Assembly: GCA_965214835.1 (NCBI GenBank)
Contig: CBDCCK010000002.1
Span: 2,464,001-2,528,000 of the forward strand
DNA length: 64,000 bases
From: Nitrosopumilaceae archaeon
GTDB taxonomy: Archaea > Thermoproteota > Nitrososphaeria > Nitrososphaerales > Nitrosopumilaceae
Direction of reading: 5' to 3'
In this document: in pieces, positions 1 to 64,000 of the stretch
How the letters are laid out: each line of letters starts with the position of its first letter
Position numbering within the stretch: the first letter of the stretch is position 1
Made by a program: the position numbers and the translations under genes
Notes under the pieces: generated by a model
Database searches by the model: none
What the model saw: the letters and a program-made list of their open reading frames with translations, nothing else
Told to the model about the DNA's origin: nothing

Positions 1-302
1 GGGGATCTAAACTATTTCATGCAGATAATTACGGGTCTTGAGAACCTCAAGACTATACTGAAAAAGAAAAAGCGCTACGGCCACCTGCTTGAAATATAAC
101 GTACGGCGGCACGAGCCGCCTTTCTTATGACTTGACAACAGGACACATCACCGTGCTATATGGTTGCGCACGTCTTTTTGACACGGGCCGATTCTTGCGC
201 ACGTCATGGCATGTCCGCATGCGGTAGCTTGATCTGATCGATACATCCACGCCCGGAAAACCCCGCGGAGTTTTTAATCCCGGTCGATTACGCATAAAGT
301 CT
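1..302 (+). mobile_element. 3' end of an IS5-family (DDE_Tnp_4/ISL2-like) element, with transposase C-terminus at 1..135
   Basis: 1..135 reads DLNYFMQIITGLENLK, like EFDREFQVTAGLANFR at the end of the 59277..60623 transposase. The end CCGGTCGATTACGCATAAAGTCT is nearly the reverse complement of the terminus at 59083. Confidence 0.7.
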
Positions 303-737
303 ACTGTACGATAGGAAGATCAAGAGGGTGACAGAACTGGTGGGAACGGCATAGGATTGCCACCTTCCATCCCCCACCCACCCAATGATCGGCCGCACCC
401 TGGTAGGTGCGACAGGACTGGCTCGTGCGTATTGCTAGCATTAGCTATAAAGCACGGCCCGGCCGACTAGGCACGGATCAGAAGACGAAAGGAATGTTGC
501 CATGTTACTGGCGGGCGTTTTTACCATGGATGCATAACCATGCCTGAGATTTGGAGCTTGGCCAAAAATCACCAAGATGATCAACGGATCATCCGGGTGG
601 CAAAAATCGGACAAACCCCCAGTTTGATCGCTGTTTTTTTATTTATCTGCAAACGTACAAAAAGTATTGATGCTTGATAAATGTTCTACACTCATCGTTC
701 TTGCAATGATGCTTGAAGTATTCAAAATATTCAGTAC

Positions 738-1028
738 TTGGGAAAACATTGCCGAGGGGTTAAACATACATTGAAACTTTCTTCCACATTTTTTGTAATC
801 ACAAGCTTGGCGCTGTCGCTTGTTTTTTTTATCACATTCATAATAAATGTACAGCACACGCCAGAAGTTTGCTTCCATTCAGCATGGTACCCGGAGATCG
901 ATCGCAGCAACTGCTGGAAACACGTCCCGCTTAACGTTATGCTGTTTTTAGTTCTGCCAGGATATGGTATTTTTGCCCTAGTCGTCTGGATCAGGCATAG
1001 GATTAAAAAACCCAGAGAAATCATTTGA
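738..1028 (+). CDS. small membrane protein (two hydrophobic segments), true start uncertain
   Basis: 96-aa ORF with two TM-like stretches. Confidence 0.4.
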   Translation: MGKHCRGVKHTLKLSSTFFVITSLALSLVFFITFIINVQHTPEVCFHSAWYPEIDRSNCWKHVPLNVMLFLVLPGYGIFALVVWIRHRIKKPREII

Positions 1029-1155
1029 TGTGAGTTGTCCACTGCCAAGCTCGGTGGTGTCTAGCCCACCCTGTCTGATGTTATACTGCATACAAGACGG
1101 CGGCCATGTGCCACTTGATGTATTTCCTCTGAGGCCTGCCTTTCTGATCCTATTG

Positions 1156-1266
1156 GTAGCAGCTCGTGCTCTGGAAGTTCAGGCATGAATTTTGCCACCA
1201 AAAAGGGCTGTTCAAACAGAATTTGTGCCTAAAATCAGAAACAGATTCCAGAGTCCGATCAGCTAC
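1156..1266. mobile_element. MITE family A copy with 8-bp target duplication TCCTATTG
   Basis: Imperfect TIR GTAGCAGCTCGTGCTCTGGAA...TTCCAGAGTCCGATCAGCTAC; TCCTATTG at 1148-1155 and 1267-1274. Confidence 0.8.
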
Positions 1267-1425
1267 TCCTATTGGTCTTTTTTGCGCCAGATTTGTGCGG
1301 TATCCACCAGCTCCATAAGTTAACGCCAGAAACCCCTAGATTAACACCCTGCCGAAAAACCCCGGAGATTTACCAGAGTAGCCGTACGGAATGGTTTTTA
1401 ATTAAATCAGATCTGGGAATAGCTG

Positions 1426-1827
1426 ATGTCAGACGCGCCTCCTGAGGACACATTTGAGATAACGCACGAGGCAAGGCTGCTTGACTTTCAGGGGGAAAAG
1501 CTGTGCTGCATAATAGACAGCAGGGCAGAGACAAGGCAGGCGTGCGAGAGCTTTGTAAGCGACGGGTTTGACTACAACCTAAAGGGAGTCATACTGAGAA
1601 GGCCGGACGGCCACCAGATGGGGTGCAGGTTCGTCATAAAAAACGACGTGCATGCGCTAGACTGCAGGTGTGCGCCCCCAAACGAATGGATATCCGAGCT
1701 AAGAAAGGCAAGGCGGCTGGGAATAGCAGACTCTGCCGGCACCGCGATGGTGGTCTGCGACGACCTGTGGACCGGCGATATCGAGGGGGTCCTGAGGGTG
1801 TTTTACTCTGCAGGCCGGGGCAGGTAG
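1426..1827 (+). CDS. hypothetical protein
   Basis: 133-aa ORF, ATG start, AT-rich TATA-like sequence ~25 bp upstream. Confidence 0.7.
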   Translation: MSDAPPEDTFEITHEARLLDFQGEKLCCIIDSRAETRQACESFVSDGFDYNLKGVILRRPDGHQMGCRFVIKNDVHALDCRCAPPNEWISELRKARRLGIADSAGTAMVVCDDLWTGDIEGVLRVFYSAGRGR

Positions 1828-2157
1828 TCACTTGCTCTTTTGGACAAGTATTTTTTTTATCCGAGATATCGTAGGGTAGCTATAGCCCCGCCGGCGGTAG
1901 TTTGCAATCATCATCTTCCAGTTTTTCAGCCTCCACCGGGCCTGCTCGGCGGTAACGGAGTGAACCTCCCTTTGGATTATGCTTTTTCTGCCCACCCTCA
2001 GGGTTCCGGCATCCTTTGCAGACCAGCGGTTCCTGGCAAACTTGAGCCCTACGAGGATCTCAGAGACGGGCATCTCGCGGAAGTACTCGCGCATCTTGCG
2101 CATCTGGGCATCCGTTGGCTTTTCTGAGACGTTCAGCTCGATGGATGTTTTTTCCAT
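1828..2157 (-). CDS. conserved thaumarchaeal hypothetical basic protein
   Basis: 109-aa ORF with host-like codon usage, convergent on the previous gene. Confidence 0.7.
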   Translation of the reverse strand: MEKTSIELNVSEKPTDAQMRKMREYFREMPVSEILVGLKFARNRWSAKDAGTLRVGRKSIIQREVHSVTAEQARWRLKNWKMMIANYRRRGYSYPTISRIKKILVQKSK

Positions 2158-2385
2158 GACATGTATCCGCGCGCATTGCTTATCAAAATCATGCTAAGCT
2201 TGATTTAACAATATGTGAAATATTTTAGCAGTCAAAAAAGGGCACGCTGGAGTTCTTGCACAGCGTGTTGTAGATGCCGAATCCGAAGATGATGGCTCCA
2301 AAGACTGCCATGGGCACGATGATCAGGAGGTTGGACTTTAGCCCCATGCAGAAAACCTGCAGTCAGGGTATAAAATTGCACCCGA

Positions 2386-2805
2386 CTATGCGATCTCAAC
2401 GGTCAGGGTTGCAGTCGTCTTTGGATCCTGGAGCGCCCGTACCATGCTTCTGGGAAGGGAGTCAGATGCCTTGTCGGATTTTATGGCCATGGTTCTAGGG
2501 CACGTAAAGCCGCTTTTTCGAATCACGATGTCCCCGGGATGGCTCAGCTCAAGTCCCGGATGGCCCCTCCCCTCAAAGGAGAACGCCTGTCTGCCTACGA
2601 CAATGCTAAAGCGAACCCTGGTCTGCGGATCCCTCAGCCTTTCTTTGAGATCCTCCGGCAGGCCTCCACATGCGGCTGATGCGTTGACCCCGACGATGCA
2701 GTCGCCGCTGGGGGTAAGATCAGGATCCCGCGTGATCTCGATTGTCTTTTGATGGAGTGATCTTATGTTCTCATGGCCGGTAAATGAGATTTCAAACCGC
2801 ACCAC
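2386..2805 (-). CDS. DUF371 family protein
   Basis: GHENI..H.KT.EIT.D..LTP.GDCIVGV and DIVIRKS.F..PRT motifs. Confidence 0.9.
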   Translation of the reverse strand: MVRFEISFTGHENIRSLHQKTIEITRDPDLTPSGDCIVGVNASAACGGLPEDLKERLRDPQTRVRFSIVVGRQAFSFEGRGHPGLELSHPGDIVIRKSGFTCPRTMAIKSDKASDSLPRSMVRALQDPKTTATLTVEIA

Positions 2806-2941
2806 TCAACGGCTTTGTGCGCATATTTTAAAATAGTTCTCACGTCAGGCATGATTTCAAACCGTACCCGTCATGTAGCCAAATGAGGCGTGCATTGAGC
2901 CAAAACCAGGCGGGGATGCAAGCGGACCGGCGAGCGTCCGG

Positions 2942-3051
2942 ACTTGAGACGTGTCTTGAACGGCCACAGACATGACATGGTTTGCACCGAGTGCCTAAAA
3001 TGCGCAAGATGCAAACTTGAGACGTGTCTTGAACGGCCACAGACATGACAT
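2942..3051. repeat. 37-nt direct repeat separated by a unique 36-nt insert (period 73)
   Basis: ACTTGAGACGTGTCTTGAACGGCCACAGACATGACAT at 2942-2978 and 3015-3051. Confidence 0.9.
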
Positions 3052-3907
3052 CTCGCATGATGGTCACACAGTCCCGTGTGCTCAAACGGCATGCTGCAGG
3101 ATGCGCGTTTTATCTGAATCCAAAGGCGGTGCCCCACAGACACGCAGGATCCCACTGCAGTCACGTAGAGACGTGTCGCGCGATGAGATGCAAGCTATCC
3201 GTACAGATTGGGATAAGACATGCCGCAAATCATATGTTGTGTGGATACGTCAGATAAGGGGCGGAGGCGGATCTTCACTGATCCGTCTGCAGTCCCTAGG
3301 CGTTTTCGGGCCCCATGCCGGGCCGCATGGGGACTGCACCGATGTCCAGCAGGCACGGATCAAAAAGTGGCACCTGAACACATCTGCAAGATCCTCAGGC
3401 GTGATGTCCGGCGGCGACGGCGACCTCTGGGTGGATCCGTGCCGGGGATAGACCATGTCAGGAGGATGCAGGTGCGGCGACAAGTTCTGATGCAGGTGCG
3501 GCACCGTGTACTGGAAACGGCAAGTACGAGTCTGCCTCCCCTCAGCGGTTAGGCAGGCCGGTATGCGACCGTGAGATTCATGGCTGGCCAGTGATGAAAG
3601 ATGGCCTCACACGAACCGGTGTTTTACCGCGCCATGCCATAACCCTGTACTCAAAAAAGATCCCCTAAACAGTGCGTCATCTACGCCAGGCAGCCGATTA
3701 TGATTTTGATGGTTGTCCACTCACACAAAATCCAGCCTGCCTTCGGCCACATATGACACGTCCTCCGATCGGCTCCCCGTCCCTGCGCCCACGCGGCGGT
3801 GCCGGGATCACGGATCGGCGGTTCCTGATCGGCTTAGCGACACATGACAAAATTGGCAAAATTTTTACACCGATTCCTTCTATACTAGGTTCCCTCCCTA
3901 CCTACGT

Positions 3908-4246
3908 ATGTCGTGTGAGAACTGCGGTGCCGTGATCCAGATTGGCGACGAGGCCGTGTACGCCTGCCCGAGCTGCGGATACGAGTTTGAGGGTGCCGTC
4001 AGCTCCCCCGCGGGCATGGACTATGTCGTGACAAGCTATGCAAAGTCAGGACGCAAGAGAAAGCATGTGTGCAGAGGAACCTGCCGGAAGTATGAGACGC
4101 ATACCATGGCTAGTGGGGTGGCGTATTGCAACACGTGTGACAAATACATGCGGCTTGATGATACCTCACGATGCCCGTGCTGCGGCAACATACGGCTTCG
4201 GCACGGAAACCGCAGGTGCAAGGGGATCAAGGTTGCACGGTACTGA
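3908..4246 (+). CDS. small multi-CxxC zinc-finger protein
   Basis: CENC, CPSC, CRGTC, CNTC and CPCCG..RLR motifs. Confidence 0.7.
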   Translation: MSCENCGAVIQIGDEAVYACPSCGYEFEGAVSSPAGMDYVVTSYAKSGRKRKHVCRGTCRKYETHTMASGVAYCNTCDKYMRLDDTSRCPCCGNIRLRHGNRRCKGIKVARY

Positions 4247-4489
4247 CGCCCGGGGATGAGGCCGGGGTAGCCTCGTACAGCGGCAGTGCCCGGCCTGCGG
4301 CTGAGTTGGGGATCTACGGGTAGGCCCGCTGCGCATATGCGCACGACTCGGCCGGAGACGGCATGCCATGGCCGACTTGATGCACGAGGCCACGTCCCCG
4401 TACTTACCATGCATGAAAATCACGGCTACGCGTGAATTCATATCTGATCGGTTCAGAAGAGGCCGACCCCGTACGGTAGCGTCTCGGGC

Positions 4490-4581
4490 TTGGTGATTTG
4501 CGATTTTAGGCACGAATTACGCCTGCGGGGGTCTCTTTGGTGGCAAAACCATGCTTGAACCACCAGAGCCCGGGCTGTTGC
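4490..4581. mobile_element. degenerate MITE family A copy
   Basis: GATTTTAGGCACGAAT core and CCAGAGCCCGGGCTGTTGC end resemble 46226..46336; left boundary approximate. Confidence 0.55.
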
Positions 4582-5086
4582 CATGCCCGGAGGAATATCA
4601 AGGACATGACAGGAGTCAATGAATCGTGAGAAATTTTAAGAACACGGTCTGAGGGTATTGGTTATTTCCCTTTCTATCCTGTCACGATATACAGTACGAC
4701 TTGGAATCTTTTGAATCTTTTGTTCATCATGGTTTGCATAACCGTGCCTGAGCGCGTAAAAACGGCTGATCTTTCGTGCCTAAAATCGGGGTTGTGCAAC
4801 AGGCTAGCTCGTCAGAAACCAGTAATCAAGTACTAGATCACCTGCCCCTGTCAGCCGGGCACGAATTGGCATGCACAACCATGGCCTTCGTGCCTGCCAG
4901 CAAGGGGGCGTGGCCCCGCAGGGTAAACTCTTACCCTGCCGCAGTATGAGCTTGCCTCTTGGGTGGCACTGCAGGTCACAACCTTGATCACCGTGCCCCC
5001 CACGCAGTATTTTCTGGAGGAGGCAAGCACCTGCCCGGCCGCACAAGGCATGGCTTATATTAAACTCGCCAGGCACCAGAAATGAA

Positions 5087-5824
5087 TTGCTTCCCGCACA
5101 GCAAGGCTATGACAGGGCCATTACGGTGTTCTCCCCGGACGGCAGGCTGTACCAGGTAGAGTACGCCATTGAGACCGTGCGAAGGGGAACCATCGCAGTA
5201 GGAATCAAAACCAAGGAGGGCGTAGTCATTGCCGTCGAGGAAAAGGCAAGAAAGCTGCAGATTTCAGATAATGCCCAGAAAATATTCCAGATTGACGAAC
5301 ACGTAGGCGTGGCCGCGGCAGGATACATCCCCGATGCCAGAAGCCAGGTGGACAATGCGAGGTTCTTTTCACAGAGCAACAGGCTGATTTACGACGAGTC
5401 GGTGGATGTCGAGACGATTGCAAAGCACCTGGCCGACCAGAGCCAGCAGTTTACACAGTACGCCGGAGTCAGGCCGTACGGCGTGGCATTAATCCTTGCA
5501 GGCGTTGACAGGGGCCAGGGCCAGCTGTACCTTACGGATCCGAGCGGCACGTTCATCTCATATGACGCAGTCGCAATAGGGGCAAACTCGGATACGGTAA
5601 CGGGCTTTCTGGAAAAGTCATACGGGGAAGACATGTCACTGGATGATGCGTCCGCACTGGCTGCAGCATCAATCCACCTTGCAAGCGAGGACAAGGAAAA
5701 AACCGAGAACATCAGGATGGCGCAGGTCAAGACGACAACAGGACAGTTTGAGCTGGTCTCAGACGACCAGACAGGCGCATACGCAGATGCCGCAAAAACA
5801 AAGTTCCCGGCAAACCAGAACTAA
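5087..5824 (+). CDS. psmA: archaeal 20S proteasome subunit alpha
   Basis: GYDRAITVFSPDGRLYQVEYA signature, RPYGVAL, TDPSG. Confidence 0.97.
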   Translation: MLPAQQGYDRAITVFSPDGRLYQVEYAIETVRRGTIAVGIKTKEGVVIAVEEKARKLQISDNAQKIFQIDEHVGVAAAGYIPDARSQVDNARFFSQSNRLIYDESVDVETIAKHLADQSQQFTQYAGVRPYGVALILAGVDRGQGQLYLTDPSGTFISYDAVAIGANSDTVTGFLEKSYGEDMSLDDASALAAASIHLASEDKEKTENIRMAQVKTTTGQFELVSDDQTGAYADAAKTKFPANQN

Positions 5825-5851
5825 ACCGCGCCCGGGCCAGCTTGAGTCAAA

Positions 5852-6655
5852 TTGAAACTGTCCATAGCCGTTCCGGATTCCTGCCTCAACGACGACGCTA
5901 CGAACCTAGACAAGTCGCGAAAGATTGCAGGCATTGCAAGGGCGTGTGCAATCTTCAGGGTGGGGACGATCTACATCTACGAGCACGGTGCAAGCAGGGA
6001 GGACAGGGCCCTGCTCCTGACGGTTCTGCGGTACATGGACACGCCGCAGTTTCTCAGAAGGCGGCTCTTTCCCAAGATGAACGAGCTAAAGTACGCAGGC
6101 GTCCTGCACCCACTCAAGATTGCAAGCCACACCGTGCCCGCAGACGGCGGGAGGATAGCGGACGGCACGGTCAGGGACGGAATCATAGTAAAGGCAAAGG
6201 GCAGGCTGTTTGCAGACTTTGGAATCAGTACCCTGCTTCCATACAGGGGCGGGGCTGGGGTCGGCAAGAGGGTAACGGCAAGGTTCAGCACGGGCGCCCC
6301 CGAGTTCAGGTACAAGGAGATCCTCAAGGACGAGTCGCCTGAATACTGGGGGTACATAGTAAAGGAGAGGGGCCCACTCTCGAGGTTCCTAGCATCCTGG
6401 GAGGACGCAATAGTCCTGACCTCCAAAAGGGGCAAGGCAGTCTCCGTCGAGCAGATCAGGAACTATCAGAGCATGACTGCGCCGCTGCTGGTCGTATACG
6501 GCTCGACTGACAGGGGGATACACGAGATCCTGGGAAGGAGTCCGGGCAGCATTCCAAACTCCAGGGTTCTGGACTTTTTCCCGGGACAGGCCACCGAGAC
6601 GGTCAGGCTGGAGGAGGCCATACTGGGAACGCTGTCGATGCTGAACCTGCCATGA
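5852..6655 (+). CDS. putative SPOUT RNA methyltransferase (DUF171/MTH1-like)
   Basis: IARACAIFRV, Y.DTPQFLRR, YAGVL.PL and Q.TETVRLEEAI motifs; usual position upstream of rpl3. Confidence 0.9.
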   Translation: MKLSIAVPDSCLNDDATNLDKSRKIAGIARACAIFRVGTIYIYEHGASREDRALLLTVLRYMDTPQFLRRRLFPKMNELKYAGVLHPLKIASHTVPADGGRIADGTVRDGIIVKAKGRLFADFGISTLLPYRGGAGVGKRVTARFSTGAPEFRYKEILKDESPEYWGYIVKERGPLSRFLASWEDAIVLTSKRGKAVSVEQIRNYQSMTAPLLVVYGSTDRGIHEILGRSPGSIPNSRVLDFFPGQATETVRLEEAILGTLSMLNLP

Positions 6656-6684
6656 ATAAAATAGGATTCCGGCGGACAGTCAGC

Positions 6685-6792
6685 ATGGAAAAGAAGGGCT
6701 TTCTGATCCTGGCAATAGGAGTCGGGGCGCTTGGCGTGATTGTCGGCGGATACAGCATCTACAGCTATGCCTCCGGCTTGCTGCAGCCGTGA
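6685..6792 (+). CDS. 35-aa single-TM peptide (absent from ORF track)
   Basis: MEKKGFLILAIGVGALGVIVGGYSIYSYASGLLQP*. Confidence 0.6.
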   Translation: MEKKGFLILAIGVGALGVIVGGYSIYSYASGLLQP

Positions 6793-6877
6793 GGATCATT
6801 TTTTCGCAAAAACTCCAGGAAACCGTCCAAAAATTTAGTAGGTATATAATGGGGTTTACGACTTTTCTCGTTTATCC

Positions 6878-7876
6878 ATGGGACACAGAAAGCACAGCCA
6901 GCCGCGCAGGGGGAGTCTTGCATACCTGCCCAGGGGGCGTGCCAAGAGCATGGAGGCAAGAATCAGGATGCACGGCTGGGCGCAGGTCGACTCTGAGGAG
7001 CCGCAGCTGCTTGCACACTGCGGATTCAAGGCAGGATGCGTCCAGGTCGTCACGATCGACGACAGGGAGCACGTGCCAAACCACGGAAAGCAGCTGGTCA
7101 GCCTGGGCACGGTTCTTGCCACGCCGCCGGTCCTGATCCTTGGGATCAGGGGGTACTCAAAGGACGGCGCCGGAACCCATGCGGAGTTTGACGTTTATGC
7201 AGAGGACATCCCGAGGGATATTGCAAAGGAGATCAAGGTTAAAAACGCCGAGGGCGCCATGGGCAGGGCAGAGGGCCAGCTGGGCAGGATCAGGGAGGTC
7301 TTTGCAATAGTGGCAGTCTCGCCGAGGGCAGCAGGCCTGGAGCAGAAAAGGCCGTACGTCTTTGAGGCGCCGGTCAGGGGCGGCGACGTACAGAAGCGGT
7401 TTGCGTTTGTAAGGGACCTGCTGGGCAAGGAGGTAAGGTTTGATCAGGTCTTTGAGGAGGGCTCTAGCGTCGACGTTGCGGCCATCACAAAGGGCAAGGG
7501 ATGGCAGGGCGTCATCCAGAGATACGGCGCAAAAAGAAAGCAGCACAAGTCAAGAAAGACCGTAAGGGAGCTTGGCTCGCTTGGCCCCATCTCGCCGCAG
7601 TACATCATGTATACGGTTCCAAGGGCAGGGCAGATGGGATTCCACCAGAGGATAGAGTACAGCAAGAGGATCATGATGGTATCAAACGCAGGCGATGAAA
7701 AGAGGCAGATCAACCCCGAGGGCGGCTACAAGCACTTTGGACTGGTCAGGGGCGACTATGTCATACTAAAGGGCTCGGTTCCCGGAACATATCGCAGGCT
7801 GATCAAGATGAGAAGGCAGATCAGGGGAGAGCCCGGCAAGACAACCAAGCCAAACATCCTGGAGATAGTCGTATGA
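6878..7876 (+). CDS. rpl3: 50S ribosomal protein L3
   Basis: PRRGSLAYLPRGRA, TKGKGWQG, PRAGQMGFHQR. Confidence 0.98.
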   Translation: MGHRKHSQPRRGSLAYLPRGRAKSMEARIRMHGWAQVDSEEPQLLAHCGFKAGCVQVVTIDDREHVPNHGKQLVSLGTVLATPPVLILGIRGYSKDGAGTHAEFDVYAEDIPRDIAKEIKVKNAEGAMGRAEGQLGRIREVFAIVAVSPRAAGLEQKRPYVFEAPVRGGDVQKRFAFVRDLLGKEVRFDQVFEEGSSVDVAAITKGKGWQGVIQRYGAKRKQHKSRKTVRELGSLGPISPQYIMYTVPRAGQMGFHQRIEYSKRIMMVSNAGDEKRQINPEGGYKHFGLVRGDYVILKGSVPGTYRRLIKMRRQIRGEPGKTTKPNILEIVV

Positions 7877-8688
7877 CGAGGGTGCAGTCATACTCCGTGT
7901 CCGGCTCAAGGGACGGCGAGGTGGAGCTGCCGGCCGTGTTTGAGACTCCGGTGAGAAGGGACGTCATTCAAAAGGCATACATCAACCTGGAATCGCACAG
8001 GTTCCAGCCAAAGGGGACGCATCCGACGGCGGGCATGGACGTCGTCGCAAGATCAAACGACCCTCCGACGGGGCAGGGCACGTCGCGTATCGCAAAGATG
8101 CGCGGGGGCGGCGGCGGGCGCCAGGGACAGGCAGGCGGCGTGGCGTCGGTGAGGGGCGGAAGGCAGGCACACCCGCCCAAGGTGCAAAAGGTAATCCACA
8201 AAAAAATCAACAAAAAGGAGAACAGGCTTGCGCTGTGCTCTGCAATCGCAGCTACCGCATCAAGGGATCTGGTAGAGGCAAGGGGCCACAGGGTCGGCCC
8301 CCGCGAGTCATTTCCGATCATAGTATCAGACGACATCGAGGCGATCACAAAGACGCGGGATCTGGTCAGAGTCATCGACTCGCTGAGCCTTTCAGGCGAC
8401 GTAGACAGGCTCAGGAACAGAAAGGCAAGGACCGGCAAGTCCTCGCTCAGGGGAAGGCCAAAAAAGGTGGGAAAGAGCATCCTGTTTGTCACGTCGTCAT
8501 CAGAGAGGCTCTCAAGGGCCGCAGGCGCCATTCCGGGCGTCGATGTAAGGTCAGTCAGGGAGCTCAGCGTACTGGACCTGGCGCCGGGCTCGACGCTCAT
8601 CAGGCTGACGGTTTATTCCAGGGCCGCAATCGGGGAGATCGCAGGTATAAGATCCCCGCACCTGGAGCTGATGGTGAGGGTGCGATGA
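7873..8688 (+). CDS. rpl4: 50S ribosomal protein L4
   Basis: GGRQAHPPK, KINKKE, LAPG...RLT. Confidence 0.97.
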   Translation: MTRVQSYSVSGSRDGEVELPAVFETPVRRDVIQKAYINLESHRFQPKGTHPTAGMDVVARSNDPPTGQGTSRIAKMRGGGGGRQGQAGGVASVRGGRQAHPPKVQKVIHKKINKKENRLALCSAIAATASRDLVEARGHRVGPRESFPIIVSDDIEAITKTRDLVRVIDSLSLSGDVDRLRNRKARTGKSSLRGRPKKVGKSILFVTSSSERLSRAAGAIPGVDVRSVRELSVLDLAPGSTLIRLTVYSRAAIGEIAGIRSPHLELMVRVR

Positions 8689-8951
8689 ACGCGGATCAGG
8701 CAATGAAGGTCATCCTCAAGCCGTATATCACCGAGAGGACGTTTGCGCAGGTGGAGACCGAAAGCAAGATCTGCTTTATCGTAGACAGATCCGCAAGCAA
8801 GCCACAGATCATCGAGGCAATCGAGGCGCTGTACAACGCCAGGGCAGTCGGGGTCAACACGGCAAGGACAATCTACGGGAAAAAGGCCTTTGTGCAGTTT
8901 GCCGACACCGAAAAGGCCAGGGATCTGGCAACGAAAATAGGAATGCTCTAA
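8685..8951 (+). CDS. rpl23: 50S ribosomal protein L23
   Basis: ATG overlaps the rpl4 stop; PYITE, FIVD..ASK..I, GKKAFV. Confidence 0.95.
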   Translation: MNADQAMKVILKPYITERTFAQVETESKICFIVDRSASKPQIIEAIEALYNARAVGVNTARTIYGKKAFVQFADTEKARDLATKIGML

Positions 8952-8992
8952 TATGGCCCACGGATTTGCGCTTGTATCACGGGAGACAGGAT

Positions 8993-9388
8993 ATGGTTAA
9001 AGAGTTTTCATACAGGGGAATCGCCCACGGCGAGCTGGAGAACATGTCGCTGGAGAGGCTGTTCCAGCTGTTCAACTCCCGCCAGAGGAGATCCCTTACC
9101 AGGGGGATTACAGACAACAAGAGAAAGCTGATCGAGGAGATCAAGGCCGCAAAGGCAGGCAGGATCACTGCCCCGATCAAGACGCATGTCAGGGACCTGA
9201 TCGTCCTGCCGTACATGGTCGGCGTAACAGTCAACGTATTTTCCGGAAAGGACTTTGCCCCCGTCGCAATCATGGAGGAGATGATCGGGCACTATCTGGG
9301 CGAGTATGTCATTACCAACAAGCGCGTCCAGCACGGCGCCCCGGGCGTGGGTGCGTCAAGGTCCAGCCTGTACGTACCGTTAAAGTGA
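8993..9388 (+). CDS. rps19: 30S ribosomal protein S19
   Basis: F.YRG, IKTHVRD, MIGHYLGE, HGAPGVGASRSS. Confidence 0.97.
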   Translation: MVKEFSYRGIAHGELENMSLERLFQLFNSRQRRSLTRGITDNKRKLIEEIKAAKAGRITAPIKTHVRDLIVLPYMVGVTVNVFSGKDFAPVAIMEEMIGHYLGEYVITNKRVQHGAPGVGASRSSLYVPLK

Positions 9389-9393
9389 TTGTC

Positions 9394-9852
9394 ATGGGAA
9401 GGTTCGACTATGCGTTTCAGGGCTATGACAGGACAAGGCACGCCAGGGCCTCCATCAGGGAGGCGGACATGTCGCACAAGCATGCAAGGGAGATCGGGCA
9501 CAGGATCCAGGGCATGAGGCTCGAAAAGGCAAGGGACTTTTTGCAGAGGGTATCAAACCTGGAGAGCGCAGTGCCCATGCAGAGGTACAAAAAGCAGGTG
9601 GGGCACAAGTCAGACCCCGGCATGATGGCCGGACGCTATCCGCAAAAATCGGCAAAACAGTTTCTAAAGCTCATAGACAACCTAGAGTCAAATGCAGAAT
9701 ACAAGGGAATGGACATGGACAGGCTGCAGATTGTCAACGTGACAAGCCACAAGGGGGTGTCCGTAAAGCGGTTCATTCCGAGGGCCATGGGAAGGGCTAC
9801 GCCGAAAAACAACGTGCTGACACACGTGGAGCTGGTGGCTCGGGAGGCATAG
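9394..9852 (+). CDS. rpl22: 50S ribosomal protein L22
   Basis: SHKHAREI, GRYPQK, PRAMGRATP. Confidence 0.97.
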   Translation: MGRFDYAFQGYDRTRHARASIREADMSHKHAREIGHRIQGMRLEKARDFLQRVSNLESAVPMQRYKKQVGHKSDPGMMAGRYPQKSAKQFLKLIDNLESNAEYKGMDMDRLQIVNVTSHKGVSVKRFIPRAMGRATPKNNVLTHVELVAREA

Positions 9853-9855
9853 GAC

Positions 9856-10599
9856 ATGTCGGTCAAAAACGTAATCAAGGACAACTATAACATGATGCTT
9901 CTCAAGGACTACCTACGGGAGAAGATCAAGGATGCGGGATTCTCCCACGTCGAGATGGCAAAGACGCCCACGGGTACCAGGGTCTCGCTGCATGTCACAA
10001 GGCCCGGAATAGTAATCGGCAGAAAGGGCTCCGGAATCAAGGAGCTGACGGAGGTTCTTGGCACGAGGTTCGGGCTGAAAAACCCGCAGATCTCAGTCGA
10101 GGAGATAGACAGGCCGGAGCTGTCGCCAAGCGTCATGTGCAACAGGATTGCCACGCACATCTCGCGCGGGATCGCATTCAGGCGCGCGACCATGTGGACG
10201 CTAAAGCAGATCATGGAGAGCGGCGCGATGGGCGTGCAGATTACGGTCTCAGGCAAGCTCAGGGGGGACAGATCGGCATTTGAAAAGCACACCCAGGGCG
10301 TGCTGCCAAGGGCCGGACACCATGCGGAGGTCATAGTATCGGAGGACGTCGCGCACGTAGAGACCCCGATGGGGCTGATCGGCGTCAGAATAAGGATTGC
10401 AAGAAAGGAGAAGGTGGTTCCGGAGTTTGAGATGAGGATCCCAAGGCCAAGGCAGGTCAAGGACGCAGAGACCGGAAAGATGCGGGACGAGACAGAAAAG
10501 GAGCGCAAGGCAAGGACAGAGTCCGAGCAGATTGCAATTGAGGAGGAGAAGATGAAGAACCTTGAGACGCTCGAAGAGGAGGAGGCGAGGCTAAAGTGA
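9856..10599 (+). CDS. rps3: 30S ribosomal protein S3
   Basis: KH motif [17 protein letters not shown]. Confidence 0.97.
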
Positions 10600-10799
10600 G
10601 CAGGATCAGCATGAAGACAATCAGGCAGCTAAACGAGTCGGATCTCAGGCACAGGATCCAGGAGGCCCGCGTGGAGCTGGGCAAGCTGCGGACCGACGGC
10701 GCAAAGGGCACGCTGCGCAAGGAAAGCGGGAAGATCAAAGCAGTCAAAAGGGACATTGCAAGGATGATGACGAGGATAAGCGAGTTGAGGAACGCATGA
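10596..10799 (+). CDS. rpl29: 50S ribosomal protein L29
   Basis: [13 protein letters not shown]; operon position. Confidence 0.93.
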
Positions 10800-11062
10800 T
10801 AACTACAGACAACATCTCAAGGCACGAGCTTGTCGGGCTGCCGGCCGTCATATCGGCATCTGCCAACGCGCAGCTGGTGGGCATGTCAGGGGTGGTAATC
10901 GACGAGACGAGATCCACCCTCGTACTGGAGACGCAGTCGGGAGTCAAGAGGATTCCAAAGGATGCAAGCACGTGGACCTTTAGGGTGGCCGGCCGGGACA
11001 TACGGGTCGAGGGCGGCAGGATTTTAAGGCGTCCTGCAGAGAGACTGGTGATCAAGACATGA
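10796..11062 (+). CDS. rnp1: RNase P protein component 1 (Rpp29/POP4)
   Basis: HELVGL, G.VIDET..TL, IPK, RPAER. Confidence 0.92.
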   Translation: MITTDNISRHELVGLPAVISASANAQLVGMSGVVIDETRSTLVLETQSGVKRIPKDASTWTFRVAGRDIRVEGGRILRRPAERLVIKT

Positions 11063-11382
11063 GCAGGAACATAGGACTGGATGTAAGCCCCCCGGGCGAG
11101 GAGTGTGCCGACGCGCACTGCCCGTTCCACGGAAGGCTGTCCGTCCGGGGAAAGCTCTTTGAGGGTATAGCCACGGGCACAAAGGCCAGGCAGACCATAA
11201 CCCTGCAAAAGGACGCGCCGACATACATGAGCAAGTTCAAGAGGTATGCAAGAAGCAAGAGCACCATCCACGCGCACGTGCCCGGATGCATCTCGGTTAG
11301 GGACGGGGACGTCGTCAAGACCGCAGAATGCAGGCCGATATCAAAGTCGGTATCATATGTGGTGGTGGAGGTCAGGCGGTAA
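11059..11382 (+). CDS. rps17: 30S ribosomal protein S17
   Basis: CPFHG.LSVRG, ECRPISK. Confidence 0.97.
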   Translation: MSRNIGLDVSPPGEECADAHCPFHGRLSVRGKLFEGIATGTKARQTITLQKDAPTYMSKFKRYARSKSTIHAHVPGCISVRDGDVVKTAECRPISKSVSYVVVEVRR

Positions 11383-11816
11383 TGTCGCAGGGACGCAGCA
11401 GGGGCAAGGCAAAGGGTGTCTCAGAGTTCAGGCCGTACGTGACCAAGGCGCTGCCAATTGGCGCCGAGATCGTATGTGCGGACAACTCGGGCGCCAAGAT
11501 CATAGAGATCGTGATGGTTCCCGGGCACAAGACTAGGGTCTCAAGGCTGCCGGCAGCCTCGGTGGGCGACTTTGTAAACGTGGTGGTAAAAAAGGGCCCG
11601 GCCGAGCTGAGAAAGCAGGTGTTCGGCGCGGTGGTCATCAGGCAAAAGTATCCGGTCAGGAGGCTAAACGGGGTACGGGTCGCCTTTGAGGACAATGCGG
11701 CGGTGCTCATGACCCCGGAGGGGGAGGCAAAGGGCACCGACATCAAGGGACCGGTTGCAGCAGAGGCCTCGGAGAAGTGGCCAAGGGTCGCAAACCTGGC
11801 ATCGATGGTGGTATAG
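11382..11816 (+). CDS. rpl14: 50S ribosomal protein L14
   Basis: CADNSGAK, FEDNAAV, IKGPVA. Confidence 0.97.
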   Translation: MSQGRSRGKAKGVSEFRPYVTKALPIGAEIVCADNSGAKIIEIVMVPGHKTRVSRLPAASVGDFVNVVVKKGPAELRKQVFGAVVIRQKYPVRRLNGVRVAFEDNAAVLMTPEGEAKGTDIKGPVAAEASEKWPRVANLASMVV

Positions 11817-11819
11817 GGG

Positions 11820-13028
11820 ATGAAGCCAACAAAGATGAGAAACTCGCAGATGTACCGCGCAGCCTACGCGGCTAAAAGCGCGCAGGTATCCAGCCCACTC
11901 TCAAAGAACCTGCAGGGCAAGTACGTAAAAAAGTCCGTCAGGATAGTCGCAGGTGACGCGGTCAGGGTAGTCAGGGGCGAGTACAAGGGGGTTGACGGCA
12001 AGGTCGCGCAGGTCGATACTGCAACCGGCAGGATATCAATAGAGGGAATCAAAAAGGAAAAGACCCGCGGGGACAAGTACGACGTGTTCATCCACGCATC
12101 AAACCTCATAGTCACCGATCTTGACACGGAGGATCCGTGGAGGATGAGAAAGCTAAAGGGAGACGGCAAAGCGCCATCCGGACAGGCATCCCGGGAGGAT
12201 TCAGGGGCCGAGGATGCTGCCCCCCAGCGGGTTCATCTGGGCATACCCGACTCTGAGCCGGCACCCACGGAGCAGGAGGGAGAGGATGCTGCCCCCCAGC
12301 GGGTTCATCTGGGCATACCCGACTCTGAGCCGGCACCCACGGAGGATCAAGCTGGAGAGCCAGTGCAGTCCGAGGAGCAGGCCGCTGATGATGCAGGCGC
12401 AGAGTCAGAGGATCAGGCCGGAGAGCCAGTGCAGTCCGAGGAGCAGGCCACCGATGATGCAGACACGGCCGGCGCAGAGTCCAAAGATCAAGCTGGAGAG
12501 CCAGTGCAGTCCGAGGAGCAGGCCACCGATGATGCAGGCGCAGAGTCCAAAGATCAAGCTGGAGAGCCAGTGCAGTCCGAGGAGCAGGCCGCTGATGATG
12601 CAGACACGGCCGGCGCAGAGTCCAAAGATCAAGCTGGAGAGCCAGTGCAGTCCGAACAGCAGGCCGCTGATGATGCAGGCGCAGAGTCAGAGGATCAGGC
12701 CGGAGAGCCAGTGCAGTCCGAGGAGCAGGCCACCGATGATGCAGACACGGCCGGCGCAGAGTCAGAGGATCAGGCCGGAGAGCCAGTGCAGTCCGAGGAG
12801 CAGGCCACCGATGATGCAGGCGCAGAGTCAGAGGATCAGGCCGGAGAGCCAGTGCAGTCCGAGGAGCAGGCCACCGATGATGCAGACACGGCCGGCGCAG
12901 AGTCCGAGCAGGAACAAACAAAGAGCAAGGAAAGGTCATGGATGTCACGGTTCCGGTCACGTGTGACACGGACGTCAGAACCGGAACAAACTAAAGACAA
13001 AGAAAAGTCAGGAGATGCAGAAGAATAA
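11820..13028 (+). CDS. rpl24: 50S ribosomal protein L24 with a ~290-aa acidic repetitive C-terminal extension
   Basis: KOW motif GDAVRVVRGEYKG and IHASNL in the first ~112 aa; frame stays open to a stop overlapping the rps4e ATG. Confidence 0.93.
   Translation: MKPTKMRNSQMYRAAYAAKSAQVSSPLSKNLQGKYVKKSVRIVAGDAVRVVRGEYKGVDGKVAQVDTATGRISIEGIKKEKTRGDKYDVFIHASNLIVTDLDTEDPWRMRKLKGDGKAPSGQASREDSGAEDAAPQRVHLGIPDSEPAPTEQEGEDAAPQRVHLGIPDSEPAPTEDQAGEPVQSEEQAADDAGAESEDQAGEPVQSEEQATDDADTAGAESKDQAGEPVQSEEQATDDAGAESKDQAGEPVQSEEQAADDADTAGAESKDQAGEPVQSEQQAADDAGAESEDQAGEPVQSEEQATDDADTAGAESEDQAGEPVQSEEQATDDAGAESEDQAGEPVQSEEQATDDADTAGAESEQEQTKSKERSWMSRFRSRVTRTSEPEQTKDKEKSGDAEE
12210..12908 (+). repeat. in-frame tandem repeats in rpl24: two 72-nt-period units, then 8 units alternating 66/75 nt
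   Basis: EDAAPQRVHLGIPDSEPAPTE x2; DQAGEPVQSEEQA(A/T)DDA(DTA)GAES(E/K) x8 at 12345..12908. Confidence 0.95.
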
Positions 13029-13744
13029 TGGTAAGCATATCGGGAAGCAAAAAGCTCAAGCGCCAGATGGCGCCGCTGTTCTGGGGAATCGGCAGGAAGG
13101 ACAAGAGGTTCGTAGTAACGGTAAGGCCGGGCCCGCACCCCAAGAGCCAGTCAATCCCAAGCGCGGTATTTCTGAGAGATACGCTGAGGATTGTCAGCTC
13201 GCTGAGGGAGGCAAAGTCGGCCATCTATTCTGGCAGCGTAAGGGTGGACGGCATAGTCAGGAGGTCACTGCACCACGGCATAGGACTGATGGACGTAGTA
13301 GAGCTGGACAACGTCGAGGATGTCTACAGGCTGGTTCCGGGAAGGGGCGCGCCGCTGACGCCGATAAAGATTAGTCCCGAGGAGAAGGCAAAGAAGCTCT
13401 GCAGGGTCACATCAAAGGTGTCAATCAGGGGCAAAAGGACGCAGATAGGGCTCCATGACGGGAGAACGATCATTGCCGACACGGATGCAAGGCCGGGCGA
13501 TACATGCGTGGTTCAGATCCCCGAGCAAAAAATACTGGAGACCATACGGCTCGAGGAGGGCGCACAAATCATAGTTACAAAGGGTACAAACGCAGGACAG
13601 ACCGGCACCATTGAAAAGATCGAGGGTGGAACCTTCAACCTTCCGCGGAGGGCGCAAGTCACCCTCGGGGACAGAAGGATCGAGATTCAGACCGACAACA
13701 CGATGGCAATAGGAAGGAACAGTCCGGCAATCCAGATACGGTGA
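13028..13744 (+). CDS. rps4e: 30S ribosomal protein S4e
   Basis: LKRQMAP, PGPH, LHDGR, G.NAG..G. Confidence 0.97.
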   Translation: MVSISGSKKLKRQMAPLFWGIGRKDKRFVVTVRPGPHPKSQSIPSAVFLRDTLRIVSSLREAKSAIYSGSVRVDGIVRRSLHHGIGLMDVVELDNVEDVYRLVPGRGAPLTPIKISPEEKAKKLCRVTSKVSIRGKRTQIGLHDGRTIIADTDARPGDTCVVQIPEQKILETIRLEEGAQIIVTKGTNAGQTGTIEKIEGGTFNLPRRAQVTLGDRRIEIQTDNTMAIGRNSPAIQIR

Positions 13745-13749
13745 TATCC

Positions 13750-14271
13750 ATGGCTCAACAGACACAACAGGTTATGAAAAAGATCTTCCTTGAAAAGGTG
13801 GTACTCAACATGGGGATCGGCAGATCCGGGGACGCAATCGAGGCGGGCAAAAGGTGCCTCGAGCAGATTTCCGGCAAAAAGCCAAACGCAAGGGAGGCAA
13901 GGCAGACGCTCAGGGACTGGGGGGTAAGAAAGGGGGAGCCCATCGGCGTCGCAGTGACTGCCAGGGGCCAGGATGCAAGGGTTCTGCTAAAGAGGCTGCT
14001 TGATGCAAAGGCAAACAAGGTAAGCGGGAGATCCTTTGACGACTTTGGCAACCTCTCGTTTGGAATCCGGGAGCACATAGACATCCCAGACGTAAAGTAC
14101 GACCCCCAGATAGGGATCCTAGGACTGGAGGTGGCAGTGGCGCTTGCAAGGCCCGGATACAGCATCAGAAAGCGCAGCAAGCACAAGGCAAGCGTGGGCA
14201 AGAGGCACGTCATTACAAGCGAGGAGGCAAAGAACTACATGAAGGAAGAGTTTGGGGTTGACATAACATAA
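13750..14271 (+). CDS. rpl5: 50S ribosomal protein L5
   Basis: KVVLNMG, GNLSFGIREHID, YDPQIGILG. Confidence 0.97.
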   Translation: MAQQTQQVMKKIFLEKVVLNMGIGRSGDAIEAGKRCLEQISGKKPNAREARQTLRDWGVRKGEPIGVAVTARGQDARVLLKRLLDAKANKVSGRSFDDFGNLSFGIREHIDIPDVKYDPQIGILGLEVAVALARPGYSIRKRSKHKASVGKRHVITSEEAKNYMKEEFGVDIT

Positions 14272-14450
14272 TGGCAAAGGACAGGTCGTATGAGGCAACG
14301 GGCAGAAAGCAGCACAAGTTCGGGCGGGGCTCGAGATGGTGCAAGAGGTGCGGGGACTATACGGCGGTAATCCAGAAATACAACCTCATGATATGCAGGC
14401 GGTGCTTTCGGGAAGTGGCAGGATCCTTGGGATTCAGGAAGAACAGGTGA
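14271..14450 (+). CDS. rps14: 30S ribosomal protein S14 (absent from ORF track)
   Basis: MAKDRS...GRGSRWCKRCG...ICRRCFREVA.SLGF. Confidence 0.95.
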   Translation: MAKDRSYEATGRKQHKFGRGSRWCKRCGDYTAVIQKYNLMICRRCFREVAGSLGFRKNR

Positions 14451-14454
14451 TAGC

Positions 14455-14847
14455 ATGCCGGCAACCAACGTACTAGCAAACCTGTTTGTCACGCTGTACA
14501 ACAACGAGGCAAGGCGCAAGAGCGAGTGCACTATTCTGCCCACGTCCAAGCTCGGCGTGGAGGTCCTCAAGACCCTGCAAAAGGAGGGATACGTGGGGGA
14601 GTTTGAGCGCATAGAGGACAACAGGGGGGGCAAGTTCAGGATAAAGCTGCTGGCAAAGATCAACAAGTGCGGCGCAATCTCGCCTAGGTTCAAGGTGGGA
14701 AAGGACGAGTACCCGGCATGGGAGCAGCAGTACCTGCCGGCATACGACAGGGGCGTGCTGCTAGTCACCACAAACCAGGGCGTAATGTCGCATCATGACG
14801 CGGTAAGCAGGGGAATAGGGGGGTTTCTGATAGGATATGTCTACTAG
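14455..14847 (+). CDS. rps8: 30S ribosomal protein S8
   Basis: INKCGAISPRF, TTNQGVMSH, GIGG. Confidence 0.97.
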   Translation: MPATNVLANLFVTLYNNEARRKSECTILPTSKLGVEVLKTLQKEGYVGEFERIEDNRGGKFRIKLLAKINKCGAISPRFKVGKDEYPAWEQQYLPAYDRGVLLVTTNQGVMSHHDAVSRGIGGFLIGYVY

Positions 14848-15394
14848 ACAGGCAGAAAAGTTCGAGGCACAGGTAGAGATCCCGGAGGGCGTCACGGTGG
14901 GCCTCAAGAGGCACATGCTGGAGGTCAGCGGTCCGCTGGGCAGGACGTTTAAGAGCTTTAGAAAGATTCCGGTAAGGCTGGAGGTCGGCGACAACAGGGT
15001 ACTGCTAAAGGCCGCAGGATTCAGGAAGAGGGATCGCTCCATAATGAACACGGCAAGGTCGATAATCAGGAACCTGTGCGAGGGCGTCGTCAATGGATAC
15101 ACAATAAAAATGAGGGTCGTCTTTGCACACTTTCCAATAACGGTAAAGGCCGAGGACGGCAGGGTTCTGATCGAGAACTTTCAGGGGGAGCGGGCAGCAA
15201 GGGTCGCCAAGATAGAGGGCAGCGCCAAGGTGATCCCAAAGGGCGAGGACGTGCTAGTCACGGGCCACGTCAAGACAGAGGTGTCGCAGACGGCTGCAAA
15301 CATACAGCTCAAGACGCGGGTAAAGGACAAGGACCACAGGGTGTTCCTTGACGGTATATACATAACCGAAGAGTCGGCGGGAATAGCAAAGTGA
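14837..15394 (+). CDS. rpl6: 50S ribosomal protein L6
   Basis: AHFPI, NFQGER, KD.RVFLDGIY. Confidence 0.97.
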   Translation: MSTRQAEKFEAQVEIPEGVTVGLKRHMLEVSGPLGRTFKSFRKIPVRLEVGDNRVLLKAAGFRKRDRSIMNTARSIIRNLCEGVVNGYTIKMRVVFAHFPITVKAEDGRVLIENFQGERAARVAKIEGSAKVIPKGEDVLVTGHVKTEVSQTAANIQLKTRVKDKDHRVFLDGIYITEESAGIAK

Positions 15395-15407
15395 GAGTGC
15401 GGCACCC

Positions 15408-15692
15408 TTGAATCCGGAATTTAAAAGCATAATCAAGAATCTCATCCTGGGCGCCCTGGAAAAGTCCAAAAAGTTCGATGAGCTTCCAAGGGAGGCGCGG
15501 GTCTGGAAATGCGAGAACACGGGGGACTTTCTTTGCGGGCACTTTGTAGGCGAGATTACAGGCATCGCCATAGGCTCGTTTCCAATCTTTCATGACGGCA
15601 GGGAGCCTACTGTCAAGGAGCACATGGAAATCAAGGCGCTGCTTGAGGATCTACATGATGAGATCAAGGAGTTTTTCGAACAGTACAACTGA
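15408..15692 (+). CDS. hypothetical protein
   Basis: 94-aa ORF directly after rpl6. Confidence 0.7.
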   Translation: MNPEFKSIIKNLILGALEKSKKFDELPREARVWKCENTGDFLCGHFVGEITGIAIGSFPIFHDGREPTVKEHMEIKALLEDLHDEIKEFFEQYN

Positions 15693-15745
15693 GTTTTTGC
15701 GCTTTCGCAAGGATTAAATCGCATCTGCCAGGATCGGAGACTAGT

Positions 15746-15822
15746 GCCGCCCTAGCTCAGCGTGGTAGAGCGTCGGACTGTTAATCCGTTGGTCGCCAGT
15801 TCAAGTCTGGTGGGCGGCGCCA
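15746..15822 (+). tRNA. tRNA-Asn(GTT), CCA encoded
   Basis: Acceptor stem GCCGCCC/GGGCGGC, D arm GCTCAGCGTGGTAGAGC, anticodon loop CT-GTT-AA, T loop GTTCAAGT. Confidence 0.95.
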
Positions 15823-16050
15823 CCATACGTTCTGGTTCTACAAGGGCTTTTTCGGCCGGGTGCAGGCGGCGCACTGCATGGCAGTATCCCGCGGCATCCT
15901 ACCTGACTGTAGTGCCATACAGCTGGGGCCCTTCAGTGCTTTCGGACGTGTTTTGTCATATCTGGTGGGGCAATAATTAAAATAATTGCCCCAGCTTGCC
16001 CTTGGCCAGACGTGCATACGTATTTTATCCGTGAAAAAGGCAGTACGGAC

Positions 16051-17712
16051 ATGGCACAGCAGGTTCCAGACATCATACCGGTACGGATGCTTACGCAGTA
16101 TGCGTATTGCAAGCGTCTCTCATACATGGAATGGGTCCAGGGCGAGTTTGAATACAATACGGAGGTGATAGAGGGCAAACATAATCACCGCAACGTGGAC
16201 AAGTCATCTGAGAGAAGAAAGGCAGGAAAGGAGGAAGATGAAAAGATCCATACGCGCTCCGTTACGCTCTCTGATGACAAAATTGGCCTCGTAGCAAAGA
16301 TGGATCTGCTGGAGATAAGCGGCAGTCATGCCACCCCGGTAGAGTACAAACGAGGCAGCACGCCAGATACTGCCGAGAGGACGCATCTGGATCACAGGAT
16401 ACAGGTGTGCGCGCAGGGGCTCCTGCTGCGTGCCAACGGATACGAATGCACAAAGGGCATAGTCTACTATGTGTCCTCAAAGCAGCGCGTAGAGGTGGAC
16501 TTTGATGACAGGATGGTGGCAGAGACGCTGCAGATGATACACGACATGAAGGAGACGATGGCCCTGGGCTCCATGCCTCCCCCGCTGGTAGACAGCCCCA
16601 AGTGCCCGAGATGCTCGCTTGTTGGCATATGCATGCCCGATGAGACCAACATGCTCTCCGATGTCGGGTCAGGTACGAGCCAAGAGCGGATCCGCAGAAT
16701 GTATCCAATGAGGGACGACGCGGTTCCGGTATACGTGCAAGAGCAGGGCGCGCGCGTTACAAAGTCCAATGACCGCATACATGTCATGATAAACGGGCAG
16801 GTGGCAAGGAAGATCCGCCTCATTGACATCTCTGAGATCACGCTGTTTGGAAACGTGCAGATTACAACCCAGGCCGTACGGGAGCTGTGCAACAGAAACA
16901 TACCCATATGCTACATGACCTATGGCGGGTGGTTTACAGGCATGACCACCGGCATGGTACACAAGAACATAGAGCTTCGCATGGCCCAGCATAAAAAGCA
17001 CTCGGCCAACAACGCGAGGATGGACATAGCCAGGAGCATAGTATACGGGAAGATCAAAAACTGCACTACGCTGCTGCGCAGAAACCACAAGGGCATGCCG
17101 GAGAAGGTGCTTGGCAGGCTTGACGAGTTTGCAGATCAAGCAAGGCACGCCCGCAGGTATGACGCCCTGCTGGGCATCGAGGGCATGGCGGCAAGGGTGT
17201 ACTTTTCAGAGTTCAATGGCATGATAAAGGACGAATCCGTCGGCTTTGAGTTCACGGAAAGGAACAGGAGGCCTCCCCGCGATCCCATCAATGCGCTCCT
17301 GTCATTTCTGTACTCTGTCCTGACGCGGCAGGCCACAGTTACTGCAGGCAGGGTCGGGCTGGATCCGTATCTTGGGTTTTTGCACATGCCAAAGTACGGG
17401 CGTCCCGCCCTGGCACTTGATCTGATAGAGGAGTTCAGGCCGCTTGTTGCAGACTCTGTGTGCATCACGGTCATAAACGGCGGTGAGGTTACAAACAAGG
17501 ACATGATAAAGACAAAATTCGGCGTCAACATGACGTCTGCGGGAAGGCGCGCAGTCATAGCCGCATACGAGAGGCGCATGGACTCTACCGTGACACACCC
17601 GGCCCTTGGCTATTCGGCAAGCTACCGGCGCATCATGGAGACTCAGGCAAGGCTGCTCTCAAGGCACCTGCTAGACGAGATACCCTCATATCCTGCATTT
17701 AGGACAAGATGA
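16051..17712 (+). CDS. cas1: Cas4-Cas1 fusion (type I-G)
   Basis: Cas4 motifs YAYCKR, PVEYKRG, CPRCSLVGIC; Cas1 motifs LGIEG.AA..YF, RRPPRDP.NALLS, LALDLIEEFRP. Confidence 0.96.
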   Translation: MAQQVPDIIPVRMLTQYAYCKRLSYMEWVQGEFEYNTEVIEGKHNHRNVDKSSERRKAGKEEDEKIHTRSVTLSDDKIGLVAKMDLLEISGSHATPVEYKRGSTPDTAERTHLDHRIQVCAQGLLLRANGYECTKGIVYYVSSKQRVEVDFDDRMVAETLQMIHDMKETMALGSMPPPLVDSPKCPRCSLVGICMPDETNMLSDVGSGTSQERIRRMYPMRDDAVPVYVQEQGARVTKSNDRIHVMINGQVARKIRLIDISEITLFGNVQITTQAVRELCNRNIPICYMTYGGWFTGMTTGMVHKNIELRMAQHKKHSANNARMDIARSIVYGKIKNCTTLLRRNHKGMPEKVLGRLDEFADQARHARRYDALLGIEGMAARVYFSEFNGMIKDESVGFEFTERNRRPPRDPINALLSFLYSVLTRQATVTAGRVGLDPYLGFLHMPKYGRPALALDLIEEFRPLVADSVCITVINGGEVTNKDMIKTKFGVNMTSAGRRAVIAAYERRMDSTVTHPALGYSASYRRIMETQARLLSRHLLDEIPSYPAFRTR

Positions 17713-17715
17713 GGC

Positions 17716-18006
17716 ATGCGCAACAGGTATCTGGTGTGTTATGATGTCAGCGATCCCGTGCGGCTTGTCAAGACGTACAAAAAGATGAACGGATACGGGG
17801 ATCCGGCGCAGTACTCTGTCTTTATGTGCGACCTTAGCGCAGGGGAGCTGGTAATGATGAAGGAAGAGCTAGGAGATCTGCTAAACCTTGACGAGGACAG
17901 GGTTCTCATAGTGGACATTGGGCCTGCAGAAAAGCAGGACAGGCGCATAATGACGATGGGGGCGGCGCCATCTAGAACCAAAAGGGAGGCATCCATCGTA
18001 GTATGA
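17716..18006 (+). CDS. cas2: CRISPR-associated endoribonuclease Cas2
   Basis: YLVCYDVSD, QYSVF. Confidence 0.96.
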   Translation: MRNRYLVCYDVSDPVRLVKTYKKMNGYGDPAQYSVFMCDLSAGELVMMKEELGDLLNLDEDRVLIVDIGPAEKQDRRIMTMGAAPSRTKREASIVV

Positions 18007-18177
18007 CGTACGAGAGGCCCGGAGCGCTTGCGTTACGAGGGAGGTGTTTGAAAACACGTTATATATGAGGATGGGGGCGCATGCCATCCAAGTGCACTCG
18101 ATACGAAAAACGCAAGTGCTGTACAAAAAAGATGCTGATCACACACCCGTAATGACCGATACAGTCGGGATTACGGG
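18007..18177 (+). promoter_or_regulatory. CRISPR leader
   Basis: Non-coding stretch between cas2 and the first repeat; TTATATAT at ~18059; inverted repeats. Confidence 0.8.
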
Positions 18178-21100
18178 ATTTCCGCAACGATAAAGTTGCG
18201 GCCCCATTGAAGCTAATGCTTGTTACTGTGGCGATATTCATTTCCGCAACGATAAAGTTGCGGCCCCATTGAAGCTGCGTCCAGTCTATCACGGATTGGA
18301 AGGCCGCAATCATTTCCGCAACGATAAAGTTGCGGCCCCATTGAAGCGTCCTAGCCGGAAGTACCCAGTGGGCCGCCCAGATATTGCATTTCCGCAACGA
18401 TAAAGTTGCGGCCCCATTGAAGCAACGGTAATGCCGTCGCGGCTGTAAAGTTTCCAGCCTGACATTTCCGCAACGATAAAGTTGCGGCCCCATTGAAGCT
18501 GATCGTCTCGATGTCTTACAATGGTTCTTTTTGTCTATTTCCGCAACGATAAAGTTGCGGCCCCATTGAAGCATTATTCTATCACGGGTTTCCGGCGACA
18601 TGATGCTGAATTTCCGCAACGATAAAGTTGCGGCCCCATTGAAGCCGTAGCCAGGCTGAAAACGTCGAAGATCGGGTTCGTCAATTTCCGCAACGATAAA
18701 GTTGCGGCCCCATTGAAGCGACGGCCTGGCAGTTAACGTCCACATAGCGACTAAATTTCCGCAACGATAAAGTTGCGGCCCCATTGAAGCGCAGGCCCCT
18801 GACAAGAGCTTGGCAGGCCCCTGACAAATTTCCGCAACGATAAAGTTGCGGCCCCATTGAAGCACTGGTCAAGTCGACTTCCCAGTTAAGGGATATTGTA
18901 TTTCCGCAACGATAAAGTTGCGGCCCCATTGAAGCTCTTCAGGGGAGCTGCCTAACAGTTGTCTGTGATATGCCGATTTCCGCAACGATAAAGTTGCGGC
19001 CCCATTGAAGCATTTCCTCGCATTCCTCCCGGAAACCTCACCCCTTGCATTTCCGCAACGATAAAGTTGCGGCCCCATTGAAGCGGACTAGGAGCCGCAG
19101 TAGCACTTAACGCGTTTCTTATTTCCGCAACGATAAAGTTGCGGCCCCATTGAAGCGCCCTAATGTTGCGATTGCGCCAATATCGGGAATAAATTTCCGC
19201 AACGATAAAGTTGCGGCCCCATTGAAGCCGTGCATATGTAGGGCTTATCCCCAATCGCGCAAACTCGATTTCCGCAACGATAAAGTTGCGGCCCCATTGA
19301 AGCTTCCCTTACCTCGCCGACATCTACTCGACCTTCTGCCATTTCCGCAACGATAAAGTTGCGGCCCCATTGAAGCGTCGAAATTTCCCACGCTCTGCGA
19401 TAATCACTATCCGATTTCCGCAACGATAAAGTTGCGGCCCCATTGAAGCGGATTTCGTCTGCGCTATTCTGACGCACCTGGGATAGATTTCCGCAACGAT
19501 AAAGTTGCGGCCCCATTGAAGCAATCCGCAGCTTGGCCGAATCGACCCTGATTGCCGTATTTCCGCAACGATAAAGTTGCGGCCCCATTGAAGCAAGAAT
19601 CCCAGAACCATAACGTCCTCTATGCCCTCGCATTTCCGCAACGATAAAGTTGCGGCCCCATTGAAGCGTTATTTTCTGATGCCGAGTAAGTTGTCTTGCA
19701 CTTTCATTTCCGCAACGATAAAGTTGCGGCCCCATTGAAGCGAGCTGGAATCCCTCAAGATGATCTGGGAGATCCTAATTTCCGCAACGATAAAGTTGCG
19801 GCCCCATTGAAGCCGTTCTGCAGCTGGAGCGGGGATATCCACCTTTTGTATTTCCGCAACGATAAAGTTGCGGCCCCATTGAAGCGAGCACGTGGCCGTC
19901 AATCGGCGAGTACTTTGACTTGACATTTCCGCAACGATAAAGTTGCGGCCCCATTGAAGCCGCGACGACTGCATCTGCACCAGGGCAGAATACGAGATTT
20001 CCGCAACGATAAAGTTGCGGCCCCATTGAAGCTGGCTAATCAAAAATATCTCACGGTGTCTTTCCAGCAATTTCCGCAACGATAAAGTTGCGGCCCCATT
20101 GAAGCCTGATCAGCCAATGCACACTAGGCATTATTGCTCCTCAATTTCCGCAACGATAAAGTTGCGGCCCCATTGAAGCGAGCCAAGGAGCTAACGGTAC
20201 AGGCCCGACTTCTTTGTATTTCCGCAACGATAAAGTTGCGGCCCCATTGAAGCATCATACTGAATATGATAACTGCCAATTTCAAAATAATTTCCGCAAC
20301 GATAAAGTTGCGGCCCCATTGAAGCGCGGCACGTGGCACGCACAGGCCCAAGAGATACTGGGTATTTCCGCAACGATAAAGTTGCGGCCCCATTGAAGCG
20401 GTTCAGTAAGGCGATCTTTGCATATGAGGCAGTATGTATTTCCGCAACGATAAAGTTGCGGCCCCATTGAAGCAATGTTTGCGCCTCTTGATAGTTCTTT
20501 TCTTGACTGATTTCCGCAACGATAAAGTTGCGGCCCCATTGAAGCACATTAAGTCCGAACCAAATCAAGTTCATACCATTCGCATCATTTCCGCAACGAT
20601 AAAGTTGCGGCCCCATTGAAGCCCGTTAATACCCCGTGCGTAAAACGGTATTACTATGGTAATTTCCGCAACGATAAAGTTGCGGCCCCATTGAAGCGCC
20701 CGTGAATGGCTTCAAGCCAAACCAACGGCAATAGATTTCCGCAACGATAAAGTTGCGGCCCCATTGAAGCTTTTATTTAGAATAAAGACATGGCTATTAG
20801 ATTCGGATTTCCGCAACGATAAAGTTGCGGCCCCATTGAAGCAAAAAAGGACAATAAAACGAAGGAAAAAACGCCATGCCTATTTCCGCAACGATAAAGT
20901 TGCGGCCCCATTGAAGCCTCATGGCATGACAGGCATTCGTTCCACAGATTGTAGATTTCCGCAACGATAAAGTTGCGGCCCCATTGAAGCTTGATAGTTA
21001 CCTTGCGCGTTTAGCGCCTCTAATGAGATTTCCGCAACGATAAAGTTGCGGCCCCATTGAAGCTTTCGTGCCTATACTCACGGTACTCACGGTATTTCAA

Positions 21101-24100
21101 TTTCCGCAACGATAAAGTTGCGGCCCCATTGAAGCGCACCTATCGTCATCATCAAGATACGCGATGACCTCCATTTCCGCAACGATAAAGTTGCGGCCCC
21201 ATTGAAGCGATAATTCTGATCTGATAGATGCAATACGTGAGTATATTTCCGCAACGATAAAGTTGCGGCCCCATTGAAGCACCCTTTTTGTCCTTGTATG
21301 CCACAACAACAAGCCCGATTTCCGCAACGATAAAGTTGCGGCCCCATTGAAGCAAACAAGTATGCTTGGCCTGCCGCCGCGCGCCTCTTATTTCCGCAAC
21401 GATAAAGTTGCGGCCCCATTGAAGCGTTACTGTAGATTTACCGGCAATACAGCGATATCCATATTTCCGCAACGATAAAGTTGCGGCCCCATTGAAGCGA
21501 TTAATCTTATGAAATGCTGTGAATGTGATTCACAGAAATTTCCGCAACGATAAAGTTGCGGCCCCATTGAAGCGGGGGGCTATACATGACTGAGAGAGTC
21601 AAGACAAAAGGATTTCCGCAACGATAAAGTTGCGGCCCCATTGAAGCAATATGATTGAAGGATAACGTGCCACCTGCTCCAATATTTCCGCAACGATAAA
21701 GTTGCGGCCCCATTGAAGCTCGTCAAACGCCTGGAAGCCCACTACGCTGTATACACCTATTTCCGCAACGATAAAGTTGCGGCCCCATTGAAGCGCTGGG
21801 GAGATAGGCAGGATAGAGAAACATCTGAAATTTCCGCAACGATAAAGTTGCGGCCCCATTGAAGCGACGGCTTGTATGATCCCAAGGATATAATCGAGCT
21901 GCATTTCCGCAACGATAAAGTTGCGGCCCCATTGAAGCGAACCATCGAACATTAACACCCCCCCTTTTTTTTAAATTTCCGCAACGATAAAGTTGCGGCC
22001 CCATTGAAGCTGCCAACGCGGATATTAACAACGAGGCAATAGTACGATTTCCGCAACGATAAAGTTGCGGCCCCATTGAAGCGTGTATTTCTTCTTTTGT
22101 CGGCATTGTTATGTATTGTATTTCCGCAACGATAAAGTTGCGGCCCCATTGAAGCGTATTTCCTTGACGTATGGTGCATGGATTTTGTTCACATTTCCGC
22201 AACGATAAAGTTGCGGCCCCATTGAAGCCCTTTTCTGCCCTAACGTCATGGTTTGTGATAACCGTCATTTCCGCAACGATAAAGTTGCGGCCCCATTGAA
22301 GCAATGCAAATCGGCCTTTACCGACATTCAGCACTATACTTATTTCCGCAACGATAAAGTTGCGGCCCCATTGAAGCGATTGAAGGTGAATGTGTTTGGT
22401 CGTACTTGTGGTACATTTCCGCAACGATAAAGTTGCGGCCCCATTGAAGCCGCAAAAGCCCAGTCTTTTTGCCAATCTTTTTGGTATTTCCGCAACGATA
22501 AAGTTGCGGCCCCATTGAAGCGTAGGTTATCTCTGCTCCCCGGATGCGGAAGTCTGGCAGATTTCCGCAACGATAAAGTTGCGGCCCCATTGAAGCGCGC
22601 AAAACCTCAATTATGTGCGCCTGCCATTTCTCATTTCCGCAACGATAAAGTTGCGGCCCCATTGAAGCCATTTTTGCAGCTTCTCCCGCTTCGTGCATTT
22701 CGGCATTTCCGCAACGATAAAGTTGCGGCCCCATTGAAGCAGCTTATTCCCCATGAGTAGTATGTGGAGTAGTCGCTATTTCCGCAACGATAAAGTTGCG
22801 GCCCCATTGAAGCTAACTGGTATCGGCAAGCGTGTTAGGCTCTCAACCGTATTTCCGCAACGATAAAGTTGCGGCCCCATTGAAGCGCTGCTAGATGTGT
22901 TTGTGGATGATGCGAGGTTATAGATTTCCGCAACGATAAAGTTGCGGCCCCATTGAAGCTTGTAGGGTCTTCATGGCCTGTTGTCGAAATTCTGAATTTC
23001 CGCAACGATAAAGTTGCGGCCCCATTGAAGCATCACCGTGCGACCCGACGATGAGATTGAAGCCTCCGATTTCCGCAACGATAAAGTTGCGGCCCCATTG
23101 AAGCAAATATGCCGATTACGCCAAAGTCCGCCAGCTGCCGCATTTCCGCAACGATAAAGTTGCGGCCCCATTGAAGCGAAAAGACCTTCGGCGGTCAAGC
23201 CAACACAATCCGAAATTTCCGCAACGATAAAGTTGCGGCCCCATTGAAGCCGGCGGTTGAAAGTCATGGTGAGCCAGCCCGAGGCATTTCCGCAACGATA
23301 AAGTTGCGGCCCCATTGAAGCGTTGAAGACTGCATCCTATCATTCAGTATTCTGACAATTTCCGCAACGATAAAGTTGCGGCCCCATTGAAGCGTTACTA
23401 AAGCTGTCATCCCCAAAGTGGTCTATACTCATTTCCGCAACGATAAAGTTGCGGCCCCATTGAAGCATACCCGTTATGCAGGAGTTCCATGCGTACTTCA
23501 TATTTCCGCAACGATAAAGTTGCGGCCCCATTGAAGCGTGTTTTTCCGTGCTGATACCCGTAATAGATGAGAGATTTCCGCAACGATAAAGTTGCGGCCC
23601 CATTGAAGCCAATGTTGCCGCTCGGCGCTGGAACTGAACTATCATATTTCCGCAACGATAAAGTTGCGGCCCCATTGAAGCAGAGTTTTGTTGTCTCTGG
23701 GCTTGTGGTCTCAGAGTTATTTCCGCAACGATAAAGTTGCGGCCCCATTGAAGCACAAGCAACTAAAATCACGAGCACATGCGGTATATTCATTTCCGCA
23801 ACGATAAAGTTGCGGCCCCATTGAAGCAATAACCCCACCTTTCTAGAATAGCCATGCAAACCGATTTCCGCAACGATAAAGTTGCGGCCCCATTGAAGCA
23901 ACGGCGTTGTTACATCCACTCGAATCATCCACGACTTCATACACGTTTATATTTCCGCAACGATAAAGTTGCGGCCCCATTGAAGCAACGGCGTTGTTAC
24001 TCTGACCAATTTTATCCACTCGAATTTCCGCAACGATAAAGTTGCGGCCCCATTGAAGCCCTTCTTTCGGGCCGATATCTGTGGAATGCTATTGCATTTC

Positions 24101-27100
24101 CGCAACGATAAAGTTGCGGCCCCATTGAAGCTTTAATCTTCATTCCTCTTTCTCCTGCTTTTTTGCCTATTTCCGCAACGATAAAGTTGCGGCCCCATTG
24201 AAGCATGAAAAAAATAATTTCTTAACTGAATAGTATAGGATCATTTCCGCAACGATAAAGTTGCGGCCCCATTGAAGCATTAGGCGTATATGGGGATGGT
24301 GATCTCCATATTTCAATTTCCGCAACGATAAAGTTGCGGCCCCATTGAAGCACGAAATTACGTGACCAAGTTAGGAGCTTGATGCGTCATTTCCGCAACG
24401 ATAAAGTTGCGGCCCCATTGAAGCAGTTTGCAATTGAGCAGACTGGCGGATCAGCTGCAGATTTCCGCAACGATAAAGTTGCGGCCCCATTGAAGCCGAG
24501 TTCCGGACTTACGGCAGATCTACTCATCGACTCGATTTCCGCAACGATAAAGTTGCGGCCCCATTGAAGCCCCCCAGCCGACAACCCGTACGCCTCGCTG
24601 TATCTGATTTCCGCAACGATAAAGTTGCGGCCCCATTGAAGCGATCCCAATCGAGGACGAGCACGGCCAGGACGGAGGCTAATTTCCGCAACGATAAAGT
24701 TGCGGCCCCATTGAAGCATTTTTGCTTGTGCGACTGTTTTCAAAGTTATCACTGATTTCCGCAACGATAAAGTTGCGGCCCCATTGAAGCTTATTGATGA
24801 AGGCGACAAGATGAAGTCAGAAGATCAATTTCCGCAACGATAAAGTTGCGGCCCCATTGAAGCTGCGTGCTCGGTGTCTGGTATGGACGCGCCTCAAGAT
24901 TTCCGCAACGATAAAGTTGCGGCCCCATTGAAGCTTGACAAAGATACTGTCGGTATCCCCGTACAGGACAGATTTCCGCAACGATAAAGTTGCGGCCCCA
25001 TTGAAGCATATCCCCCCTACACGGTTAGCAGTCTGATAACGTACATTTCCGCAACGATAAAGTTGCGGCCCCATTGAAGCTGGGAGGTCGTACGGACCGA
25101 ATGATGACGTCCGCACATTTCCGCAACGATAAAGTTGCGGCCCCATTGAAGCACAATCTGGTTCCAGAGCCCTCTATATCGAACAGACGCATTTCCGCAA
25201 CGATAAAGTTGCGGCCCCATTGAAGCCACCTGATCAGGTTCTAGACCCATGGACCTGACTTCAGATTTCCGCAACGATAAAGTTGCGGCCCCATTGAAGC
25301 TATTTTCCCGGCTCCTGATGTGGTCAATGAGCCTTTGATTTCCGCAACGATAAAGTTGCGGCCCCATTGAAGCTCAAATCCCAATTCATCACCTAATTTA
25401 CTCAACTTACATTTCCGCAACGATAAAGTTGCGGCCCCATTGAAGCATGCATCTTCCCCACGCTCCAAATCGTACAGCTCGGATTTCCGCAACGATAAAG
25501 TTGCGGCCCCATTGAAGCGCGTCAGGATATGCCTTCTGCAACTTCCTTTGCTTGATTTCCGCAACGATAAAGTTGCGGCCCCATTGAAGCTTGAATTCTG
25601 TCTGCATAATGCCTGAACAGGTTCAGATTTCCGCAACGATAAAGTTGCGGCCCCATTGAAGCCCTGGTTTTCATGTAAAAAAATAGGTATTGGGTATTAA
25701 ATTTCCGCAACGATAAAGTTGCGGCCCCATTGAAGCTTGTTGTGGGTGATTTTCCACTGATGCATTTGTACCCATTTCCGCAACGATAAAGTTGCGGCCC
25801 CATTGAAGCGGGTTGGATGCTGGCCGTGATTGGCCGCAGGTTTGGTATTTCCGCAACGATAAAGTTGCGGCCCCATTGAAGCGGGTTTGATGCTGGCCGT
25901 GATTGGCCGCAGGTTTGGTATTTCCGCAACGATAAAGTTGCGGCCCCATTGAAGCGATGCAATACGTTGCCAGTCGTTAATTTCACACCGATATATTTCC
26001 GCAACGATAAAGTTGCGGCCCCATTGAAGCTGGCCTATAACGGTGAAACGCTATTGCCATTTGGCCATTTCCGCAACGATAAAGTTGCGGCCCCATTGAA
26101 GCGGGTATCAGTTATGTCGTATTTGTGCGTCCAGTTGGCCTGATTTCCGCAACGATAAAGTTGCGGCCCCATTGAAGCCAAGCAAAAGGTTGCCAATACT
26201 GTTGAGAAAAAACAAATTTCCGCAACGATAAAGTTGCGGCCCCATTGAAGCATAGATTCGATTTAGAGGGCAAACTGTTTTTCCGAAATTTCCGCAACGA
26301 TAAAGTTGCGGCCCCATTGAAGCAGGTCTGCCGCCGCGTACCGTGGCGGCAATGCAGTAATTTCCGCAACGATAAAGTTGCGGCCCCATTGAAGCTTCGC
26401 AAGGAAGGACTCCTAATCTTCCATTTTTTGGATTTCCGCAACGATAAAGTTGCGGCCCCATTGAAGCGTGGTGGTACCGGTGGCATTGGCATGGTTTGAG
26501 TAGATTTCCGCAACGATAAAGTTGCGGCCCCATTGAAGCACTTCTCCAACCAGCGCTCCGGCGACGACTCGATCCGGATTTCCGCAACGATAAAGTTGCG
26601 GCCCCATTGAAGCGCGGCAGATTTTGGGGCTGCTTATGATTATTCTTGGGATTTCCGCAACGATAAAGTTGCGGCCCCATTGAAGCATTTTTTGTGAATC
26701 GGCGAACCAGGTGCCAGAGCCGTATTTCCGCAACGATAAAGTTGCGGCCCCATTGAAGCGTCTATCATATCCACTTTAATTGTGGATACGTACATCTATT
26801 TCCGCAACGATAAAGTTGCGGCCCCATTGAAGCACTGAGCGATACCGATCCTATGCATACAACACGACAATTTCCGCAACGATAAAGTTGCGGCCCCATT
26901 GAAGCATGGGTATCTATCTGGAATTTCCGGGCGAACACACTCGATTTCCGCAACGATAAAGTTGCGGCCCCATTGAAGCAATAATGCTTCCTCTTCTTCC
27001 TGCGTCGGCGGTGCCATTTCCGCAACGATAAAGTTGCGGCCCCATTGAAGCAGAATGTGTATTCAGCCTATGGATACTATTGTGCGAATTTCCGCAACGA

Positions 27101-28954
27101 TAAAGTTGCGGCCCCATTGAAGCGCTGAGGATGTCAGGGAGGTACTCGAGCACAGGCTAATTTCCGCAACGATAAAGTTGCGGCCCCATTGAAGCTGATA
27201 TAGATCCTCGATTTGGTTGTCGGGCATTTTCTTGATTTCCGCAACGATAAAGTTGCGGCCCCATTGAAGCTAAAGTGAGGTTGAGGTTGTATTCTGCGAC
27301 AAAGGGATTTCCGCAACGATAAAGTTGCGGCCCCATTGAAGCTCGGACACCAAGCTTGCGGTCCGGTTCCAGACCTTCTCGATTTCCGCAACGATAAAGT
27401 TGCGGCCCCATTGAAGCGTGAAATACTACGGCGACACAATGTCCAAGATCAGCAATTTCCGCAACGATAAAGTTGCGGCCCCATTGAAGCATATCCTTAT
27501 CTAGTGTATCTGCTTGATAGTTGATCTATTTCCGCAACGATAAAGTTGCGGCCCCATTGAAGCGAGGCGGGGGCTGTGACAAAAGGCGTATTGGCAGCTA
27601 TTTCCGCAACGATAAAGTTGCGGCCCCATTGAAGCGTCCATTGTGCAGGTGATGAGTAGCCCGCGAATGGATCATTTCCGCAACGATAAAGTTGCGGCCC
27701 CATTGAAGCGCAGGGCAGGGCTAAAACTATCAAAGTTTCCATAACGATTTCCGCAACGATAAAGTTGCGGCCCCATTGAAGCTCTGCTCACTGGTTTTGA
27801 TTGAATCAATTCAATATGAATTTCCGCAACGATAAAGTTGCGGCCCCATTGAAGCCGTCACGACTTTGCGGAAAGTCTGGCCATGTATTCCCCCATTTCC
27901 GCAACGATAAAGTTGCGGCCCCATTGAAGCGTGGTTCCGCGATAGCCGTCGGACTCGCGCCCGGTCCATTTCCGCAACGATAAAGTTGCGGCCCCATTGA
28001 AGCGCTGACCAATTACTTTTTTCCCAGCCACGACTAAAATATTTCCGCAACGATAAAGTTGCGGCCCCATTGAAGCTGATCGTTCCTGTATAAAGGGAGT
28101 TTGGCCACGTTCATTTCCGCAACGATAAAGTTGCGGCCCCATTGAAGCAATTACGCTGGCTTATCCGGTTTAGGTTTTTGACATAATTTCCGCAACGATA
28201 AAGTTGCGGCCCCATTGAAGCTTCGGTATCGATTTGGGTTTCTAGCGATTGATCAGATTTCCGCAACGATAAAGTTGCGGCCCCATTGAAGCCAAAGAAG
28301 TCAATCCCTTCGTTTTGCATCTTGATGATCTATTTCCGCAACGATAAAGTTGCGGCCCCATTGAAGCATTCAGCCTGAGTGTTACTCAGGGATCAGAAAA
28401 ATGTATTTCCGCAACGATAAAGTTGCGGCCCCATTGAAGCTGTGTATCAGAAGATGAAGAAGAAATAATAAGATATATTTCCGCAACGATAAAGTTGCGG
28501 CCCCATTGAAGCATGTATGAGCTGTGGATCGACAAACAGAAAAAAGATCGATTTCCGCAACGATAAAGTTGCGGCCCCATTGAAGCGATTTGGCTGTGGT
28601 TGATATCCTGAAATTTATAGACATTTCCGCAACGATAAAGTTGCGGCCCCATTGAAGCATCTTGGCGCCTGCCTCGCAGAGCAGCTCGATGATGGATTTC
28701 CGCAACGATAAAGTTGCGGCCCCATTGAAGCCCAGCAGATCTGCTGCCAGATTGCGGGCGGCAGCTGGATTTCCGCAACGATAAAGTTGCGGCCCCATTG
28801 AAGCGCGCAAAATGTCTTTATTTAGTCCGGCTCCGGACTTTTGATTTCCGCAACGATAAAGTTGCGGCCCCATTGAAGCTCTGTTTACTGCTGCGTCAAG
28901 TGTCGCGCGTGAAGCTGGATTTCCGCAACGATAAAGTTGCGGCCCCATTGAAGC
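18178..28954 (+). CRISPR. type I-G CRISPR array, ~148 repeats and ~147 complete spacers (manual count), spacers mostly 35-40 nt
   Basis: 36-nt repeat ATTTCCGCAACGATAAAGTTGCGGCCCCATTGAAGC with a CCGCAAC/GTTGCGG stem and ATTGAAGC 3' end. Confidence 0.99.
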
Positions 28955-28970
28955 CAGCGCGTGGCCCTTA

Positions 28971-30076
28971 TAGCAACGGTCACAAGTAATTGAGGGCTTT
29001 GACCGGCGATCTGTAAATGTACTTGTACATGCAAAGGTGGGCAAATGACACCGTCCTATAATATTCGGATATGGTGTGCCGCAGCTCGCTGATCCTTCTG
29101 TACACTATCCCCCTGAAAACAAAATGTTTGCCCAGGTTCCAGCATTCTTCCACGATATTGAGGTACGGCGATCCTTTCGGAATCATTATCAGCCTGACGT
29201 CGGGATGGCCCGCCAGATATTCTGCGACATCAGTAGATCTGTGCACACTCCACCTATCGCAAAAGACTGCAACCTTGCCAAACTTGATGCGCAGCGCCTC
29301 CAGACATTCTATGAACTGCACCGACGTAAACGATCCCGTAAACGTCCTGAATAGCCTTCTGCCGTCTTCTGCGATGCTTCCAAACACGGCCACCTTTGTG
29401 TGGTCCCCCGAATACGATGCCACGCTTCTGGTGCCGACCGGACCCCACACGTATCTGTCGTATGCGCCCTGCACGAAGAACGCCTCATCAGATGACACCA
29501 GCGTAAAACCGTCGTTTTTCAGGCACGGAATCCGCACGTTTTCAAGGTATCGCTGCCACGAGTATACCGAGCTTGGGGTGGCATGGTTGACATGTATGTT
29601 TTGCACCTTGCGGCGCGACAGGCCGTGCTGGCACATCAGTCTTCGGACATGCTCTATGCTGTATTCTATCCCGGTGGCATTCCTTATGTCATCGCGTACC
29701 GTCATGACATCGGTACTTTTGCATGCAGTGGACAGATCCATTATGGCTGCAATACTTTCTCTGTCCACCTTTGGTCTGCATCCGGAACGGGGAAGATCCC
29801 GGAGACCGTCTATGCCGCCCTCCGAAAACCTCGCCAGCCAGTTGCGCACGGAATTCTCACTGCACCGGATCTTTCTTGCAGTCTCGGGTACGCCCATGTC
29901 GTCTTCTAGCACAAACATCAGCGCCATGATCTTCTTGTAGACTTTGACATCCTTTTCTTTGCGCATGGCCTCTGACAGAATGTCTGTTTCTTTTGTCATA
30001 CATACTGCGCCAGTTACGTGATCATTATACCTTTCGAATGACCTTGTTTTGGCTCAAAGACTTATGCTCGTTGCTA
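28971..30076 (-). mobile_element. IS630-family element inserted in the terminal CRISPR spacer
   Basis: TIR TAGCAACG...CGTTGCTA, TA duplication at 28969-70 and 30077-78. Confidence 0.92.
28980..29999 (-). CDS. IS630 transposase, apparently intact
   Basis: N-terminal HTH, DEA / DRWSVH / P.GSPYLNIVEECW triad. Confidence 0.93.
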   Translation of the reverse strand: MTKETDILSEAMRKEKDVKVYKKIMALMFVLEDDMGVPETARKIRCSENSVRNWLARFSEGGIDGLRDLPRSGCRPKVDRESIAAIMDLSTACKSTDVMTVRDDIRNATGIEYSIEHVRRLMCQHGLSRRKVQNIHVNHATPSSVYSWQRYLENVRIPCLKNDGFTLVSSDEAFFVQGAYDRYVWGPVGTRSVASYSGDHTKVAVFGSIAEDGRRLFRTFTGSFTSVQFIECLEALRIKFGKVAVFCDRWSVHRSTDVAEYLAGHPDVRLIMIPKGSPYLNIVEECWNLGKHFVFRGIVYRRISELRHTISEYYRTVSFAHLCMYKYIYRSPVKALNYL

Positions 30077-30178
30077 TAGATCAGGACATCAGGAAGAATT
30101 TACCTAGTAGATGAAGGGGTAAAATCGTACTTTTAGTGCGTTGTAATTGTTTATTAGAGGTTACATGTAAAAAATAGT

Positions 30179-32719
30179 GTGGATTTTGTAAAAGCATTCA
30201 AATCACTCACTGAACATGAGCCTTATCCATGGCAACAAAGAATGTTTAAAAGGTTCATAGACGGAAACGTGCCAGACGTATTAGACATTCCGACAGGATT
30301 AGGAAAAACATCTGTCATTGCAATATGGTTGTTGGCATTAGCACATACAAAAGAATTGAAGAAAGATACAGTTTCTACCCGTATGGTATACATAGTTGAC
30401 AGACGTGTAATTGTAGATCAAGCATCTGCAGAAGTGGAAAACATACGCAAAAAAATCAATGAAGAACCTATAAAATCCATTTTAGGTAACATCGGGGGAG
30501 ATTTGAATGTAAGTAGATTGCGAGGAGGTGGAGGTCTAGATGACAGCAGGCAATGGCTACGAGATCCACACAAACCTGCAATAATAGTAGGGACTACAGA
30601 TATGATAGGGAGCCGTTTGCTCTTTTCAGGTTATGGGGCTGGTAAGAAAATTAGATCGTTTTACGCGGGTTTGTTGGGTCAAGATTCCTTAATTGTGCTA
30701 GACGAAACACATCTTTCACCTGCTATGGAAAGAGTGCTAAAAGATATCAAACATGTCTCACATGAAATAGAAGAAAAAAATCTATTATATCCACCAAAAA
30801 TCCTTCTGATGTCAGCTACACAACACACTAGCAACTCAGACAGGTTAGGATTAGATGAAGATGATCTAAAACTCGAAAATGTCAAAAAACGCTACAAAGC
30901 ACCTAAAAAGCTAGAATTGCAGCAAAGTGATAAAAAAGAAGTACAAAATGAAATATTTAATCACGCGATTAAAATGAGCGGGAGGGTTATAATATATGTT
31001 CAAAAACCATCCGATGCAAAAGCCATATCCAAAAAACTCCGTAAAGAGGAAAAAGAGAGCATAGTTCTAACAGGTACCATTAGAGGATTTGAGCGGGACC
31101 GCTTGGCTGACGAAGAAGCATACAATGCGTTTCTAGACAAAGAATGGAATCATGATAGAACTGTATACATGGTGTCAACATCAGCAGGAGAAGTAGGGGC
31201 GGATTTTGATGCAGATCACATGGTATGTGACATGACCACGATGGACTCATTCATACAAAGGTTAGGGAGAGTAAACCGGAGTGGGGGAAGAAAATCAAGT
31301 ATAGTGGTAGTATACAGCAAAGAGGATTTTAATAAAAAGGACAAATATAGTGAAAGTAAAAAAGCCACAGCACATATCTTGGAAAAACTAGTGAAGGAAA
31401 ACAACAATGATGTGAGCCCGCATCGGTTGGACAAAATACCCTCAGAGGAAAAAAACCAAGCGTTTTCCCCCACACCAGAGACTCAGCCACTAACCAAGGA
31501 GATATTGGATATGTGGTCCATGACGTCGATCTACAAAGAATATTCATCCAGACCCAAGGTAAGTCACTGGCTGCATGGCAAACCAGAACGATCCGAGCCA
31601 GACACATACATCGTATGGAGAGATGATGTCGAATACCTAACTGATGCTGACGATTCAGAATTAGAACATCTCTTTGAACGCCATAGAATACTCCCACAAG
31701 AGATAGTCCGAGAGAAAACAAACGATGTTTATAATTTTCTAAAACAGCTAGGCAGTAACGACAATGCAATCATTATAACAAATGGTAGGTATGAAAAATT
31801 CAACATATCTAAAGATGTACAAGAAAGAAAAGATTTGAAATTCGCAACCATAGTTCTACCATGCAGAGTGGGGGGCCTGAATTCTGATGGATTTTTGGAT
31901 GTAAAATCCAAGCGGTCAGTACTCGACGTGGCTGACATTCCTCACATGAAAAATCGCATAAGGGTTCTCGTAAAAGAAGTGGAGGAAGAAGACGGCAGCA
32001 TTACAGAATATGTTGAAAAATACATTGGTGATAGTAATGAAAAAAATGAAAAGCTTGATGAATGGTATAAATCCATGCCTAATATGAAATTAGTTCACAG
32101 ACAGAATGAACCATCATACATGAAAGAAGATGGCGTTGTCCGCGAAGTACGGTATTATAGGACAGTAAAAGATAAACCACAAAAGGCGCAAAGAATGGAA
32201 AAATTACAAGACCATCTTGAAGAGACAGAAGGCGTGACAAGGAAGATTCTAGAAGGCTTTTCACATGTGCATTCCAACATAAAAGATGCAGTAATTACAG
32301 CCGCAAGATACCATGATCTCGGCAAGGACAACGAGCATTGGCAGAAATGCATGTGGATAGAAGAAGCCGAAAGACCCCTAGCAAAATCCGGAAATAAAAA
32401 AAGACCCATGTCTCTTGGTGGCTTTAGACATGAGTTATTATCCACTCACATGGCACTTAAAAATGACGACAAAGTACGCAATCATGCAGAGAAGGATCTA
32501 ATACTACATCTGATAGCGTCACATCACGGCTGGGCCCGTCCGTGTTTTCGTCCCGAAGCTACAAGGCACACAGGCTTAGAACGCAATAATTCCATATTAT
32601 TGGAAATTGCCACAAGATACTCACAATTACAAAAAAGATTTGGTTCGTTCGGCCTTGCATGGTTGGAGGGACTAGTGAGAGGATCAGACTGGACTGCATC
32701 AGACGGGGAGAAAGTATGA
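30179..32719 (+). CDS. cas3: type I-G Cas3 (SF2 helicase with C-terminal HD nuclease)
   Basis: PTGLGKT, DETH, QRLGRVNR; C-terminal HDLGK, RHE, HHG. Confidence 0.95.
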   Translation: MDFVKAFKSLTEHEPYPWQQRMFKRFIDGNVPDVLDIPTGLGKTSVIAIWLLALAHTKELKKDTVSTRMVYIVDRRVIVDQASAEVENIRKKINEEPIKSILGNIGGDLNVSRLRGGGGLDDSRQWLRDPHKPAIIVGTTDMIGSRLLFSGYGAGKKIRSFYAGLLGQDSLIVLDETHLSPAMERVLKDIKHVSHEIEEKNLLYPPKILLMSATQHTSNSDRLGLDEDDLKLENVKKRYKAPKKLELQQSDKKEVQNEIFNHAIKMSGRVIIYVQKPSDAKAISKKLRKEEKESIVLTGTIRGFERDRLADEEAYNAFLDKEWNHDRTVYMVSTSAGEVGADFDADHMVCDMTTMDSFIQRLGRVNRSGGRKSSIVVVYSKEDFNKKDKYSESKKATAHILEKLVKENNNDVSPHRLDKIPSEEKNQAFSPTPETQPLTKEILDMWSMTSIYKEYSSRPKVSHWLHGKPERSEPDTYIVWRDDVEYLTDADDSELEHLFERHRILPQEIVREKTNDVYNFLKQLGSNDNAIIITNGRYEKFNISKDVQERKDLKFATIVLPCRVGGLNSDGFLDVKSKRSVLDVADIPHMKNRIRVLVKEVEEEDGSITEYVEKYIGDSNEKNEKLDEWYKSMPNMKLVHRQNEPSYMKEDGVVREVRYYRTVKDKPQKAQRMEKLQDHLEETEGVTRKILEGFSHVHSNIKDAVITAARYHDLGKDNEHWQKCMWIEEAERPLAKSGNKKRPMSLGGFRHELLSTHMALKNDDKVRNHAEKDLILHLIASHHGWARPCFRPEATRHTGLERNNSILLEIATRYSQLQKRFGSFGLAWLEGLVRGSDWTASDGEKV

Positions 32720-33474
32720 CTGCAAATTTAAAACTCCATGAATTTTCAATTCCGGTAAACCCCAACAATCCAGGACATTATTTTGCATGTTGCGGCATAC
32801 TGTATATGGCAGATCGTGTTTTTGATGTTGCGACTGGGCATTTTAATGACGGATGTTTTGTTCTGCAAACTAACCATGATGGAAATCCACTCGAGTATAT
32901 GATAAAGCAGATTTCAATGTTGGAAATCAAGAATGTGAATGAAACTAACGAGTCTCCAATAGAACTAAAGAACGAAAACGTAAAAATATACTTAGATTTT
33001 TGGGATCATTTTGATGATAGGCCCAAAATAAAATTATTTGCAGGGAGAGAAAAATCAAAAGAAATAATTGACAGATGGCAGGAGGAGTTAAAAAAAGTAG
33101 AAATTGAGGGAGCAAATATTTTCAAGATTAGTACAAAAAATCTCCCGTCTGGGTTTGACACATCTACAGCATGGAACTCGCTAGATGTGGGATTTTCACT
33201 AAACGAACATAAGAAAATGAAGGATAACATGACTTCATATCCCGTAGTTGAGTTTTTTGCACATATTGGGGCGCAAATGTTTGGATACAGCATACGTGAA
33301 CACAGATACTACTATCAAGTATGGAAGCATCCATTGCCTATTCAGACTGCTATGGCAGTTGCAGCCGGCGCAATTGAGTTGGCGCATACTCAGCTATTTA
33401 TGTCCAATACAAAAAAGAGTGGACAAAAGCAAGTATTTATACCTGCAAAGAGGTACTTAGTCAACTATGAGTGA
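32716..33474 (+). CDS. csb3: type I-G Cas8g (Csb3/Cas8u2-like)
   Basis: NPGHYFACCG, KLFAG, LDVGFS, PVVE.FA.IG.Q; lies between cas3 and csb1. Confidence 0.8.
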   Translation: MTANLKLHEFSIPVNPNNPGHYFACCGILYMADRVFDVATGHFNDGCFVLQTNHDGNPLEYMIKQISMLEIKNVNETNESPIELKNENVKIYLDFWDHFDDRPKIKLFAGREKSKEIIDRWQEELKKVEIEGANIFKISTKNLPSGFDTSTAWNSLDVGFSLNEHKKMKDNMTSYPVVEFFAHIGAQMFGYSIREHRYYYQVWKHPLPIQTAMAVAAGAIELAHTQLFMSNTKKSGQKQVFIPAKRYLVNYE

Positions 33475-34534
33475 TTTTTCTTCCACGGTTGAAAAATGGA
33501 TTAAGAGTGATTTATCCGCCATAGTGTTAAGAGAACACCTTATTCCGGTAGAAGGCAAAGACTCGCCATTCTTCCCCCCCACATTTGCAGGAGATGATGG
33601 CGATAAAGGTGGATACTGCATTGACACTATGAAAGACGGCACCAAAACATGCCTGATAGACACGGTCGGTTCACAAGCAAATAGAATGGAACCAATGTTT
33701 ACAGACAAGGAATATTCCAAGTTGATTCCCCAGATTACCATAAAATATGGTCAGAATGGCGGCATGGTAAACATGTGCGAGGTAGGGCACAGAGCAGCTG
33801 ATGCACTACTTAGAAATTCAGACATTTACGATGATCTGCTAAAAGAGGCGCTAGAGGACATTCCAAGTGACCCAAGCAAAATTGCAAAGATTGCACCAAC
33901 ATCCTTGGTATTTGGTTTATGGGATTCGAGGGGATCACAGGTAAAAACCCCCAGAATTGTTTCCTCTGTAATACGAGCATATGATATAGATGAACTACGA
34001 AGATCGGCGCAATATACACCACCTGTTAACTATGTGGAGGAGGAATTGCTAGATGAATATGGAAGCGACAAGAAAGAAAAAGAGGCACGTTCAAGTTTGG
34101 GGTTCCACGACAACCCGTCAGTCAACACACATGGAGGAATCATAGCTCGTGGTGACATACGCAAGGACACAGTCATAAATTTTGCCGCACTTCGTAAAAT
34201 TACCCTGGAGGATGAAAGTGAAGAGATGAAATTGCAAAAATACATTCTAGGCCTATCCCTGGTTGCGGCAACATACAAACAAGATGGATATCTCAGGCAG
34301 GGTTGCATACTAGTCGTAGATCCAGAACAACCGTCTTCAGAGTGGGATCTCGTATATCCAGACGGAAAACGAGAGAAAACGAGTATAGATCACGACGTTG
34401 TTAAAAAATTTGCCCAAGATGCGGCAAATGTGTTTGGAATTGGAGAAGATAAAGAAGTGAAATTTAACGAAAAAAAAAGTAAAGAAGAGATTAAAACAAA
34501 AAAAGACGAAGGCAAAAAAAGTAAAGGAAAATGA
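33467..34534 (+). CDS. csb1: type I-G Cas7 (Csb1)
   Basis: FPPTFA, DTVGSQANRMEP, HRAADA, PTSLVFGLWDSR, LRQGC. Confidence 0.93.
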   Translation: MSDFSSTVEKWIKSDLSAIVLREHLIPVEGKDSPFFPPTFAGDDGDKGGYCIDTMKDGTKTCLIDTVGSQANRMEPMFTDKEYSKLIPQITIKYGQNGGMVNMCEVGHRAADALLRNSDIYDDLLKEALEDIPSDPSKIAKIAPTSLVFGLWDSRGSQVKTPRIVSSVIRAYDIDELRRSAQYTPPVNYVEEELLDEYGSDKKEKEARSSLGFHDNPSVNTHGGIIARGDIRKDTVINFAALRKITLEDESEEMKLQKYILGLSLVAATYKQDGYLRQGCILVVDPEQPSSEWDLVYPDGKREKTSIDHDVVKKFAQDAANVFGIGEDKEVKFNEKKSKEEIKTKKDEGKKSKGK

Positions 34535-36639
34535 GCGCACAGGGTTTGGTTCAACCCAAAACAAACATCAAGTACATCGTTTTTCAAGTTAACTTTCTAT
34601 TGGATAGGTATCATGGAAAAGAATGGCCACCATCTCCACGTCGCTTTTTTTTAGCTATGATTGCAGCGCTACACCAAGGCTCCAAGAGACGGATAGACAC
34701 AAAACTCGGTATCGATGCACTAAAGTTCTTAGAGAATCTTTTGCCCCCCACGATTTATGCACCGTACGAACAGAATGGGTGCAACTATGCATTATTTGTT
34801 CCAAATAATGATTTAGACATAATTAAAAAAGATTTGAAGAATGTTTTGACAAACAGAACCATGCAGATGAAAAAAATAGGAGCCAGAAAAAACGCAAAGC
34901 CGTACATAATCGATGGCACCATCAAATATTCGTGGGAAGTTGACGCATCAGAACCAGACCTAGACAAACATGTAGATCTGTTAAAAAAAATAGCAAGGGA
35001 GATTACCGTGTTGGGGTGGGGAATAGATCCGGTTGTAGTAGACTGCAGATTGTTTGATGAAGTCACGAATTCAAGAGGAGTAGAGTGTTATAGATACGAT
35101 GAGCATAGTGAAGAAGAGTTGATAGAGGTGCCAGTCAACGGACTTTTAGAAGATGCAAAACGTCATCATGTTGAATGGTGCAAGAGAATAGAGACTAATG
35201 GGGGATTTTGTCAGCCAAACCCGATTACAAAGTCTGCAAGTATGCCATATAGAAAAGACAGGCATGCAATATATGACATAAAAGGATTTGCGATTAAAAA
35301 CGTTGATGATGAGAACGGGCAAAAATCAAGAAAGCGTATGCAAGTAATCACAGTTGAGGAAGTAGGGAAGATCATACATGAGGTTAATTCAGAGAAGGAC
35401 AAAGCCATAAAAAGTGTAGCGGCGGGCAGAGAATCTAAAATAAATACTATTCCACTACCGAGCATAGGCTCCAGCAAGTCAGATGCAAAAATACGCCGTA
35501 TTGGGTTTTTAGTTCCATCACACATGCAAAACAGCGTTAAAGATGCACTTTCTTTCCTAGATGGCGAGATCATAAAAAGTGGTGGAAGTGAATGGCAGTT
35601 TAGATCGATAAAAAAAGACGACGGGGTGTTGAGGGCTTACAAGGGAAAATCAAAGACATGGTGTTCCATAACGCCGTTAGAATTAGATGTAAAGTATGAT
35701 GCAAGTCGTGAGGAGATCTTAGATTCCATAATGCAAAAAATGTACGACATTGCAACAGAAATAGATTTTATTGATTTCAGAAAAGAACCTTATTGGAGCG
35801 GCCTTCCAAAAATTGTCAATCACCATGATGATAAATTTAGAACGTATGTTGATGTGGAATTTAAGAATCCCATCAAAGGTCCGCTTGTTCTCGACAATTC
35901 CCATGCCGATGGAAAAGGAGTGTTTGCCCCAAAAGATCTTCCAGATGTGGCACATTATGCCATACATACTCCCATACCTAAGGAAAAAACAATAACGGTT
36001 GGAGATCAAATGCGCCGGGCGGTAATGTCAAAATTACCCAAGATTATACCCACATCAATATCTGGCCACAGTGGTAGTAAAAGAGCAACAAATCACAGAC
36101 ATGCATTCTGGTTACCGATTGACATAAACCAAGATGGGATGATAGATCACATCATAGTGTACCTCCCTGACGGATTCAACAATACTGAAAGGCATGCCTG
36201 CGGTATGGTTAATGCTTTGTTTGGTAAGGACGATACAAAAACGAGACTGGTTTTCCTGGGATTTTCTAGCAGAAAAAAATTGCTGAGGAAAATTCCGATG
36301 TTTAACAGCGCTTATAAATGGAAAAGTATATCACCGTATTTTATGCCAAAGCATTCAAAAAAAAGATATGGTGTAATAGAGCAAATAAAAGAGGAATGTG
36401 TGAAACGAGGATTGTCAGAGCCAGAAATAACATCATGCAGTACATGGATGCAGCAAGACTCCAAAAACCGCCATGTGAGAAATTTTAATTTCAATAGGAA
36501 CGGACGGCAGCCCCCAAACACAATAGGGCATTTTCTGGAGATAAAGTTCCCAGATAAGGTTACAGGTCCTCTCAATCTTGGATACGGATGTCATTTTGGC
36601 TTGGGCATGTTTGCCCCAGAAGAACCTCAAGGAACATAG
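34531..36639 (+). CDS. csb2: type I-G Csb2 (Cas5/Cas6 fusion), 702 aa with two Cas6-like C-terminal modules
   Basis: EWPPSP.R, FVPNND, LGWGID; terminal GPL.LGYGCHFGLGMF G-loop. Confidence 0.9.
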   Translation: MSAQGLVQPKTNIKYIVFQVNFLLDRYHGKEWPPSPRRFFLAMIAALHQGSKRRIDTKLGIDALKFLENLLPPTIYAPYEQNGCNYALFVPNNDLDIIKKDLKNVLTNRTMQMKKIGARKNAKPYIIDGTIKYSWEVDASEPDLDKHVDLLKKIAREITVLGWGIDPVVVDCRLFDEVTNSRGVECYRYDEHSEEELIEVPVNGLLEDAKRHHVEWCKRIETNGGFCQPNPITKSASMPYRKDRHAIYDIKGFAIKNVDDENGQKSRKRMQVITVEEVGKIIHEVNSEKDKAIKSVAAGRESKINTIPLPSIGSSKSDAKIRRIGFLVPSHMQNSVKDALSFLDGEIIKSGGSEWQFRSIKKDDGVLRAYKGKSKTWCSITPLELDVKYDASREEILDSIMQKMYDIATEIDFIDFRKEPYWSGLPKIVNHHDDKFRTYVDVEFKNPIKGPLVLDNSHADGKGVFAPKDLPDVAHYAIHTPIPKEKTITVGDQMRRAVMSKLPKIIPTSISGHSGSKRATNHRHAFWLPIDINQDGMIDHIIVYLPDGFNNTERHACGMVNALFGKDDTKTRLVFLGFSSRKKLLRKIPMFNSAYKWKSISPYFMPKHSKKRYGVIEQIKEECVKRGLSEPEITSCSTWMQQDSKNRHVRNFNFNRNGRQPPNTIGHFLEIKFPDKVTGPLNLGYGCHFGLGMFAPEEPQGT

Positions 36640-36863
36640 TAGTGTCTTTGTTATAATGGCGATCAAAAGTTTTCAAATGCATACGGGTATGAACTACGCA
36701 CGAATGCGCTTTTTGGTGATCAAAGACTTTCAACTGTAGTGCGCACAATTGAAAATGGGATATTTTCTTATCGAAATAGGTACGATATGTCAAAATTGTG
36801 TTACAATTTTTGATGCGTGTACTATGTAACCATGTACATGTTCAGGATTTCGGCAGGGCAGTT

Positions 36864-39800
36864 CTACCTGATCATCTTTGCATCACAAATGCTGTGATAC
36901 GAGCAAAACAGGCACGACCGGAAGCTCGGCGTGGGCCCAAAGTCCTCCTTGAGGACGTCCTCTGCCATCTCCTTTATCGACTCCATGGATTCGGCCACCG
37001 ATTCCTCAGTTATATCGTACTCGACCATCCTGTCCTTTTCGAGGTAGAACAGCGATGCCTTTGCCGGCAGGGCCCCCATTATCTTCTCGACTGCCTTGGC
37101 GTAGATGTTCAGCTGGTGATCCGCCCTTGCCTTGTCCTTGGACTTTGCCGACGAGCCGGACTTGAAGTCCACCACCTCGTATTTCCCGTCCGGATTCCTC
37201 TCCAGCCTGTCTATCCTGCCCGTAAACGTGATCCCACCTATTTTTACCTCGAATGGAACCTCCGTTCCCACCACCTCGTTTTGCGTCTTGGCATCCCACC
37301 TCAGATATGCCTCGATCATCTGCTCGGCCCTCCCCATCGCCTTGCCCTCGTCTGCCCGGCTCGGATACGAGCGGAAGATCCACCTGTCCCTGAGTATCTC
37401 CATCCCCCTCTCCCTTGTCGGCGCCTCCCCCCTTGTCTTCATCTCGGCCATGACCCGGACCACGTCATGTATGACAGAGCCAAGATCAAGTGAGGCGCTT
37501 GCCTTCTGCGGCACCCGGAGGATCTTCTGGTACTTGAACTTTAGAGGGCAGTCCTCAAAGGCGGCTATGCTGCTAGGCGACAGCGTAAACGTATCCATGT
37601 TGATCAGCTGCCGCCGCGCACCGGGCATCTCGGGGGACAAATCAAGGTCGTCTACGTCTATCTTCAGCACGTCCCCGGGGACAAACCCCCCGAGGCTGCC
37701 GTGCTTTTCACGGTGCCTCATCCCTGCAAGCTCGACTATTCTGTGGACTGCCGTGGTCAGGTGCATCTGGTTTACGGCCCTGACTGCCTCCGCCTGAAGG
37801 CGCGACCTTGCCCTCTCTATCGCATCCCCGTGTACAGCATAAGGCTCCCCGGACTCTTCAAAGTCAGTCACCCTGACTCGCGGGTTGTTCTCATAGTCCA
37901 GCTCCTCCAGAAACTGCGAGGGCTTGTTCTCGCTTACTTTATCCGTGTAACGCCGCGGATACAGCAGGAACAGCCGGTTCATGGCGCGCGTCACCGAGAC
38001 GTAAAACAGCCTCCTCTCCTCCTCCGTGTGGAGCTCCTCGGTGTCTGCTATCCGATCCGCGCCCCTCAAAAGGTCCCTTGGCACGTCAAACAGGCGATCC
38101 CTCCACTTTACCGGAAACCTTCCCATTACAAGGTCTGTCACAAAGACTATTGGAAACTCCTTTCCTTTGCTCTTGTGCATCGTCATGACGCTGACGGCAT
38201 CTTCTGACGCCATGTCCTCGATCTCTATATCAAACTCCCCCGTGATCCTGACGTGCTCCAGAAACTCCGACAGCGGGCTGGTCGGATAGATGTCCTGAAA
38301 CTCTTGCGCGATCTCATAGAACTTGTTCAGGAGCAGGATGTTCCTTCTGTCACGCTCCCCGTCCGAGTCTACAGATCTCTTGTACAGGTCAGAGACGCCA
38401 AACATTATTTCATATACAAGCTCGCTTATCGTTGCGCTGCCTGCAAGATCTATAACCCTGTCTATCTGCCCCACAAGCTCGGCAATCTCGGACTTTTGCG
38501 TGACTGCAAAGTTCCCGTGCTTTCTGACCGTGTCCAGTACAAAGTCCTGCTCTCCGGCATGGGCGCGCATTGCCCTCATATGTGCCTCGCGCGTGAGGAC
38601 GGCGATGTTTTGTTCGGAGATCCCGTGGTTTTTGAGCAGCTTGAAGATCTCCATGCCAGACGTCGTGGGCGAGTCTGCCATTCTCAGGAACGCAAGCAGG
38701 TCCAGTATGGCCGGATTGGCAAGGATGTTGACCTCGCCGGCAAAGGTGGCGGGGATTCCAAGCGAGCGCATAGATTTTACATATTGCAAGCCCTCTGCCT
38801 TGCTCCTTGACAGGACCGCAATGTCCCCGTACGTGATCCTTCTCACCGTGCCGTCGCGTCTCTGCAGGTTCTGGCCGACGGACTCGCGGACGGTCCTTGC
38901 CACAAACTCTCCCTGTCCTGCCTCCGTGAGGGTCCTCACCACGCTGACGGGATCCCCGTCCTCCTCGTCAGAATAGAGTCGCTTTTTCTCTCTGTTTTTC
39001 ACGGCTGCCAGCAGCTGGCGTGCAAGCTCTACGATGTTTTTGGTGCTGCGGTAGTTCCTGACAAGCCTGCTCTTTTTCAGGCCCGCATACGCCTCCTCAA
39101 ACTCCCTGAAGATTCCACGGTACGCACCTTGGAACCCCATGATGCACTGATCATCGTCTCCGACCGCCGTTATATTTTTGGATCCGGCCAGCAGCTTGAC
39201 CAGCTCCATCTGTGAAAAGTTGTTGTCCTGAAACTCGTCTATCAGGATGTGCCTGAATCTGTCCCGGTACCCTTGCAGGATCACGGGATCCCTCCTCAGC
39301 AGCCTGACTGCCTCGGCCACCATGTCGTCAAAGTCGATCAGGTTCCTTTCCTTGCGATGGTCCTCGTATGCCCGGTATATCTTGTTGAACTCGTTCAGCC
39401 TGTGGTAGTATTTCAGTTGTTCCTGCACGTCCCGTCCCTTTGTGTCCTTGCCGTTCAGCCCATCCAGGGTAGAATCGATGTGGCTCTGCAGCTCTGCCGG
39501 CGTGATCATCTCCTCCTTGTAGGAGGCGATTGCCCTGAGGGCCGCAGTGTAGACCCGGATCTGGTTGCTGCCTATGGCCAGGCGATTGGCGTCAAGACCA
39601 AACCTGTCTGTGTTCTTTATGCACCAGACAAGCTGCGACGTCTTTTTGAAGATCCTAGTTGTCCTTTCCAGTCCTGACTCTACAAAGTTGTCCTCCAGGA
39701 TCTCCTTTGCAAGCGAATGAAACGTGCCTATCTTTACATCTGTGACCCCCTCTTTTTCCAGCCTTTGCCTCATCTCGCCTGCCGCCTTTGTGGTAAAGGT

Positions 39801-39977
39801 CATGCACAGGACAGAGTCCTGGGGGACGCCTGACCTTGCCAAATTGAGCACCTTTGCGGCGATGACGCGGGTCTTTCCGCTGCCGGGCCCTGCAATGATG
39901 AGCAGTGGACCCTCGACATGTTTTGCCGCAGATTCCTGCTGCTCGTCTAGCTGAAAATCCAAGCAATCCCCCGACAT
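36864..39977 (-). CDS. UvrD/PcrA-like SF1 helicase fused to a C-terminal PD-(D/E)XK nuclease with Fe-S cysteines (AdnA/AddA-like)
   Basis: AGPGSGKT, DEFQD, VGDDDQ, NYRS, MH.SKGKEF, EERRLFYV; CPLKF, GRIDR, VDFKSG, CLFC...C. Start may extend to 40001. Confidence 0.9.
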   Translation of the reverse strand: MSGDCLDFQLDEQQESAAKHVEGPLLIIAGPGSGKTRVIAAKVLNLARSGVPQDSVLCMTFTTKAAGEMRQRLEKEGVTDVKIGTFHSLAKEILEDNFVESGLERTTRIFKKTSQLVWCIKNTDRFGLDANRLAIGSNQIRVYTAALRAIASYKEEMITPAELQSHIDSTLDGLNGKDTKGRDVQEQLKYYHRLNEFNKIYRAYEDHRKERNLIDFDDMVAEAVRLLRRDPVILQGYRDRFRHILIDEFQDNNFSQMELVKLLAGSKNITAVGDDDQCIMGFQGAYRGIFREFEEAYAGLKKSRLVRNYRSTKNIVELARQLLAAVKNREKKRLYSDEEDGDPVSVVRTLTEAGQGEFVARTVRESVGQNLQRRDGTVRRITYGDIAVLSRSKAEGLQYVKSMRSLGIPATFAGEVNILANPAILDLLAFLRMADSPTTSGMEIFKLLKNHGISEQNIAVLTREAHMRAMRAHAGEQDFVLDTVRKHGNFAVTQKSEIAELVGQIDRVIDLAGSATISELVYEIMFGVSDLYKRSVDSDGERDRRNILLLNKFYEIAQEFQDIYPTSPLSEFLEHVRITGEFDIEIEDMASEDAVSVMTMHKSKGKEFPIVFVTDLVMGRFPVKWRDRLFDVPRDLLRGADRIADTEELHTEEERRLFYVSVTRAMNRLFLLYPRRYTDKVSENKPSQFLEELDYENNPRVRVTDFEESGEPYAVHGDAIERARSRLQAEAVRAVNQMHLTTAVHRIVELAGMRHREKHGSLGGFVPGDVLKIDVDDLDLSPEMPGARRQLINMDTFTLSPSSIAAFEDCPLKFKYQKILRVPQKASASLDLGSVIHDVVRVMAEMKTRGEAPTRERGMEILRDRWIFRSYPSRADEGKAMGRAEQMIEAYLRWDAKTQNEVVGTEVPFEVKIGGITFTGRIDRLERNPDGKYEVVDFKSGSSAKSKDKARADHQLNIYAKAVEKIMGALPAKASLFYLEKDRMVEYDITEESVAESMESIKEMAEDVLKEDFGPTPSFRSCLFCSYHSICDAKMIR

Positions 39978-40189
39978 GATCCGTACACCTGATGCGCTCA
40001 CCGGTATTTCCTATTTTACTGTAGGCCCAAAGACTGGCGGGGACTGCTATGTTCATACTCTTCATCCCCGATGCAGAGGACGCCTATGAGGCGATGCGGA
40101 TTATGGCAGTCGTTTCGTCTCTTTGCCGCCACTTGGAACCAACGTAACAGGATAGCCCCTGCCTAGGCAGCAATCGGGCACGAATCACG

Positions 40190-40392
40190 ACGGTTTGCCG
40201 TAACTCCAAAATGACCCCATAGTCTCCCACACGCAGTCTATGCAACGAGGAGCCAACCTGCCTAGTCGCTGCCTTGAACGGATCCTCATATGCACATTCC
40301 AGAAGAGTCATAAATCCATCGGCTGTACCTTCTGTCTATTTTTTCCAGCCTCCTCACTGATCTGTCGTACAACATCAGGTTCTATGTAAAGC
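40190..40392 (-). pseudogene. RelE/ParE toxin remnant
   Basis: RRLEKIDRR in one frame, then EDPF...GSSLHRLRVGDY.VI in another; nonsense codon and frameshift; ends approximate. Confidence 0.65.
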
Positions 40393-40638
40393 GCCTGGGG
40401 AACTTTTCTCCACAGTCTTCCCAAAAGCAACCCAAAAAATGGCTCCAAACCGTGAAACAGCTCAAGCCAAACTGCCTGCAGATCCGCATACCACCGTCTG
40501 CACCACAGTGAGTCATGTTACTTCTGGGAAGACTGAGTTAGAAGAAAAGTGTAAAAGCCAGGCAAAAGCAGAAACCGGCCAGAAAACGCGGCGCCTCGAA
40601 CCGTGCCCGGCGACACGGTAGGTGGACGGCAGTTCCGC

Positions 40639-41541
40639 TCACGCTCCTCCTAGCTGCCCATATGCATCCTTTGCGGCGGCAGTGATCTTCTCGCGCAACA
40701 GCATGCTGCCATCTAGGAACTCCCTCGGATCCACCTCCAAGAACCCACAATCGCCACGCTTCAACATCCGTTTTTCCTTGGACTGCATGACTATCTTACG
40801 TCCCCTCCGGCCGACACAGTTTGGACTCTCGCACCGGGGCATGTTTACGGCATCCTCAAACGCCCTTTCCAGATTTGAGATGCACCTGTCTTGGCTGCCC
40901 TCATACCAGCCATACTGCTTTACGCCGTATGCAATGCCATGATACAACACACGCATCGGACTCTCTCCACCACGAAGATCCCGTGGGTTCGGAATGACAT
41001 CAGAATGCATGTCTGAGACGCTCCAGCAGTTTGACTTTGTGATCACGCACGACAGGGGGGCAAAAAACTCTGATTTCTCGGACATCGGGGCCGTCATTAT
41101 CCCGTACTTTTTGCTCAGGCCCAGGATGAAAGGCACGCCACGTTTTTTTACCATCTTTCTGGCATCCTTGAGCGCCCCAGTTAGTTGGAGTCTTCCCTCT
41201 GAAATGAATCTCAGGTGCCCGTATTTGATTATTCCATTTGCCAGAAAGTCATGCATCCTCGGGATCATTTCGTCGACTGTGTATCTGGCCCATCCTACGT
41301 TGTCCCAGAACTCTCCTTCTAGCTCCCTCTCGAGTCCGGCCCGACTGGAATTCTTCTTTGCCACCCCACACACAAACACGTGGATGTCCCTTGGATCAGA
41401 AAGGGCAACCATGTTCCCGTCCACGTCCTCGCCTATGCGAACTGATATGTCATGCTTTTCGGACATGCGCAGGGCGTCTTCAAGTACGCTCCTGATTTTT
41501 GCCCCGTCCCATGAGGAATCGACACGCCCGTAGGATCTCAC
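40639..41541 (-). CDS. hypothetical protein
   Basis: 300-aa ORF with globular composition, no family recognised. Confidence 0.65.
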   Translation of the reverse strand: MRSYGRVDSSWDGAKIRSVLEDALRMSEKHDISVRIGEDVDGNMVALSDPRDIHVFVCGVAKKNSSRAGLERELEGEFWDNVGWARYTVDEMIPRMHDFLANGIIKYGHLRFISEGRLQLTGALKDARKMVKKRGVPFILGLSKKYGIMTAPMSEKSEFFAPLSCVITKSNCWSVSDMHSDVIPNPRDLRGGESPMRVLYHGIAYGVKQYGWYEGSQDRCISNLERAFEDAVNMPRCESPNCVGRRGRKIVMQSKEKRMLKRGDCGFLEVDPREFLDGSMLLREKITAAAKDAYGQLGGA

Positions 41542-41844
41542 AGCAAAATATCACATGCATGTTATTTAACCTCTTAAAAATCGGAACCGACAGTGCCATA
41601 CGACGCGGAGAGGCCACGTCTCATCTCCCTTCCTCCTTGCCGGCCAGGAGTAAAAACCACAGCTGCAAAGCAGCAGGGTTGGCTTGAGATTGCCAGATTC
41701 AAATAACGCACAGGCAACCTGCACCAAATCGACAGATCAGGATGCCTGCAGATAACAGATCGTCTGCAAGCCACCTGGCAGGCGTGCAGAAAAATCCAGG
41801 CGTCTGCGGTTCCTGATTCCGGATCACCCCAGCCCCTGTTTTGC

Positions 41845-41952
41845 GCAGCTTAGCAGGCTCTAAAAGCCGTCTCTGATTTCAGGCACAAATTCTATTTGAT
41901 TGGCATCACCAGTAGTAAAATCCATGCCTGAACTTCGAGCCCGAGCTGTTAT
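41845..41952. mobile_element. degenerate MITE family A copy
   Basis: CTGATTTCAGGCAC core and CCTGAACTTCGAGCCCGAGCTGTTA end. Confidence 0.6.
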
Positions 41953-42047
41953 CTTTGAGCCGGCTCCTGTATCCATAGCCTGTCATCTTGAACGTCTTGA
42001 CCACGAGAGTCGATCCAAAGTTTGCTAATTTTGAGTCGCCTTCCTGC

Positions 42048-42803
42048 TCAGGTAGATGCGCGATCTTCTGCGGGAGCTCCTTCCCGGGAGGTGGCCGCCT
42101 GCGTGTCCTGTAGCCGGCCACTCTTGGAGAGGAATGCACGCACGTCACACGGATATGTGACCCGTAGCCTGCCACGCGTTATGATCCCCATGTACTCGTC
42201 AAGCGTGACATGATCCCCGTCGTTTGATATGAAGAGCACGTTGTGGTCTCCTGCAAGCGTTGCGGCCTGGGCAAGCAGCAGGGCGTCTCCCCCCCTGCCG
42301 GCCTCCCTGCACAGACCGTCCAGGATCCCCCTCCTTTCATCCCGCCTCATGCGCCTTATGCCGCGTTCGCTGTACTTGTGGCCGTACTTCCTGTGGATCC
42401 AGTCGACGGCCTCGTCGGTATCCGGATGGTTCCGCATCCACAGCTGCCTTCCGGTGATGTTTTCCAGCATCTCCCTGTGACTGCCTATCCTGTTCGTATA
42501 GTCCTCAAAGCCCTCTGCCTCGATCCTCTCTCTTATCTCGTTCATCCTGTCCGTTCCCGCGCCGTCAAACACCACTCCCCTCTTCCTGTTGGACTGCCCG
42601 TCCTCCGACCATGTGACGTGTTTTTCCAGCTGGCTTGCGCTGGTCTTGAAGAGGATCTTCTTCTCGTTCCTCAGCACCGACCCCAGGCCCTGCACTAGGA
42701 CCGCCTCCTCCGCCTCCCTCCGGCTCCGCAGGTTCTGCCTGCCGAGATAATAAAGCAGCGTGCTAGTGTCAAAGGATACCAGCAGCTCCGACCTTACAGC
42801 CAT
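42048..42803 (-). CDS. PIN-domain-like protein
   Basis: VSFDTSTLL, GDALLLAQA, FISNDGDH match the PIN acidic pattern. Confidence 0.65.
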   Translation of the reverse strand: MAVRSELLVSFDTSTLLYYLGRQNLRSRREAEEAVLVQGLGSVLRNEKKILFKTSASQLEKHVTWSEDGQSNRKRGVVFDGAGTDRMNEIRERIEAEGFEDYTNRIGSHREMLENITGRQLWMRNHPDTDEAVDWIHRKYGHKYSERGIRRMRRDERRGILDGLCREAGRGGDALLLAQAATLAGDHNVLFISNDGDHVTLDEYMGIITRGRLRVTYPCDVRAFLSKSGRLQDTQAATSREGAPAEDRAST

Positions 42804-43152
42804 GCGACACCAGCACAGGTCATCGTCTGGTATGGCAGAGGATGCGGTAAAAACATTGCGAGGGTCATGGTATGGGTCAGCCCGCCGGACTCTTCGGCCG
42901 CGGCTGCCCGGATGCATTGCATGCGGGATTGTGAGGCGCCGCTACTTCAACCTCATAAAAAATCAATTAGGCAGGGGCCAACCTATTGCCACGCCGACTT
43001 TGCATGAATCCATGTGGATTCTCAGGGATTCGCACGTCATGAGCCGCCTTTTTCTGCCGGACCGCCACGGCGCCGCACTTCCGGATCTCACAATACAGGC
43101 AGCGCTCCCTCAAGCACTGTTGATTCGCGCCGCGTCCTTTGCATCAAGGAGA

Positions 43153-43710
43153 TCAAGCCGCCGCCTGACCCCTGCAGGCATGCCACGAACCGACGGAGCC
43201 GCGACTCTGCAGGTTCCGGGCCTGCCAGCGCGGATGCCCCCCGCGCATCCTGACGCCTACCACACTGGCCTGCCCGGATGCAAGCTCCGACATCAGCACG
43301 GCCCCGAGGACCTTCAGATCGTCGACGGAGCCGCCGGTGATCCAGCACAGGTTGTGGTGCGGACAATACGTACCAGTATCCATTGCAGTTACCCCGTTTC
43401 TGCTCAGATCGGCAGGCAGCAGCTTGGGCCTGCAGGCAAGGCCCAGGATGTATCCCGTCAATCGTTCTGTGCCATTTTGACGGGTTTCTCTTGGCGGTGT
43501 ACCTCCCCCCCGAGCGCCCCCTTGCGGGAGCGCAGATACGCCTCCGTCCACGGGTATCGATCCAGCCTTACCACGGTGCCGTCATCCTCAAACGGGCTGA
43601 GCATGTGGCTGCCCGACCGGCGGATTCTTCCGTTGCGGATGTCGCCTGAATGGACTATAGACACAAGGCGGTCTTCCTCCACCGTGGGGCGTGGCCCCAC
43701 ATGCGCATCA
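43153..43710 (-). pseudogene. C-terminal remnant of an Eco57I/PaeR7I-like N6-adenine methyltransferase (TaqI_C-like region)
   Basis: PFEDDG.VV.LDRYP..AYL, frameshift, then PKLL..D, PHHNLCWIT, DL.VLGA.LMS, VRMRGG..RWQA..L; no N-terminal catalytic part. Confidence 0.65.
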
Positions 43711-43746
43711 CAAGCGTTAAAAATCGGGCCTCCCAGCCATACCAAC

Positions 43747-44418
43747 ATGGAGCGCATCCGGATCTTTTTGAGTCATGCAGCAGAGGACCGGATTGCTGCC
43801 AGGCGCCTGGGAGAGATGCTGACAGGGCAGGGTTTTGACGTGTTTGGAGCAGGCGATGATTTGGCGCTCAAAAAGGATTGGGAGGACGATATAAAGGATC
43901 TAATAGAAAAGTGCTCCATGTTCGTGGCGCTGCTGTCTGAGAACTTTAAAAACTCGGACTTTACGGATCACGAGGTCGGAATCGCCGTAGCGTACGACAG
44001 GAAGATATTTCCGGTCAGCCTTGATCATGTCACGCCCTATGGCTTTATGTTCGGGTTTGGGGACTCGCAGAAAATTGATCCGGGGATTGATCCGGATGAG
44101 GTGTCGGTGCTTGCACGGGCCATGAGATCGCTTCATGACGAGGATCGAAAAGCGATCGACGGGCTGATAGAGGAGATGCGCCGCGCCGACTCGGCTGAAG
44201 ACGCCGGCGCGGCAGCCTATGTGCTGTTTGAACACACCGCATTCTCCCCAAAGCAGATCAATGGCGTCGCCGCTGCGTTTCTTGAGAACGACAACATCAG
44301 CGGCAGCTGGATGGCAGAACCCGTGTGCCTGACCTTTCTCAACAGCAATTGGGATTTGATAGACCCCAGATACCGGGACGAGCTGAGCCAGATACACCCA
44401 GATCTGGGCCATTCCTGA
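43747..44418 (+). CDS. TIR-domain protein (223 aa)
   Basis: IFLSHAAED, VALLSENFKNSDFTDHEVGIA (putative catalytic Glu), IFPV. The 552-aa ORF call is over-extended upstream. Confidence 0.85.
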   Translation: MERIRIFLSHAAEDRIAARRLGEMLTGQGFDVFGAGDDLALKKDWEDDIKDLIEKCSMFVALLSENFKNSDFTDHEVGIAVAYDRKIFPVSLDHVTPYGFMFGFGDSQKIDPGIDPDEVSVLARAMRSLHDEDRKAIDGLIEEMRRADSAEDAGAAAYVLFEHTAFSPKQINGVAAAFLENDNISGSWMAEPVCLTFLNSNWDLIDPRYRDELSQIHPDLGHS

Positions 44419-44807
44419 ACGGGGATGCCGGGCAGGACGGCCCGGCGCGGCCGCCTAGACCAGGGCAGCATGCATCTGACCATGCCCCTGATCATCGGAT
44501 CCGTGCAGCCCGGCAGACTCCCCCTGTGAATCCGAGACAGGCTTCCCTTCCGGCATGAATCCCATGAATCGGGTCATCGGCGGCGGGCGGATCCGCTCAT
44601 GCGGATCATGTGAGGCACGGCCGGCCGTCATCCACACCCAGGATCAGGGATGGCCTCCAGAGCCCGAGCTGCTGCAGGCGGGGGATTTTACGCTGCTGCC
44701 GGTCGCAGGAGCGCTTGTCTTGGCTGCCAGAAGAAATCGTGCAGATGCGGATTTGCCGGTCCGCGGCAGGGTCTGGGTGGCTTCTGGAGGTCTTGTACTT
44801 CCGTCTA

Positions 44808-45222
44808 CTAGTCTGCCTCACACTCGACGCGCCGATGCCCGGAGACCCCGCTTCTGCGGCGTTGCTCCCTCACCGATTTAAACGCCGCAGCCAGCTTGTA
44901 CATTCTCCCTTCGGACATCTTGCTTCCATGGTACAGCTCAAACAGCGCCCCCATGCTTCGTTTTGACCCCTTCCTGTCATTCCACGCCAGCGTCTCGCAG
45001 TACATCTCCTCCATATACAGGTCCCCCAGGATGGTACGGCTGTTCAGGAAACGCCTCAGACTCCTCCGCCTGCCGGGATCCGGCTCGTACACGTCGATTA
45101 TGATCTCTCCCCTGCCGGGCACTGCATTCTCGCCGACGGTCACCGTCTCATGCCTGTATCCGCCCTCGCCATCAAAGACATACCGGGACAGCCTGTTCTC
45201 GTACCTGAAGCTGACACTCAAT
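44808..45222 (-). CDS. hypothetical protein, start uncertain
   Basis: Only the C-terminal half of the 260-aa ORF has protein-like composition. Confidence 0.4.
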
Positions 45223-45606
45223 GTGCAGATACAAGATCGCCTCCGCTTGTAAACGTTTATGCGGCGCTTCTGGGATCGATGGAGGGCCGGGGAGGCAGCC
45301 TTGGTGAAAATTTGAAGGCTTGGCCGGCCATACAAAAAACATTTCTGCGTGCGGTGATTGCGGTCTGACTGTGTTCGCGCCGCCTCCGGATGGACCGGCA
45401 AGATGGTCTGGGCCCGGTTGTCGCCCGGTACGCGAGTCACATCTGATATGGATGATGCCGGCACATCTGATTTTATGCCGTTTGGGGGGGGTTCCTGCAT
45501 CCGAATGGCCGCCGTCATGTTGCCTGCAGGCAGACACCCGGTACCGGGGCGGGCGGGGCCAGATGCGCCCCGATCCGGGGAGGCTGGCAAAAAAAAGTGG
45601 AGGATT

Positions 45607-46059
45607 CTAGTAATCCAGGATCACGGCACCCGCGTCGATGAGCCTCTGCATCTTTGGCATCTTCGGGTGCGAGTCGATCTCTATGCCCGGAAGCAGGTCG
45701 CCAGGACTCATGCCTGCCATTGCAATGCAGCGCTCGCACGCAATCACCCTTCCCCCAGAAGACATAAAGTCGACCATCATCTGGCTTGCCGGCTGCAGGA
45801 TCTGCTCGGGCTTGCCGGCGCCCGCCCTCACCCCGTCCACGTCCAGGAGTATGGCCACGTTTTTGCCGGAATCCAGCATCGCTGCTGCGTGCTGGACACC
45901 CATCATCACGCGGTGGCCCTCATCGGACGCTATGTGGATCAGCACCGGTCTGGCATGCGCGTCTGCCTCCTGCTCCTGGGCCGGAAACGCGGCCACGGCC
46001 ACCAGTAGGACGGCCGCAAAGGCCGGGACTGCCAGCGAGTATTTCATAACGGACTTCAT
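45607..46059 (-). CDS. DsrE/DsrF-like protein with signal peptide
   Basis: Hydrophobic N-terminus, VAILLDVDGV, GG.VIACERC...AG. Confidence 0.8.
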   Translation of the reverse strand: MKSVMKYSLAVPAFAAVLLVAVAAFPAQEQEADAHARPVLIHIASDEGHRVMMGVQHAAAMLDSGKNVAILLDVDGVRAGAGKPEQILQPASQMMVDFMSSGGRVIACERCIAMAGMSPGDLLPGIEIDSHPKMPKMQRLIDAGAVILDY

Positions 46060-46225
46060 TGGTAACCGTTGCACCCAATGATAATAAACCGGATTGGAGG
46101 CTTTGTAAACGAAGAAGATTTGCAAAATGCATTATTACAAAAAGCATTTTCGAGTTTAAGACGATTACAGAACCAACTAAAAAAACGATGAAATTCGAAA
46201 TAAAATTTGCCAAATAGGATAATAG

Positions 46226-46336
46226 GTAACAGCTCGGGCTCTGGAAGTTGTTCCTGACTTCAGGCACGAATCTGCCCAAGAGGGATCTTCAAGGTAGCAA
46301 AACTCACACCTGAACTTCCAGAGCCCGAGCTGTTAC
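46226..46336. mobile_element. MITE family A, best-preserved copy, 8-bp TSD GATAATAG
   Basis: TIR GTAACAGCTCGGGCTCTGGAAGTT / AACTTCCAGAGCCCGAGCTGTTAC; GATAATAG on both sides. Confidence 0.9.
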
Positions 46337-46342
46337 GATAAT

Positions 46343-46420
46343 AGACCTTGTGCGTAATCGGTGCAGATCAGAAAAATCAGGCAGCTTTCATGTCATTTTT
46401 GGCAAATACGCGTAAAGTCT
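46343..46420. mobile_element. MITE family B (78 bp), related to the IS5-type element ends, AAT TSD
   Basis: AGACCTTGTGCGTAATCGG...TACGCGTAAAGTCT; second copy at 55940..56017. Confidence 0.8.
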
Positions 46421-46438
46421 AATCCATGTCCCACACAC

Positions 46439-46666
46439 CTATTTGAGTCCAAATTTCTTTTTTACGTCATTATGTGATATGATGCGACCAGCTTTGACGT
46501 CTTCTAGTCCTTTTTGTACATCTGCAAGCTCTTGTTCAGTTAGAGTTACATCCTTGTTGTAGTGTTCCAGAATACGTACTACTACGCTTTCCAGGGATTC
46601 CTTTGGATAGTTGCGGTGACTTGCAAGCTCTTCTTTAACTTCCAGGGACAGTTTTACTGTACTCAT
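46439..46666 (-). CDS. putative antitoxin (archaeal RelB-like), apparently orphan
   Basis: STVKLS.EVKEEL, ES.E.VV.RIL, GLEDVKAGRI.S..DVKKKFGL. Confidence 0.75.
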   Translation of the reverse strand: MSTVKLSLEVKEELASHRNYPKESLESVVVRILEHYNKDVTLTEQELADVQKGLEDVKAGRIISHNDVKKKFGLK

Positions 46667-46737
46667 TTATACTACAATACACCATAGTGCAGTATGGTAT
46701 AATAACACGATCACTCGTGCCTAAAATACGCTTGTTT

Positions 46738-46846
46738 GCAACAGCTCGGACTCGAAGTTCGGGCGTGAGTTTTACTGCCTCGTAGGGGTTCCCGGGCAGA
46801 TTCATGCTTGGAATCAGGAAACGCCTTACAGAGCCTGCACTGTCGC
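46738..46846. mobile_element. degenerate MITE family A copy
   Basis: GCAACAGCTCGGACTCGAAGTTC left end, CAGAGCC..CTGTCGC right end. Confidence 0.6.
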
Positions 46847-46906
46847 AACAAATCAAATTCCGAGTAAGTCATGCCGGCAAACCTCCTGACTGCAGGGGGT
46901 TTTTTG

Positions 46907-47017
46907 GTAACAGCTCGGGCTCTGGAAGTTCAGGCACGAATTTTGCCACCAAAAAGGGCCGCTCAAACAGGATTCATGCCTAAAATCAGGAGCAGTTTCT
47001 AGAGCCCGACCTGTTAC
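46907..47017. mobile_element. MITE family A copy at the 3' end of a membrane-protein gene
   Basis: GTAACAGCTCGGGCTCTGGAAG...CTAGAGCCCGACCTGTTAC. Confidence 0.85.
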
Positions 47018-47185
47018 CTTCTGCCTGAACATGAGCAGGAATATGGCAGAGGCTGCAAAGATGCTGATGGCAGGGTAATCTACAATCAGCCAGTATTCGT
47101 TGCTGTCAATTGCCATCCCCACGGATATGACGGCTGCACCAAATGCCAGCAGTCCTACAAACACGGGATGTATTCTGCGCAGCAC
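47018..47185 (-). pseudogene. small two-TM protein, paralog of 56720..56902, C-terminus replaced by MITE sequence
   Basis: VFVGLLA.GA..ISVGM.IDS.EYWL..DY..I.IFA.SA.FLL.FRQK shared with the paralog. Confidence 0.65.
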
Positions 47186-47425
47186 AGGACAGTGCGGCCA
47201 CGACACCATACCTAGGATTTGATCTACCGGATCAAGGAAGCGGTTTGCTGGTGGCGCATGTGACGCAAAGACAGTCATCTTGACTCAGAGCACGTCGAAT
47301 CCGAGTGCATGCGCATCCGTTCGTGGCACACGCGCATCTGATGGACTGGTACGTCACCGTCACTGCGACAGGCGTGCATTTCTTTTATCATGTGCTCAAC
47401 TGCCGATGATCTCAGCCATATGTGA

Positions 47426-47722
47426 CTAGAATTTTTTTGCTTTTTTCATGCTACGTTCTAGTTTTTGACTGGCAGGCCCGGTCCAGAAGAACGAGCCATC
47501 CTTGCCAAACGTGATTTTGCCCTGTTTTTCTAAAATGTCCAGGACGAAGTTAAACGACGGGTATTGCATTCCCTTGGGAAGCATGCTGTACAGCTTGCGC
47601 TTGGTCTCAAACTCTTTGTTTTCGAGGATTAGTTTTTCGACCCGGACAAAACTTCTTAGCGTGGGATTGTGTTTCCTGCTCTTGTCTAGGATATAATCCA
47701 AAATGGCAGTTGGTTTGGTCAT
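47426..47722 (-). CDS. small wHTH-like protein, candidate antitoxin
   Basis: H.PTL....VE, LPKGMQY.SF..VLD.LEK.GKI pattern. Confidence 0.65.
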   Translation of the reverse strand: MTKPTAILDYILDKSRKHNPTLRSFVRVEKLILENKEFETKRKLYSMLPKGMQYPSFNFVLDILEKQGKITFGKDGSFFWTGPASQKLERSMKKAKKF

Positions 47723-47784
47723 TTTGCCTTCAACATGCTGTGCACGCCTGTGATATTTATACATATGTACGTTTATGTACTGTG

Positions 47785-48111
47785 TTAATATTTGAATCTG
47801 TTTTCATAGCTGCTGTGATCAGTTAGCTCCATAAGAAACGCTGACCTTTCTTCCCGAAAAGTTGTGATCGAATAGATCAGCCTCATGCCTTCGGGCAAAT
47901 ACACGTGAAATGCATTATCAATCCCATGTCTTTTTTTGTAGTATTTTGGTATGGTTTTGAATTTTATCCTCTCCCCTGAAATGACATCCTTTTTCAGATT
48001 CTCGATAATCCCTTCAACGTCTTTGAAAACTGCACCTGATTTATCCAAAGATGAGAACACCGGATCAAAATCTTTGTAGTCGCCATACACTTTCATTGAT
48101 GTATGGCGCAA
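47785..48111 (-). CDS. RelE-like toxin candidate
   Basis: IPKYY...GI.N.F...LPEG.RLIYSI...E..DH..YE.RFKY. Confidence 0.65.
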   Translation of the reverse strand: MRHTSMKVYGDYKDFDPVFSSLDKSGAVFKDVEGIIENLKKDVISGERIKFKTIPKYYKKRHGIDNAFHVYLPEGMRLIYSITTFREERSAFLMELTDHSSYENRFKY

Positions 48112-48333
48112 TCAATATCTAATATTGATATCTGAAAAAACATCCAAAAACAACCACCCAAGGCCGTGTCTTTTGTCGTGCTGAATCTCGTGGCTGTAAA
48201 ATTTTCTCAGAAAAAAAACACCGCAAAGCTTGTGAATGCAGCTGACGTAGTAACTATTGGAAGTAACCGATCACAAAAAGGACGGAAAATTTTCATCAAA
48301 GGATCTAAGATCCGGTACAACGTAACAATACAT

Positions 48334-49525
48334 ATGAAACCAGACGACTCGATGATTCCAATCAGGGGCAAGTTTCTTCCCAACGTCTCGGTCCCGTCCC
48401 TCCTTGAGAGGTACAAAAACGAGAGATTCCAAGGCCGCAGCCAGGCTGATGGCCTACATACGGCGCAAAGAAGGCGACTCGATACGCCAGATAGCCAGGC
48501 AGCTCGGCCGGGGGTACTCTACGATACGCGACTGGCTGATACGGGCCATGCAGCCTGGCATACGGGGCAGGTACGACATCAAGAGGCCCGGCACCAAGAT
48601 GTGGCCGGATGTAGGGAATCTCAGGCAGGTGCGCGCCGACCCGGTTGCGGGCCCGCGCAGCTGCGGATTCGAGTCGGAGGTGTGGGCCGCACCGCTGCTT
48701 GCGGTACACATCAAAAAGAAATACAAGGTAGACTATGACGTCTCCAGCGTATACAAGATACTGCACATGCCTGGGCTTTTCATGCAAAAAGCCCGCCGCC
48801 CAAAACACCCAAAATCAGCCTCAGAATCCGAGAAAGAGGAGTTCAAAAAAAAAGCTAGGTGGCACGTAAGGTACCATTCAAAGAGGGGGTACACGGTAAT
48901 GATGGGAGACGAGGCCTAGTTCATCCTTGGGTGGAACGTCAAGAACAGCTGGCATCCCGTGGGAAGGCCCGGTCTACGCGCCTTCCAACCTGTCAAAGGA
49001 GAGGTTCTATTCGTTCGGTGCCCTGTCGGCAAACGGACTTGACTGCCGCTTTTACAAAAAGGCCAAGTACGCGTTCATCAGGCTTCTCAGGGTGCTGCGC
49101 CGCAAGTACGGCAAGGTGCTGCTGTTTGTCGACAACGCATCGTATCACAGGGCCGCACTGGTCGGGGAGCAGCTGGCAGAATGGAATGGTGATGTGGCGC
49201 CAAAGTTCCTGCCGCCGTACACGCCAGAGCTGAGCTCGATCGACCTAGGACAAGCGCTTTAGGGTCTTCCTAGACTGGTTCCTGCCGCCGTACACGCCAG
49301 AGCTGAGCTCGATCGACCTAGGACAAGCGCTTTAGGGTCTTCCTAGACTGGTTCCTGCCGCCGTACACGCCGGAGCTGAGCTCGACAGAGGGGCAGTGGC
49401 GCGGGTTCAAAAAGGCGACTGCAAACCGCCTGCATCAGACCGTCGGCGAGATGCAAAAGTCTATACGCGTCATGTTGCGCAGGGACGAGATCAAGATCTG
49501 CAAGATGAGTGATTATCTCAGCTAG
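48334..49525 (+). pseudogene. degraded IS630-family transposase
   Basis: HTH, A-run slippery site at ~48844, DEA then TAG, DNASYH, FLPPYTPEL; frameshifts and internal duplication. Confidence 0.85.
49205..49385. repeat. three 35-nt repeats separated by two identical 38-nt inserts (period 73)
   Basis: GTTCCTGCCGCCGTACACGCC(A/G)GAGCTGAGCTCGA at 49205, 49278 and 49351. Confidence 0.95.
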
Positions 49526-49786
49526 ATACTATGGCCATAGATGGGCAGACCGGGGAGGAGTATCATGTCAGATAGGGGGTGAGCTACTTTTCGGATCCCA
49601 CAAGCAGACCGGGGGGAGTCAATCTTCATATAAGACAACTGCAAGAGCAGGGCATGCCAATCCACCTGTATTCGTGTCCTAGGAGCCTGTTTTGGCGCAT
49701 GACGTATTCAATGCAGAACACACATGCGGCAGCCTGCCTGCCATGTCGCATGAAGATGTAAAAGAGTTCTGGAGAACACGTGTTTT

Positions 49787-51319
49787 TTGATCCGCATACA
49801 AAGCAGAACCACCTGCCTCCTGCTAGCAGCCATACTGGCGCTCTCTGCATATGTCCACCTGTGGAACCCGGCAGGGTTTCCGGGCTTGTTCTACGACGAA
49901 AGCATCTATACCAGGAACGCAGTACTGCTCTTGGACGCGGGCATCCTGCAACCCGACAGCTTTTACAACCATCCTTTTTTTGGCTGGATTGTCATGGCGG
50001 GATTCTTGGAGGCTACGGGATACAGGGAACTGATAGGTACGCTACCATCGACGGATCCGTCGTCACTCATGGCGATCTACGCGGTTCCGCGCATCCTCAT
50101 GGGAATGCTTGCTGTCTTGGACACGTTTCTGATTTACAAGATTGCCAAGAGAAGGTTCGGATGGAGGACAGGAATGATCGCATCGGCCCTGTTTGCGGTA
50201 ATGCCAATGTCGGGGCTTCTCAGGATGATCCTGCTGGACTCCATACTGCTTCCGATTGTGCTCTCCTCGATCCTCCTTGCCCTCTACGCCAAGGACTCGG
50301 GCAGGCCCACCGCACTAGTGGTCATGTCGGGCATGTGTCTCGGACTGGCCATACTCACAAAGATCCCCGCATTTGCAGCGATTCCACTGGTTCTGTTTTT
50401 GGTGTATGGTGTCAGGAAAAAACTAAGACAGGTTGCCCTGTGGTTCGTACCCGTATTTGCAATCCCGACGATCTGGCCGGCATATGCCATATCTGTGGGA
50501 GAGTTCGATCATTGGATATCCGGGATCACTTGGCAGGCAGGCAGAAGCAACGGCGGCCTGCGTACTGCGATGTGGAGTGCGTTTAACAACGATCCAGTCT
50601 TGATCTGCGTCGGGATGGCAGGCATTGCCCTGGCTACTGTATGCCTGACTCGGCGGGCGTGCAGGGAGCGTTCTGGCTCTTGGTTCATAGTGTTGTGGTT
50701 TGTACCGCCCGTTTTGTTCTTTGCGGCAATTGGATACGTGGTGCACTTCCACATAGGCAACCTGCTACCAGTGCTGTGCATCGCCGCCGCCATTCTCCTC
50801 ATGAAAGCCGGGGGGGTGATCAAGAGGCTCACAAGACATGCCACACAGAACCGCGTGATGGCAGGTATCGTGATCGTGGTCGTGGGATTCGGCCTTTATA
50901 CTACGGGCACGGTCGTAAACACGAACGCATCGCTTGCGCAGTTTGAAATGCTTTCATACGTACTGGAAAACGTAGACGACAAGGACACGGCAATCATCGC
51001 AAACAACATATTTGTGTGGATATTATCATATGTATATGGATACGACAACGCAATGTTGCATTACAACGTCGATCCCAAAATTGAGGTAGACAAGGTCGTG
51101 TTTATGATCGACTATGATTTTGCAGCCGACATGGATAACATGAGGAGGAAGATGGCCATGAATCCTGCCGACTCTGCCGGCTTGGTGTCAGCAAAGGATC
51201 AGCTCAAGTGGCAGTGGATGATCGGACTCCACGATGACGCCCATGTGCTGGCCAAGTTTGGGGGATCGGCGGACAGATCAGTCGAGATCAGAACCAACGA
51301 CGCGAACCTGCTGGGATGA
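49787..51319 (+). CDS. GT-C fold membrane glycosyltransferase (ArnT/PMT_2-like)
   Basis: DESIY, YNHPFFG, multiple TMs, GLAILTK. Confidence 0.85.
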   Translation: MIRIQSRTTCLLLAAILALSAYVHLWNPAGFPGLFYDESIYTRNAVLLLDAGILQPDSFYNHPFFGWIVMAGFLEATGYRELIGTLPSTDPSSLMAIYAVPRILMGMLAVLDTFLIYKIAKRRFGWRTGMIASALFAVMPMSGLLRMILLDSILLPIVLSSILLALYAKDSGRPTALVVMSGMCLGLAILTKIPAFAAIPLVLFLVYGVRKKLRQVALWFVPVFAIPTIWPAYAISVGEFDHWISGITWQAGRSNGGLRTAMWSAFNNDPVLICVGMAGIALATVCLTRRACRERSGSWFIVLWFVPPVLFFAAIGYVVHFHIGNLLPVLCIAAAILLMKAGGVIKRLTRHATQNRVMAGIVIVVVGFGLYTTGTVVNTNASLAQFEMLSYVLENVDDKDTAIIANNIFVWILSYVYGYDNAMLHYNVDPKIEVDKVVFMIDYDFAADMDNMRRKMAMNPADSAGLVSAKDQLKWQWMIGLHDDAHVLAKFGGSADRSVEIRTNDANLLG

Positions 51320-51481
51320 CTCCCGGATGCCAAGGACGCAGCCGGCGATCCCTTGCCCATTGCACCGTAATCGGTTAGGTTGAGCACGGGGAACCGGGGT
51401 GGAAAACAGGCACGAATACTAGGCTGCCGTAGGAACCTTGACCAGTTTGGCAGGCACGTCCAATCCGCGCATGCGCCATGT

Positions 51482-52897
51482 CAGTAGTTCCTCGATGTAC
51501 TTTTGCAGGCACGATAATTACGCAATTTGCCGAGATTTTTTGACCATCATACTATAGATCAGGCGGTGTGCCAACCATCATCATGTCAGTAACACAAAAC
51601 GACGTGTTTGCACACCAGTTTGACATAACATCGAGACAGTTTAAAACATTGCGACGGCGGTTTCCCAAGCTCGGGCTGGCCGTCTCAAAGAGTCGCAACG
51701 CAGTGTATGACCACATCGACGCACTGCGCGTTCTATATTTCATGTCTGAGAGGAGGATGTTTGCAGAATCTGCCGTGACGCACCTTCGCAGGCGGGCCTC
51801 AAAATGCAGCAGGCAGCAGCATGACGACGGGGCTGCCTCCAAGGGCGGCGCGTATAGTTGCCGTACGCCTAGTCCGGACTGGATCCTAAAGGCGATCCGG
51901 GGCGTCAGCCTGGATGATGCGCAAAAGTGGTGCAGCTCCATGCTGCAGCATACGGTAAGGTGCGCCCGCAGGTCAGGCATGCTGCACAACACGGACGTCG
52001 TGGCAGTGGACGTTACCGACGTGGAATACTATGGCAAGGGCCTGGAGGATATCGCCAGAAAGTCAAAGCCCAAGAACGGCACGTCGACGTTTCTCTCGCA
52101 CATTACCATGCACGGAATAGGATCAGATGACGGGTCTGACCTCGTGCTTTCCTCGCTGCAGCTTCCAAAAGAGGCAAAACTGGCCGATTTCGTGCCTAAA
52201 ATGATCCGCAAGGCGTCCAGATCAGGGATGAGGATCAAGACGTTCCTGTATGACCGCGGGTTCTTTAACGTGGACTGCATGAGGGCTGCAGAAACAAGCA
52301 CGGGCAGCTACATCATGCCTGCCGTCAAGAACAGGAGGATAGTGGCGGCAATAGAGGAGCATGACCGCGGAGAACGCGGTGCGGTATCAAAATATACAAT
52401 GACCAACAAGGACGGCAAGAGCGCCACATTCAGGCTAGTCATTGTGGAAAAGGACGAGGTAGAAAAGGACGGCACGGCAGCAGCAAAGAAGGACAAGGCA
52501 GAAGAGACCATAGCCGACAGGTATCTGGTCTTTGCCACCAACATGTCTGCTAAAAGTGCAGAGGCAGTCATTGAGCAGATACCGGAGGAGTACCGCAGTC
52601 GGTGGGGAATCGAGACCGGGTTCAGGGTGATCAAGGGGATAATGGGCAAGACGTGCAGCAATTCCCCGGTCGTCAGGCTGCTGCTGTTCTATATGTCTGT
52701 CATACTGTACAACCTGTGGAGGACTGCCGTGTTCATAGACGTGGAATCCAAGTGGGACGGATTTGCAGGAGGGAAGGGGTTTACCATGATGCTGTTTGTC
52801 GCGTGCATTGTCGATGCGGCCGACTCGTTTGTAAACGATCGCGGAAAGTAGCGGAGGTGCCGTGTCGGGTCTGCAAAAGTACATCTAGGAAGTACTG
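51482..52897 (+). mobile_element. ISH3-like (IS4 superfamily) element, 4-bp TSD ATGT
   Basis: TIR CAGTAGTTCCTCGATGTACTTTTGCAG / CTGCAAAAGTACATCTAGGAAGTACTG; ATGT at 51478 and 52898. Confidence 0.9.
51568..52851 (+). CDS. DDE transposase
   Basis: AVDVT, DRGFF, YRSRWGIETGFRVIK. Confidence 0.92.
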   Translation: MPTIIMSVTQNDVFAHQFDITSRQFKTLRRRFPKLGLAVSKSRNAVYDHIDALRVLYFMSERRMFAESAVTHLRRRASKCSRQQHDDGAASKGGAYSCRTPSPDWILKAIRGVSLDDAQKWCSSMLQHTVRCARRSGMLHNTDVVAVDVTDVEYYGKGLEDIARKSKPKNGTSTFLSHITMHGIGSDDGSDLVLSSLQLPKEAKLADFVPKMIRKASRSGMRIKTFLYDRGFFNVDCMRAAETSTGSYIMPAVKNRRIVAAIEEHDRGERGAVSKYTMTNKDGKSATFRLVIVEKDEVEKDGTAAAKKDKAEETIADRYLVFATNMSAKSAEAVIEQIPEEYRSRWGIETGFRVIKGIMGKTCSNSPVVRLLLFYMSVILYNLWRTAVFIDVESKWDGFAGGKGFTMMLFVACIVDAADSFVNDRGK

Positions 52898-53108
52898 ATG
52901 TCACCATATGCATCATTGCTGTTCCAAACACCTCCGTGCCGGCAGGGGTATGCAGCCCGTGCCACGTGCTCCCTGCATGACTATCCTGTGCAGTGCCCCC
53001 CCCCCTGTCCTGCTGCTGATAGGTTCCATGTCCGGATGCCTGACAAAGATGAACATGTACTGGGCAGCAGCTGCCAAGCTTGCCGCCAAAATTGCACTCC
53101 ATGTTTGG

Positions 53109-53220
53109 GTAACAGCTCGCGCTCTGGAGGCCATTCCTGGTTTTATGCACGGATTGTGCTAGACCGGGGTTTCTTGGGTGACAAAATTCACGCTTGGACT
53201 TCCAGAGCCCGGCATGTTAC
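53109..53220. mobile_element. MITE family A copy
   Basis: GTAACAGCTCGCGCTCTGGAG...CTTCCAGAGCCCGGCATGTTAC. Confidence 0.75.
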
Positions 53221-53268
53221 CAAAATTTTCATACCTTCATTAATGGTCGCCGTCCCTCGTAATTGTTC

Positions 53269-55914
53269 ATGAAGTTCTGCACTGCTTGTGGCACAAGACT
53301 CGCCCAAAACCTTCAGGATGTTGGCGGTCCGGGAATATGCCCCAAGTGCAGTCCTGAGATGATCATTCCAAAGGGGCCGACATTTGGAACGAACCACTTT
53401 AGAAAAACAAAACCCTGCTTCAAAGGCTGCGGCGCTGAGATCTATTGGGATGACTCGTTCAAGTCTGACAGTGGCAAGTTCATTCCGATTGATTCGAGAA
53501 CTGATGAGCCACATCGATGCGACGGTCCGACCGAGTCAGCAGAGCCCGGCTATCCCGATGAGGCAAAAAAATACCCCGGGAAAAAAGAGTCAAAACCGGA
53601 ATCAACAATCCCGGTATCTGAGGAAATTTTGTTTGATATCAAAAAAATCCCAAGATCCCTCATCGAAGGTGATCTGATAGTTCATGAAATCATTCAAGGT
53701 CACACGGAGAAATCCTTGGGGATAATTCACTATGAAAACCTGGCATCCCCCGAACCTGAAAAAATCCCGGTCGAATCCCTAAATGACGTCTTGTCTGAAA
53801 AAATCCTGGATGGAATTAAAAGGTATGGTTTTTCTGGACTGCTACCCTTCCAGGATGAGTCCGTCCGCTCCATTCTAAATGGGGAAAACTCTATCATCTC
53901 TGCGCCAACTGGCTCAGGAAAAACCGAGGCCTTTAGCATACCGATTTTAGAGAAAATCTCACAGGAATCTGAACCCGGAGTGTTTGCCCTGCTTGTATAC
54001 CCCCTAAATGCCCTCATTGATGACCAAGTTTCAAAAATCTCAAACCTGATAGACAAATGTGATCTGAAAGGCAAGATGGGCGTCTACTCCATTCATGGCG
54101 GACAAAGTTCCCAATACAAAGACATGATAATCTCAGATGCCTCTAAAAAGTCATTAATCATTGCAACAAACTTTGATTTTATCAATTACCACCTGATTTT
54201 ACAAGACAAAAAATGGAACAGGTTGTTCAAAAATGCAAAAATCATTGTGATGGACGAGGCTCATTCGTATACTAGTTTTCACGGATCAAACGTATACCAT
54301 GTTCTAAAAAGGATGAGGCGCTACATGAAAGGTGTTCAGTTTGTTGGCTCTTCTGCAACTCTGGATAACTCCTTGGAATTTTTCTCAGACATGTTTGATT
54401 TGCCCCAGGAGTCCTTCTCGTACATCAAAAGCAAAACCAGACGAAAAAGAAACATGCACATGTTTTTCATCATGCCAAGAAAGTTTGGCCAGCGAACCAC
54501 CATGGAGATGCTGGCATCCATTTGCCACAAGAATAAATCGACACAACTGATTTTCAGCAACTCCCACAACGATGCGGAGTTTTTGGCATCAAACGTAGAG
54601 TCTGCCAATGACGGAATGCGCATCCAAATTCATCGCGGGGGCCTTGATCAAGGCAATCGAAAACTGTACGAGTCTCAGATGAAGGCAGGCGAACTAGACG
54701 CCTTGTCCTGCACTCCGACGCTGGAGCTGGGCATTGACATTGGCCACGTGGATGTTGTGATCTCTGCATTCAAAAACGAGTTTGATTCTTTTGTGCAGAG
54801 AATCGGCCGTGCAGGCAGAATGGGACAAAAATCCTACGCAATCTGCGTTTTCGACCCCGATGATGCCTCCTGCCACTATTTTGCGCGTCATATCGATGAT
54901 TATCTGACTCAAAATCACGTAATTCCAATCAACAAGAAAAACACGATCATTGCAGACAAACACACCGAGTCAATCAAAGTAGAAAGGGAGTCAGCGGCAG
55001 AATATGACAAGTCCCGATTCTTTGATTTTGCAAGTAGTGTGAACCTTCGTGGCTCTTCAGGCGAGATTGCGATTTATTTTAATTCTAAAAAAATCGGCAC
55101 TCGCGATGTTCCGGTAGGGTACTATCAATTGCATCAGAATGCAATTTATCATTTCAACAAGCAAAACTATGAGGTAACCTCTTTGATAAAATCACAGGGT
55201 GGTGCAAGAGCCTACCTGAAAAGATCCTATGAAATGCAAAAAAGAACAATACCTGTTGTTAGAACGTCAATGCTTCAAACATCCGAAAGAGACGCAACTC
55301 GCAGAAGCATTTCTAAAAAATCTGCGACCCTTTCTCTGAGGTACGGGTTTGTTGAGCTGAGCAGAACCATTACCGGCTACATGAAAGGAAACTATAATGA
55401 TTCCATTGACAACTTCCAAACCTTTAGTGGGGTCACAGTTCCCTCGTGGAAAAATTTTAACTGGAAGTCAAAACACTCCTCGGTAGGCATTATCCTCCCC
55501 CCTGAGTTTGTTTTGGCATCTGAATCATCTTCTAAAAGTCAGATTGTATCGGATTCCAGAGTGCATACTATAACACATGTGTTACTCAACGCTGCAAAAA
55601 TTGTCACAAAATCCGAATCAAATGACATTGATTCGTTTTATGAAAATGGCACAATCTATCTGTATGATAATTCTTCAGATGGATTTAATGGGTGCAGCAA
55701 GATTGTCTTTGAAGAATTTGAAAAAATTCTAGATACCTGCAGTTCTCTGCTGTCTGATTGCAACTGCCCCGTGGACTCAAAGCAGAGACGGCAGGCAAAG
55801 CTTGGCGAGGGGTGGGGAGGATGTCCCAAATGCACGTTTGTCACAAGTTACTGCCAAACCAAGAATAAAGATCTGTCAAAACAGGACGCCTTGGACTTTT
55901 TCTCCCTATTTTGA
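53269..55914 (+). CDS. DEAH-box SF2 helicase with DUF1998-like C-terminal Cys cluster (Hrq1/SftH/MrfA-like) and N-terminal zinc ribbons
   Basis: APTGSGKTE, YPLNALI.DQ, DEAH, SAT, TLELGIDIG, QRIGRAGR; C.C...GCPKC...C. Confidence 0.88.
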   Translation: MKFCTACGTRLAQNLQDVGGPGICPKCSPEMIIPKGPTFGTNHFRKTKPCFKGCGAEIYWDDSFKSDSGKFIPIDSRTDEPHRCDGPTESAEPGYPDEAKKYPGKKESKPESTIPVSEEILFDIKKIPRSLIEGDLIVHEIIQGHTEKSLGIIHYENLASPEPEKIPVESLNDVLSEKILDGIKRYGFSGLLPFQDESVRSILNGENSIISAPTGSGKTEAFSIPILEKISQESEPGVFALLVYPLNALIDDQVSKISNLIDKCDLKGKMGVYSIHGGQSSQYKDMIISDASKKSLIIATNFDFINYHLILQDKKWNRLFKNAKIIVMDEAHSYTSFHGSNVYHVLKRMRRYMKGVQFVGSSATLDNSLEFFSDMFDLPQESFSYIKSKTRRKRNMHMFFIMPRKFGQRTTMEMLASICHKNKSTQLIFSNSHNDAEFLASNVESANDGMRIQIHRGGLDQGNRKLYESQMKAGELDALSCTPTLELGIDIGHVDVVISAFKNEFDSFVQRIGRAGRMGQKSYAICVFDPDDASCHYFARHIDDYLTQNHVIPINKKNTIIADKHTESIKVERESAAEYDKSRFFDFASSVNLRGSSGEIAIYFNSKKIGTRDVPVGYYQLHQNAIYHFNKQNYEVTSLIKSQGGARAYLKRSYEMQKRTIPVVRTSMLQTSERDATRRSISKKSATLSLRYGFVELSRTITGYMKGNYNDSIDNFQTFSGVTVPSWKNFNWKSKHSSVGIILPPEFVLASESSSKSQIVSDSRVHTITHVLLNAAKIVTKSESNDIDSFYENGTIYLYDNSSDGFNGCSKIVFEEFEKILDTCSSLLSDCNCPVDSKQRRQAKLGEGWGGCPKCTFVTSYCQTKNKDLSKQDALDFFSLF

Positions 55915-55939
55915 CTCAAATCATGCGAAACCAACAGTA

Positions 55940-56017
55940 GGATCTTGTGCGTAATCGGTGCAGATCAAAAAAGCCAGGCAGTTTTTGCGTCATTTTTGGC
56001 AAATGCGCACAAGGTCT
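55940..56017. mobile_element. MITE family B copy
   Basis: Aligns with 46343..46420 over 78 bp. Confidence 0.75.
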
Positions 56018-56184
56018 TGTATTTTCAGGCCACAGCCGGAACTACCGCAGTTGGTCTTGAGGGATCAGAGACGGGGCCCGACTTTACCTAAAATTTCTTT
56101 TGCGGCAACATCCAACCCCACCCGAAGGCCCTTTGGAACATACGGATTTGTCGAACCATGCAAACTCTTCGTTTTTTGCCCATC

Positions 56185-56483
56185 CTAAAGTCTTTCTAGC
56201 GTCTTTGTTCTAAAATCATCATATTTTATGCCTGCTGAGCTTAAAACATCCCCCAAAATTTCGATTATTGCGTCTATCTCATTCGTAATTCTGAGGCCAG
56301 AGTGGATATCGCAGACATCTTTTCCTTCGTCTCCCTCGTAAAACGCCTTTAATTTTTTGGCAATCAGAGCATGAAGCAAATAGACGGGAACTTTGCCTAC
56401 TGTTAACGGGAGTATGGTATGCTCGCGCTAGCCACCTTGCTACTGCCGGTCATTGCTTCCCCCATATTGAACTCAAGAAATAC
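56185..56483 (-). pseudogene. C-terminal remnant of an AbiEii-type nucleotidyltransferase
   Basis: VPVY.L..LIAKKLKA.....GKDV.DI; 5' part ends at the MITE. Confidence 0.6.
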
Positions 56484-56592
56484 GTAACAGCTCGGGCTCT
56501 GGAAGTTGTTCCTGATTTCAGGCACGAATCTGCCCGAGGGATCTTCGAGGTGGCAAAACTCACAACTGAACTTCCAGAGTCCGAGCTGTTAC
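56484..56592. mobile_element. MITE family A copy
   Basis: Near-identical to 46226..46336. Confidence 0.9.
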
Positions 56593-56719
56593 CTCAGGCG
56601 ACACTGCTGGCCGGAGCCTTCATGATCACGCCTGCCATGCCGTATCCCGGGGGAGGGGTAAACTTTTGCCTGGGAGGTGCCACCAAACCATATTAATAAA
56701 GTCGCAGCCGCGTTATTCC

Positions 56720-56902
56720 GTGCTGCATAAAGCATACCTTGTGTTCGTAGGCCTGCTGGCACTTGGTGCCGTAATCATATCCGTCGGGATGATAATTGAC
56801 AGTGACGAGTACTGGCTGGTTGCCGATTATTTGACCATCTGCATCTTTGCGTCATCTGCAACATTCCTGCTCGTATTCAGGCAAAAGGCATACGGGCAAT
56901 GA
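56720..56902 (+). CDS. small two-TM protein (60 aa)
   Basis: GTG start after TATTAATAAA; paralog at 47018..47185. Confidence 0.65.
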   Translation: MLHKAYLVFVGLLALGAVIISVGMIIDSDEYWLVADYLTICIFASSATFLLVFRQKAYGQ

Positions 56903-57116
56903 CTGTCACCGGCAGGACTGCGTGCAGGCACAGGCTGCCACGGACTGCCCGTCCGGGCCGGGCCGTGGATCAAAGCGGCGGGCGCATCTGCCGAATCGGC
57001 GGGGGTATCTCAGTGGAGGGCCGGGAGGACTCACCGAAGCAGGAAGATCAGAGTTGACACAGTCATCAAAGCAATTTCACACAAGGGTTAAAGCACCCGC
57101 GGGGCAAACTGTGCAT

Positions 57117-57317
57117 ATGCAGCCCGAAAAGCAAAGGAGCAACATGTGGTTTCTTTTGCCCATATTCATGAACGTGTGCGGCGGACTAATCGCATATTTT
57201 ATTCTGCGGCATGACGACCCCCGAAAGGCAAAAAACTGCCTCTATCTCGGAATCGCCCTGATAACAGTCGGCATCGTGACAAGCCTGATCTTTTCGCTGA
57301 CCGGCATAGACATGTGA
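57117..57317 (+). CDS. small thaumarchaeal membrane protein
   Basis: RS.WFLLPIF...GGLIAYFILR.DDP.KAKNCLYLG. Confidence 0.75.
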   Translation: MQPEKQRSNMWFLLPIFMNVCGGLIAYFILRHDDPRKAKNCLYLGIALITVGIVTSLIFSLTGIDM

Positions 57318-57505
57318 GGCCGGAAAGGCAGCAGCTGAGGATCAAGTCAGGAGCCATGTGAGCAGATCAGCTGCGGATGCCTGGGTTTTTCCCTGATCGG
57401 CATTTTTTTCTGCCCGGGCACGATCCTGTCTTTTTTGAAAGCCATGGCAGGCCCGAAGCGCAACCTCTGCCACTGCCTGCAGGGGCGGCTGCAGAGTACA
57501 GTCAT

Positions 57506-57979
57506 ATGGAGAGGGCCGCACGGGAGGTCATGGAGGCGGCAAGGCTCAGGGACAGCGTGGAGAGGTGGCTGGTTCATGAAAGCTATAGGTTCTACCAGAC
57601 GGAAAACGAGGAAAACGACTTTACCCTGACGGTAAAGCATGCAGGATCATTTGGAAACCGGATTGAGGTTTTCAGTCCAAGGCAACAAAACGTCGTCCTA
57701 GTAGTCGGCAGCCTCGTGCCCCTAAAAAACAGCCAGAATGCCAGATACCAAAGGCTGAACCATGCGCAAAGGGCGAGCTTTGCAAAAAGGGTGGACGACT
57801 ATTGCCACTCCATAAGGGCAATAAGCAGAACTAGGATGGAGGACGGCAAGCCGGTCTTTGGCGTATATGTTGTGCTAGATGACGAGGAGAGGTTCAACCA
57901 AAATGACTTTTCCGAGGCCATGATCCGGGTGGCAGAGATGGGCGACATGGTGTCCCGGTTTTTGGTAAAGACATGCTAG
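57506..57979 (+). CDS. DUF2299-like conserved protein
   Basis: LRD.VERWLVHE.Y.F pattern; 157 aa. Confidence 0.6.
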   Translation: MERAAREVMEAARLRDSVERWLVHESYRFYQTENEENDFTLTVKHAGSFGNRIEVFSPRQQNVVLVVGSLVPLKNSQNARYQRLNHAQRASFAKRVDDYCHSIRAISRTRMEDGKPVFGVYVVLDDEERFNQNDFSEAMIRVAEMGDMVSRFLVKTC

Positions 57980-58479
57980 CAGATGCAGGGATGGAGACGG
58001 GACTGTTAAGTTGTCGGGATATGGTTCCTCCTGTTAAGAGTCGGGATATGGAAGCCTCCTGTCTTGCAAGACTTGAGCAGTACAGTCGGGCCATGATTAT
58101 CAGCATGGTGACCTGATCGGTCAGTCCGAGTACCGGGGATTTCTCAGGTATTTTTCACATTTCTCCATTTCGGACTGTTTCATTCCAGCGCCGCCCGTGC
58201 TCAAATTTCAGGACAGAATCCATCCCAGCCAGACTTTTAGTTTCGTATGAAATCTCCGGGATTTAGTGAGCGCAAGCGGTGTTTGAGACTGTCCATAACC
58301 CCATTAACTGTTATGCTGCCGATCATAAGTTCCTGAGTAGAACCGATCCTCTCCGGATGGGCCTTCTGGCGTCAGGCTGAATTCCGGACGTCCTCAGGCA
58401 CTCGGGGGTGTCGCCTGATTCATCAGGATTTCTGGGAACCGCGCGATGTCATCCGGGCCCGGGCGTGCCAGGGGCAGGG

Positions 58480-58910
58480 CGGAAGTTCAGAAGAACGTGC
58501 AGGCTGGGCCAGGCAGGTGAATTGCGCGACAGCCTCGGCACTCTGGCAGCTTGCGCCTCATCGTCCCAAACGCGGAGCAATACCGGGAGGCCAGGCACGT
58601 CCCTCTTTGACCGGCTCCGGCAATTTTCAATGGCTCTGACCCCCGACCCCCGAGCGGCCCTCCCCCGTAGTCACTGGCCGCTCCTGCGCGTGTGCCGAGG
58701 CGCCCATTACAACGTGGGCCTTGTCTGTGCTGCATGCAGGCGGCACGAGGTAAGGCCGTACATGCCAAATTTTTCCCCGTATGTACAAAAGAGCCTGCGG
58801 TGATCGATCGACACTGCACCGCACGCCATGATGTCGGGCATAAACTCTTCGGCACATATGAGCATGAACTACGCATGGAGGCGCCTTCCGTTGTCGAGGA
58901 ACCTGAGAAG
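58480..58910 (-). pseudogene. highly degraded IS630-like transposase remnant
   Basis: GAVSIDHRRLFCTY resembles GSIAEDGRRLFRTF of the 28980 transposase; stops and frameshifts; ends approximate. Confidence 0.45.
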
Positions 58911-58964
58911 CAATCCGTAATTAAATTACGAGTGGCAGGTTGCAGTTGTTTTCTGCCGTGTTTT

Positions 58965-59082
58965 TCAGGCCACAGCGGCTATCCGTTCCAGTATCCTCAG
59001 GTTGACCAGCCCGCACACGATACTGTTGGCCAGATCGTACTTTCTGAGCCTGTTTCTGTACTTGTAGCTCATTATCTTGAAT
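58965..59082 (-). pseudogene. C-terminal remnant of another IS5-family transposase
   Basis: FKIMSYKYRNRLRKYDLANSIVCGLVNLR. Confidence 0.65.
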
Positions 59083-60800
59083 AGACCTTATGCGTAATCG
59101 ACCGGATCGAAATATTCCGACGGTGGCCGGCCATACATGCAAGGCTGACGGCATCACATGACGTGTATGAGGGCGGCAGAGTCCGTATATAGTGCAGCTA
59201 CGAGCCATTACAGCTGGTAAAAACTACAGTATAGTGCGGCATCGTGTGGCGCCGCAATGCGCTCCGTATCGTGGTATCAGAACCCATGCATGAGCTTCTT
59301 GTTCCGCTTGTCCCACAGCAGCCTAAAGTTGGCAAGCCCGGCCGTCACCTGGAACTCCCTGTCGAACTCCTCGGCGGTCCCGTCGTACGGATCACGCATC
59401 CGCTTGTACTGCTTTATCCGTCCTATGGCGTGCTCTACTGTCACCCTCTTGCTGCTTATCCTCCTGTTCTGCGCTTTCTGTTTCTTTGTAAGCTTGCCTT
59501 TCCTTGGCTTCTTGTCGGGCTGCACGGATGTGGCCCCGGGATACACCTCCTCGATTCCCATGTATCCCAGATCAGAGAACATCTTTACCTTCTCGTCCTC
59601 GGGGTGCTTTCTGTTGCTGCGCATCCTGGCAGTCAGGATTCCCAGATCCGGTGGGTTGTTCTTTATCATGGTGAGGTCGTGCGTGCTTCCGGGCGCCGAC
59701 TTGCTTGCATACATCGCCAGTCCCTTCTTGTCGGCAATCACCTGGGTGTTGCGCGTAAAGCTCTTCTTCTTGCCAGAGTATGCCTCCTTTCTTGGCTCCT
59801 TGTCTGTGGGGCGCTGTATGTCGATGTGCGTGCCGTCTACAATCACGGTCAGATCCGGGACGATCTTCTTGACTTCCTTGATCGTGCGGGCGTTTCGTAT
59901 CTTTCGCGATACGGCGTCCGGCGTGGGCAGTATCTTGAGAAATATCATGTCGCAATACCTGAGGTACCTGCATACGGTGCTCTGGTCTATGCCGAAGAAC
60001 GCCGCAAGCTGCTCCTGTGTCGGGTTTCCGTACTTGCGCATCAGCGACATCAGCAGGGCGTGGCGGTAGGACAGCTTGCACCGGTTTCCGGGCAAGTTGT
60101 CCTCGTCTTCTGAGAACAGGGGGCCTTCTGTGTGCTTTTTGGCAAGCTTCGTAAACCGGTCATATATGTAGTCAAACTGGCGGAGGTTCATCGACGTGGT
60201 GGGCTGCAGGGACCCGCCACCGATTATGTCATCGAGCACCTCGAGCCTGTGCATGAGGGCGGCGTTGTCCGCGGAGCGCCTGTCGTCATCCCAGGTTGCG
60301 GGCCACATCCGGCGCTCGGCGTCCAGCTGCTGTTCCAGCTGCCCTATCCTCTCCTGATCCCGCTCCTGCCTCCTGCCGTCCTGCCTGCTCTTCTTCTCGT
60401 ACTCTCTGATCTCCTTCCTGTACTGCATCCTCTCCGTCCTGTCCCGCGCCTTCTCCTTCCTCTCCTGCCTGCTCTTCTTCTCGTGCCTCTTGATCCTCTT
60501 CTCATACTTCTTGATCTTCTTTTTGTCCCGCGCCTTCTCCTTCCTGTCCTGTACCTTCTCCTTCTCGTACTGCTCGATTCTCTTCTTCAGCAGTCGTATC
60601 TGCTCGGTCTCGGACTTTGCCATTACTCTTATGCGAGAATGGATCCCGGATCTAAATCAATCGTCTGAAAATAGTTGTGGTTTTGATCAAATATTTTCAA
60701 CGTTGTAAGGTACAGTCGCGCGTGCGCCGGCCCTGACTTGCCTCATTTGTAGCCCGTGCGCCGGGGGCATCGCCGCTAATTTCGTTTACGCATAAGGTCT
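59083..60800 (-). mobile_element. IS5-family (ISL2/DDE_Tnp_4) element with AAT at both ends
   Basis: TIR AGACCTTATGCGTAA / TTACGCATAAGGTCT. Confidence 0.9.
59277..60623 (-). CDS. DDE_Tnp_4 transposase with N-terminal charged coiled coil
   Basis: FGIDQSTV HTH, VDGT, YSGKKK, GSTHD, DLGY.G, R..VEHAIGRIK. Confidence 0.92.
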   Translation of the reverse strand: MAKSETEQIRLLKKRIEQYEKEKVQDRKEKARDKKKIKKYEKRIKRHEKKSRQERKEKARDRTERMQYRKEIREYEKKSRQDGRRQERDQERIGQLEQQLDAERRMWPATWDDDRRSADNAALMHRLEVLDDIIGGGSLQPTTSMNLRQFDYIYDRFTKLAKKHTEGPLFSEDEDNLPGNRCKLSYRHALLMSLMRKYGNPTQEQLAAFFGIDQSTVCRYLRYCDMIFLKILPTPDAVSRKIRNARTIKEVKKIVPDLTVIVDGTHIDIQRPTDKEPRKEAYSGKKKSFTRNTQVIADKKGLAMYASKSAPGSTHDLTMIKNNPPDLGILTARMRSNRKHPEDEKVKMFSDLGYMGIEEVYPGATSVQPDKKPRKGKLTKKQKAQNRRISSKRVTVEHAIGRIKQYKRMRDPYDGTAEEFDREFQVTAGLANFRLLWDKRNKKLMHGF

Positions 60801-60801
60801 A

Positions 60802-61143
60802 ATCTCGACAGACGAGGCAAGAAACCTGCTGGTCAGAAGCGACAACGGCACCCAGTATACGAGCCGCAAATTCAAGGAGAGCATGAAGGCGCTTGGGGTA
60901 AGGTGCGAGTATATCTGGCACAACACGCCCGAGCAGAACGGACATGTCGAGTCCTTCCACAAGACCCTCAAAAAGGAGTACGTCTGGCCGCACGACTTTG
61001 CCAGATTCCAGGATGCCGAGGTTGTTCTGACAAAGGCGTTTGCGGACTACAACCAGGACAGGATCCACTCGGTGCTGGGATACCTGACGCCGGACGAGTT
61101 CGTCCAAAAGACCCGGAAAACGATGGAGGTACGGCAAAAATGA
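60802..61143 (+). pseudogene. C-terminal rve integrase-core remnant (IS3/IS481-like)
   Basis: SDNGTQYTS, PEQNGHVESFHKTLKKE, YN..R.HS.LGY.TP. Confidence 0.85.
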
Positions 61144-61249
61144 GCGATCAGAGTGTGCGTAAAATATCGCCAAAAGCGTTCCTATTTTATGGGGTCCACT
61201 CCAACCTCGTCTGCTACGGATCTGCCCCTTGCCCTCCACGTCAGTATGC

Positions 61250-61502
61250 ACGTCATAACCCACGACCACCTCCTCATCCAGATCTCCCCTCCCTTGATCT
61301 GCCCGCTTATCTTGCGGGAGACGGCGGTGAGTTCTCGTTCTCGTAGTACCTGAGCTGCCTGCCCTGCTCCTCGATTGTCTTGTCTTTCTCCTCCAGCATT
61401 CTGTTCGTTGCCTTTAGGCTCCTTTCTAACGTGCTTATTCTGTCTGTGACTGACACGATTGTGGCCTCAAGCTTGCGGCATGTGGGTCGGCGGCCTTTCA
61501 TA
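61250..61502 (-). pseudogene. N-terminal remnant of an IS66-like transposase
   Basis: Coiled coil followed by LRYYENENSPPS, then stop; ends approximate. Confidence 0.5.
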
Positions 61503-61711
61503 ATGCTGATGTCATGCAGGCATCGCATTTGATCGGTATGATCGTGGTATGTTAGACAGGTTGTCAAAACACGTCAAAACATAAGTGGCCTCGTACAATA
61601 GAGCCTCGTACAAGTGACCGAAAAAGCTAAAAAGAGGCAAATCCGCCTAGACTTGATGAAGAATTTTAGCTGTTGCTGGAAATTTTTCACTATTGGAGGC
61701 TTACAATAAAA

Positions 61712-62173
61712 TTGAAAGCATCCAAAGTGATTAAGACAAAGAGCATATACAAACCAAAGGAGTACGGTGATGGCCTAAGAGTCCTAATAACGAGGTACTA
61801 CCCCAGAGGCGTCAAAAAAACCCATTTTGATAGGTGGATGAGGGATCTTGCGCCCAGCCAAGAACTGTTACGCAGATACAAAAACGAGCAAATCCATTGG
61901 GAGGATTTTATACCATCATTCAAACTTGAATTGCAAGAAAATCAGAACAGTGTCAATTTAATAAAATCATTGAAGGCCAAATCAAACTATTCCCACGTAA
62001 CCTTGCTGTGCTATGAACCGGAAGGCACACCGTGTCACAGGCACCTGTTAAAAGAGATCATTAGGAATCCGAATCTTCTAAATGTCGATTTTGTGCCGGA
62101 ATATGCTGATTATCATAAAGGAGGAGCGATGAAGAAACATGTTGCCCACAAGGAAGCTTGTATCGTACCCTGA
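61712..62173 (+). CDS. DUF488 (YeaO-like) protein
   Basis: DG.RVLITRYYPRGVKK, LAPS.EL, VTLLCYE...CHR; start uncertain. Confidence 0.85.
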   Translation: MKASKVIKTKSIYKPKEYGDGLRVLITRYYPRGVKKTHFDRWMRDLAPSQELLRRYKNEQIHWEDFIPSFKLELQENQNSVNLIKSLKAKSNYSHVTLLCYEPEGTPCHRHLLKEIIRNPNLLNVDFVPEYADYHKGGAMKKHVAHKEACIVP

Positions 62174-62821
62174 TTCGCCAATGTGTAGGTTTTTCCATAC
62201 TTGCTCAATTTTGTCGGGATTTTTTCTAATCCATTCGTAAACTCCCCACTCCAAAATCTGCTGATCATGAGGATTTTTTGATTTGCAGCCAGAGCATCGA
62301 TAGGTCATTCTTGGTTGTACATCATAGTTGTGAATCGTTAGAAATGGCTCCTGAGAAAAGAGTGTGGTTTGTACATTACGTTCGTGTTTTTTTCTTTTTT
62401 CAAAACGCTGTTGGAATTCACGAGGCTTTATGAATCCCAGACTTGATCTCTCATCGTTTAGATCTTGTATACACTCAACGCCATATTTTTTGTGCATGTC
62501 ATTTAACAACGCTATCCATTTTGATCTTGATAATGTTTCATGAACAGTTATTTTGAATCGTAGTTTATCCCATTCTGATTTTGACCCCTGTATTTTCCAA
62601 CTTTCGTTTCTAGTATCCTGTGGATTTCTCTCCAATGGGATTTCCACCACGTCCCATCTTTTCATAGGAGTGCCCGGTGGTACTGGGTAAACCCTTATCA
62701 AGCCATATTTTGGCGAATAGCCCGCAGTACAAACAGTTTTCCTGTTATCACTTATTTCGTCGGGTGCTGCACTGCCTAACACAATTAGATCATCGATTTT
62801 TATTTTCTCTACGTCAGACAT
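62078..62821 (-). CDS. conserved hypothetical protein
   Basis: 247 aa; TVCTAG...G.IRVYPVP, D.R.ES, C..C...H..QILEW, LVGN. Confidence 0.75.
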   Translation of the reverse strand: MSDVEKIKIDDLIVLGSAAPDEISDNRKTVCTAGYSPKYGLIRVYPVPPGTPMKRWDVVEIPLERNPQDTRNESWKIQGSKSEWDKLRFKITVHETLSRSKWIALLNDMHKKYGVECIQDLNDERSSLGFIKPREFQQRFEKRKKHERNVQTTLFSQEPFLTIHNYDVQPRMTYRCSGCKSKNPHDQQILEWGVYEWIRKNPDKIEQVWKNLHIGESGYDTSFLVGNMFLHRSSFMIISIFRHKIDI

Positions 62822-63585
62822 GCTGTCTACTCACCAATTCCTTGTCTTTCGTAACAACGCCTGTCGTAATAGGTTTTGTTGTTGATCCAGAGAGTTGATT
62901 CGAAATTAGCAAATTTTGATCAAATGGGCACATAACGTAGTATCTATAATTGAAAACCAATCAGTTTTGTGTCAAAATAGGCACGACGTGTCAAAACTCT
63001 GATCGGTTATTTGGGGTAGATACTACGCATGCCAGACCGATCCAAATGCCAGTAAAACGCACATAATTCATGAAATTACTTGATAGATTGTCAAGAAACC
63101 CCGTACATTAAGGATGTTTGCCGGCATGACTGTCCCCGAATTTGACTTGTTGCATGCGAAGGTGGTAAAGAAATAGACTTTATGCGTAATCGGTTCAGAT
63201 CTGGGATTATTACTAACAAATTCATCTCATTCAGGTCGATGACGCAAAGTCTAATCGTAACAGTTCACGATTTGGAAGCCATTCCTGATTTTATACTGGC
63301 GCGCAAAAGTTCCTGCCGAATCAAATTTACCAGACCGAAGCAGGTTTTGACCACGTCGCACAGGAGTCGTTGTCAAGCTCACCAGTTTGGCAGCAGATCG
63401 TGTTTGTGAAGTGATTTATGATTCTGGGCGCGATTTGCACTCAAGATACCTGTGTTGGAATCAAAACCACGCCTGAGCTTCAGAATCACAGACTGTCACG
63501 ATGTTTTGCAATACTGCCGTTTTCGTTTAGACATGTTGCATCTCAAATACTGATATAAACAAAATTACAGTTATGATTTTACAGA

Positions 63586-64000
63586 TTAGACTTCGATTAG
63601 TGCTGATTTTTTATTCTGTGCTTTAGATATGCAGAACTTGGAAAACTCTTCTTCTGTGTATTCCACTTCTTTTAGGGCACTGCGGATCTTGGCAACTGTG
63701 GGATACTCATCGTATGTTTTGCCCCTTATGGTGCGACCTCCAGACTTTGGCCGTATTCCACCCCATTGCTTGAAAAAGACAGAAACCTTTTGTTTTTTGC
63801 ATTGTTTTATGATATCGAGAATCCACTTTTCTTTTACTTTTCTGTAGCCGGGTCCGCTTTCACCGCCAATTATGACCCAATCAATATTTTTGAGATTTAG
63901 ATCACCTACCGGACCAATTAATGGCTCCATACTCAAGAATCTTGTATGGCACTTTGCCTTTCTCAAATCATCAATTCTCCACCTATAGTCCTCGTTTTCT
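63586..64000 (-). CDS. DUF5131 (phage Gp37Gp68-like) protein, 5' part outside the window
   Basis: RFLS.EPL.G, IDWVIIGGESGP, FFKQWGG. Confidence 0.9.
   Translation of the reverse strand, partial: ENEDYRWRIDDLRKAKCHTRFLSMEPLIGPVGDLNLKNIDWVIIGGESGPGYRKVKEKWILDIIKQCKKQKVSVFFKQWGGIRPKSGGRTIRGKTYDEYPTVAKIRSALKEVEYTEEEFSKFCISKAQNKKSALIEV

What the first reader, a model, noticed from the sequence alone, without database searches (positions are those of the whole stretch)
11820..13028. Ribosomal protein L24 with a ~290-aa acidic tether ending in an FtsY-like amphipathic motif
Seen: after the ~112-aa L24 core the frame continues through two 21-aa repeats and eight D/E-rich units alternating 22 and 25 aa (a 47-aa dimer x4). 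It then switches to SKERSWMSRFRSRVTRTSE, and the stop overlaps the rps4e ATG. All units keep frame. Knowledge: uL24 rims the peptide exit tunnel near the Sec translocon docking site; bacterial FtsY has an acidic disordered A-domain followed by a basic/aromatic membrane-targeting helix. Thaumarchaeal L24 often has a shorter charged tail. Inference: a length-variable flexible linker that may tether ribosomes to the membrane or chaperone nascent chains.
Basis: partly seen in the sequence, partly recalled or inferred. Interest (0 to 1): 0.75.

Follow-up and report, generated by a model that had tools for sequence, protein, structure and literature searches.

The report
Ribosomal protein uL24 with giant acidic tail
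This archaeal ribosomal protein really does carry a 289-residue acidic repeat tail, but it is the extreme case of a fast-changing disordered tail that its whole family has, and the proposed membrane-anchoring motif is not supported.

Summary
ORF 11820-13028 (+) is a 402-aa uL24. It has a core (aa 1-113), then a 289-aa tail built from a 72-nt x2 array and a 141-nt x4 array, and its stop overlaps the rps4e ATG.

The tail is real. The gene is single-copy, and unitig depths in a public run track the assembled copy numbers.

It is the longest example of a family-wide trait. In Nitrosopumilaceae, 24 of 25 genus-level genomes have a repeat-built uL24 tail of 32-294 aa, while other families of the order have none. 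Every species has a different repeat. Copy number differs between near-identical strains. Net acidity follows loss of lysine in GC-rich genomes. AlphaFold2 predicts disorder.

The "FtsY-like" motif is absent from all four congeners. It is no more amphipathic than shuffles of itself and does not match the lineage's own conserved FtsY C-terminal end. This genome's FtsY has its own acidic extension.

Verdict: a disordered, slippage-driven hydrophilic tail beside the tunnel exit. The flexible, length-variable linker is supported; the membrane tether is not. This is a new variant of a known kind, of moderate interest.

The parts
11328..11816 (+). Upstream gene rpl14 (uL14); operon context
   Evidence: Pfam Ribosomal_L14, E 9.9e-36. 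The ORF as listed may start too early.
11820..13028 (+). rpl24 (uL24) ORF, 402 aa including tail; stop included
   Evidence: Single copy in the 3.22-Mb genome.
11820..12158 (+). uL24 core, aa 1-113 (KOW-containing fold)
   Evidence: PF16906 aa 3-113 and TIGR01080 aa 4-113. AlphaFold2 pLDDT is 69-97 per 10-residue block over residues 1-120. Invariant G45, D46, R52, G53 in 31 sequences.
12159..12209 (+). Short non-repeat linker, aa 114-130
   Evidence: pLDDT about 50-69.
12210..12344 (+). 72-nt tandem repeat x1.9: two identical 21-aa units (EDAAPQRVHLGIPDSEPAPTE) at aa 131-151 and 155-175
   Evidence: TRF 100% identity. A related RVYLGIPES occurs once in the nearest relative's tail.
12345..12908 (+). 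Eight acidic units, aa 176-363, alternating 22 and 25 aa (141-nt dimer x4)
   Evidence: TRF period 141, 4.0 copies, 92%, no indels. Unit table. Unitig depths in run X1 track the assembled multiplicities.
12903..12938 (+). First copy of a 12-aa direct repeat (SEQEQTKSKERS)
   Evidence: 27 of 36 nt and 9 of 12 aa identical to the second copy.
12939..12974 (+).
   Evidence: Absent from congeners. No source elsewhere in the genome; longest other match is 19 nt.
12975..13025 (+). Second copy of the 12-aa repeat plus the acidic end (SEPEQTKDKEKSGDAEE)
   Evidence: EPEQTKD is shared with the nearest relative's end.
13026..13030 (+). TAATG stop/start overlap with rps4e
   Evidence: The same TAATGG junction is in 40 of 56 relatives' loci, counted by eye.
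13028..13744 (+). Downstream gene rps4e (eS4)
   Evidence: Pfam Ribosomal_S4e and RS4NT.

Best explanation
This is the single rpl24 gene of a Nitrosopumilaceae archaeon.

What it is. The normal uL24 core is followed, in the same frame and with no stop, by a 289-aa polyanionic, low-complexity extension that is predicted to be intrinsically disordered. It is the most extreme known case of a family-wide trait. Nitrosopumilaceae uL24 proteins carry a hypervariable C-terminal tail made of short tandem repeats. The tail sits between the conserved core and a conserved stop/start junction with rps4e.

How it evolves. The tail grows, shrinks and is replaced by replication slippage or unequal recombination. 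Each species therefore has a different unit, and strains differ in copy number. Its composition drifts with genomic GC: lysine-rich and roughly neutral to basic in AT-rich genomes, lysine-poor and so net acidic in GC-rich ones such as this.

How it works. Shown: anatomy, variability, predicted disorder, and lack of sequence conservation. Inferred: uL24 borders the polypeptide exit (established knowledge), so the tail should project from the solvent side as a flexible hydrophilic brush beside the exit. Any function would then depend on bulk properties (presence, length, charge, disorder), not on a sequence motif. The basic W-M-x-R-F patch is a recent, species-specific insertion inside a duplicated terminal element. 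It is not a conserved membrane anchor.
For: Identity and anatomy. Single copy, with the repeat unit found nowhere else in the genome.

Family-wide trait:
- In one search, 41 of 41 genomes have uL24. Open frames are 149-403 aa in 24 of the 25 genomes of family f1 (own included) and 118 aa in the other. They are 107-140 aa in all 16 genomes of 16 other families of the order.
- Measured from the conserved W-R after the core, f1 tails are 32-294 aa in 24 of 25 genomes. They are 8-14 aa in 5 of 5 outgroup proteins extracted.
- In a 301-genome family sample, 282 had a match. The 150 listed open frames ranged 134-403 aa, and the window's was the longest.
- A search for longer uL24s among 5.8 billion clusters gave 38 proteins. 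Thirty-seven were 208-314 aa and one was a 526-aa L24-S4e fusion. None was as long as 402 aa.

Different repeats per species:
- DLAKD x16 in congener G003.
- About 27-aa units x3 in G002.
- AKPEEVV x13, QVHGEQYDE x4 and others.

Copy-number variation:
- P0003 (270 aa) against P0004 and P0005 (221 aa).
- Run X5, from another study, has a 540-nt flank that is identical. It holds a 379-nt contig that skips 495 nt as laid (12269 to 12765). Because 12243-12269 recurs at 12315-12341, my reading is a 423-nt (3 x 141) deletion. Its depth is 37.9 against 42.6 for the flank.

Not an assembly expansion in run X1. Depth relative to the flank was:
- 1.84x for 2-copy unitigs.
- 2.86x for 4-copy unitigs.
- 0.8-1.0x for single-copy internal junction unitigs.

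Disorder: core pLDDT 69-97 per 10-residue block over residues 1-120, tail 41-52, with no secondary structure except H371-374.

GC drift across 50 tails, by Spearman correlation with flank GC:
- Lys fraction: rho -0.51.
- D+E fraction: rho 0.03.
- Tail length: rho +0.43.

Conserved TAATGG junction: 40 of 56 loci.

Motif not conserved and not special.
Against: - A tail is kept in 24 of 25 genus-level genomes, on one of the cell's most abundant proteins, in organisms that often have small genomes. That argues for selection on something and against pure neutrality.
- The eight units differ at only three amino-acid positions (A/T, E/K, one E/Q). This could reflect recent expansion or constraint.
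- The 4-copy unitig depth was 2.86x, not 4x, so the exact copy number in the population is not settled.
- The X5 'one dimer' form rests on one short-read-derived contig and could be a graph collapse.
- The GC correlations ignore shared ancestry (kin are not independent).
- There is no RNA or protein evidence that the tail is present on mature ribosomes. The location near the tunnel exit is from general knowledge of uL24, not measured here.
- The hydrophobic-moment metric also scores the conserved FtsY end low (0.42), so it discriminates poorly.
Confidence: 0.7

Rival explanations
1. First reader's model. The acidic tail is a flexible tether, and the basic-aromatic patch near its end is an FtsY-like amphipathic membrane-binding helix. 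Together they hold ribosomes at the membrane or translocon.
For: - W374, M375, F378 and V382 would fall on one face of a helix. This is read directly from the sequence; the maximum 11-residue hydrophobic moment is 0.60.
- The same genome's FtsY shows that an acidic linker followed by a basic-aromatic end exists in this lineage.
- uL24 borders the tunnel exit (established knowledge).
Against: - The motif is absent from 4 of 4 congeners and from all other tails read.
- 1541 of 5000 shuffles reach its moment. Mean hydrophobicity is -0.69, with only 4 hydrophobic residues among 19.
- The profile of 18 FtsY ends scores it -3.0 bits, rank 1621 of 4981.
- AlphaFold2 shows only a 4-residue helix at low confidence.
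- It is not terminal, and it sits next to about 70 net negative charges.
- FtsY keeps its own extension.
- uL24 tail and FtsY extension do not co-occur strictly. G016 has a tail but no FtsY extension. G008 and G038 have the FtsY end but no uL24 tail.
Confidence: 0.06
2. The tail has a specific adaptive role at the exit-tunnel face that depends on its charge and length. It would act as an electrostatic or entropic spacer that tunes docking of ribosomes to SecYEG, the membrane, or exit-site factors. It may work in concert with the lineage's FtsY repeat extension.
For: - Presence of a tail is conserved in 24 of 25 genus-level genomes of the family and in none of 16 outgroup families.
- FtsY gained a repeat extension in much the same lineage (PMC2905702, passages read).
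- In eukaryotes uL24/RPL26 is the site where UFM1 is attached to release 60S subunits from ER translocons (PMC10937380, abstract and passages).
Against: - Charge ranges from +19 to -67 and length from 26 to 294 aa across the family. That is hard to reconcile with a tuned electrostatic role.
- Charge tracks genomic GC.
- The streamlined 0.8-Mb genus has no tail (L030).
- Co-occurrence with the FtsY extension is not strict.
Confidence: 0.12
3. The Arg/Ser-rich basic patch is a newly acquired interaction element of another kind. It could fold back on rRNA, pair with the protein's own polyanionic tail, or serve as a short linear motif for a partner protein.
For: - Six R/K in the 12-19 residues, and this is the only basic island in the tail.
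- It is identical in contigs of three runs from different studies. These are the same species, so this is weak evidence.
Against: - It is species-specific.
- It has no homologue elsewhere in the genome.
- Low AlphaFold2 confidence.
- There is no direct evidence of any interaction.
Confidence: 0.08
4. Artefact: the repeat array, or its length, is an assembly expansion, or the tail is not really translated as part of uL24.
For: - No single record spans the array.
- The 4-copy unitig has 2.86x rather than 4x depth.
- The repeat region is open in several frames, so openness alone is weak evidence.
Against: - The genome is in 2 contigs.
- Single-copy internal junction unitigs are present at flank depth in run X1.
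- Four studies hold the stretch.
- There is no stop between core and tail, so translation must run through it.
- The frame ends exactly at the conserved TAATG junction.
- All relatives have tails.
Confidence: 0.03

Closest known systems
Archaeal/eukaryotic ribosomal protein uL24 (L24P/L26 family; TIGR01080, PF16906)
   Same: The core, aa 1-113, matches above curated cut-offs. The gene sits between rpl14 and rps4e and is single-copy.
   Different: Typical archaeal members, including other families of the same order, are 107-140 aa as open frames. This one adds 289 aa of acidic repeats.
C-terminal repeat 'R region' of FtsY in marine Crenarchaeota/Thaumarchaeota (Zwieb and Bhuiyan 2010, PMC2905702; passages read)
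   Same: Same lineage, and also a translation/targeting protein. It too is a C-terminal, tandem-repeat, Pro/Glu-rich extension that is variable even within a subgroup, with unknown function. It was seen here in relatives as PEPK, TPETTQD and TKEPEP repeats.
   Different: The FtsY extension also contains a conserved ~45-aa module and a conserved basic-aromatic terminal end, present in 18 of the 29 relatives' loci read. The uL24 tail has no conserved module that I could show.
Low-complexity regions and extensions of ribosomal proteins in general
   Same: Terminal, charged, low-complexity, lineage-specific additions to conserved r-proteins.
- Ntountoumi et al. 2019 (PMC6821194, passages read) report 117 LCRs in archaeal r-proteins, rich in A, E and K.
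- Lysine-rich H1-like extensions of mosquito RpL23a and RpS6 were seen only as a reference entry in PMC11764897.
   Different: L24 does not occur in the text of PMC6821194 (0 occurrences); its supplements could not be seen. The size here (289 aa, net charge about -70) and the family-wide turnover of repeat units are unusual.
Bacterial FtsY A domain plus membrane-targeting helix
   Same: An acidic disordered stretch followed by a short basic/aromatic patch.
   Different: There is no NG GTPase domain. The patch is not conserved, not terminal, not more amphipathic than shuffles, and unlike the lineage's own FtsY end. The order of elements in bacterial FtsY is recalled, not tested.
Eukaryotic uL24 (RPL26) as UFMylation target at ER translocons (PMC10937380; abstract and passages)
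   Same: The same ribosomal protein is used as a handle that affects ribosome-translocon association.
   Different: That is a short basic tail modified by UFM1. The position of the acceptor lysines in the C-terminal tail is recalled, not seen in the passages. No UFM1 system was looked for here.

Membership tests
uL24 (archaeal/eukaryotic L24P/L26) | Match to the family profile above the curated cut-off | tested here: met
   TIGR01080 85.6 bits (cut-off 47.65), aa 4-113. PF16906 49.4 bits (cut-off 28.8), aa 3-113.
uL24 (archaeal/eukaryotic L24P/L26) | KOW motif | tested here: inconclusive
   PF00467 21.4 bits, just under the 22.3 cut-off, aa 45-75. G45, D46, R52 and G53 are invariant in the 31-sequence alignment.
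uL24 (archaeal/eukaryotic L24P/L26) | Operon position between rpl14 and rps4e; single copy | tested here: met
FtsY-type acidic domain plus membrane-targeting amphipathic helix | Acidic, disordered stretch | tested here: met
   87 D+E against 17 K+R in 289 aa. pLDDT 41-52.
FtsY-type acidic domain plus membrane-targeting amphipathic helix | Amphipathic helix beyond what composition gives | tested here: inconclusive
   Maximum moment 0.60, reached by 1541 of 5000 shuffles. Mean hydrophobicity -0.69. Only H371-374 is predicted. The metric also scores the conserved FtsY end low (0.42).
FtsY-type acidic domain plus membrane-targeting amphipathic helix | Motif conserved among orthologues | tested here: not met
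   Absent from 4 of 4 congeners and from all other tails read.
FtsY-type acidic domain plus membrane-targeting amphipathic helix | Resemblance to the lineage's own FtsY C-terminal basic-aromatic end | tested here: not met
   HMM of 18 relatives' ends scores own FtsY 20.1 bits (rank 1). The uL24 patch scores -3.0 bits, rank 1621 of 4981 domains in 7340 ORFs.
FtsY-type acidic domain plus membrane-targeting amphipathic helix | SRP-GTPase NG domain | tested here: not met
   No SRP54 domain in the protein. The genome's FtsY and SRP54 lie elsewhere.
FtsY-type acidic domain plus membrane-targeting amphipathic helix | Lipid binding | not testable with these tools
   Needs liposome or in-cell assays.
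Low-complexity tandem-repeat extensions of translation/targeting proteins | Terminal, low-complexity, built of tandem repeats | tested here: met
   Top-4 residues make up 75% of the richest 40-aa window, the highest value among the window ORFs listed.
Low-complexity tandem-repeat extensions of translation/targeting proteins | Presence conserved but sequence and length not; copy number varies among close relatives | tested here: met
Low-complexity tandem-repeat extensions of translation/targeting proteins | Predicted disorder | tested here: met
Eukaryotic RPL26-type regulated tail (UFMylation) | UFM1 conjugation system and acceptor lysines | not tested
   Not searched. The tail has only 9 Lys from aa 114.

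The most novel reading that the evidence does not exclude
Nitrosopumilaceae remodelled the ribosome-membrane interface with two lineage-specific, tunable disordered arms. One is the uL24 tail at the tunnel exit. The other is the FtsY C-terminal repeat extension with its conserved basic-aromatic end. On this reading the uL24 tail is a functional spacer or brush that sets how ribosomes approach SecYEG and the membrane. In this species it would have been pushed to 289 aa and about -70 net charge, with a new basic patch acting as a reversible anchor to membrane, rRNA or the tail itself.
Probability: 0.1. Interest if true: 0.7.

Novelty: new variant of a known kind. Interest (0 to 1): 0.4.

Why it matters
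uL24 borders the polypeptide exit, where SRP, the translocon and nascent-chain factors dock. A universally conserved protein at that site has carried a freely mutating tail of 26-294 residues for the whole history of one abundant archaeal family. The tail's charge swings from about +19 to -67. This gives a natural experiment on how much bulk and charge the exit face tolerates, and on whether such tails do anything. It also shows composition drift with GC and repeat slippage inside a core housekeeping gene.

Practically, it warns annotators that the long frame is real and that tail motifs seen in one genome should not be over-read.

I found no description of uL24 tails in this family in the searches. 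The analogous FtsY repeat region has been in print since 2010.

Tried and rejected
1. Conserved terminal tip. Seventeen relatives share a KETKVEK...KEDEN-type end. The window's end scores no better than shuffles of its own tail (167 of 200 reach it), so homology of the tip across the family is not shown. The acidic last codons may instead reflect the purine-rich region before the overlapping rps4e start; that is inference only.

2. Resemblance of the uL24 patch to some FtsY end variants, seen by eye. The profile test rejected it.

3. A source for the 36-nt insert elsewhere in the genome. Only chance matches of 19 nt or less were found.

4. The idea that this genome is generally full of acidic tracts. 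Only 9 ORFs of 100 aa or more have a comparably acidic 100-aa window, and uL24 ranks second. The genome is rich in tandem repeats, though: 217 arrays with TRF score of at least 100, with the uL24 array 29th.

5. Expression. No RNA holder was listed among the runs, so nothing can be said about expression.

6. Literature.
- Searches found nothing on thaumarchaeal uL24 tails.
- PMC11082331 (cryo-ET of an ammonia-oxidizing archaeon from oligotrophic oceans) has none of six relevant terms.
- Supplements of all papers were closed and may hold relevant tables, for example the LCR lists of PMC6821194.

8. Not used: complex prediction, fold search, the search of protein representatives, the protein-atlas search, and the third homologous-protein search. 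A disordered low-complexity tail gives them nothing to work on.

9. Unpublished genomes. The 282-of-301 tally includes seven genomes flagged as unpublished (G275, G109, G108, G094, G273, G243, G221). No sequence was taken from them. Only G275's open-frame length appeared in the list, and no other claim rests on them.
Full report
**Observation**

The + strand ORF 11820..13028 encodes 402 aa. It starts 4 nt after the stop of the upstream gene and ends in TAA, whose last base is the A of the next gene's ATG (TAATG).

- Neighbours: the upstream gene is uL14 and the downstream gene is eS4 (Pfam).
- Core: residues 3-113 match Ribosomal_L26 (49.4 bits, cut-off 28.8). Residues 4-113 match TIGR01080 rplX_A_E (85.6 bits, cut-off 47.65).
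- First array: Tandem Repeats Finder reports 12210-12344, period 72 nt, 1.9 copies, 100% identical.
- Second array: it reports 12345-12905, period 141 nt, 4.0 copies, 92% matches, no indels, score 996.
- In protein terms, there are two identical 21-aa units at aa 131-151 and 155-175. Eight units follow at aa 176-363 that alternate strictly between 22 and 25 aa. The longer unit is the shorter one plus DTA.

So the anatomy is as described, with two corrections. The protein runs on for 15 residues after the motif. The 12 most basic residues (WMSRFRSRVTRT) lie between two copies of a 12-aa element that share 27 of 36 nt.

From aa 114 the tail has 87 D+E and 17 K+R. Its GC content is 0.62-0.66, against 0.55-0.60 for the flanks and 0.526 for the genome.

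**Is it real?**

The window lies in a 3.22-Mb genome of 2 contigs. The gene is single-copy, and the only other match to the protein is the reverse strand of the same repeats.

Runs of six studies hold part of the stretch; I laid one run from each of four of them. All the records laid are short-read-derived contigs, so none spans the array. In run X1, however, the unitig depths follow the assembled multiplicities:

- the 2-copy unitig is at 1.84x the flank depth;
- a 4-copy unitig is at 2.86x;
- three single-copy junction unitigs, one of them internal to the array, are at 0.8-1.0x.

That is what a multi-copy array arranged as assembled should give. The 2.86x figure leaves the exact number open.

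In run X5, from a different study, the 540-nt upstream flank is identical. A 379-nt contig joins the end of the 72-nt repeat directly to position 12765. As laid this skips 495 nt. Because the 27 nt on the left side occur in both copies of the 72-nt repeat, it equals a 423-nt (3 x 141) deletion. The contig's depth is 37.9 against 42.6 for the flank. I read this as a strain with one dimer instead of four. A graph collapse cannot be excluded.

The motif region is identical in X5 and X7, but these are the same species.

**What the relatives show**

I searched the core in 40 relatives. All have uL24.

- In the window's family, open frames are 149-403 aa in 24 of 25 genomes (own included) and 118 aa in one genus with 0.8-Mb genomes.
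- In 16 genomes of 16 other families of the order they are 107-140 aa.
- Named records fetched with the same alignment are Nitrosopumilus, Nitrosarchaeum, Cenarchaeum and unclassified Nitrosopumilaceae, so the family is Nitrosopumilaceae.
- In a wider sample of 301 family genomes, 282 had a match. The 150 listed open frames ranged 134-403 aa, and the window's was the longest. That tally includes seven genomes flagged unpublished, from which nothing else was used.
- A search for longer uL24s in the 5.8-billion-cluster collection gave 38 proteins. Thirty-seven were 208-314 aa and one was a 526-aa L24-S4e fusion. The window's own protein is not in the collection.

Reading the tails shows low-complexity tandem repeats that differ from species to species:

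- PKETK-like Lys/Glu/Thr/Pro repeats in most genera;
- ESTKPA, AKPEEVV x13 and an 18-aa unit x5 in others;
- in the window's own genus, DLAKD x16, a ~27-aa acidic unit x3, and a ~25-aa unit x2.

Near-identical proteins of 221 and 270 aa differ only by repeat copies. The tail always ends at the same place: 40 of 56 loci show the TAATGG stop/start junction with rps4e (counted by eye).

The trait is therefore old, family-wide and in constant turnover. The window holds its extreme.

**Why acidic?**

I compared the GC content of the flanking DNA with tail composition across 50 tails of at least 25 aa.

- Flank GC correlates with the lysine fraction at rho -0.51.
- It correlates with the D+E fraction at rho 0.03.
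- It correlates with tail length at rho +0.43.

AT-rich genomes (GC 0.33-0.39) have 21-41% Lys and net charge near zero or positive. GC-rich ones (including all five of the window's genus) have 4-15% Lys and become net acidic because Asp and Glu stay. This fits a weakly constrained region whose composition follows mutational bias. The test does not correct for shared ancestry.

Within this genome such acidity is rare. Only 9 ORFs have a comparable 100-aa window, and uL24 ranks second.

**The motif**

- It is absent from all four congeneric genomes. That includes the nearest one (79% identical core), whose tail ends with a single EPEQTKD... element where the window has two flanking the basic insert.
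- Its best 11-residue helical hydrophobic moment is 0.60, but 1541 of 5000 shuffles of the same 18 residues reach it. Mean hydrophobicity is -0.69.
- AlphaFold2 with a 31-sequence alignment gives a confident core (pLDDT 69-97 per 10-residue block over residues 1-120) and an unstructured tail (41-52). There is a 4-residue helix at 371-374.
- No source for the insert exists elsewhere in the genome.

The genome's FtsY (432 aa, outside the window) starts directly with the NG core, with no N-terminal acidic domain. It has a 132-aa C-terminal extension of net charge -16 that ends in a basic-aromatic stretch.

Many family members have the same modular extension:

- a hypervariable Pro/Glu/Lys/Thr repeat linker;
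- a conserved ~45-aa module;
- an acidic linker;
- a conserved basic-aromatic end.

Most other families of the order stop 3-8 aa after the NG core. The repeat part has been in print as the FtsY 'R region' of marine Crenarchaeota and N. maritimus (PMC2905702, passages read).

A profile built from 18 relatives' ends ranks the genome's own FtsY first among 7340 ORFs (20.1 bits). It places the uL24 patch at rank 1621 of 4981 (-3.0 bits). So the lineage does have an acidic-linker-plus-basic-end design, but it is in FtsY itself, and the uL24 patch does not resemble it.

The two traits are also not strictly coupled. G016 has a uL24 tail but no FtsY extension. G008 and G038 have the FtsY end but no uL24 tail.

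**Mechanism**

Shown:
- a real, in-frame, predicted-disordered, polyanionic tail;
- a tail present family-wide;
- turnover of units and of copy number;
- composition tracking GC;
- no conserved motif.

Inferred:
- The tail expands and contracts by slippage or unequal recombination between the conserved core and the conserved rps4e junction.
- Because uL24 borders the polypeptide exit (established knowledge), the tail should form a flexible hydrophilic brush on that face.
- Any function depends on bulk properties.

I put about 0.7 on this reading. In its favour as something more than junk, a tail has been kept on a very abundant protein in 24 of 25 genus-level genomes. Against any finely tuned role, net charge ranges from about +19 to -67, and a streamlined genus has lost the tail.

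**Comparison with what is known**

- Low-complexity regions are known to be frequent in bacterial and archaeal ribosomal proteins (PMC6821194, passages). L24 is not mentioned in that paper's text.
- Lysine-rich H1-like extensions exist on insect r-proteins. I saw this only as a reference entry.
- In eukaryotes uL24/RPL26 is the UFM1 target that releases 60S subunits from ER translocons (PMC10937380, abstract). This shows that this position can matter for membrane association.
- My searches found no description of the Nitrosopumilaceae uL24 tails.

**Verdict**

I therefore rate this a new variant of a known kind.

Noticed in passing
G000:C2:1593630-1594925 (own genome, outside the window); relatives' loci L063-L087: FtsY of this family has a modular C-terminal extension. 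It consists of a hypervariable Pro/Glu/Lys/Thr repeat linker, a conserved ~45-aa module (DDPFEGI...PPPEND...WI..GRP), an acidic linker, and a conserved basic-aromatic end (…KPKKKRGLFGFFKK type). The end is present in 18 of the 29 relatives' loci read. Most other families of the order lack the extension. The repeat part is known as the 'R region' (PMC2905702). In the passages I read I did not see the conserved module or the terminal end described.
   Followed up: partly
window 18178 to at least 26000: Large CRISPR-like array: 107 copies of a 36-nt repeat (ATTTCCGCAACGATAAAGTTGCGGCCCCATTGAAGC) spaced about 72-76 nt apart, starting about 170 nt after a 96-aa ORF (17716-18006) and a 566-aa ORF (16012-17712). 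The ORFs were not examined.
   Followed up: partly
protein P0037: A 526-aa uL24-eS4 fusion in a relative. The reading frame changes inside the tail's repeat (APAKDKV units turn into SASQGQG units) and then runs into eS4. This is either a real frameshift or a sequencing error in the repeat.
   Followed up: no
window 12228-12254 and 12300-12326; L004 (G002): The only hydrophobic island of the tail, RVHLGIPDS, is present twice here and once as RVYLGIPES in the nearest relative. It may be a short shared element of these two species and was not seen in the other congeners.
   Followed up: partly
window 9856-10599: uS3 (247 aa as listed) ends in a ~45-aa mixed-charge Glu/Lys-rich tail. Among the listed ORFs of the ribosomal-protein cluster, only uL24 has a long low-complexity array.
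   Followed up: no
L030 (G008) and its genus (0.8-0.9-Mb genomes): The one genus of the family whose uL24 has no tail (111 aa) has the smallest genomes. Its FtsY still carries a 77-aa extension with a basic-aromatic end.
   Followed up: no
G000:C2, minus-strand ORF of 529 aa; several 84-92-aa ORFs: An ORF with a run of about 50 consecutive Glu is the most acidic stretch of the genome. Separately, at least eight near-identical short ORFs starting ...PGWKKNSLLSRRRM are scattered over the chromosome and are probably a repeated element.
   Followed up: no
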